Positions 1 through 35,884 of a stretch of DNA of 35,884 nt are shown one piece after another. Position numbers and translations under genes: made by a program. The first letter of the stretch is position 1, and every line of letters starts with the position of its first letter. The notes below the pieces were generated by a model that ran no database searches, was not told where the DNA came from, and saw nothing but the letters and a program-made list of their open reading frames with translations. The DNA lies in IMG/VR virus record IMGVR_UViG_3300035670_000716, positions 1 to 35,884 of that record, one strand, 5' to 3'. This stretch comes from a virus (taxonomy: Duplodnaviria; Caudoviricetes).

Positions 1-55
1 CCCCGTTTCATCAGCGTTGCGGCGACCTGGCCCATAACGCTCGGTCGCCATAGGT
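1..55. repeat. Terminal direct repeat, left copy (circular assembly overlap)
   Basis: 1..55 matches 35830..35884 at 54/55 positions (A37 vs T35866), and an ORF reads through the junction. Confidence 0.95.
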
Positions 56-278
56 ACGTTTCGACTCCTGCCTGCTGAAGCGCATTGAGCCATTTCCTCT
101 GCGCCTCGGAAACTCTGCCTGTCTGAGTCTTCAGCTCTGCGATCACCATTCGTTCTCGCACAAGCACAAGATCAGGCCACCCCGGTTCAGAGCGGCGGCT
201 GTCGTAAGTGTGGTACGTCATCCATCCAAGACGCCTGGCGAGGCTCACAACCTGCGCCTGCCACTCCTTCTCTTTCAC
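1..278 (-). CDS. VRR-NUC domain nuclease, 5' part (continues across the junction to a TGA at 35814; about 97 aa)
   Basis: Manual translation MKEKEWQAQVVSLARRLGWMTYHTYDSRRSEPGWPDLVLVRERMVIAELKTQTGRVSEAQRKWLNALQQAGVETYLWRPS has the GxPDL...ELK...G..S..Q..W VRR-NUC motifs; absent from the ORF track. Confidence 0.85.
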   Translation of the reverse strand, partial: MKEKEWQAQVVSLARRLGWMTYHTYDSRRSEPGWPDLVLVRERMVIAELKTQTGRVSEAQRKWLNALQQAGVETYLWRPSVMGQVAATLMKR

Positions 279-349
279 CACCTGCTCCGCATGATCTCTC
301 GGATGACGAGAATGATCAGAAGGATTACCGCTGCCCACCAGATAATCAC
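275..349 (-). CDS. Small membrane peptide (24 aa, MIIWWAAVILLIILVIREIMRSRW)
   Basis: Fills the gap exactly, with GTGA start/stop overlaps at both ends; one hydrophobic helix and a basic tail. Confidence 0.55.
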   Translation of the reverse strand: MIIWWAAVILLIILVIREIMRSRW

Positions 350-813
350 CGTGCCCTCGCGATCACTCCCATGACCGTGGCGATGTTCACCCGGTGCCTG
401 TGTGCGGTGATGATTGCCCTGCTCTCATGCGGGATAGTGGCAAGCTCGCGCCATGTCTGTGCGATGCGCTCAGTCTCGGTCAGCGGAGGCTTGATTAGCT
501 CCTGAGGCTTCTTGGCCGGTGGCCGTGCCTTCGGGTTTGGCTTGTAGGTAACCCGATGTTGAGCTACACAGCGTGGATGCCCGCACGTCGCGTGGCCTGC
601 GCTCTTCGCTGGTTGATCGCCACAGATCGTGCACATATTCCTTCTCCGTGCACGATCCATGGCGACGATCTTGTATCGCCAGTAGTAGTTCGGCCTACCA
701 GGTCCGCCGCGCTCATGCAGCGCATGCCGTGCAGTCTTCAGAACGTGGTTGTGCGACATTCCGAGCATCCGAGCCGCCTCGGAGGTTGTGACGAAGCGTC
801 CGTCATTCTCCAT
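346..813 (-). CDS. HTH DNA-binding protein with Cys/His zinc-finger-like region
   Basis: N-terminal TTSEAARMLGMS is an excisionase/MerR-like HTH; CTIC...CGHPRC follows. Confidence 0.65.
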   Translation of the reverse strand: MENDGRFVTTSEAARMLGMSHNHVLKTARHALHERGGPGRPNYYWRYKIVAMDRARRRNMCTICGDQPAKSAGHATCGHPRCVAQHRVTYKPNPKARPPAKKPQELIKPPLTETERIAQTWRELATIPHESRAIITAHRHRVNIATVMGVIARAR

Positions 814-2104
814 TGAGCACCACCGCGAGTCGTGCGGCGATCCAGAAGGCCACAGTGCTCGTCACACCATTACCGCATGCTGCATACCTGCGCGAATCCG
901 GGGCGTGATCCTTCTTCCGCCACGGAATGTTCGTCCATCCATCTGGATAGCCCTGAAGTCGCTCGCACTCCAGAGGCGTCAGGCGACGCACTCGCGGCTG
1001 CTCGACGACCATGCCTGTGTAGTTCTCATGCCAACCCGGATCGTTGGCATTCGACTTCGTGATCGCTCCGACGACAGCGTGAGTTGTGCGTACATCGCCT
1101 ACATCGAACGTATTGAGCGTATTGGCGATGCCGTCATCTACCCATGTCTCAGGTGAATCAGGTCCGCTGACTCTTGCGCTCTTGCGGAAGGCAATGAGAT
1201 CGGTAGCCGACTTAGCCTGCCTCGCAACCTGAGTGGATGCGATCTCTTCCTCGTCGTAGGCCCCGGAAGCCTTCTGCTGGAACGTCTGGACTACCAGGTG
1301 CCCGCTTGCAGCGGACTCGGCGTCCATCCTCCAGCCGCGCCCCTGCGCTGCCATCAGCGTCCCTGCGATATCCGCAGTAGTGACGAGTATGTACGCCTGA
1401 CCCGAATGCGGTCCGTCCTTCGCCGCTAGGGTTCCGACGACTCGTCCCTCGCTGCCACTTCCCTCAGTGCCTTGTCCAGATCGGGCGGCAGCGAACGGCC
1501 ACGACGGCCCGCCCTCCGCAAGATGCCCGCTGCTGCTTTCGGTGAGAGCGAGTACCTCTCCGATGCGTCTGGCTGCAGAATGCTCACCAGCGATGGCGAG
1601 CACGAACACTCGTCTTCTCCGCTGTGGCACGCCGAAGTGCTGCGAGTCAAGAAGCCGGTAGGTCCACTCATACCCGCGCTCGGCCAACGCTTCCAAGACG
1701 ACGGCAAAGTCCCTTCCGCCATTTGAGCTAAAGAGACCCTCCACGTTCTCCAAGAGGACTGCGCTGGGTCGAAGAGCGTCGGTGACTCGCATGAACTCGT
1801 GGAAGAGTCCTGATCGCTCGCCTGCGAGCCCTTTCCGCTTGCCTGCGACCGACAGATCTTGGCATGGGAATCCTCCCGCGAGCAGATCGAGGCTTCCTCT
1901 GTCTGGGAGTCCTCCGGGGTCGCCTGCTCCTGCGACGGCTCGCACGTCGTCGTAGACAGTGACACCTGGCCACCTGTGATGCAGGACTGCTCTGCAGTAC
2001 TCGTCAATCTCTGCGAAGAACTCATGCCGGAATCCTGCCGAGGTGATTCCGATATCCATGCCTCCGACTCCTGAGAAGAGCGATCCGCATGTGAGGTCAT
2101 TCAT
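803..2104 (-). CDS. DNA (cytosine-5)-methyltransferase
   Basis: Motifs I SLFSGVGG, IV GFPCQDLS, VI ENV, VIII PQRRRRVF, IX RRLTPLECERLQGYP, X GNGV; start reset to ATG 2104 after GGAGG. Confidence 0.95.
   Translation of the reverse strand: MNDLTCGSLFSGVGGMDIGITSAGFRHEFFAEIDEYCRAVLHHRWPGVTVYDDVRAVAGAGDPGGLPDRGSLDLLAGGFPCQDLSVAGKRKGLAGERSGLFHEFMRVTDALRPSAVLLENVEGLFSSNGGRDFAVVLEALAERGYEWTYRLLDSQHFGVPQRRRRVFVLAIAGEHSAARRIGEVLALTESSSGHLAEGGPSWPFAAARSGQGTEGSGSEGRVVGTLAAKDGPHSGQAYILVTTADIAGTLMAAQGRGWRMDAESAASGHLVVQTFQQKASGAYDEEEIASTQVARQAKSATDLIAFRKSARVSGPDSPETWVDDGIANTLNTFDVGDVRTTHAVVGAITKSNANDPGWHENYTGMVVEQPRVRRLTPLECERLQGYPDGWTNIPWRKKDHAPDSRRYAACGNGVTSTVAFWIAARLAVVLNGE
1426..2100 (-). CDS. Overprinted alternative-frame ORF inside the MTase, resembling the M.EcoHK31I beta polypeptide
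   Basis: 224-codon open frame ending WPSAGM...SLVSILQ...YSLSPKAAAGILRRAGRRGRSLPPDL; its ATG is 7 nt after the same GGAGG. Confidence 0.65.
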   Translation of the reverse strand: MTSHADRSSQESEAWISESPRQDSGMSSSQRLTSTAEQSCITGGQVSLSTTTCEPSQEQATPEDSQTEEASICSREDSHAKICRSQASGKGSQASDQDSSTSSCESPTLFDPAQSSWRTWRVSLAQMAEGTLPSSWKRWPSAGMSGPTGFLTRSTSACHSGEDECSCSPSLVSILQPDASERYSLSPKAAAGILRRAGRRGRSLPPDLDKALREVAARDESSEP

Positions 2105-2133
2105 GTTCCTCCAATCAAGTCCCGGACGGATGC

Positions 2134-2147
2134 GGAAGTATGCCTCA
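2134..2147 (-). promoter_or_regulatory. Candidate early/middle promoter motif TGAGGCATACTTCC
   Basis: 12/14 identical to the intergenic motif at 6062..6075. Confidence 0.4.
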
Positions 2148-2582
2148 TTAGAAGCATCGCCAGGCTCCCCATGCCGTGATACCGAATCGGTCGCGAATTG
2201 CGTCACCGACGAGGATCGTTTCCCACTTGTCGCCGCTCCAGAGCTTGTAGGGACTGCCGGCCGCATACCAAGTCTGGCGAAAGACGCCGAGTCCACCTCC
2301 CCATGTGGGGCCAGGGTGATCCCATCGAACTCCGTCGCCGTACTTGCTCGGCCCCGGCTGCTCGCAGCGCCCCAGACGGACGAATCCTTGCCAATCCGGT
2401 ACGCGCTTCTCCACATCGCGCCTGGTGGGGCTAGGCGGGAAAGGCATCTTGTCTCGCTTGATCTGCTGCTTGTGTGCCTTGACGCATGCTGCCTTCGCCG
2501 CGCCCTCATGCTTATCGCACGGCTTGGCAGTCGCTGTCGTCGGCACTACTACGAGTGCGGCGAGGATCAATGCTGTCTTCAT
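2148..2582 (-). CDS. Secreted Rpf-like (resuscitation-promoting factor / lytic transglycosylase) protein
   Basis: Signal peptide MKTALILAALVVVPTTATA; RCE...W...GGGLG.F..TW...I....I....G..AW...C matches the Rpf lysozyme-like pattern with its catalytic Glu; ATGA overlap with the upstream gene. Confidence 0.7.
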   Translation of the reverse strand: MKTALILAALVVVPTTATAKPCDKHEGAAKAACVKAHKQQIKRDKMPFPPSPTRRDVEKRVPDWQGFVRLGRCEQPGPSKYGDGVRWDHPGPTWGGGLGVFRQTWYAAGSPYKLWSGDKWETILVGDAIRDRFGITAWGAWRCF

Positions 2583-2932
2583 GCTGATGCTCCCTGTCGT
2601 GATTCGTGCGTGCACCGGAACGATCTCCAGACCGTGACCGGCCTCAGATGGCATTCGGGACGCCTGCTGCGCTTGTAGTTGTCGGTGCTCGTGCAGATGC
2701 CCTGCTTCACTGCCCATCGCATGACTGCCCCGAGCGCACGCCCGTCATTCCTCAGCTCGATAGCCCACTCATCAAGCGTTGCCCATACGTCGTCAGTCGT
2801 GAACTCCTGCTTGGACTCGGCTACATGGAGTACCGCGCACCTTGCCTGCTCCAGCCATAGCGGGTGAGCGCCGCGCTCCACGCGGTCCAGCGCCTCTTCC
2901 AGCCTCATCTGCCCCTCGTCATGGGCATTCAT
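2579..2932 (-). CDS. Hypothetical phage protein (possible winged helix)
   Basis: AGGAG RBS before ATG 2932; FTTDDVW...RALGAVM...VWRS pattern. Confidence 0.65.
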   Translation of the reverse strand: MNAHDEGQMRLEEALDRVERGAHPLWLEQARCAVLHVAESKQEFTTDDVWATLDEWAIELRNDGRALGAVMRWAVKQGICTSTDNYKRSRRPECHLRPVTVWRSFRCTHESRQGASA

Positions 2933-2940
2933 TGCTGCTC

Positions 2941-3162
2941 CTATCTCGTCAGGTAGCCGACGCCTCTGCACCATGTGCAGTAATCCGGGAACCATCTGCT
3001 CTGCTCGCCCCGGTTGGCATCGCCCACGATCAGCCACATCTGATGACCCTCTCCCTCACAGGCGGGGCATGGACGGCGCATGTGTAGTGCTGCCGTCTGC
3101 CGCCACGCCTGCCACGATGAAACCTGCAAGACAGATCCATCGCGCTTAGTGATGCGAAGCAT
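2941..3162 (-). CDS. Small DnaJ-type zinc-finger protein
   Basis: Two CxxCxGxG motifs: CPACEGEG and CTWCRGVG. Confidence 0.6.
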   Translation of the reverse strand: MLRITKRDGSVLQVSSWQAWRQTAALHMRRPCPACEGEGHQMWLIVGDANRGEQSRWFPDYCTWCRGVGYLTR

Positions 3163-3166
3163 CGCC

Positions 3167-4024
3167 CTACCAGGCCACTCCAGCCGCAGCGCGGCTCTCG
3201 TAAGCCTTGTCATCCAGAGTCGCATCATCCCTGCCTGCCATGCACCGTGAGTAATACCCGCACCAGCGGGCCGAGCAGTGCCAACCCTGCTGATTCCTCG
3301 GCCAGACACCGAGCGCCATTCCTGCGGCTACTCCGACGACCGTAGAGCAGGTGCGCTCTTGCTGAGACTCAGGATCGTCGTTTGGGATCAACGACTCCAC
3401 AACCTCAGTGCCTGCCTTCTTGTCCACTAGGTGAACGTAGCGGACGGGCATAGAGGTCATCGTCTGATAGATCTGCGTCTGGATTGAGCTGACGAGATCG
3501 GATTGAGAAGGACTGCGCGAGGCCGTCTTCCAGTCAATCACCGTGTCCTCGGTGATTACGTCCAGCCGCCCGGTAACAGGGATGCCGGCAAGGTCGGTGT
3601 TGATCGTTGATTCCACATCCACAGGCATCACGTTAGGCGCTGCCTCTGACGCCCATGTGCGAGCGATACGCGCAGACTTGTCTGCCACCTCTCCGATCTG
3701 CTCGTCGTCGTTGAGGATCACCTCTTCTGCCTCCGCCGTCTTGGTGACGTATTCGTAGGCGATCGTTGCGCTCTCTTCCGGGTCAGGGTTGTTCTGCGTG
3801 GCGAGCTTATCCAGCATGCCCTGCTCTGCTGCCGCGTGAACTCCTGATCCATTGACGAGAGCGCCATTGGGCGGGATCTTCACTCCGAGTACGTAACGGT
3901 AGGCCCACTGCCTTGGACACCGCTGGTACATTCCGATCTGTGACGCGCTGACATGGCGCAACCCGATCAGCTCCATGCTTGCTCGGATGCGCTCCACTTT
4001 CTCGTCGGGGAATATCTCGCTCAT
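3167..4024 (-). CDS. Cas4/RecB-like PD-(D/E)XK exonuclease
   Basis: SASQ...CPR, GRLD...IDWKT and a C-terminal CSARWC...C Fe-S cysteine cluster. Confidence 0.85.
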   Translation of the reverse strand: MSEIFPDEKVERIRASMELIGLRHVSASQIGMYQRCPRQWAYRYVLGVKIPPNGALVNGSGVHAAAEQGMLDKLATQNNPDPEESATIAYEYVTKTAEAEEVILNDDEQIGEVADKSARIARTWASEAAPNVMPVDVESTINTDLAGIPVTGRLDVITEDTVIDWKTASRSPSQSDLVSSIQTQIYQTMTSMPVRYVHLVDKKAGTEVVESLIPNDDPESQQERTCSTVVGVAAGMALGVWPRNQQGWHCSARWCGYYSRCMAGRDDATLDDKAYESRAAAGVAW

Positions 4025-4305
4025 CAGTTGCTCCTTGTGAGTGACTGCGCCGCTTGGACTGCGGCATCGCGTGTTGGGAACTCGTTGAAGTTGAAGCAGG
4101 TGCTGATCGTGCCGTCAGGCGCGGCCTCGCGTACTGACCACATACGCGGCAGACCTGGCCCCTGTTCGGAGGTCACGAAGTAGCGACCGCCATAGATCGT
4201 CGTGCCGATGCGCGAGCCGAAGAATCTGAGCGTGCTCGGATCAAACCAATGCTGGCCGGTCCTCTCATTCGCCTCGCGGATCTGCTCCATGGATTCCCAG
4301 TTCAC
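4024..4305 (-). CDS. Hypothetical phage protein
   Basis: Coupled to both neighbours; HWF...LRFFGSRI...YFVTSE. Confidence 0.7.
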   Translation of the reverse strand: MNWESMEQIREANERTGQHWFDPSTLRFFGSRIGTTIYGGRYFVTSEQGPGLPRMWSVREAAPDGTISTCFNFNEFPTRDAAVQAAQSLTRSN

Positions 4306-4748
4306 TTCTTCCTCCTACCGGGTGGATTGGGGATGAACCCTGCCCTTCTGATGGCCTCGGACCACTTGCCGAACCTGTTCTGAACCATTGATGCGGTCGG
4401 ATGGTCTCCGCGACCGTTCGTGCGCCATTCAGCAGAACCTGGTGGCCTTCCATGCTCGCGATGCCAACGTCGGATCGCTTCGATGATTGCTTCCTGAGTC
4501 CATCTGGCCTGCAGCTTCAGATGCGCTGTAGAGCACTGCTGGCACCGCTTGCGCTGATTCGCATAGCCACCGCTGCCGTCAGTCCTCCTACCGCAGTCGC
4601 GGCACTTGGCTCCGTAGCGAGCGCGACGCATCTTCTGACTGAACCGCTTCCACTGCTTGCTGCATGCCTCGCAGCATGTGATCGCCTTACCACCGCGTAT
4701 AGAACGATCAATCTCGCCCTTACAGACGGCGCACTGCTCGACTCTCAT
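4302..4748 (-). CDS. Zinc-finger protein with a homing-endonuclease-associated-repeat-like helical domain
   Basis: Several CxxC pairs, then WTQEAIIEAIRRW...GRPP...RFGKWSEAIRRAG. Confidence 0.65.
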   Translation of the reverse strand: MRVEQCAVCKGEIDRSIRGGKAITCCEACSKQWKRFSQKMRRARYGAKCRDCGRRTDGSGGYANQRKRCQQCSTAHLKLQARWTQEAIIEAIRRWHREHGRPPGSAEWRTNGRGDHPTASMVQNRFGKWSEAIRRAGFIPNPPGRRKK

Positions 4749-5089
4749 GCGTCGCCTCCTGTCTCTGGATGCGGAGAGTGGAACTCTTGCGAGTCGTCCT
4801 CTGCCGGCATGACGAGATCGGGACCGCCGAAGACTGCCTCAATCTCACGATCATTCTCGTACCGGCTAGGGCATGAGAAGTCGCACCCGCTCCCATCGTG
4901 ACCTGCCCCGCAGTCTGGGCAAGAAGCGAAGCGAATGTCCGTGTTCTCGTCCTCGCGCATGATGCTCATGGCTCGGCGGATTCCCTCCGCGATCCCCCGG
5001 TGATACGAGGCATCGTCCTGTATGTCCTGCGCTATCGCATCGTGATTGCGTGCGATGTGCACCAGGTAGTCATCCAGCGGCTCAGGCAT
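4745..5089 (-). CDS. Hypothetical protein (CxxC...CxxxC)
   Basis: Overlap-coupled ORF within the operon. Confidence 0.6.
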   Translation of the reverse strand: MPEPLDDYLVHIARNHDAIAQDIQDDASYHRGIAEGIRRAMSIMREDENTDIRFASCPDCGAGHDGSGCDFSCPSRYENDREIEAVFGGPDLVMPAEDDSQEFHSPHPETGGDA

Positions 5090-5300
5090 CTTCTGCCTCC
5101 GAACGTGAGAACAGATCGTGCGCGTGCTTCAGATGCACGGTTGCTGCCTCGGACATGGCGAGAGCCATGAAGACCTTTCCCGAGGTAGTACCTGTGCGCT
5201 TCATGCTGACGATCTCCCTCAGCGCACGCTCGCTGTTGTCCTGAGCGATCTGAAGATGCTCTGCTGCCTTATGCCGAAGCCCGAGACTGCGAGTGGTCAC
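5082..5300 (-). CDS. Hypothetical protein
   Basis: Overlap-coupled, helical ORF. Confidence 0.55.
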   Translation of the reverse strand: MTTRSLGLRHKAAEHLQIAQDNSERALREIVSMKRTGTTSGKVFMALAMSEAATVHLKHAHDLFSRSEAEDA

Positions 5301-5890
5301 GACTGCGCCCCTTCTGTCAGGGACTTCTTGATCTCCGAGAGCTTGTCCTCGGTGAGATCGCCATACTTCTTGATGTCGTGCAGAGCGAAGATGGACTTCA
5401 CTACGTCATCGCCATATGTCTTCTTCAGCGAGTCAGTCTCCTTCTTCGCATCGAATCCCGACTCAGGCTTCTGCTCTCCGTCCCACTCGCCCTTCGACCA
5501 CAAGCCGCCCGCAACTCCGAAGCGCATCGCCCCGTTGCGGATAGCGTCACCGATCAACTCCTTGACGGCATCGCGCTTGCCAGGCTCGCATGAGCCGTAA
5601 GCGGGGCGCTCTACTCCGCAGACATTGATCCAGATCCACATACCGATCGGGTGACCGTTGCTATCCCTATCGAGGATCGGGAGTCCGTTCTCGTCGTGAG
5701 CCATCGGAGTCCATGTCCACTCAGGGTCAGTCTCGGACAGTGCGCGAGTCGTATCCGCGTGGCCGAGATACGAGAGCTTGGTACCGCCACGCGGCAGCGT
5801 CTGGATCAGGTGCTGCGGTGGGTCCCACCATTCGTGCATCAGATCCAGCAGCAGTTCGCGCTTCTTGGCCTGCTCAATCTCGTCAGTCAT
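5297..5890 (-). CDS. Rad52/Sak-like single-strand annealing protein
   Basis: LSYLGHA...DPEWTW...KELIGDAIRNGAMRFGVA..LW; GGAGG RBS. Confidence 0.8.
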   Translation of the reverse strand: MTDEIEQAKKRELLLDLMHEWWDPPQHLIQTLPRGGTKLSYLGHADTTRALSETDPEWTWTPMAHDENGLPILDRDSNGHPIGMWIWINVCGVERPAYGSCEPGKRDAVKELIGDAIRNGAMRFGVAGGLWSKGEWDGEQKPESGFDAKKETDSLKKTYGDDVVKSIFALHDIKKYGDLTEDKLSEIKKSLTEGAQS

Positions 5891-5899
5891 CTTCGCCTC

Positions 5900-6031
5900 C
5901 TAGACGAATGCGTGAGCGGCTGCCCCGGTGAGGTAGCCGACAACGGTTGCCGTAATCCATGCGATCGTCAGGACGAAGACCGCATAGCCGATCCAGCGAG
6001 CGACCACCTGGCCGCTGCTCTGCTTCTTCAT
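5900..6031 (-). CDS. Small membrane protein (43 aa)
   Basis: Manual translation MKKQSSGQVVARWIGYAVFVLTIAWITATVVGYLTGAAAHAFV; AAAGGAG RBS; absent from the ORF track. Confidence 0.7.
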   Translation of the reverse strand: MKKQSSGQVVARWIGYAVFVLTIAWITATVVGYLTGAAAHAFV

Positions 6032-6061
6032 GCCCACTCCTTTCGGACGTAGTAGGGCAGA

Positions 6062-6075
6062 GGAAGTATCCATCA
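6062..6075 (-). promoter_or_regulatory. Candidate early/middle promoter motif TGATGGATACTTCC
   Basis: Intergenic, heads the recombination operon; near-identical copy at 2134..2147. Confidence 0.4.
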
Positions 6076-6127
6076 GCGCAGCTGGAGATCCTGCGCCTGC
6101 GCCTGGCGGAAAGTCGCTCTTAGCGGA

Positions 6128-7153
6128 CTAATCCAGCCAGATCAGGTACTCGGCAGTGACCATTCCCTTGCCGGGGTCAACGAAATGGAGTCTCTGAGCT
6201 GGCCTGCCCCTCGCCGCTACGAACTCGCGTGCATACTCGCTACCTGACTCAGTAGAGGGAGTGACGAATACCCTTCCGCCATTCGCCAGGTTGAGGCTGA
6301 GAGGCTGATGGAAGTGCCCCATGTATGCGTCAGTCCACGGCTCTGTCACGCCCGAAGACCATGCGAGGCATTTCCGAACGATGCCATGTGCCGGGGTGTT
6401 CCCGCCGAATGAGCGGATCTGATCGCCGTGTGTGAGGAAGCACGCATACTCACCGATCTTGATTAGCTCATACCATGAATCCGGCACTCGCCACTCCAGC
6501 CGGTCCTGCTCCGCCAGGCGCTCGCGTGCGATCCTTCCGACTATGCGATCCCAGTTCGTCTCGCGTTCGTAGTCCACGGACTGCTGCCCCTTGCCTCGGC
6601 CGATGCGTCCGTGATTGCCGGCGACCTCATAGACGCGCACAGTCTGGAAGTTCTCCAGCAGCGAGAGCAGCATGGATTCGATCAGGGATGACGCTGCGAA
6701 GACCTGAGAGAACGTGGACGAATCCACCTCCCAGGCCTGTTGAGAGAAGATCGCCGTGTTCTCTACGAGATCGCCTCCGAGCATCACCACGCACTCACTG
6801 ACCGGATGCGCTGCTCGCTGTATCTCCGTGAGCTTGACGACCTTCTCAGTCATCTTCATCACGCGATCTCGGCAGACTTCAGAGGAATACGACTCGCTGA
6901 CCTTGCCGAGTTGCCAGTCAGTCGTGTGGAGTAGTGCGACTTCCCCCGGCGGCTTCTTCTTGTCCTTGGCGATCTTGACCGGCTTCGGAGTGCCTACGAT
7001 CACAGCCGCATCCTTCGCACCCTCGTAGACCGCATCTACAAGATCGGCAGTCTTCGCCTTCGCATTGGCAAGCTGCCTCTGAAGCCGAGTGCATAGCTTC
7101 TCCAGATCCTCTATTCGCCGCTGTTGCTCAATCTCGTCACCGAGTGCAGGCAC
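6128..7153 (-). CDS. Calcineurin-like metallophosphoesterase with N-terminal coiled coil
   Basis: TDWQ, GGDLVE, GNHG, HGD and GHFH motifs; start reset to GTG 7153. Confidence 0.85.
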   Translation of the reverse strand: MPALGDEIEQQRRIEDLEKLCTRLQRQLANAKAKTADLVDAVYEGAKDAAVIVGTPKPVKIAKDKKKPPGEVALLHTTDWQLGKVSESYSSEVCRDRVMKMTEKVVKLTEIQRAAHPVSECVVMLGGDLVENTAIFSQQAWEVDSSTFSQVFAASSLIESMLLSLLENFQTVRVYEVAGNHGRIGRGKGQQSVDYERETNWDRIVGRIARERLAEQDRLEWRVPDSWYELIKIGEYACFLTHGDQIRSFGGNTPAHGIVRKCLAWSSGVTEPWTDAYMGHFHQPLSLNLANGGRVFVTPSTESGSEYAREFVAARGRPAQRLHFVDPGKGMVTAEYLIWLD

Positions 7154-7367
7154 AGCGCCCCTTCCTGTGCAGAGCCAGGCGCTTATCGTGCATGTCATAG
7201 CCGCGTGCGACGAGAACCCGAGTGATAGCCGTGTGCGGAATACCGGGATCATCCATCGCCTGGCGAAGATCGTCGGCGTCCTTCTTCTCCATCGAATCAA
7301 GCAGTTCGGCTATTGAGCAGTGACGCACTACGACGCTCTCTGCTCTTATGTCGTCAAGCAGACCCAA
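7137..7367 (-). CDS. Small putative metal-binding protein upstream of the metallophosphoesterase
   Basis: C...HRKGRCAC; overlaps the phosphoesterase start. Confidence 0.65.
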   Translation of the reverse strand: MGLLDDIRAESVVVRHCSIAELLDSMEKKDADDLRQAMDDPGIPHTAITRVLVARGYDMHDKRLALHRKGRCACTR

Positions 7368-7643
7368 TCAAGGTTCCACGTCAGTCGGCTCGTCAGGCAG
7401 CTCGTCCACGAACAGATCTGACTCGCTCGGTGCGCTCTTGACTACCTGAGCCACGGCCTGCGCCATGCGACCGATCACCACAGCCACGCCCAGAATCGCT
7501 CCCATGACAACCCATACCTGACCGGACACGCCGAGCGGTGCTGCTGCATCGCTGAGTTCACCGATAAGTGGGATCACCACGCCGGCAGCTGCTCCGATGG
7601 TGCCCAGCCAGGTTGCGAAGCCAATGCTGATCTTGGTGCCCAC
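7368..7643 (-). CDS. Holin
   Basis: Two TM segments and an acidic tail, directly after the endolysin; AGGAG RBS before GTG 7643. Confidence 0.7.
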   Translation of the reverse strand: MGTKISIGFATWLGTIGAAAGVVIPLIGELSDAAAPLGVSGQVWVVMGAILGVAVVIGRMAQAVAQVVKSAPSESDLFVDELPDEPTDVEP

Positions 7644-7651
7644 AGTCTCTC

Positions 7652-8419
7652 CTAGTCGGTCTTGCCGAACGCTTCTGCGCTCGCGTTGTCCAGCGGCCTC
7701 GGAGTCGCGTATTGACGCAGCTGCCGATTGACGCGCTTCTTGATGATCGCCATTGCTCGGTTGCGGCTCGGAGCGTCCTGCCATGGTCCGTAGAGGGATC
7801 GCTGACCGATCAGTACGCCGAATCGGTCCTTGCCGACCCTCTTGACCCTTGGCTGCTCCCATGCAGGTCGCTTCTTCGCCACCCTGCGAGCGGTTGCCAG
7901 TCCGCGCTTACCTCGCCACGGACCAAGAAGGCGCTGGTTCTTCTTTGCTCCTGGATCCTCGAACCAGTAGAGCTTCGGACGCGGCTGAGTCTCGCGCAGA
8001 GCCTTCGGCACGATGATGGTAGCGCCACGAATGTCACGGATCGTCCGCCTGACTCCATCGCTGACGTTCCCACCTACGCAATGCCAGATGTTCGGATCAG
8101 AAGTCGGTGCGACTGCGATCTCAACATGCCGTGGTGCCCAACAGACAGCCGCCCCCGGCCTACATGCCCCGGTAAGACGCTCACTGATAGCGCGAGCCGC
8201 GAACACCGCAGTAGAGGCGCTGCACACATCTGTCTCAATGCCGCCTACGCGCTTCCAGCACCATTCGACGAACGCCGAGCACCAGGGCCAACCTGTTCCA
8301 CCAAGATCTGTCGCCGCCTGATACTGCCTGACGCGAGGGCCTGTATTCGATCCCATCGGCACTTCAGTAACGCCGACTTCGGCAAGCGCCACCTTGACAA
8401 CAGCATCGCCCTTGGTCAC
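7652..8419 (-). CDS. Endolysin: CHAP-like peptidase plus SPOR-like C-terminal repeats
   Basis: WPWCSAFVEW (Cys), RHVEI (His), GGN; two GPW...A..A repeats. Confidence 0.8.
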   Translation of the reverse strand: MTKGDAVVKVALAEVGVTEVPMGSNTGPRVRQYQAATDLGGTGWPWCSAFVEWCWKRVGGIETDVCSASTAVFAARAISERLTGACRPGAAVCWAPRHVEIAVAPTSDPNIWHCVGGNVSDGVRRTIRDIRGATIIVPKALRETQPRPKLYWFEDPGAKKNQRLLGPWRGKRGLATARRVAKKRPAWEQPRVKRVGKDRFGVLIGQRSLYGPWQDAPSRNRAMAIIKKRVNRQLRQYATPRPLDNASAEAFGKTD

Positions 8420-8712
8420 TTGGACTCCTTGGCTTTCTTATGCCGCTCCAGCATCCTCTGACCCTTCTCGTAGAGCTTGGCTCGGTCCTTGTCGTTCTTC
8501 GGGACCGGCTCGCCCCACCTGGCCGCCGCCTCAGCTCTTGGAGTCGGCTCACCATTCTTCTGCAGCGCACCGGGCGCATTCGGAGAGTAATGCCTTACGA
8601 GGAATGCGCCCTTACGCGCCCATGCTGTGGATGAAGGGTCGCTGCCGGCGCTCAGGACGGTCTTCTTGCCGCCAGGTGCGCGAGTGCTTGCCCCATAGCG
8701 TGGTTTCGCCAT
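8416..8712 (-). CDS. Basic hypothetical protein in the lysis region
   Basis: Lys/Arg-rich, coupled to the endolysin by a GTGA overlap. Confidence 0.65.
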   Translation of the reverse strand: MAKPRYGASTRAPGGKKTVLSAGSDPSSTAWARKGAFLVRHYSPNAPGALQKNGEPTPRAEAAARWGEPVPKNDKDRAKLYEKGQRMLERHKKAKESK

Positions 8713-8715
8713 GAG

Positions 8716-8946
8716 CTACAGGATAGTCACCAATACGCCGCAGACGCTACCCACGGCTGCTGCAACGGCTGCAACACCCATGATCATCTTGCCGATGCTG
8801 CCCTTGCCGTGGTCGCGCCCGTTGCGGTGCGCCTCGGCCTCTTCCAACTTGCGAAGGCGTCCGTTGAGTTCCGCGCGGTATGACCGGACCTCCTGCGCAA
8901 CCTCGGCCAGCCCGTTATACAGGCGGTCCACATCGCTGGTGGTCAC
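8716..8946 (-). CDS. Coiled-coil protein with C-terminal TM helix (XhlA-like lysis accessory)
   Basis: RLRKLE coil then a hydrophobic C-terminus; GTG 8946 overlaps the upstream stop. Confidence 0.6.
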   Translation of the reverse strand: MTTSDVDRLYNGLAEVAQEVRSYRAELNGRLRKLEEAEAHRNGRDHGKGSIGKMIMGVAAVAAAVGSVCGVLVTIL

Positions 8947-9533
8947 GACGCCACCACGCTCGCGTACCCGTAGACCTGCACAGCCCCGGTCATCGCGCCA
9001 TTGGAAGTGCTGAGTGTGAACCCGTCGTGCTGCGTGTTCGCGCTTTGCGCCGCCCACACTTCCTCAATCTCGCCAGCGGCAGCGTTGCGATTACACATCG
9101 AATGGAAAAAAGACGGCTGCGCGAGTTGCGGAGCCATGCACATCACGGTAATGGCGTGGTAGCCGCTCGCATCATTCGCGCCGATACGCACTGTTGCCTG
9201 CGCGGTTGTCTTGCTCTGGCTATAAGTCGCTGCCCATGCCATGCGAGTGAAGTTGTAACCGCTAGTAGTCGTCACGCCGCCAGCGCGAAACCGAAAGTCA
9301 AACGTGCCACCGCCTAGCGTCGTCTGACAGCGCAGCATGATTAGGTAGTTCTCGTAAGCCGACGTGAACACGCTGTCAAGCGTGGCCGCTGATGCTGCTG
9401 TAAGCGTTGTGGCGTTTATAAGGACCAGCGCATCACGGCTATACAAATGCGACAGGTCACCGCTCACCACGTTCATGCTGGCAGCGGTAAGCGTCTGCCC
9501 TGCGGTGAAGGTTTCGGGGGTCGTCCACGGCAT
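8943..9533 (-). CDS. Minor tail / tail-fibre protein
   Basis: FTAGQTLTAASMN N-terminus, beta-rich, VYGY C-terminus; TAATG coupling. Confidence 0.7.
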   Translation of the reverse strand: MPWTTPETFTAGQTLTAASMNVVSGDLSHLYSRDALVLINATTLTAASAATLDSVFTSAYENYLIMLRCQTTLGGGTFDFRFRAGGVTTTSGYNFTRMAWAATYSQSKTTAQATVRIGANDASGYHAITVMCMAPQLAQPSFFHSMCNRNAAAGEIEEVWAAQSANTQHDGFTLSTSNGAMTGAVQVYGYASVVAS

Positions 9534-10063
9534 TAGGACACCTGCCCGAGCCATGCGACGGACAGGCGAGCCTGCTCGCGCGCGTATGCGGTCGCGCTTC
9601 CGACAATGGCGTAGTTGCTTCCACCGACAAAGGCACAGGCAGCAGTGACGGTCTGCGCTGCCGCGAGCGAATAAGCAGCGGAAACGCTCGCGTATGAGTC
9701 GTTCCCGTTTGCGACGTTCGCGTAGGTCTGCGCCGAAAGTTGCCCGCTAATGTAGATGCCAGCCGTCATAAGCGTCACAGTCGCCGTGGCCGTGATGCCG
9801 ACGTTGAGCGTGATGACATATATCCCCGGCGTCTGAATAGTCACGCTGCTGCCGCTTGTCCACATGCCGTCCGTGTCGTACCGCTCGGCCTGCCATGTAA
9901 TTGCCGTGTTGCTGGTGTAACCCGTCAAGTTTGATGTGCGGTACACCTCGCATGCGGGCGGAACACGCAATTGCCGTGAAGTCTGCTGCACGTTGTTATA
10001 CCCAACGGCGGTCAATACATCGCCGGTCGCAACGTCTGTCAGAGTCGGGAACGTATAGGCCAT
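9533..10063 (-). CDS. Tail-tip / receptor-binding protein with C1q/TNF-like domain
   Basis: ITW..E.YDTDGM...TIQTPGIYVI jelly-roll pattern; lies after the tail hub gene. Confidence 0.7.
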   Translation of the reverse strand: MAYTFPTLTDVATGDVLTAVGYNNVQQTSRQLRVPPACEVYRTSNLTGYTSNTAITWQAERYDTDGMWTSGSSVTIQTPGIYVITLNVGITATATVTLMTAGIYISGQLSAQTYANVANGNDSYASVSAAYSLAAAQTVTAACAFVGGSNYAIVGSATAYAREQARLSVAWLGQVS

Positions 10064-10076
10064 TTAGCGCCCCCTC

Positions 10077-11348
10077 CTAGAAGGCGAAAACGTCGGCGCC
10101 ATCGAACTCGGATGTGCCGAACACGATGGGTGGATTGACGGGCACGCGGCTAAGCGTGAATGCCACCTGATGAAGCTTGCCGCCGTTGCTCACTTGATGC
10201 TCGATTCCTTCGATATAGAAGTCGGCAGTCCCCTTGATCGTGGAGTCTGCCACGGTGATCCTGTCACCGAGATCCCTGGCGAGAGCCGTGACCATCGCGT
10301 TGTCGCTCTTGTTCGCCACATATCGTAGCGAGCGAACTGGAGGACTTGGATCTTTCCCCTGGCTGACGAGCCACTGGGCGAGCGCCGTACCCTGCGCCGC
10401 GTTGTTGATGTACGGACTGTCAATCGCCGGGTAGTCGCTGTATCCGTAGTTGGTGGAGGATACGTAGTCCGTCCAGGTGGCCGTACCCGAACCCGTCTTG
10501 GTGACTCGCGCTCTGTTCTTCACGTTCGTCAGGTCGGTAGCTGCGATAGCCGACGCTGCGCCGTCAGTCACCGTTCCGCTACTGGCTCGCGTATAGCGGT
10601 CGTAGCGGTCCCTGTAGACGATCGTTCCGCCGCGTGAGTGAAAGAACTCTCCACGCTCAGTCTCTATGAACCCTTCGATCAGCTGAAGAGCAGTCTCCGC
10701 ACCGTCATTGGAGAATCCTGAGTTGATCGTGTCCCCGGTATCGAGGCTGCGATAGCTCGTATTCGTCCAGTCAATCGCCGTAAGGACTGTGCCAATAGCC
10801 GCGCCGGTCGTGACGGTTCCGGTATTCGTGATCGTCGGCTTGGCTCGCGAGAGATAGAGGAATAGATCCTGAGCATGCACGACTGTCTTCCTGGCCTGCT
10901 TGCTCGGATCGTGCTCAATGCTTCTGACGAATCCTCGGAACTGTCCATACTCGGTCCCTCCGAACGTCGCTGCGATTCGGATAGGACGCCCGGGGATGAC
11001 ATTGGGGTAGAGCGGAGAGCTTGTATTGAACGGCGAGTAAGTGCTGTCCAGATCCTTCAGCGTGATTGTGGCCTCGCCAGCAGAGAATGACGATAGGTTG
11101 TCATCCCTCCCGCGCCTGATGGTCATGCTCTGAACATCAGCGGATACATCTGCATAGAGAGCGTCACTCTCGGTGCCGAAGAGATCGGTGCCACCGAATG
11201 TGCTGATGCCGAACACCAGCACGTCCAACGAGTCGCTGTACTGATTCGTCAGAACGTCGGTGCCATTCAGACTTGATCCGTCCAGCATGAACGCATTGCT
11301 GATCAGCGGCTCCCAGGCGATGCGTACGCTGTATTCGGCCTCGGCCAC
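10077..11348 (-). CDS. Tail hub / distal tail protein
   Basis: Follows the tape measure gene; TIRRGR...AGEATITL, ETERGEFF, DLGDRITV, IEGIEH siphovirus minor-tail motifs. Confidence 0.8.
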   Translation of the reverse strand: MAEAEYSVRIAWEPLISNAFMLDGSSLNGTDVLTNQYSDSLDVLVFGISTFGGTDLFGTESDALYADVSADVQSMTIRRGRDDNLSSFSAGEATITLKDLDSTYSPFNTSSPLYPNVIPGRPIRIAATFGGTEYGQFRGFVRSIEHDPSKQARKTVVHAQDLFLYLSRAKPTITNTGTVTTGAAIGTVLTAIDWTNTSYRSLDTGDTINSGFSNDGAETALQLIEGFIETERGEFFHSRGGTIVYRDRYDRYTRASSGTVTDGAASAIAATDLTNVKNRARVTKTGSGTATWTDYVSSTNYGYSDYPAIDSPYINNAAQGTALAQWLVSQGKDPSPPVRSLRYVANKSDNAMVTALARDLGDRITVADSTIKGTADFYIEGIEHQVSNGGKLHQVAFTLSRVPVNPPIVFGTSEFDGADVFAF

Positions 11349-14300
11349 TAGATCGTTGCCCGCACCTGGCGATCCAGCGCAGACTGAATCTCACGCGCCA
11401 CGCGATCCGCCTGCTCACGGCTCATGCCGGCGAACGTCTGATCGCTGACGTTGAGATTGATCGTAAGACTGCCTGCCCCAGCTGATGCGGAGATCGTCGG
11501 TGCGACTGTGGCGCTCGCGATAGCGCCCTCCAATCCAGCAGTATCCACGCCCTGAGCAAGGCCTGACGCCAGGCCGTCGAACCAGTGATGCAGGTCCGAC
11601 ATAGGACCCTTCTTCGTCGGACTACCCGTCTTCAGATAGTCCTCCAGAATCTTGGCGATAGCCTTGCCTGCGGCTCCGATCCGAGGAAGAACCTCAGTCA
11701 ACCCGGTAGCGAAGTTCTCACCGAGGTTCTTGCCGCTAGAGAGGAAGGCGACTGCGAGTTGATTCAGACGAGCGATGGTGCCTCTCGTCTTCTTCAGCGA
11801 CATGTTGCGAACATCCTCGAAGAACTTTGTCATGCGAGCAAGAGCGCCCTCCAGCTTGGCTCGCTCGTTCTCGCGCTGCGCGTCGTAGAGAGCCTGCTGA
11901 GTAGCGAGCGCCGCCTCTTCCTGCGCCTGGCGCTGCGCCAGTTGAGCCTCCAGAAGCATGCGCTCGTTTTCCCCGGCAAGACGCTTCTGATCCAGTGCAT
12001 AGTCCAGCTGATCCTGCAGGTTCTGACGACGACCGGCCCACTCGGTATCGAACGCATCCTGCGCCGCCTGGCGATCTGCTTCGCGCTGCGCTCGCTCTTC
12101 TTCTGCGGTCTTCTGGAGATCGGCGATGGTCTGCGCTCGGACTGCATCATCTACGGCCTTCTTCGCCGCAGCGATGGATGCTGGATCACCGAAGTCCTGC
12201 GCCTCACGCAGCTTGGCCTGAGCATCACTGACAGCACCAGCTAGATCCTGAGACTGCGCTGCATCCTGCAGCGACCTGATGCGAGACTCTGCTGGGGTCA
12301 GCTCGTCGTAGAACTTCGTCAGACTCTGCTGCGCGTCACGCATCATCAGATCGAACTGACGGAACGACACCTCAGTAGCGACAACATCGCCAGCGGTGTT
12401 CTTCAGAGTGCCCTTGAAGTTGCGCTCGATGCTCTTCAGATCGTTCGCCAGGCGCTCCTGAGCCTGTTCGATACTCCCGGTGATACGAGTCCACACACCG
12501 TTGATCTGCACATATCCGCCTTGGAACTCGCGGCCTATGTCGTCCATACGGGCCTTGCTGCTATCGGCCATGCCCTTCAGAGCGGTCTGGGTCTGCGTGT
12601 CAAATCTCTTCAGCGCCACTGTAGAGAGAGCCTGGCCAAGCGATCCTGCCGCACTGCGGATACCCTCTGTGCGCTTCTCGCGAGCCGCCTTGATGCTCTC
12701 GGCGCTCGGCTTCTTGCTGCCGCCCTTCGCGCCCTTGCCCTTCGCGAAGGCTGCGCCGGTACGCCTCAGCGCATCGTCAATCCCCATGCCGCCGTTGACC
12801 AGCTCCTGCTGCCGCCTGTTGAGGACGACTTCTCCAGCAGTGAGCATCGCCGGCACGCGATCACGACCACCGGGGCCGCGCACAAGACCACCGCCTGCGA
12901 ACCCGGTGACGTAGCCGCCAGCGAACTTGCCCTGCACCTTGGACTCAGTGACGTTGATGCGGACATTCGCCACCTTGCCGTCAAGGCTCTCAACCTTCTG
13001 AATGAGGTTGTCGAGCTTGGTGATCGCAGGCTGCACGTTCTTCCCCAGGTTCACATCCGAGAAAGCACGCGCCTTGCCAGCCGCATCATTGAGAAGATCA
13101 CCCGGCTTCGCATTCGCGATCTCGCGGAGTGGCTTCGCCAGGTCGCTTCTACCCATCGCATCGAACTGATCCGCAGCTGCGCGAGCGTTCTGCTGCAGCG
13201 ACTTGAATCCCTGATCCTGCGAGAGTCGCTTGTTGAGTGCGTCAATGGCCGACTCGTAGTCCTTCGCGGCCTTCGATCCCTTGCCCCCGGCCTGCGCTGC
13301 GAGCCTCAGTCCGCTGATGCGCGTCATTTCAGCAGCAGATGCCTCACGCATCCTCGTCGTGACGTTCTGATACTCGGTCCTGAGTGTGCCGAGGGACTGC
13401 TTGACGCTGCCTGCCGCCTGCGACTGATTTCCCATCGAAGTCGCCAGGTTCGCCTGAGCTGCGGTGAGGCGCTGGACTGCGGAGGTGTATTGCGGGCCGC
13501 TGGTGATGCCCTGCCTGCGGAGATCCTGCACCTGGCGCTCGGCAGCGGCGACCTCGTCTGCTGCCTGCTTGGTTGCCATCTGCGCCTGTGTGTAACTACC
13601 GACTGCGCCGAGCAGCGTTCCGACTGCATCGGCAGCATTGCGAGCAGCGGTATCGAGTCCCTGCAGCGCCTGCGCGTACACCTGCGCCGGGGGCGTTCCT
13701 CCGAAGAGTCCCGACGAGAGAGCGGCGATTCCACCTACAAGAAGACCGACGCCGGCAGCAGCAAGTGCCCACGGGCTGCCGCCCCCGGTAAGAGCAGTCC
13801 TCAGAGCGGTCATCGCCAGGCCAGCGCGGCTCATTCCCGCCTGCATAGCCGTAAGACCGGGGGCAAGTCCCACAGATGCCGCTGTAATGCCCGTGAAACC
13901 GCTCTGGAGGGCCTTAGAAGCGCCTGCGAGGGCCGTGACACCACTTACTGCCGCCTGCACTACCGCAAGCTGTCTGAGGCTCTGTACGAAGGCGATGACC
14001 TTATTCACCGCCATAGCCGTCAGCAGAGCGGCGACAGCGCCGGTCGCCACTGCGGCCAGGGGTCCGAATCCAGCGATAGCCGATGCTGCGGTGGAGAGCG
14101 CCCCGGCGAAGAGTCCGAGAGGACCGATGGTTGCCGTGACCACATTCCCGAGCGTGGTGAATGCGGCCTGAGCAATCGTGCCAATGTCAGAGAGCAGATT
14201 CTTGAAGCCTTCGCTGCGAAGCAGTTGTGCTGCAAAACTGCCGAACGCTGATGCGGCCTGAGTGAACGCTGGCACCGCTGCCTGCACCACGTCATTCAGA

Positions 14301-15109
14301 ACAGGCATGAGGGAAGTCATCGCCGGCAGCAGTCCGACGCCGATCTGCGCCTTCGCATTGGCGACCTGAGCGGCGAAGATCCTCTGCTGGTTGGCTGCGC
14401 CGCCCGAAGTCCTGGCGAAGTCACCCTGAGCATCGCTCGTCTGCTTCAGAATCTGCGCCTGAGCTGCCAGCACGCGCTGCTGCGGAGTCAGGCTGCCCTT
14501 CGTGGTCTTGATGATGCCCATCGCCAGCGCCTGCTGCTTCAGCGTGGCATCGTCCAGCAGCACTCCGTACCTGCGGATCGGCTCGCTCTCTCCTCGGAGA
14601 GCAGCGCCGATAGCCAGGATCGCCTCTTCGGGTGAGGTGTTGTAGAACGATGCGAGATCAGCAGAGAGAGTGACGAGCCTGGTGCTGAATCCCGTCAGGC
14701 TCTTGCCCGAGAGTCCTGCGCTCTTGCCGAATACCGCGAATGTGGATGCGGCATCCAGAGCAGCAGTCTTGGAGAGGCCCATGCTCTTGGCTGCCTGATT
14801 CGCGAACTGCTCAATCGCCCCGGCGCTACGACCGAAGATCACGCGAGTCTTGCTCATGGACTCGTTGAGATCGGAAGCGGCCATAGTGACCGTCTTGATG
14901 CCCTGTATCGCCTTTGTGACGATGAAGGCACCGGCTGCGGCCTTCATAGCGATACCGAGCCTGCCGAACCCTGCTGAGGCCCTGCCTACCTGCTTATCCG
15001 ACGTAGCAGCGAACGTCGTGATCTGAGAGTTGGCCTTCTTGAGCTGTCGCTCCAGGTTGCCGATGCGGGCACCGAGTTCGACGTATGCCGATGCGACCTC
15101 AGTTGCCAC
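11348..15109 (-). CDS. Tape measure protein
   Basis: 1253 aa, Ala-rich and helical; ASDLNES, GESEPIRRYGV and GPG.D.VPAML.GE.V motifs. Confidence 0.95.
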   Translation of the reverse strand: MATEVASAYVELGARIGNLERQLKKANSQITTFAATSDKQVGRASAGFGRLGIAMKAAAGAFIVTKAIQGIKTVTMAASDLNESMSKTRVIFGRSAGAIEQFANQAAKSMGLSKTAALDAASTFAVFGKSAGLSGKSLTGFSTRLVTLSADLASFYNTSPEEAILAIGAALRGESEPIRRYGVLLDDATLKQQALAMGIIKTTKGSLTPQQRVLAAQAQILKQTSDAQGDFARTSGGAANQQRIFAAQVANAKAQIGVGLLPAMTSLMPVLNDVVQAAVPAFTQAASAFGSFAAQLLRSEGFKNLLSDIGTIAQAAFTTLGNVVTATIGPLGLFAGALSTAASAIAGFGPLAAVATGAVAALLTAMAVNKVIAFVQSLRQLAVVQAAVSGVTALAGASKALQSGFTGITAASVGLAPGLTAMQAGMSRAGLAMTALRTALTGGGSPWALAAAGVGLLVGGIAALSSGLFGGTPPAQVYAQALQGLDTAARNAADAVGTLLGAVGSYTQAQMATKQAADEVAAAERQVQDLRRQGITSGPQYTSAVQRLTAAQANLATSMGNQSQAAGSVKQSLGTLRTEYQNVTTRMREASAAEMTRISGLRLAAQAGGKGSKAAKDYESAIDALNKRLSQDQGFKSLQQNARAAADQFDAMGRSDLAKPLREIANAKPGDLLNDAAGKARAFSDVNLGKNVQPAITKLDNLIQKVESLDGKVANVRINVTESKVQGKFAGGYVTGFAGGGLVRGPGGRDRVPAMLTAGEVVLNRRQQELVNGGMGIDDALRRTGAAFAKGKGAKGGSKKPSAESIKAAREKRTEGIRSAAGSLGQALSTVALKRFDTQTQTALKGMADSSKARMDDIGREFQGGYVQINGVWTRITGSIEQAQERLANDLKSIERNFKGTLKNTAGDVVATEVSFRQFDLMMRDAQQSLTKFYDELTPAESRIRSLQDAAQSQDLAGAVSDAQAKLREAQDFGDPASIAAAKKAVDDAVRAQTIADLQKTAEEERAQREADRQAAQDAFDTEWAGRRQNLQDQLDYALDQKRLAGENERMLLEAQLAQRQAQEEAALATQQALYDAQRENERAKLEGALARMTKFFEDVRNMSLKKTRGTIARLNQLAVAFLSSGKNLGENFATGLTEVLPRIGAAGKAIAKILEDYLKTGSPTKKGPMSDLHHWFDGLASGLAQGVDTAGLEGAIASATVAPTISASAGAGSLTINLNVSDQTFAGMSREQADRVAREIQSALDRQVRATI

Positions 15110-15112
15110 TCG

Positions 15113-15295
15113 CTAACCCTTTCGCTGCTTCTCCGCTTCGCGAGCCGCCCTCTCGCGCTCTCTCATCTCGTAACGATAGTAGGCGATCCATTGCGTCATT
15201 TCGGCTCGCGTCATTCTCTGATCAAGCTCAGAGACTGTCATTCCGAGATCACGCGCTATACGGAACCGCCAGGTTGTCTCAGGCCTCTTCCAGAA
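15113..15295 (-). CDS. Tail assembly chaperone frameshift extension (gpT-like)
   Basis: +1 frame reads FWKRPETTWRFRIARDLGMTVSELDQRMTRAEMTQWIAYYRYE...; lies between the chaperone and tape measure genes. Confidence 0.75.
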   Translation of the reverse strand, partial: FWKRPETTWRFRIARDLGMTVSELDQRMTRAEMTQWIAYYRYEMRERERAAREAEKQRKG

Positions 15296-15674
15296 ACGTG
15301 GCCTCGGCGTCCTCCAGAGCGGAGATACCGATGCCGCTCAGAGCCATAACTCGGTCAAGAACCCGGTTGATCGCTCGCATGGACTGACTCCGCACCCACT
15401 CATAGCCGTCATCGCCTAGCTCAGGCTCCACGATGCCGGCGATCACCAGGTAGGTCTGCAGCTTGGTTTCGTCCAGATTGCCGCGAGCGTCCGTGGCCTT
15501 CTGCTGAACCTCCTGATATGCCGCCATGGAGAGTTCACGCACCTTCACGCGAGAGTCCCACTCGGGCACATCAATCCACTCTTCGCGGAGAGTCTGCTTC
15601 TGCAGCAGATCCTCCACCGAAAGAACGGGCAGCGGCTGCCCCTCAGCCGCGCCCTTCGCCCCGGGCTCAGTCAT
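15279..15674 (-). CDS. Tail assembly chaperone (gpG-like)
   Basis: E.IDVPEW...VKVRELS...VEPEL; TGATG coupling to the tail tube gene. Confidence 0.8.
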   Translation of the reverse strand: MTEPGAKGAAEGQPLPVLSVEDLLQKQTLREEWIDVPEWDSRVKVRELSMAAYQEVQQKATDARGNLDETKLQTYLVIAGIVEPELGDDGYEWVRSQSMRAINRVLDRVMALSGIGISALEDAEATFLEEA

Positions 15675-16084
15675 CAGACCGTGCCCCGCGTGACAGCACC
15701 GGAGTTCTGGAACTCGGCGCTGAACCCGACCGCATCGCCCACATCGGCGCTGACCTCGAACGAAGTGAGGATTGCTGAGCCGCTGTAGTACGGACGGCCC
15801 GAAGCTGAGCCAGCCGGAAAGACCTTCCAGGCGCGAGGCGTACCGCCAAGCAGACCCGAGAGGTAGCCGTCCACCGTGCCGTCCCACTTACCCTCAATGG
15901 AGATCGTGCGGTCACGAAGGCCGGTGACGTACACCTTGTCGTCGTCGCCGAGAGTCGAAACCTCGGCAGTCTCCACCTCGGCGGGAATGCCGACAGAGGT
16001 GGAATAGCTGGTGAAGTTGCGCTCGGTCCCACCGGAATCGGTGATGTAGACCTCGGCATCCTTACCGTGGAAGAAAGTTGGCAA
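15674..16084 (-). CDS. Major tail tube protein
   Basis: ETAEVSTLGD...YVTGLRD.TISIEG...YSGSAILTSFEVSA.VGD; AGGAG RBS before a TTG start. Confidence 0.85.
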   Translation of the reverse strand: MPTFFHGKDAEVYITDSGGTERNFTSYSTSVGIPAEVETAEVSTLGDDDKVYVTGLRDRTISIEGKWDGTVDGYLSGLLGGTPRAWKVFPAGSASGRPYYSGSAILTSFEVSADVGDAVGFSAEFQNSGAVTRGTV

Positions 16085-16092
16085 CGTAACTC

Positions 16093-16794
16093 CTAACCGC
16101 GACCGAAGCCACAGACGAACGTGGCCGTGCCGCTGGTGATCGTATAGGTGAGCCTGGTGTAGCGGTTCACGGTTCCGGTCCCGGTAGTGCGGAAGGACTT
16201 GTTGGATGCCGTGATTGTGCCGACCGTCAGATAGTCAGTGTATGTGACGTTATCCGAGGACGACTGAATCTTGATGACGACGCTGCCCGCAGCTGCGGTG
16301 GCATGCGCGTAGGCATATCCGCCGTTCGCGGACGAGGCACCGTTGTCATAGACCGCAGCGGTGCCGCTGGTGCTGCGCTCTGCGAGAGCGTGGTGAGAGA
16401 TCAGCTGCTCGGTGCCGACTGAGGACTGACCCTCAATGCTCACCATGACCACATCACCCACATCAGCCGTGCGCTCGGCGGAAGTCACGTCCAGGTTGTA
16501 TCCCCGACCGCTGCTGCCTGCCGCATCACCTGACGGATAGATGCTCCAGATGCTCTTCGTGCCAGATCCAGTGATGGAGTGAACATCACCATCGAACGTG
16601 GCATCGAACAGACCCTCGGCGCTGATCGTCGCGTCCTGCATTCCAACAACGTAGGTCTTGTCATCGTCAGAGAACGTGGTGCTCTCTGCCGTATCAACCT
16701 CTGCGCTGCTGGATACTGAGCGGAGGTAGCCGGTCAGATCGTTGTCGTCCTGATAGACAACAGCGTTCTTCCCATGCGTGAATGTAGGGCTCAC
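16093..16794 (-). CDS. Tail tube paralogue with extra C-terminal beta domain
   Basis: First ~125 aa align by eye with 15674..16084 (PTF.HGK.A.VY, AEV.TAE..T..DDDK.YV.G..D.TIS.EG, ADVGD). Confidence 0.75.
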   Translation of the reverse strand: MSPTFTHGKNAVVYQDDNDLTGYLRSVSSSAEVDTAESTTFSDDDKTYVVGMQDATISAEGLFDATFDGDVHSITGSGTKSIWSIYPSGDAAGSSGRGYNLDVTSAERTADVGDVVMVSIEGQSSVGTEQLISHHALAERSTSGTAAVYDNGASSANGGYAYAHATAAAGSVVIKIQSSSDNVTYTDYLTVGTITASNKSFRTTGTGTVNRYTRLTYTITSGTATFVCGFGRG

Positions 16795-16967
16795 TTGGAC
16801 TTACCTCCGGTGGGCTTCTCCGGCTTCTGCGCTCCGACCTCTTCAATGAGGCCGTCCTTCAGAAGCCACTTGACGCTCTTATCCGGGAGATCGTCCACAA
16901 CATCACCCGGCTCGGCTCGCTTCCCGGGTGGGTAGTCGAGTCCGACGAGCGCACGATACTTGCTCAT
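16791..16967 (-). CDS. Small virion-associated protein (58 aa)
   Basis: Manual translation MSKYRALVGLDYPPGKRAEPGDVVDDLPDKSVKWLLKDGLIEEVGAQKPEKPTGGKSK; 4-nt overlaps on both sides. Confidence 0.8.
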   Translation of the reverse strand: MSKYRALVGLDYPPGKRAEPGDVVDDLPDKSVKWLLKDGLIEEVGAQKPEKPTGGKSK

Positions 16968-17374
16968 GCTGCTCGTACCTCCAGTTCGAAGCGACTGCCT
17001 GCCTGACGATAGACGACACCGTTATCGTCCTCTACCAGGTCAGGAAGCTGTGCAATGCGCCGGCATGCCATGACGGTGCCCCCACCGACCACAAGATCGT
17101 ATTCATCAAGCAGGGCGTCACACCTATCTGCCATCTGCTTGGCGACCTTATGCGAGTTGCCGGTTGTCCACCCCTTCACTACCCATCGCTCGCGGATAGT
17201 TGCCCGCGCTCCAAATACTCGCGTATCGTCACCGTCGAATAGCTGAATGGTGACGAACGGCGCTACTGCCGTCTGCGGAGCGATGCCGTAGTAGATCCCT
17301 GTGCATCCGAGGCTCGTCAGCGTGCTATCGCCAGAGAGCCGCGAATAGATTGCGCTGCCAGACGCCGCGCTCAT
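16964..17374 (-). CDS. Tail terminator (DUF3168 / SPP1 gp17-like)
   Basis: AIYSRL..D..L...IYY..AP....PFV pattern and gene position. Confidence 0.75.
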   Translation of the reverse strand: MSAASGSAIYSRLSGDSTLTSLGCTGIYYGIAPQTAVAPFVTIQLFDGDDTRVFGARATIRERWVVKGWTTGNSHKVAKQMADRCDALLDEYDLVVGGGTVMACRRIAQLPDLVEDDNGVVYRQAGSRFELEVRAA

Positions 17375-17685
17375 GAAGTCAGCCTGTCGAACGCACGGAT
17401 AGCGCCTGGCCACGCCTCACCAAGAGCAAGCTGCAGGAAAGGCTTAGCGGTCTGACGCCGGGTGCCAAGTTCCACGTAGATCGCATACTCAGCGTTGGCC
17501 GTGACGCGCCAGGTGAGCTTCCTGACCGGCTCCGCAGCGATGCTATTCATCAGATTGCCTGTATCCACCGGCGCGTATGCCTTCGCCAGCGCCTCGGTGT
17601 CGAAGGCCGTCTTCTTCAGAATCTTCTCCGCGAGATCATCTGCCTGAGAAGCAATCTCGGGGATTCGGTTGTAGACGATCGGCAT
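17371..17685 (-). CDS. HK97 gp10-like tail completion protein
   Basis: APVDTGNLMNSI...EYAIYVELGT...PFL. Confidence 0.9.
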   Translation of the reverse strand: MPIVYNRIPEIASQADDLAEKILKKTAFDTEALAKAYAPVDTGNLMNSIAAEPVRKLTWRVTANAEYAIYVELGTRRQTAKPFLQLALGEAWPGAIRAFDRLTS

Positions 17686-17840
17686 CAGCCGCGCTTCTTC
17701 TTCTTGGCGGGCAGCGCCGAATAGGACTTCGTCTTCTTGACGTACTCCTTGGCCTCGCTCTGCGAGAGGCCCTTGACCTTGATGCTGCCGCTCGCCGCGC
17801 CCTGCATCAGACGGTACTGAGCCTTGGACTTAGCTGGCAT
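17685..17840 (-). CDS. Small basic protein (51 aa, DUF3008-like N-terminus)
   Basis: Manual translation MPAKSKAQYRLMQGAASGSIKVKGLSQSEAKEYVKKTKSYSALPAKKKKRG; TGATG overlaps on both sides. Confidence 0.75.
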   Translation of the reverse strand: MPAKSKAQYRLMQGAASGSIKVKGLSQSEAKEYVKKTKSYSALPAKKKKRG

Positions 17841-18199
17841 CAGTCCACCTCGTTACAGAAGAGCCGCGTGCAGGTGTCGTAAGACCTGGGCGAACTCGTC
17901 CTGATGATCTCGTAGGTGTTGCCGGCGTGGATTACCCGGTCGCGTTCCGTGACGCTAGTGCCCTGCGGGACGGTGATAACCCATCCAGTAGCTGCTAGGA
18001 ACTCACCACCAACAATGTCTTCCAAGCCCGCTCCCTGCGGTGAAACCCTGCAGGCGACGGTTCCGACATTGGCCCAGGTATCAATAACTCCGCCCATTCC
18101 GTCCGAGGACTGAGTAGAGCGGCTGATGACAGCCGTGCCGGGGAGAGTATCGGCAATAGTCGAGCGCATGCACGCAAGATCTGCAGTCGTGAGCGTCAC
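17840..18199 (-). CDS. Head closure / head-tail adaptor (SPP1 gp16-like)
   Basis: DGMGG...W...CRV...DRV...YEI. Confidence 0.8.
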   Translation of the reverse strand: MTLTTADLACMRSTIADTLPGTAVISRSTQSSDGMGGVIDTWANVGTVACRVSPQGAGLEDIVGGEFLAATGWVITVPQGTSVTERDRVIHAGNTYEIIRTSSPRSYDTCTRLFCNEVD

Positions 18200-18768
18200 G
18201 ATTCGGTCCTGAGATTCCTTCGTTGCACGCGGGCACGCTTACGCAGCTCTCGGGCCTGATCGCGCATGTTCTTGACCTTCTGCGACAAGCTGAACGACTG
18301 CCCATCGGTTGAGAAGTCGAAGCATCGGGACTCATGCGCGGCCCATGAATCCAGAATCTCGGCAGCAGCGCCGTAGATGTCGTATGACCTGGCGCTGAGA
18401 TAGAGAGCGGTTCCCCCGGTGTCAGCAGCGAAGTCGAAGATGCCCAGCTGGTAGTCAGCCGTATAGGTGGCCGTTCCTCGGTCATCACCTACGGAGTCTT
18501 CGATGAAGAAGACCGCTGTACCACTCGCAGCAGTCTCCAGGAAGCCGTATGCGGAGCGAAGACGTGTATAGACGACTGATCCCCCTCCGATGTACGAAGG
18601 CTCGCGCAAGAGCTTATGACGGACGAGATCCTGCCGGTGACGATCCAGAACCTGCTCGATCTGATTGTCGTCCCAGTAGTTCGCCGTGCCGACGCTGTAT
18701 TCGGCGGTGCCGGCGTAGGTCAGTCCTCGCACCCTGGCGATGTTGTCGGCCATACCGCTTCTGCTCAT
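18196..18768 (-). CDS. Head-tail connector protein
   Basis: Gene position; D.QI...L and YGAAAEIL..WA...FS.DGQSFS.SQ. Confidence 0.65.
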   Translation of the reverse strand: MSRSGMADNIARVRGLTYAGTAEYSVGTANYWDDNQIEQVLDRHRQDLVRHKLLREPSYIGGGSVVYTRLRSAYGFLETAASGTAVFFIEDSVGDDRGTATYTADYQLGIFDFAADTGGTALYLSARSYDIYGAAAEILDSWAAHESRCFDFSTDGQSFSLSQKVKNMRDQARELRKRARVQRRNLRTES

Positions 18769-19727
18769 GCTGTCAGTGCTTCCTCCGGGGACAGAATCTC
18801 AGCCGCAGTCCAGGCCACGATCTGTCGAATGGTGTTCTCAGGCGACCATCCTAGTGATCTTGCAAGCGCCGCATCTGGCAGCTTCGTCCCGGCGCTCGCT
18901 TCCTCGTAGCGAGGACCGAAGATCCTCTTGCCTGATGTGTGAACGATCTCAGACTTTGAGCCAGTCACCTCTCTGACAACCCTGGCGAGATCGTTGATGG
19001 TTGTGCGGTTCTCTTCGTTGCCGACGTTGTATGCCTGCCCGGTCCAATCATCCGTTGCTGGCAAGTGATCGGTGATGAATCTGCATACATCCCATACTCC
19101 GGTGAATGCCCGCTCCTGCTCACCGCCCTCAAAGACTGTGATCGGCTTGTCCCTGAGCGCCTGATAGACCATGCGAGGCACAACGAATCCCTTGCCCTGC
19201 GCCTCGCGGGGACCGGCCATATTCCACGGCCTGATCTGTACGGCTCGGAGTCCCCTGGCGATAGAAGCTCCGACGATCTGCTCTGCGGCGATCTTGCCCG
19301 CCTGATACTCACCTCTGGCAGAGAACTTCTGCTGAATAGTGCATGGATCGCTCTCTGAGGCCTGACCAGTGATGCCGTAGATCTCTGAAGTGGAGATATT
19401 GACGAGAGGAACGTCAGCAACCACGCACGCATCTACGACTTTCTGCGTTGCCCAGACCACATCGCCGGCAATCGTGCCCTGAGCGGGAAGGATCGCAGCA
19501 GCGCCGACCGGGGAGGCTGCGTGCACAACAAGATCGGCAGAGGCGACGTACTTCGGGAGTATCTGCTTCGCGTCAGCGATCATCATGTGCGAGATCGTCG
19601 GATGAGTGACGCTCACGACATTCGCAGTCATGTTGTCAAGTCCGATGACTTCCCAACCGAGCTTCGCATAGCGATCCGCCAGGTGAGAACCCATGAAGCC
19701 GAGCGCCCCGGTAATCATCACCCTCAT
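18765..19727 (-). CDS. NAD-dependent NDP-sugar epimerase/dehydratase (extended SDR)
   Basis: ITGALGFMGSHL (GxxGxxG), STSEIYG, YQAGK (YxxxK), YNVG. Confidence 0.92.
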   Translation of the reverse strand: MRVMITGALGFMGSHLADRYAKLGWEVIGLDNMTANVVSVTHPTISHMMIADAKQILPKYVASADLVVHAASPVGAAAILPAQGTIAGDVVWATQKVVDACVVADVPLVNISTSEIYGITGQASESDPCTIQQKFSARGEYQAGKIAAEQIVGASIARGLRAVQIRPWNMAGPREAQGKGFVVPRMVYQALRDKPITVFEGGEQERAFTGVWDVCRFITDHLPATDDWTGQAYNVGNEENRTTINDLARVVREVTGSKSEIVHTSGKRIFGPRYEEASAGTKLPDAALARSLGWSPENTIRQIVAWTAAEILSPEEALTA

Positions 19728-20341
19728 ACGGCCACTCCGATCCAGTAGTCGGGATTCGCCAGAGATTGCTCGAACTGAAGCCGGTCAGTCATGGAGCGCC
19801 TTACCATGTCATCCCTGCCCGCGACTCCCTCCAGATGCGTGATTCTGTACGGATCACGATAGACCACGTTCATACCGAGCGAACGCGCTCTGGCCGCCAG
19901 GTAGTCGTCAGCGAAGTAGTGGATATCGAGGCACGGACCCATCTCCTGCCACACATACTGCGAGAAGAATGGGAACTGACTGCTGACCACAGGTGCCCAG
20001 TCAGCGCAATCAGTCAGTAGCCAGCCGCCACCCATTGAGCCAGTCGCCAGAACCGATCCATCCAGCTTCTGAAGCCTCGGTGCCGGGTAGAGCGACCGAT
20101 CAGCTGCTTCCATCGCCGCCTCTGCCCAGCCAGGATGCACGATCACATCATCTGCAGCGAGCATCAGGTATTCGCCCTGCGCTGCCTCTGCGCCGTCATT
20201 CCATGCAGTGCCTATTGCCCTGCGATCCTTCACGATGATGATCTGCAGCTCTTCTGCCGGCACGGTGGCTCGGAAAGAGGCGATGGTCTTCTGACATAGA
20301 TCCTCGCGTCCCTTGATCGTCGGGACTACGACAGATATCAC
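19724..20341 (-). CDS. Glycosyltransferase family 2 (GT-A)
   Basis: ISVVVPT...AWNDG...GEYL...ADDV...YFADD. Confidence 0.88.
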   Translation of the reverse strand: MISVVVPTIKGREDLCQKTIASFRATVPAEELQIIIVKDRRAIGTAWNDGAEAAQGEYLMLAADDVIVHPGWAEAAMEAADRSLYPAPRLQKLDGSVLATGSMGGGWLLTDCADWAPVVSSQFPFFSQYVWQEMGPCLDIHYFADDYLAARARSLGMNVVYRDPYRITHLEGVAGRDDMVRRSMTDRLQFEQSLANPDYWIGVAV

Positions 20342-21513
20342 TGCACGACCTCAACCGGGGGAGGCTCGGCGTCAGATGACTCCAGACGGTCAGAGAGTTC
20401 GTCCAGAAGAGGCTTCCAATAGTGCTGAGTGACCTCGTCTGCGTCGTATCGCATGGCGAACGCTCGCGCATCTTCCGCCAGGCGCTTATCTCCGCGTGCC
20501 TCGTATGCGGCCTCATAAGCCTCTAGGACGCCCTCAACGGTCGCTAGGTGCTGGTAGTCCAGCATGGGCGTAAGGATGCGTTCTGAGGCCGTTACAGTCC
20601 ATCCTGCGCCCACTAGCTCAGGCATCGCAGTCCAGCCACCGACGATGACCGGCGTGCCACACGCCTGAGCCTCAATGATCGGCACTCCGAATCCTTCGCC
20701 CATTGTCGGACTGCTGAGTACGTCCATTGAGCTATAGAGAGCGGCCATTACCTCGTCGTCGTAGCCGAGAAGGTTGCGGTACTGATCCGCCAGGCGAACG
20801 GAGTCCTCTGGCACCCCGGTAGCCTGCAGCACCCCCGGTATGTCCAGACCCTCCATTTCCGTACCGATATGCGTGTGTAGGTAGAGGATCGCATCGCTAT
20901 GACGCTCTCGGAGCCTGGCGAAAGCCTCAAACTGAGTCGGTAGTGCCTTGCGAGAGGGAATCCCCTTGTTCGCGGCCACGATGCCGACGATGAAGGCATC
21001 TTCTGGCAGTCCGAGCTTGACGCGAGCCTCGCGCTGATCCATCGGCGCATAGACGTTCGTATCCACTCCATGCGGAACGTAGCGTGGATCTAGCCCCGCA
21101 TCACGCGCTGCCTGCTCTGCGTGCTTGGCATATACGACCGGCTGCCAAGAATGCTTGACGGCCTCTCGGACCATATGCGGCACGCCTTCGTGATCCACCG
21201 GGAACCACGGCACCCACCTGGCGCCAGTAGATGTGATCTTGTCGTGCTTCATCACCCATCCGTCAATGAGGGTGATGACAATGTCCGCTTTGTGATCCTT
21301 CACATGCGGGCCGATCACATCCATTCCATATGGATGAAATGCCTTGGGATAGACCTTCATCCCGTTCCAGCCGATGGTTGCGCCCTCCAGCCCATAGAAG
21401 GCGCTCATAGCTACGTCATGGCCCAGGTCACGGATGCGTGGCGCGAAGATGCGCGTCTGCACTCCATAGCCAGTTGCAGTCCATGGTGCGTTGGAATGCC
21501 AGAGAATCCTCAA
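20338..21513 (-). CDS. Glycosyltransferase family 4 (GT-B)
   Basis: TGYG, VPHGVD, RK and EGFGVPIIEAQACG (EX7E); TTG start. Confidence 0.92.
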   Translation of the reverse strand: MRILWHSNAPWTATGYGVQTRIFAPRIRDLGHDVAMSAFYGLEGATIGWNGMKVYPKAFHPYGMDVIGPHVKDHKADIVITLIDGWVMKHDKITSTGARWVPWFPVDHEGVPHMVREAVKHSWQPVVYAKHAEQAARDAGLDPRYVPHGVDTNVYAPMDQREARVKLGLPEDAFIVGIVAANKGIPSRKALPTQFEAFARLRERHSDAILYLHTHIGTEMEGLDIPGVLQATGVPEDSVRLADQYRNLLGYDDEVMAALYSSMDVLSSPTMGEGFGVPIIEAQACGTPVIVGGWTAMPELVGAGWTVTASERILTPMLDYQHLATVEGVLEAYEAAYEARGDKRLAEDARAFAMRYDADEVTQHYWKPLLDELSDRLESSDAEPPPVEVVQ

Positions 21514-21621
21514 CCTCGCCCCCTTCTCATGCCCCGGTAGAAGCGACTAGGGAAAGACACCGGGGCGGGATGCCCTTTCAGCAGACGGTGCGACCGCTGC
21601 CTATCCCATGTCGCCTAGTCG
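21514..21621 (-). promoter_or_regulatory. Structured 5' leader of the glycosyltransferase cassette (candidate cis-regulatory RNA / pseudoknot)
   Basis: Complementary pairs 21544-51/21614-21 (8 bp), 21531-38/21559-66 (8 bp, crossing the first), 21567-71/21603-07 and 21581-89/21593-600. Confidence 0.55.
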
Positions 21622-22014
21622 TTACGCCTTGCCGCCCACGTAGTGGACGATCACCTTCCCGAATGTGGCCGTGCCGTTGTTCTGGCCGGTCTGACGAACG
21701 GCGAGCCACTCATGCCTGTTCAGCACGTCGTGCTCGTCGCTAATCGTCATCTGCTTCGGAACATTGGCTACCCAGTGGTCAGAAGTGCCACCGACAGAGA
21801 GTCCTGCCGTCCCGAGGACTGCCGGCGTGCCCGCATCGGAATACCGGATCAGCTCTACGGTGAAAGACGTATTGCTGCTGGTGTTCGCATGGTTCACAGC
21901 CCACGCCTCGGTGATGGTCACTGCTCCACCGATATCCGATGCTCTGAAGATCAGCACGTCGGATGTGTGCCCTCCGAGGGGGAGAACAAGAGTATTCGCA
22001 TCTAGCTGTGCCAT
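21622..22014 (-). CDS. Putative capsid decoration protein, paralogue 2
   Basis: Downstream of the capsid gene; paralogous to 22077..22463. Confidence 0.65.
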   Translation of the reverse strand: MAQLDANTLVLPLGGHTSDVLIFRASDIGGAVTITEAWAVNHANTSSNTSFTVELIRYSDAGTPAVLGTAGLSVGGTSDHWVANVPKQMTISDEHDVLNRHEWLAVRQTGQNNGTATFGKVIVHYVGGKA

Positions 22015-22021
22015 GTGAGAT

Positions 22022-22071
22022 ACGGCCTGGTGGCCGACCCTCTACCCGAGAAGGTCGGCCACCGATGCCGT
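22022..22071 (-). terminator. Strong intergenic hairpin without U-tract
   Basis: GGTGGCCGACC 22029-39 / GGTCGGCCACC 22053-63 form a perfect 11-bp stem, with an ACGGC/GCCGT outer stem. Confidence 0.6.
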
Positions 22072-22076
22072 GATTC

Positions 22077-22463
22077 CTACGCCTTTCCCTGCACGTAGTG
22101 AATCGTGACCATCCCGCGAGTCGAAGAGCCGCCGTCCACCGTCGCGTAAGCGAGGCTCAGGCACTCGCCCTCGTCCAGCGTGATGTACGACTCGTTGAGG
22201 GTGTAGCTCTTGGGAAGGGTGTCGGTCCAGTGGTCGGCGGTGCCGCCCAGAGTCCCGACAGTGCCAGCGATGACCGTCCCGGCGCTGGTGCGCTTGTGGA
22301 GAGCCAGGGTGAAGGTCGCCGTACCCGAGGTAGTGGCGTGGTTCACCGCATAGGCGTCCAGAAGCGTGACCTTGCCGCCAGTCCCGCTGTGCTTGTAGAT
22401 GATCACGTCGTCAGCCGCTGCGGGCATCGGAACCGTGATGCTGTTCACGTCGAACTGTGCCAT
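22077..22463 (-). CDS. Putative capsid decoration protein, paralogue 1
   Basis: Directly after the capsid gene; beta-rich; shares AVNHA.TS, GGT.DHW and HYV.GKA with its neighbour. Confidence 0.65.
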   Translation of the reverse strand: MAQFDVNSITVPMPAAADDVIIYKHSGTGGKVTLLDAYAVNHATTSGTATFTLALHKRTSAGTVIAGTVGTLGGTADHWTDTLPKSYTLNESYITLDEGECLSLAYATVDGGSSTRGMVTIHYVQGKA

Positions 22464-22476
22464 TCGGTAAGCCTTT

Positions 22477-23334
22477 CTACTCGGTCGGCACGGAGGCGTC
22501 GGAGATCAGCTTGACGCCGAACTTCGGTCGCCACGTTCCGTGGGCGTAGACAGCGGAGAGGTTGATCTCGTCGGCGCGGCGGCTCGCGTCACGCTCGCGC
22601 TCGATACGCGGAGCGCGGCGAATGTCCAGAGCCAGGGCCATCGGAGAGAAGATGCCAGCAGTGCAGTCGTCGCTCCCGTCGATGCTCAGGTTCGACGAGA
22701 TGAAGATGTTGGTGTCGTAGGCACGGCCAACGATCCGGTTCTGCATGACAGCGTCACCGAACTGCGGGGTGTTCTGCATCCCGGAGACAGCGGCCTCCTT
22801 CGACAGATCGAACCACTGATACGGGTGAAGCACCGCGTGGTACGGGCCGGGGGCGTTCTGAGCGCGAAGCTGCGACACAGCCGCGAAGAAACGTCCCCAG
22901 GTGAGGGTCGAACCGGCGGTGCCAGCCGTGCCCCCGGTGAACGAGGCGAAGTTGCTGAGAAGGTCAGTCTCGATCTTCTGAGCGATCGCGAAGCCCAGCT
23001 CCTGAGCCGCGTTCTGCATGACAGCGAACGGGTCAGACTCCATGCGCTGGTCGGTGACGAGGTACTGAGCACCGACCTCAGACGGGGTGAGCGTCGAAAG
23101 CACGGTCGGCTTGAAGGACTGCGAGGTGAGATCGTCGTCGTCGTTGATCGAGCTGATCGAAGCAGACGAGTACTCGGAAGCAACGCGGGGAGCGATGCCC
23201 TGGCCTGAGAGGGTGGTGACGAGGTTCGACATAAGCTCGTTGTCACGAGCGACGAACATCGCATCCTCGTAGATCTTCTGGATGTAGTCGGTCGGCGTCT
23301 GAATGTCGCTGACCTGAGTGAAAGCTGCCGGCAC
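22477..23334 (-). CDS. Major capsid protein (HK97 fold)
   Basis: Follows the scaffold gene; LG.AIA.KIE.D, VLHP.Q..DL, IERERDAS.R, YAHG..RP..GV; AAAGGA RBS. Confidence 0.9.
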   Translation of the reverse strand: MPAAFTQVSDIQTPTDYIQKIYEDAMFVARDNELMSNLVTTLSGQGIAPRVASEYSSASISSINDDDDLTSQSFKPTVLSTLTPSEVGAQYLVTDQRMESDPFAVMQNAAQELGFAIAQKIETDLLSNFASFTGGTAGTAGSTLTWGRFFAAVSQLRAQNAPGPYHAVLHPYQWFDLSKEAAVSGMQNTPQFGDAVMQNRIVGRAYDTNIFISSNLSIDGSDDCTAGIFSPMALALDIRRAPRIERERDASRRADEINLSAVYAHGTWRPKFGVKLISDASVPTE

Positions 23335-23348
23335 GGCAGATCCTTTCT

Positions 23349-24002
23349 CTAGTCGGAGCCGATGACGCCCCCGCCCATCCTGCTTGCCGCACCGGGATCG
23401 AAGATGCCGCTATTGCCACCGTAGAGTCGGGACCGGCGCTGCGCGTCGGTTTCCCCCATTGGCTCACTGCGTGCCGGGTTGGCAGGCGATGATGCGGGCG
23501 GCTGCGTCTTCAGATACGGCTTGGCCTTCAGCAGTCGGCGTAGAGCGTTGTCAAGACTCTCGGGGTCCGGTCGGCCTGCGTCGTCATAGTCCAGCGAAGC
23601 CTCGTCCAGAAGCGCGACCGCCACCTCTGCATCCACGATGCCGAGAGAGTTACTGCGAACAGCCACGGCGCTTTCCAACGCCAGGCGACGAGTAGTGACT
23701 TCACGCTCTTCAAGAGCCTGCTCCAACTGCTGCATACGACGAGCCTGCTTCTCCGATTCAGAAAGCTCTGCTTCCTCTCGGGCCTGCTGCACCGCCTCCA
23801 GCTCCCTGAGCCTCTTGCGGTACTTCGCGGCCTCCGAGCGTGCTTCTTTCAGAGCCTTCTCTGAGTTGAGAGCCTGCTGGTTGTCCTGATCGTCCTGTGC
23901 GTCCTGCGCGTCAGGAATGGGCTCCTGGCCCGGTGTTTCGCCCTCCGGGGGCGTCTGAACGTCCTCGGGCACCTGGCCCTCAACGCTCTCATTGATCTCC
24001 AC
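23349..24002 (-). CDS. Capsid scaffolding protein (start may be GTG 23972)
   Basis: Acidic N-terminus, coiled coil with R.EAAKYR, ELSE.EK and KPYL. Confidence 0.85.
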   Translation of the reverse strand: MEINESVEGQVPEDVQTPPEGETPGQEPIPDAQDAQDDQDNQQALNSEKALKEARSEAAKYRKRLRELEAVQQAREEAELSESEKQARRMQQLEQALEEREVTTRRLALESAVAVRSNSLGIVDAEVAVALLDEASLDYDDAGRPDPESLDNALRRLLKAKPYLKTQPPASSPANPARSEPMGETDAQRRSRLYGGNSGIFDPGAASRMGGGVIGSD

Positions 24003-24022
24003 GGTAGCACTTGCCCCTTACT

Positions 24023-24032
24023 GGATTACATA
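24023..24032 (-). promoter_or_regulatory. Candidate late promoter element TATGTAATCC
   Basis: Identical 10-mer upstream of the portal gene (29924..29933). Confidence 0.45.
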
Positions 24033-24101
24033 TGTGCCGGCAGGGATAGAAGCACATCGGCTATGCGGAATGCACTCCCCGGTACCGTTGTGGAAAGTCC
24101 A

Positions 24102-24131
24102 CTTGCCAACATGAGCAAGATGTATCAGCAT
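24102..24131 (+). promoter_or_regulatory. Possible promoter/operator for the plus-strand cassette
   Basis: TTGCCA-N17-CAGCAT overlapped by the inverted repeat CTTGC-N8-GCAAG. Confidence 0.3.
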
Positions 24132-24169
24132 TCAGTTCAGTTGGAAACCACATGACGAGAGGAATCAAC

Positions 24170-24607
24170 ATGGCACGTCAGCTTCTGAAGGATGTTCACC
24201 CGATCTGCGACGAGATCCTCAACGGTGAGTACGACGACATCCTCCACGCTATCGAGCAGTCCATCAGCGCACGTCGCAAGCGTTCGCAGGCTGAGTCAGG
24301 CATCCGACCGAATGTGATCGTGCGAGTGGACTACCCGAGCGATCCTCAGATTGACGGTGTGTACGCATACGTCAAGAAGGTCAATAAGAAGTCTGTGGGC
24401 ATCGTGGTTCTGCTTGACAGCACTGAGCGCACAGACGATGACGGTCTCCGTCCGCTGCCGATGGAGTACCGCGTGTCACCGAACCTCCTGCGGGTTGTTG
24501 ACACGCTTGACGAGGACATGACGCGGGAGAACCTGACCGAGCGCAACCGCTGGACTCGCGAGTGCATGCTGTATTGGGAGCAGGCCGCTTCGGACGAGAA
24601 GTGGTAG
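24170..24607 (+). CDS. Hypothetical protein with SH3/KOW-like segment
   Basis: GAGG RBS before ATG 24170; VKKVNKKSV...YRVSPNLL. Confidence 0.65.
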   Translation: MARQLLKDVHPICDEILNGEYDDILHAIEQSISARRKRSQAESGIRPNVIVRVDYPSDPQIDGVYAYVKKVNKKSVGIVVLLDSTERTDDDGLRPLPMEYRVSPNLLRVVDTLDEDMTRENLTERNRWTRECMLYWEQAASDEKW

Positions 24608-24611
24608 TCCG

Positions 24612-24959
24612 ATGAACGAGCCGACTATCTCAGGATTCATGTTCGACGTGCTGGAGCGCCGCAGCGACTACAACGGATGGGGATACATTCGTGGTCGCTA
24701 CGAGATTCTGCGGCAGCGCGGCATGGATGCCGTCGCTCGCGCAGATGCCGATCTGTTGCATTTCGCAGCGATCAACGGATGGAGCACCGAGGATCTGTTC
24801 GTCTTCTGCAACAGCAAGGACGGCAGGCACTACGCAGACGCGCATGAGGACGGCAGGACTCGGCAGGCGCTCTCTTGCCTGCAGTACTTCAATGACAATT
24901 GGATGCTCGTCGCTCGCAAGGATCGCGGCATTCCCTACCCGCATGAGGTGGCCGCATGA
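24612..24959 (+). CDS. Hypothetical protein
   Basis: Part of the plus-strand operon; ATGA-coupled to the next gene. Confidence 0.65.
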   Translation: MNEPTISGFMFDVLERRSDYNGWGYIRGRYEILRQRGMDAVARADADLLHFAAINGWSTEDLFVFCNSKDGRHYADAHEDGRTRQALSCLQYFNDNWMLVARKDRGIPYPHEVAA

Positions 24960-25231
24960 TCGCCACGTTCTCCGACAACAGCACTCTGACGATCCCTGAC
25001 GACTTCTCATTCGACCATGTGACGATCATCGGTCGTGACTCAGAGGGTGACCTGGTAGTGGAAAGCGACGGCATGCTCTACCCACTCACACACTGCTGCC
25101 TCGCAAGCGGCAAGGGTGCTGAGGTCAGCACAGGGGTAGTGTGCAGGTCGTGCTACGAGGAAGTGGATTCGATCTACGGAGCGGTGTACGAGGACGCGGA
25201 CGTTCGCTCGCGCCTTATCAGCATCGCTTAG
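24956..25231 (+). CDS. Small zinc-ribbon-like protein
   Basis: HCC.ASGKG...VVCRSCY.EVD; GAGGTG RBS. Confidence 0.65.
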   Translation: MIATFSDNSTLTIPDDFSFDHVTIIGRDSEGDLVVESDGMLYPLTHCCLASGKGAEVSTGVVCRSCYEEVDSIYGAVYEDADVRSRLISIA

Positions 25232-25236
25232 TTCCC

Positions 25237-25272
25237 TACGCCCTCGGATGCTCTAGCGGCTCCGAGGGCGTA
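25237..25272. terminator. Intrinsic terminator-like hairpin
   Basis: Perfect 12-bp inverted repeat TACGCCCTCGGA / TCCGAGGGCGTA right after a stop codon. Confidence 0.65.
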
Positions 25273-25294
25273 TCAGTTCTGGAATGGAGCATTC

Positions 25295-25570
25295 ATGAGT
25301 GACGAGGGCATGACAGAGGACGAACTTCGCAAGATGGAGAGCGAAGACCGCATAGACCGCATGACGCCTGTGACGTATGTGGTGCTGATCCCGTACTCAA
25401 CGGCTGATAGTCACATCTGCGTCGGCCACTTCGGATCACGCATAGACGCTGCCAGGTTCATCGGGAAGTTCACCAGCCGGGTAGATATCAAGCCAGAAGA
25501 CCTCATGGTTGGGCCTGTCTATTCGCACGCGGACATAATGGATCTTCTTGACGAGAAGGGAGGTGAGTGA
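25295..25570 (+). CDS. Hypothetical protein
   Basis: GGAG RBS; coupled to the HTH gene. Confidence 0.6.
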   Translation: MSDEGMTEDELRKMESEDRIDRMTPVTYVVLIPYSTADSHICVGHFGSRIDAARFIGKFTSRVDIKPEDLMVGPVYSHADIMDLLDEKGGE

Positions 25571-25773
25571 TGACGACTGAGATCACACGCGATCGCGTGC
25601 TTGATGAGCTTCGCGATCTGAAGAAGATGCGCGAGAGCGTTGAGTCAGAGTTCGTCCACGCGATCATGACTGCTGCGAATGCTGGAATCTCGCAGCGTGC
25701 TATCGGTGAGGCTGCCGGCCTCTCGCATGCACGAATCGGTCAGATCGTGCGGCAGCAGACAATGGGCGTCTAG
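25567..25773 (+). CDS. Small HTH transcriptional regulator
   Basis: GISQRAIGEAAGLSHARIGQIV; GGAGGTG RBS. Confidence 0.8.
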   Translation: MMTTEITRDRVLDELRDLKKMRESVESEFVHAIMTAANAGISQRAIGEAAGLSHARIGQIVRQQTMGV

Positions 25774-26066
25774 GCGATAGAGCCTGGCGGAAGGCTCAGG
25801 TCTTCTTCCTTGACGCCCTCTATGGAGATCGGCTGACCTGAGTACGAGAAGTCCGTGAGGACTGATCTTGCGAGCAGCATTGCCTGACCGGGCTTACGAA
25901 CGCTGCACGGAATGTCGGGGCCGGTGGGAGTCACTGGGCATCGCTCCCCGGAAAGAAGCGTCAGTTCTGCGATCAGGCTTTCGTCGCCCTCCAGAGCTGA
26001 CGTTTCTTCATTCCACCTGACTGCGACTCGCCTGCCCTCGAATATGCCTGTGATCTCGTATCTCAT
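25770..26066 (-). CDS. Small protein coupled to MuF (putative immunity/partner)
   Basis: ATGA overlap with the MuF-zincin gene; 98 aa. Confidence 0.55.
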   Translation of the reverse strand: MRYEITGIFEGRRVAVRWNEETSALEGDESLIAELTLLSGERCPVTPTGPDIPCSVRKPGQAMLLARSVLTDFSYSGQPISIEGVKEEDLSLPPGSIA

Positions 26067-28246
26067 ACGAGGGCCAGAATACCGAGGATGAATCTCGCTG
26101 TGCCGGGGTCTTTCCTAATAGTCTCGGCCCAGTTCACATCTGTAGCGAATAGAGCCTCCAGCGTCATTGTCAGGATCTCGTAGTTCGCGAGCGCCGGCAG
26201 GTCGTATTCCCAGTAGAAGCGCCCGGTATAGGGGTCTGCGAACTTGTCCTCGCGAGCAACTTCATCTGCTCCATACGATCTATTGCCGGTTAGTTCGCGC
26301 AGCTTCTGAGGCTCTTCTCCCATCGTGCGCATGCGATACCAGGCTGCCTGCAGAGGTTTCAGCCCGGGGACCATCCACTCAGCCCAGTGACCAAGTTCAT
26401 GAAGCGCAACGGTGAATCCATCACGTTCTCCGATGCTTGAACGCTTCGATACAGCGATCGTGCGACTGCCTTCGCTGAAGTAGCCACGATCGGTCTTGCG
26501 GATCTTCATTCCTGGCGCTTTTTCTTCCATCTTGTCAACCCAAGACCTGGGCAGAAGTTCGGCTGCATCACGAATCAGCGGTGCCATCTGCGAGGTTGAT
26601 CTGATCTTCAGCGAGCGCCCAGACTCTCCCCTGATCTCAGCGATGATCTCTCCGAGGATGCGCCTACGCGCAAGAGCTGGCGCATTCCTCGCTTCTGACA
26701 ATGCACGACGAGCCTCCAGCCATTCCTGCCTCCATCGCTCCTTGTCGGCCATGGTCACAGTCGGACCAATCCGCTGCATGGTCCTCTCTCTCGCTTCTGC
26801 TACCTGCTTCTGGAGGGCGGCTATCTGATCATCAGAAGGAAGGGGCGCAGTCGCTAGACGCCTCTCCAACTCGTCATCAATGATCTGACCAACGCGCTCT
26901 ATCTGAGGAACCTGAGACTCGATCAGCTCATCTCTGATCTTCGTATCGTTGATAGCCATCTGCGCTCGCAGCTCTGGCCCGAAAGCCTTTCCTGTCGCCT
27001 GATTCACCTTCTGCGGATCTAGCGCATCAGTCTGGCTCTGGCTCAGTCCCCACTCTGTTCTTGCACCAATAACCCTCTTGATCTCGTCTAGGAATCCACC
27101 GCCTCCTACCTCTTCGACCGCGACCGGCTTAGGTCGTGGCTGCCTCACCGGGCGAGAAGCTTTCCTCGCCTCTGCATTAGCAAGCGCCTGGCGAAGGCTC
27201 GCCTCACTCGTAGATGGTCCCCATACCGGGGACTGCCGGCGTGCGATGAGATCAGACAGGCCGATCTTCTTCCCCCGGTAGGCCGTGAACTTGCTCGGTC
27301 CGAGGATCTTCCGCTGCTGCTCAACAGGCAGCTTGGCGAAGAGCGACGATCCGGCGGGAATCTGCACGGCCTCTGGAGTCCTGCCGAATCCCAACTGTTC
27401 CCAGGTCTTGGTCTTCGGAACCATCGAGCACCGGCACCGGGGGTGGGTAGCCATTACCTCGTCTAGTGGATGCTCTGAGCCGTGCTGCGCCCAGCAGGAC
27501 GCGCAAGTGCGCTCCGAGGCTGCGGATACCCATATCCATCCATCAACAACGTCCTGATTCGCCAGGTACTCGGCGCGGCTCGCCTCACGGTATGCCCGCA
27601 GAGTCTCTGTGCGTGCGATGGTAAGAGCGCGGGTGAGATTGCCTCCGAGCGAGGCACGCATCATGGCTGCGATCTCTCGCGGGTTCTTGCCGAGCGCAAG
27701 ACCTGAGATCAGTGAGTCTGTGACGTTCTGCGCCGCTTCTGGACCGAGCGCCTGAAACAGAGATCCGACAGGCTGACCTGGCTGAACTACACCTGTCAGC
27801 TGCTCTAGCGCCCCGGTGCGAAGACTGACCTCATCCGGCGAGAATCCGCTAACCGGCTCACCATCAATCGTTGCCGGGGCAACGGCTATGCCTTCTGGGA
27901 TCGCAGTCTGCATGAGGCGCTGCGCGTCACGGCTGCCAGCGATCACGGCATCACCGACCGCACCACCGACGATCAGATCAGCTCTGGATGCGAACTTCGT
28001 GATCTCTGCCAGGGTCTTATCCCTGAGCGCCTGTACGCGCTTCTCCTGATAGAGCAGAGGGGCAAAGCGTGCCTTATCCACCCCCTCCTGCCTGAGATCG
28101 AAGATCCTGATACGGATACGGTCAATCTCACGATCTATGGCTTCATAGGCGGTGCCATACGAGCGGACCATGACCGCAGCGGTTCGCCTGTCTCCTGAGA
28201 GCAGCTGCTCGCGGAACTGCTGCGCCTGCTCGTACAGATCAGCCAT
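26063..28246 (-). CDS. MuF / SPP1 gp7-like minor head protein with C-terminal zincin metallopeptidase domain
   Basis: RALTIARTET, RTC.SC...HG and HPRCRC (MuF); HELGH plus a downstream Y...YEIL Glu. Confidence 0.88.
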   Translation of the reverse strand: MADLYEQAQQFREQLLSGDRRTAAVMVRSYGTAYEAIDREIDRIRIRIFDLRQEGVDKARFAPLLYQEKRVQALRDKTLAEITKFASRADLIVGGAVGDAVIAGSRDAQRLMQTAIPEGIAVAPATIDGEPVSGFSPDEVSLRTGALEQLTGVVQPGQPVGSLFQALGPEAAQNVTDSLISGLALGKNPREIAAMMRASLGGNLTRALTIARTETLRAYREASRAEYLANQDVVDGWIWVSAASERTCASCWAQHGSEHPLDEVMATHPRCRCSMVPKTKTWEQLGFGRTPEAVQIPAGSSLFAKLPVEQQRKILGPSKFTAYRGKKIGLSDLIARRQSPVWGPSTSEASLRQALANAEARKASRPVRQPRPKPVAVEEVGGGGFLDEIKRVIGARTEWGLSQSQTDALDPQKVNQATGKAFGPELRAQMAINDTKIRDELIESQVPQIERVGQIIDDELERRLATAPLPSDDQIAALQKQVAEARERTMQRIGPTVTMADKERWRQEWLEARRALSEARNAPALARRRILGEIIAEIRGESGRSLKIRSTSQMAPLIRDAAELLPRSWVDKMEEKAPGMKIRKTDRGYFSEGSRTIAVSKRSSIGERDGFTVALHELGHWAEWMVPGLKPLQAAWYRMRTMGEEPQKLRELTGNRSYGADEVAREDKFADPYTGRFYWEYDLPALANYEILTMTLEALFATDVNWAETIRKDPGTARFILGILALV

Positions 28247-28538
28247 TACGCGACCCGGTCAGACGGTGCATGGCTCTGACAATGCCCAGATGCTCAACAG
28301 CCGCTGCCTGCTCGTCGTAGTTGAGATAGGGCAGCAGATCGAGCCGCCTGGCGTCATATAGCTGATGACACGAAGGGCAGAGCGGCACGATATCCCTCGC
28401 TCGAACCTTTCCATCTGCGGGATCGTGGACGCGACCAATCGTATGAGCGGCCTGCAGGGAGTCGCCGGTCCTGCACACACGGCACTCCATTTCGCGGTCA
28501 ACCTTCGCCCGCGCCTGCTTCCAGTCTCGTCTAGGCAT
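28239..28538 (-). CDS. HNH endonuclease
   Basis: CRVC...AAH...IVPLCPSCH..YD. Confidence 0.75.
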   Translation of the reverse strand: MPRRDWKQARAKVDREMECRVCRTGDSLQAAHTIGRVHDPADGKVRARDIVPLCPSCHQLYDARRLDLLPYLNYDEQAAAVEHLGIVRAMHRLTGSRNG

Positions 28539-28544
28539 GCGGTG

Positions 28545-28550
28545 ATACTA
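28545..28550 (-). promoter_or_regulatory. Possible -10 box (TAGTAT) for a leaderless HNH/MuF transcript
   Basis: TANNNT 6 nt before the ATG; no Shine-Dalgarno sequence. Confidence 0.4.
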
Positions 28551-28557
28551 CCGCTGC

Positions 28558-29895
28558 CTACTCGTTCCCCCGGTCGAATGCCGTGAGCAGAGCTTCGCCG
28601 ATGTTCGTGCGCTCCCCGGCGCGGCGCTCGGCCTCAGTCTCAGGATCGTATCCAAGACCTGAGAGAGCAGTCGCCTGACTGACGCCGGCACGCTGCAGCG
28701 CCTCAGCAGCGGTGGCCTCCATCATCGGATCAGACGGGATGATCTCGGGCCATTGGATGTTGATATCGCTACCTGGGCCGTATCCGCCCAGCTCCAGCAT
28801 GTATGCGGAGGTACGACGGACCATATCCCCATAGAGCCTGCGCTTCACCTCGGTCTTACGCACTAGAGGCCCATAGAGGATCTTCAGCGCCAGGCCTGAG
28901 AGCTGGCCGATGTTGTCGAGGCGACCGGCTGTGATCTCAGGCACTCGGCTGATCTCATGGAGTGCACTCTTGACCGTCTTGAATAGCTCAATGTGATCCG
29001 TGACGGTCGCGCTCGGCTCCAGAAGGCTGATCTCGGAGTCTGTATCTGGCAAGACAATCGCCTCATCGGGACCAACATCCAGATCGCCCTCTCCCACGCC
29101 CTTCGCGACGACTTTCGGATGCCCATGGATGCGCTGCACCCTGGCCGCGTTAGACATGACTCGGTTGATAGCCAGCTGAGTCTCCAACACGTCGGAGGTC
29201 AGATCTGGCCTTCCCCAGTATGAGTTCGGCTCCGGGAGATTCTGAACAGCGACGATAGGTGCCCATGAGAAGCGCCAGGGTGTCTCGGCGACTGTCTCCC
29301 ACGAAGACGGATTAGCGATACGAGCTACCTGATCTTCGATCACCCACTCGTTGCCGTCCCGGTACATCACCTGACGCTTGCCGAACTCCCTGCCGAGAGC
29401 ATCCCTGGCGATCCACTGCAGGACATATGCCTCCACCATGCCTACGTCATCAGGCGACCACACCACACGCAGCATTTCTGGATCCACGACGATCACGCGG
29501 GGGTACGAGCCTGCCGGCGATCCCTCTGGAGCAGGAATGATCCTGACTGCGGACTGACCGGCAACAGCTCCGTTCGTCGCTGCCGACTGCCATAGCAGCA
29601 TGTCGTGGTTGTATTCGTATGCCTCATGAAGCCACTCAGTAGCATCGTCATTGATGCCCTGATCTTCCGACTCGGACTCGGACTGAATGAGAATGTCCTG
29701 TCCGAACAGCGCATCTACGCCCGTATCAACGACGAGTCCTGCCAGGTTCAGACGAATGTTGTCGTCAGGCTCACCGGGGAGAACGCGCAGGGGCTTGGGC
29801 TGATTGCCACGGTAGATCTGCCAGGCCTGATGGATATGCTGATGCCGCTGCCGGTCAGCGTCTTCCATCGCCATGAGAAGGTCATTGAGCGCCAC
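28558..29895 (-). CDS. Portal protein (SPP1 gp6-like)
   Basis: Follows terL; Y.G.Q, N..GLVVD...LFG, G.PDL, LSG.AL. Confidence 0.9.
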   Translation of the reverse strand: MALNDLLMAMEDADRQRHQHIHQAWQIYRGNQPKPLRVLPGEPDDNIRLNLAGLVVDTGVDALFGQDILIQSESESEDQGINDDATEWLHEAYEYNHDMLLWQSAATNGAVAGQSAVRIIPAPEGSPAGSYPRVIVVDPEMLRVVWSPDDVGMVEAYVLQWIARDALGREFGKRQVMYRDGNEWVIEDQVARIANPSSWETVAETPWRFSWAPIVAVQNLPEPNSYWGRPDLTSDVLETQLAINRVMSNAARVQRIHGHPKVVAKGVGEGDLDVGPDEAIVLPDTDSEISLLEPSATVTDHIELFKTVKSALHEISRVPEITAGRLDNIGQLSGLALKILYGPLVRKTEVKRRLYGDMVRRTSAYMLELGGYGPGSDINIQWPEIIPSDPMMEATAAEALQRAGVSQATALSGLGYDPETEAERRAGERTNIGEALLTAFDRGNE

Positions 29896-29923
29896 GGCAG
29901 GTGAGTCTAGCGATACGACCTGC

Positions 29924-29933
29924 GGATTACATA
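29924..29933 (-). promoter_or_regulatory. Candidate late promoter element TATGTAATCC, with TAGACT -10 at 29904..29909
   Basis: Identical 10-mer upstream of the scaffold gene. Confidence 0.45.
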
Positions 29934-29972
29934 GACTGCCTGCCAGCGAGCGACCGGACGCGCTCGTTAGGC

Positions 29973-30023
29973 CCGAGGTGCGGGACCGGCACTGTCCTCG
30001 TCAGCGGTGCCGGTTCCCCTCGG
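29973..30023 (-). terminator. Hairpin after terL
   Basis: CCGAGG/CCTCGG outer stem and ACCGGCAC/GTGCCGGT inner stem immediately after the stop codon. Confidence 0.55.
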
Positions 30024-31265
30024 TCAGAACCTGGGGGCACGCACTCCACGGACCTTTCCCGGTGAAGCAAGATCAATCTCTGTAAGCGCCCATACGAGCG
30101 CATCAAGCCTGTCAGGAGACTTCGGACTATCGGGCGTCCAGGTCACCAGCTGGTCTTCCAGCTCTGAGAAGACGCCGGCATGGAACACCCTGCCCTGCTC
30201 ATAGAGCGCGGCGACCGGCTCCGCACGGACTCTCTTCCCCCTCGTCGCATGTACGAGCTTGACAGGCACACGCGGATCAACTGTCTTCAAGACGGTCTTG
30301 ACCATATCTCCGCCCTGATTAGCCTCGGCAACGATCCTGTCAGCGCCGTATTCGTGGTATGCGGCGATAGCGTGCCTGGCCCATCCATCGGGCGTCATCC
30401 TGCATGTCAGATCAGCGAGCACATACCCCGCCCCGGTATCCCTCCCGGCGACGATGATGCCAGTCTCGTCCGAGTCCTCCCCAGAAGTGATCGCAGGGTC
30501 TATCGCTACGACAAGCTTGGTCATCTCAGGGTCTTCCTTCGGATAACCGGCTATCGCGTGATCCAGCATCTCCCTTGTCCAGAGCGCACCTGGCACATCA
30601 TCCAGAATCTCGGCGTACAGCTCCTGCCTGCCGAGCCGCGTGCCCTCGTACCGCTGCATGACACGTTCGAGGAATGCCGGCGCCAGGTTGTCCGCGTTGT
30701 CGAAGGTGCTTCCCCTCGTAACCACGGTCTTCTCAGCGAGGATCAGATCCCTGACTTCCTTCGTCGGCCGAGGAGTCGTCGTGACGATGCACCGGGGATC
30801 AAGCCCTAGTCGCAAGCCGAACTGCAGCTGATCCCATGCCTCTGGGTAGCGCCAGGCTGCCAGCTCGTCGCACCAGGCCGCGTCATGCTGCGGTCCTCTG
30901 AGGCGATCAGGCTCGTCAGCGGAGTACGTGGTGCATATCGCGCCATTGGCGAAGGTGATCCTGCGCTTGGATGGCTCATAGTTGGCCTCCATGTCATCGG
31001 GAGCGATAGCCATAAGGCCGCTCTCTCCCTCCACCATCACATCACGCACATCTGCTGCGGTAGGTCCGACCAGAGCGACGCGTTCTGCACCGTCCTCCAC
31101 TCGGTCAATGACCCACTCGGCCCCGGTGCGCGTCTTGCCCCATCCACGACCTGCCAGGATCAGCCATACCCGCCACTCTCCCGCCGGGGGCATCTGCTCG
31201 CGCCTGCGCCATGCAAGCCACGGCCTGCGCTCTACGGCCCTGAGAGCTGCTTCCTCAGTCACCAT
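30024..31265 (-). CDS. terL: Terminase large subunit
   Basis: Walker A AGRGWGKT, LRGPQ, Walker B AWCDE, TTTP, nuclease AIDPA...DETG and SPDRLDAL. Confidence 0.95.
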   Translation of the reverse strand: MVTEEAALRAVERRPWLAWRRREQMPPAGEWRVWLILAGRGWGKTRTGAEWVIDRVEDGAERVALVGPTAADVRDVMVEGESGLMAIAPDDMEANYEPSKRRITFANGAICTTYSADEPDRLRGPQHDAAWCDELAAWRYPEAWDQLQFGLRLGLDPRCIVTTTPRPTKEVRDLILAEKTVVTRGSTFDNADNLAPAFLERVMQRYEGTRLGRQELYAEILDDVPGALWTREMLDHAIAGYPKEDPEMTKLVVAIDPAITSGEDSDETGIIVAGRDTGAGYVLADLTCRMTPDGWARHAIAAYHEYGADRIVAEANQGGDMVKTVLKTVDPRVPVKLVHATRGKRVRAEPVAALYEQGRVFHAGVFSELEDQLVTWTPDSPKSPDRLDALVWALTEIDLASPGKVRGVRAPRF

Positions 31266-31473
31266 CCGTCAGCTGCCCGAGCCGCACGGCCAGATCAGCG
31301 ATCTGCGGTGCCGAGTAGGTAAGCGCCCTGTCATCAGCACTTCTGAGCCTCCGCGCCAGGTGCCCGATCAGATCCTCTTCCATGAGGATATCCAGCATCT
31401 GCGAGTCCTTACCGGCTTGGAATGCTGCTCGTAGCCGCTTGCCGGCGTCAGATAGCGATATCTCGGCTGCCAT
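31255..31473 (-). CDS. Hypothetical protein
   Basis: Coupled between ssb (TAATG overlap) and terL. Confidence 0.55.
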   Translation of the reverse strand: MAAEISLSDAGKRLRAAFQAGKDSQMLDILMEEDLIGHLARRLRSADDRALTYSAPQIADLAVRLGQLTDGD

Positions 31474-31880
31474 TAGAACGGAATGTCGTCTGTGGCGCTC
31501 TCAGGGGCGTTCTGCGGGCCTTCGTTGCTTGATTGGCCCTCCTGCCTATCCTTGCGCGGGGAGACACGCTGTACGGCCTGAGCGACGATCTCATGTGCCT
31601 GGCGAGTGCTGCCGTCCTGCGCCTGCCACTCGCGCCATGCCAGCCTCCCGGTGACAACCACCTGATCGCCCTTGTCTAGCGCACCGGCCAGCACCTCTGC
31701 AAGCCTGCCGAAGACCGTCACATCCACATACTGCGGCTGATCCTCCCACGAATCACCAACCTTCTTGCTGTGTGAGAAGGCCAGGCGCAGCTTCGTAATG
31801 GTGGTTGCCCCGGCCTCGCGTGACTCAGGTGCCTTGGTCAGCCTGCCTACCAGAGTGATGCTGTTGATATCGGTCGCCAC
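31473..31880 (-). CDS. ssb: Single-stranded DNA-binding protein
   Basis: N..TLVGRLT..PE.R, KG..V.V.GRL and C-terminal DDIPF. Confidence 0.95.
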   Translation of the reverse strand: MATDINSITLVGRLTKAPESREAGATTITKLRLAFSHSKKVGDSWEDQPQYVDVTVFGRLAEVLAGALDKGDQVVVTGRLAWREWQAQDGSTRQAHEIVAQAVQRVSPRKDRQEGQSSNEGPQNAPESATDDIPF

Positions 31881-31891
31881 TTGTGCCCCTT

Positions 31892-32338
31892 TCAGCCTTC
31901 GGCGGCTTTCTTCGCACGCCTCGCGGCCAGCTCGTCAATGATCTCGGTCACTCGCGCCCTGCCTTCGTCGCTTGTGACCACCTCGGATTGTATAGGTCCG
32001 CCGTTCGCCCCGGTGAGTTCCAGACCATCACGCCTGCGCCAGCGATCCGGCTTGCTGCGCTCCAGATACCACGCTGCTGCTCGCCAGTCGTTACGCGCTG
32101 CCTGTTGCACGATGACCACGTTCCTGGCCTCTGCCTCGGCCCTCGCGCGTGTTGCACGCTCCCGAAACTCCTTGTAACGCTCTGGAGCATCCTCCTGAGC
32201 GCCGGTCTGCATCCAGCGGAAGTACGTCGTGCTGCCGATGCCGGCAAGCTCGCAGGCAGTCTCAATGTTGTTCCCCACGCTCAGATGCTTGATCAGCGCA
32301 TCAGCCTTCTCGGAATCCAGCAGATCAGGACGGCCCAT
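31892..32338 (-). CDS. terS: Terminase small subunit
   Basis: MGRP, HTH (ACELAGIGSTTYFRW), DWRAAAWYLER, ELTGANGGPI; ATG overlaps the FkbM stop. Confidence 0.85.
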   Translation of the reverse strand: MGRPDLLDSEKADALIKHLSVGNNIETACELAGIGSTTYFRWMQTGAQEDAPERYKEFRERATRARAEAEARNVVIVQQAARNDWRAAAWYLERSKPDRWRRRDGLELTGANGGPIQSEVVTSDEGRARVTEIIDELAARRAKKAAEG

Positions 32339-33027
32339 CAGTCGCACCAGACCGTTCTGCATGGGGGAAACCACTCACCTGGCCATTCGTCGTGCCCCGG
32401 TGCGATCTTTCCGTAGCGAACTCGGTCGTACTTCTCCTGCAGACCGGCGATCACCGCGTCGAACCTCTTGATTGAGGGATCAATGTCGAATGACCACTCG
32501 AAGACGAGTCTGACCGGCAGCGAGTCCATCATCTGCTCCAGAATCGGCATCTCAGCTCCCTCGGCGTCAAGCTTGATGTGCATGGCCTGATCCCACACAT
32601 CCGAGACAGGAATGCACTGCACTTCTACCTCTGAGCCACCTCGCCAGGGCTTGTAGAGGCTGTTCCTCCAGACATTGCCCTTCGCCGTATTGCGATGAAG
32701 CGTCATGGTGCTTGCCACTTCGCCGTGGACGAGAGCAGCTTCATGAACGGTGACGTAGCTCTCCATTCCGTTCAGAGCCACGTTATGCCTTGCCTGCTCG
32801 CATGAGTCTGGATCAGGCTCGTAGGCTTCTACCGTTGCTCCCCAGGATGCGGCCCAGATAGCGAACGCTCCGACGTTGCATCCGATATCGAGCCACCTCT
32901 CACCGGGACCTGGCAGGAAGTCGCGCCTGGCGTACCCCTTCCTCTCCACTACCTCGCGGACCGCCTTCTCATCCGAAGTATCAGGCCGGCAGTCGAAGAT
33001 CAGCCCATCTACCTCTACCCGGTTCAT
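32338..33027 (-). CDS. FkbM-family SAM-dependent methyltransferase
   Basis: LDIGCNVGAF, AYEPDP, IKLDAEGAE. Confidence 0.88.
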   Translation of the reverse strand: MNRVEVDGLIFDCRPDTSDEKAVREVVERKGYARRDFLPGPGERWLDIGCNVGAFAIWAASWGATVEAYEPDPDSCEQARHNVALNGMESYVTVHEAALVHGEVASTMTLHRNTAKGNVWRNSLYKPWRGGSEVEVQCIPVSDVWDQAMHIKLDAEGAEMPILEQMMDSLPVRLVFEWSFDIDPSIKRFDAVIAGLQEKYDRVRYGKIAPGHDEWPGEWFPPCRTVWCD

Positions 33028-33866
33028 CCGTCGTCCTCGGAGATATTGATGGAGTCATCCACCATATGGATCTCACGCTCTGAGCGAGTCGTCCGCGCCC
33101 TCTCTTGCTCTACAGCGACGGTGAAGCAGTCCTTCATGCCCTTCATCGCGTAATAGACGACCGAGTAGCGATAGGCATCGCGGCGGATCGGAACCATCGG
33201 TGTGACACCGTGTACGAGAGCCTGCCCGAGAAAGAACGTCACCCATCCGTCACGACAGGCACAAGTCAGGTTGTACTCAGGGATATCGAGGTATCCGCCG
33301 CGCATGTGACGCCTGATGACCGGCATGGCGGACCATGTGTCGAAGTTGGCTCTGTCGAGGTGATAGGGCAGAGCAGCTGAGCGATTGACGACTCCGCTTG
33401 TCCAGAGGGAATCGTCTGTCATTCGCCACTCCGGGAGAACCTGCTCTACGACTGCATGATCGTGATCGGCTACCTCAGGCAGAAGATCGCGCATCATCTC
33501 CGTGAATACGTCCGCCAGGTCTACGAGAACCTGATGAGACTCTGGCTGCTCCACGCTCATGGTGGTGGCAGTGCATGCCTCGCGGCGCATCATCGGCTTG
33601 CGCGGTGCCATACCGAAAGTCCGAGACACATTCGCCATGCCATTCGCCCTTACGGTGCTTGCCATCTTCAGATCCATGACAGCTCGTCGCAGCTCGGGGA
33701 CCATGCGAGGCATGGGCAGATAGACGAAGACCGGCTGATCGGTATCGGCGTCCACGTAGATACCGGGGGTGATGCAGTTGGCTTCCTTGTCCCCGACGCT
33801 ATCGCCGATAAGACCCTTGGCCTCGTCGGTCGTCATCACGCGCTCTATGCGGTGGATATCAGTCAC
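33024..33866 (-). CDS. TET/JBP-family 2OG-Fe(II) dioxygenase (5-methylpyrimidine dioxygenase)
   Basis: WTSGVVN, YHLD.AN (HxD), GGYL.IPEY, HGVTP (distal His), RYSVVYY (2OG-binding Arg); SRTFG.APR N-terminal motif of phage TET/JBP. Confidence 0.88.
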   Translation of the reverse strand: MTDIHRIERVMTTDEAKGLIGDSVGDKEANCITPGIYVDADTDQPVFVYLPMPRMVPELRRAVMDLKMASTVRANGMANVSRTFGMAPRKPMMRREACTATTMSVEQPESHQVLVDLADVFTEMMRDLLPEVADHDHAVVEQVLPEWRMTDDSLWTSGVVNRSAALPYHLDRANFDTWSAMPVIRRHMRGGYLDIPEYNLTCACRDGWVTFFLGQALVHGVTPMVPIRRDAYRYSVVYYAMKGMKDCFTVAVEQERARTTRSEREIHMVDDSINISEDDG

Positions 33867-34509
33867 GCGGGCACTCCTGGCCGGTTGCCTCTTCGATCAG
33901 TCGCCTGACGGCCTCAGCGTTGTTCTCGACACCGTATTCCTCGCGCAGCTCTGAGAGGCGATCAACCATCCAGCGGAATCGCTCCAGCGAGTAATCCAGC
34001 ATGATCGAGCGGGTCGCCGCGTTCTGATAGCGGTCATAACGATCGCCGGCAGTATCCTGGCTACCGACATTGGCATCGGGATTCGGCAGCGGAGCGGACT
34101 CCTGCAGGTCAGCGATGATGTCGTCAAGGTCTTCCAGCGAGTATCCGGTTCCGCTGATTGCATCGCCTGTCTCGGCAAGCTCACGCAGGATCTCGGCCAG
34201 GCCCTCGGTGTCATAGGACGCGAGATCGTTGGTGCGGTTGTCAGCGAGAAGGATGCGAAGTGCAGTCTCGTCGTCGCAGTCCACTTCGATTGCTGGAACC
34301 TTGTCCGCCCCGGCTTGGAGCGCCGCCATGAGGCGATGATTTCCACCGATGACATGCCCGGTGGACTTCTGGAAGATGATCGCCCCGTAGAAGCCGTTGG
34401 ACTCTATGGACTCATGGATAGCGCCCACATCGCCCTGACGAGGATTAGACGGGTGCGGCTTCAGCTTGCCGATCGGTGTGAGTGCGTACTTCTGCTGGTT
34501 GACCTTCAT
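33859..34509 (-). CDS. ParB/Srx-like N-terminal domain protein
   Basis: LKPHP.NPR.GD...I.ESI...GF, GNHRL.AA, LADNR. Confidence 0.88.
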   Translation of the reverse strand: MKVNQQKYALTPIGKLKPHPSNPRQGDVGAIHESIESNGFYGAIIFQKSTGHVIGGNHRLMAALQAGADKVPAIEVDCDDETALRILLADNRTNDLASYDTEGLAEILRELAETGDAISGTGYSLEDLDDIIADLQESAPLPNPDANVGSQDTAGDRYDRYQNAATRSIMLDYSLERFRWMVDRLSELREEYGVENNAEAVRRLIEEATGQECPRD

Positions 34510-34517
34510 GGTGCCCC

Positions 34518-35009
34518 TTACCAGGTGATTTCGTCCTCCGACCGCCGGGTGATCGGCACCTGATCCACTTCATGCCATTCGAGCCGGTGGCGGACTTCCT
34601 GCGCCGTGCGAGTGAATACCTGCACAAGATTACATCCATCGCAGTATATGAAGCGGTCCTGAGCCAAGAGCTTGACAGGCCCCTGGCACTTGCTGCAGTA
34701 CCTTCCTGCGACTTCTGGAAGTCCTGACGGTCCATCGTCCCGAGACTTGGTCGCTATGAGCCTCTGACTTGATGCGTGGAGTATGCAACCCATCACCTCG
34801 TGCGGACCCGGCGGCCAGCCAGACGTAGGCGACTTCTCAATCACAGAGTCGAACCCATCTGCGATATCAGCCTCGCTGATCCTGCGCTCCTGACGGATGA
34901 TCGCCTGGCGAATCTCGTCCATCACTTCAGGCTTCTTCTTCAGCGTCGGCCAGAGATTCTGCAGACGTTCAAGCTGCTGATCTATGGCCTGTGTGAGCGT
35001 GCTCGTCAA
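34518..35009 (-). CDS. Replication-associated protein (helicase-loader-like helical domain plus Zn ribbon)
   Basis: Follows rep/ori; WPP.P.EV motif, CSKC...CDGC; AGGAG RBS before a TTG start. Confidence 0.5.
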   Translation of the reverse strand: MTSTLTQAIDQQLERLQNLWPTLKKKPEVMDEIRQAIIRQERRISEADIADGFDSVIEKSPTSGWPPGPHEVMGCILHASSQRLIATKSRDDGPSGLPEVAGRYCSKCQGPVKLLAQDRFIYCDGCNLVQVFTRTAQEVRHRLEWHEVDQVPITRRSEDEITW

Positions 35010-35019
35010 TGCCTGCTCC

Positions 35020-35136
35020 TAAAGACGGTAAGTAGTCTTAGTTCGTAAACCCCACACACTTCTTTCTCTTCCTCTACCTCTACCTCTGTTGGCGACGTTC
35101 GCGCAACGCTCGCACGACGTTCGCGCGACGCTAAGG
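35020..35136. other. Putative replication origin
   Basis: Four 11-bp tandem units at 35093..35136 (CGACGTTCGCG, CAACGCTCGCA, CGACGTTCGCG, CGACGCTAAGG) next to a pyrimidine/purine-skewed tract and an AT-rich segment, just downstream of rep. Confidence 0.6.
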
Positions 35137-35454
35137 CGACTGACGCCGATCACGTCGCGCTCTCGCGTCGGCACGCTTCTTCTCCATCTGCGCTCTTGTC
35201 GCTTGCTTCCGGGTGAAGCCGTCAATGACAAGATCATCACCATTCGCGACGATCAGACCGGCGCGGATCATCGCTTCTGCTTCCTTGACCGTGACTCCGC
35301 ATAGCGCAAGAGCTGGCCTCGGGATCACGCCATCAGTCTCGTATTCCTGTGCGTAGAGAATGAGCGACAGATAACCCAACTGCTCGGGCTTCGTGAGTCT
35401 GCAGACCTGTGGGTGACGAAGGAATCCTACGTCTATCTTGGCCCAATCAGCCAT
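35131..35454 (-). CDS. Replication initiator, N-terminal domain
   Basis: WAKID.GF..HP.V..L...Y.....TDG.IP winged-helix pattern followed by an Arg-rich helix. Confidence 0.7.
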   Translation of the reverse strand: MADWAKIDVGFLRHPQVCRLTKPEQLGYLSLILYAQEYETDGVIPRPALALCGVTVKEAEAMIRAGLIVANGDDLVIDGFTRKQATRAQMEKKRADARARRDRRQSP

Positions 35455-35824
35455 TGTCGGCTTCTGAGATTGTCTCGGCGATGCTGTCGAGGATCAGCAG
35501 CAACTGAACCGCGACTGCGATGCCATGCTGCACTTGGAGTCTGATCTGCGCATCAGCCAGGTGCTCGGCTTGCACCAGATATGCAGGAATATCCAGAACT
35601 TCCTGCCGCGCCTCAACCAGCGCATCCCATACCGGGCGATCCTCGAACGCCTGCCTATTGAGATCAACTTCGTACTGCCGGCGTCCTATCCCGAGACAAC
35701 GCTTGTGCGAACCGTCAGCGAGATCCTTGTAGGCCCATAGGACTCTTAAATCCTCTTCACCGCTATCAGCTCGCGCACCCATGATGGTCTTCTTGACCAT
35801 CTCCGCATACTCTTCACTCGTCAT
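35447..35824 (-). CDS. Hypothetical all-alpha protein (weakly MazG/NTP-pyrophosphatase-like)
   Basis: G..QY...FE...EARQEVLD..AY acidic helix. Confidence 0.5.
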   Translation of the reverse strand: MTSEEYAEMVKKTIMGARADSGEEDLRVLWAYKDLADGSHKRCLGIGRRQYEVDLNRQAFEDRPVWDALVEARQEVLDIPAYLVQAEHLADAQIRLQVQHGIAVAVQLLLILDSIAETISEADNG

Positions 35825-35884
35825 TCCTGCCCCGTTTCATCAGCGTTGCGGCGACCTGGCCCATATCGCTCGGTCGCCATAGGT
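35814..35884 (-). CDS. VRR-NUC nuclease, 3' end (wraps from 1..278)
   Basis: Reads LWRPSDMGQVAATLMKRGRNDE*. Confidence 0.8.
   Translation of the reverse strand, partial: LWRPSDMGQVAATLMKRGRNDE
35830..35884. repeat. Terminal direct repeat, right copy
   Basis: Matches 1..55 with one mismatch. Confidence 0.95.

Follow-up and report, generated by a model that had tools for sequence, protein, structure and literature searches.

Background

ParB-dependent T-dioxygenases (5mYOX clade C1, e.g. 5mYOX176/ParB176) were reported by O'Toole (2026 PNAS, PMC13229309). In the available sections of that paper, an HTH-less ParB lies beside a TET/JBP oxidase with an HxD..H..R motif, a terminase is nearby, no C5-MTase is linked, and the partner genes encode a transferase, a kinase or a GATase. 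Related ParBs activate their phage dioxygenases and are needed on plain dsDNA, and the ParB-linked enzymes yield mainly 5hmU (for 5mYOX176, 5fU and 5caU were each <3%). In 5-hmU kinase/amino acid:DNA transferase hypermodification (Lee et al., PMC8989533, sections available), tailoring is post-replicative at the C5 hydroxymethyl, and 5hmU is the substrate of the amino acid:DNA transferases and P-loop kinases. Phage C5-MT/TET/glycosyltransferase clusters (clades A/B; Burke et al., PMC8256090, sections available) likewise combine a TET-made hydroxymethyl acceptor with a tailoring enzyme, and have a linked, co-evolving C5-MTase and glycosyltransferase. Actinophages Nigel, Cooper and Tonitrus carry ParB-TET-terS ahead of the terminase; nothing lies between oxidase and terS in Nigel, but a transferase and a kinase lie there in Tonitrus (PMC11955845, sections available). 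Our searches found no published activity data for the oxidase branch of these three phages.

The locus described here shares with clade C1 the HTH-less ParB beside an HxD..H..R oxidase, the nearby terminase and the lack of a conserved C5-MTase, but its partner gene encodes a methyltransferase. Its oxidase belongs to the actinophage branch (43–54% identity), in the same pre-terminase position. Unlike in the Lee et al. pathway, the oxygen would be capped directly by a single SAM enzyme, bypassing phosphorylation and amine addition, and neither the C5-MTase nor the glycosyltransferase of the Burke et al. clusters is conserved.

The initial annotation had left open whether a TET-FkbM pairing had been published. 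'O-methyltransferase (FkbM)' was counted, and only counted, on 6–7% of mined contigs in Dataset S10 of O'Toole 2026 (PMC13229309), and the adjacency does not appear in the sections of that text examined. A term search of the main texts of PMC8256090, PMC8989533 and PMC7824862, and of two preprints, gave no FkbM. Our literature search found no paper linking FkbM to phage TET or to modified bases, and none on methoxymethyl hypermodification; an earlier mention in print is possible. Phage TET/JBP enzymes alongside ParB and terminase were reportedly described by Iyer et al. in 2013, who may also mention this methylase.

Organization of the locus

The window, i.e. the whole 35,884-nt stretch of viral DNA analysed, was a circular genome: the terminal 55 nt of its two ends agreed at 54/55, and a contig 91–97% identical to it (L002) ran unbroken through the circular junction. 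Re-derivation of the ORFs reproduced the four overlapping genes of the initial annotation, all intact and on the minus strand, and also placed its C5-MTase across the junction, ~2.1 kb upstream of ParB. The features were as follows.

33859–34509, minus strand: ParB-like protein, 216 aa, with an N-terminal ParB/Srx domain and a C-terminal domain
33024–33866, minus strand: TET/JBP-fold Fe(II)/2OG dioxygenase, 280 aa, GTG start, Cooper/Nigel/Tonitrus branch
32338–33027, minus strand: FkbM-family SAM methyltransferase, 229 aa, assigned to a TET-dedicated subfamily
31892–32338, minus strand: terS (terminase small subunit), 148 aa, phrog_4102 E 6e-33
31473–31880, minus strand: SSB (Pfam SSB), downstream context
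30024–31265, minus strand: terminase large subunit (Pfam Terminase_6N/6C), downstream context
803 to ~2104, minus strand: C5-cytosine DNA methyltransferase, intact (TIGR00675, 199 bits)
18765–21513: GT1-type and GT2-type glycosyltransferases and an epimerase, among head genes

The last three genes, for the two glycosyltransferases and the epimerase, had been overlooked in the initial annotation. The ParB/TET junction was an 8-nt GTGACTGA overlap, the TET/FkbM junction an ATGA overlap and the FkbM/terS junction a TGATG overlap, by which terS is translationally coupled to FkbM. An alternative in-frame GTG start of terS at 32374 is possible; the phrog_4102 match begins at residue 1 of the 148-aa form. 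Scanning for promoters and terminators gave a signal no better than chance. A contig of run X17 spanned 32235–34700 without gaps, and no indels were listed for any of four runs. Compared with L001, dN/dS was 0.054 for ParB, 0.095 for TET and 0.065 for FkbM; all three genes are under purifying selection.

The oxidase and its ParB-like neighbour

The iron triad and 2OG-binding arginine of the oxidase (H169-x-D171, H219 and R233) were invariant in 41/41 aligned homologues, in agreement with the intact HxD...H...R motif noted earlier. A structure model (mean pLDDT 87) was searched with Foldseek: ranks 1–26 were CcTet, human TET2, NgTET1 and CMD1 (E 8e-13 to 3e-8), and AlkB structures appeared only from E 4e-7, indicating a fold nearer to TET/JBP. 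By sequence, the best PDB match was weak (CcTet, E 0.03), and Pfam Tet_JBP (PF12851) scored 25.7 bits (E 7e-6), under its curated cut-off of 34.9. Thus the TET/JBP membership proposed initially was borne out by the structure search but not by the curated Pfam threshold, a profile that under-detects phage TET/JBP members according to the available sections of PMC13229309. The best PHROG match, phrog_6059, is labelled queuine tRNA-ribosyltransferase, a label that the Cooper/Nigel TET/JBP branch carries in databases and that was ruled out here by the fold and the HxD..H..R motifs.

The oxidase was 54% identical to Tonitrus gp3 and 44% to Nigel gp2, but only 22% to the tested 5mYOX182. It fell outside the 5mYOX182 clade with support of 100 in a FastTree tree in which 5mYOX182 was the one tested member, and scored 51 bits against a C1-type profile versus 330–363 for clade insiders. 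Because of this identity and this position, the enzyme was not placed in the tested ParB-dependent class. By analogy it probably works like the tested ParB-dependent T-dioxygenases, and is likely a thymine hydroxylase, its T-specificity and ParB dependence being predicted from neighbouring genes and relatives.

The ParB-like protein matched phrog_723 (E 1e-38), and Pfam ParB_N at 25.7 bits, under the 26.3 cut-off; Pfam and PHROG profile searches gave no HTH match. Residues 5–206 aligned end to end with the ParB neighbouring 5mYOX182 at 24% identity, and a ParB lay ≤1.5 kb from TET in 78/80 TET loci. The initial annotation had suggested that ParB and terS could tie the modification to packaging. 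A role as dioxygenase activator fits better, in view of the related pairs in the available sections of PMC13229309, and is likely the better reading of this gene.

The FkbM methyltransferase subfamily

The identities first given to the methyltransferase and terS held: the former scored above cut-off with TIGR01444 (68.2 bits; cut-off 37.7) and PF05050 (44.9; cut-off 22.7), and the latter matched phrog_4102. Motifs DxGxNxG, WRN, KxDxEGxE and EWSFD were invariant or nearly so across 52 sequences, WR and EWSFD being subfamily motifs added to the standard FkbM ones. At E ≤1e-10 there were 584 homologues, and IMG/VR stretches holding the subfamily motifs numbered ~770 by the tool's estimate.

Of the 490 viral loci confirmed, the best 80 were inspected for TET: 77 had a TET gene on the strand of FkbM and no more than 600 bp away (25 upstream, 52 downstream). 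In metagenome loci, TET was this close to FkbM for 40/52 strong matches, nine of the 12 misses being truncated by contig ends, and for only 2/28 weak relatives. Many of the FkbM loci were near-duplicates; thinning at 70% identity left 43 TET-adjacent types. Among 47 long homologues, 23 were TET-FkbM fusions (21 recognized by both Pfam domains, 2 by our own TET profile). The fusions sat at two places in each tree (FkbM, quick IQ-TREE; oxidase, FastTree), and their partner oxidases were spread over several branches, the tested clade included. The TET-FkbM adjacency to which the initial annotation drew attention is thus conserved, and sequence comparison identifies this FkbM protein as a member of a TET-dedicated subfamily. 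One locus (L217) had ParB-FkbM with no TET seen, and no TET was annotated ≤5 kb from weak FkbM matches in Streptomyces phage Yaboi and Rhodococcus phage Grayson.

The FkbM family is best known for O-methylation, and many members act on sugars. A BFVD structure search with the present protein returned FkbM proteins as best matches. In the PDB, sequence matches were weak and to generic methyltransferases, and the fold search gave generic class I methyltransferases (VIA Z 12–14), among which the FkbM structure 2py6 (Z 12.2, rmsd 3.0, 163 aligned) came below tRNA N- and C-methylases. Because the fold matches generic class I enzymes, the structure does not single out an acceptor atom. The protein is acidic (24 K+R vs 38 D+E), and no DNA-binding domain was found in it. 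From its family and partners, it is predicted to be an O-methyltransferase for a hydroxymethyl base.

Exclusion of other tailoring genes

The tailoring slot was defined as the genes between TET and terminase. Across 78 sister TET loci that lack FkbM, the slot held an amino acid:DNA transferase, a P-loop kinase or both, the enzymes of the Lee et al. pathway, in 52, many of which also had an FAD oxidoreductase or PLP enzyme; TAGT-like genes in 8; unannotated genes in 16; and nothing in 2. One slot gene (c22), taken by eye for a GT-B, had no Pfam, PHROG or PDB match and was counted as unannotated. Some other tailoring gene was therefore present in 76/78, a figure that is partly circular since the tailoring HMMs were built from TET-only loci. 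By comparison, only 1/77 FkbM loci (from the best 80 of 490) had any such gene; in this one (L078) a core FkbM member stood alongside a transferase and a kinase. In 24 whole FkbM+TET records, ADDT was found once, and a TAGT-like slot protein in none (protein query; the positive control was detected).

These counts support the view, derived from gene content, that FkbM occupies the tailoring slot and is mutually exclusive with other tailoring genes, in line with the glycosyltransferase slot to which it had been assigned. Nigel has a bare ParB-TET-terS, and a sister locus with a TET 73% identical to ours (L087) has no FkbM; the methylase is therefore an exchangeable add-on.

Subfamily members at loci without TET

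Four core members (L175, L072, L026 and L027) grouped with one TET-linked member (support 95) and were TET-less, a status that refers to their loci, as Pfam Tet_JBP matched nothing in three whole records, nor in controls. A thymidylate-synthase-family gene accompanied three of the four: directly before FkbM in L175, where a dCMP deaminase, a dUTPase_2 and a kinase were also present, 2.6 kb away in L072 and ~9 kb away in the L026 genome; the L027 fragment had none. No viral relatives of the L175 synthase-family protein were found by query. By the Asn/Asp rule we take the L175 and L072 genes to be Asp-type, cytosine-like, and the L026 gene to be uracil-type. These synthase-family genes would encode hydroxymethylases. 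More distant FkbM relatives adjoined 5-hmdU kinases. Since the synthase-family and kinase routes give no carboxyl, the hydroxymethyl oxygen is the simplest acceptor shared by all these loci.

Proposed pathway and alternatives

We propose that, late in infection, ParB would activate the oxidase on replicated phage DNA, the oxidase would hydroxylate some thymines to 5hmU, and FkbM would move a methyl group from SAM onto the 5hmU hydroxyl, giving 5-methoxymethyl-U. The product may serve in protection from restriction and in hiding free hydroxymethyl groups from nucleases and glycosylases. Coupling to terS might time expression to packaging, a link that we infer from the position of the genes. Capping of 5hmU is the reading adopted because of the near-fixed TET-FkbM link, the fusions and the exclusion of other tailoring genes, and we give the route from T through 5hmU to 5-methoxymethyl-U an even chance of being correct.

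The initial annotation had treated cytosine and thymine products as equal options and had included the C5-MTase in the pathway. Neither position was upheld. Since the sister loci hold thymine-tailoring genes, the substrate base is likely T, by analogy with these nearest TETs. The C5-MTase occurred in 2/24 FkbM+TET records and in 0/8 complete ones, lay ≤6 kb away in 5/77 FkbM loci (from the best 80 of 490; the near-identical L007 included), was absent from cyanophage MED4-117 in a genome search, and in the window is separated from ParB by five unrelated ORFs. It does not belong to the conserved module.

FkbM might instead methylate modified DNA at another atom, i.e. a ring N or an amine installed by another enzyme, or act on a nucleotide freed from the DNA. 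Among its fold neighbours are enzymes that methylate tRNA and rRNA at N or C, and in two loci (L078 and L221) FkbM is accompanied by transferase, kinase and FAD-oxidoreductase-like genes, the PaMx11 counterparts of which yield 5-aminomethyl-U (PMC8989533, sections available), making an N-acceptor possible there. However, 76/77 FkbM+TET loci (from the best 80 of 490) are without an amine-supplying transferase or kinase, and N3-methylation would prevent base pairing. With the family's record of O-methylation also against it, we regard methylation at another atom as unlikely.

Alternatively, the oxidase might proceed to 5-carboxyuracil, on which FkbM would form a methyl ester. Iterative oxidation by phage T-dioxygenases is possible in vitro, with 5mYOX97 building up 5caU on circular DNA (PMC13229309, sections available), but 5fU and 5caU were minor with the tested ParB-dependent enzyme, as given above. 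The subfamily also accompanies thymidylate-synthase-family genes, which are a source of no carboxyl; because the TET-less members sit near such genes, the ether is favoured over the ester, which appears rather unlikely.

Methylation of a sugar, whether attached to 5hmU or to the capsid, or of a protein (the oxidase, ParB or the terminase) would agree with the sugar-directed activity of many FkbM proteins, with the acidity of this one and with the glycosyltransferases and epimerase of the genome. These glycosyltransferases, however, lie 11 kb away in the head genes and match no ORF of the TET/FkbM loci. Neither a GT1 nor a GT2 was present in 5/8 complete FkbM+TET records or in MED4-117, TAGT-like slot proteins were absent from the whole records, and a protein target leaves the exclusion of other tailoring genes unexplained. 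A sugar or protein target is about as improbable as the ester.

A route from 5mC, made by the genome's C5-MTase, through 5hmC to 5-methoxymethylcytosine has some points in its favour. That gene is intact and 2.1 kb upstream, 5mC is also a substrate of the tested T-dioxygenases in vitro (PMC13229309, sections available), and the Asp-type genes near FkbM in L175 and L072 suggest that the subfamily may accept hydroxymethyl-C. In addition to its U product, this phage may form a minor C product. However, the C5-MTase is rare among FkbM+TET records and is set apart from ParB by unrelated ORFs, and the sister TETs are partnered by thymine-tailoring genes; the 5mC route is improbable.

Cultured phages and significance

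Cultured cyanophage MED4-117 carries ParB-FkbM-TET ahead of its terminase genes. MED4-184 and P-HS2, which may be one phage, carry the same methylase at 37% identity. The present work adds a count of tailoring-gene exclusion, the occurrence of synthase-family genes in place of TET at some FkbM loci, the position of the oxidase outside the tested clade and a cultured test system, which makes the 5-methoxymethyl-U prediction directly testable.

More tentatively, and with the balance somewhat against it, this FkbM subfamily could act as an O-methyltransferase on hydroxymethylpyrimidines in general and be the first enzyme to convert a DNA base into its methyl ether, with the C5 oxygen drawn from three unrelated sources (TET/JBP oxidases, nucleotide-pool hydroxymethylases and a TET-replacing radical SAM enzyme, such as the one paired with FkbM in L199). 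5-Methoxymethyl-U, or -C in some phages, would then occur in many aquatic phage genomes, those of cultured Prochlorococcus phages included. SAM-dependent alkylation of 5hmU or 5hmC in DNA would, if true, offer a means of labelling oxidised bases. The cassette is minimal, with three genes, and common; if the proposed reaction is correct, phages carrying it would contain a DNA base so far unmeasured in nature, made by an enzyme activity of which our literature search found no report.

Genes filling the TET tailoring slot

Besides FkbM, the slot between the TET/JBP oxidase gene and the terminase was in some loci occupied by unannotated genes. A pair encoding 308 and 148 aa filled it in 14 loci (L092, 6852–8221, and 13 others), and a different gene encoding 315 aa filled it in two (e.g. 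L091, 6507–7454). These proteins appeared GT-B-like by eye, and searches of Pfam, PHROG and PDB gave no match. In L087 (7248–8072), the closest sister phage without FkbM, a Mom-family gene followed ParB-TET-terS.

The TET branch of the window was labeled “queuine tRNA-ribosyltransferase” in RefSeq and PHROGs (phrog_6059), and in cultured cyanophage MED4-117 (NC_020857.1, 12347–14471) the ParB-like gene was labeled “DNA methylase”.

FkbM relatives with other partners

In two loci (L078, 3819–7977; L221, 3444–7523), FkbM relatives lay alongside genes for an amino acid:DNA transferase, an FAD-oxidoreductase-like protein and a kinase. These gene sets were reminiscent of tRNA MnmC and could produce 5-methylaminomethyl-U in DNA. 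Consecutive genes of the TET-less locus L175 (1874–4858) encoded a dCMP deaminase, dUTPase_2, a kinase, an Asp-type thymidylate-synthase-family protein and FkbM, possibly a nucleotide-pool route to methylated hydroxymethyl-C.

Three long proteins (P0265, P0266 and P0268, the last from the alga Aureococcus) had an FkbM-like C-terminus, preceded in P0265 and P0266 by an HxD...H-bearing region; they are possible oxidase-methylase fusions of eukaryotes.

Other features of the window

Outside the operon, the following genes were located on the minus strand:
15674–16794, minus: two major-tail-protein homologues in tandem
18765–21513, minus: GT1-type glycosyltransferase, GT2-type glycosyltransferase and NAD-dependent epimerase, lying between the capsid genes and those for head closure

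Judged by position, the glycosyltransferase and epimerase genes are predicted to serve capsid glycosylation more likely than DNA modification. Over the whole window, TTAA, AATT and TCGA were depleted (0.14, 0.16 and 0.43 of Markov expectation, respectively), suggesting avoidance of restriction sites.

A radical SAM protein in the TET position

In L199 (313–1560), a radical SAM protein adjoined an FkbM-subfamily gene and occupied the TET position, and P0241 was a fusion of the two. Among 80 viral radical SAM loci (L246–L325), companions were ParB-like (69), kinase-like (59), amino acid:DNA transferase (49), GNAT (41) and TAGT-like (12) genes; neither TET nor FkbM was found in any of the 80. A thymidylate-synthase-family gene was absent from 26 of 26 records, and a search of cultured phages gave no match to the radical SAM protein. 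This protein is a candidate thymine activator, putatively working without oxygen.
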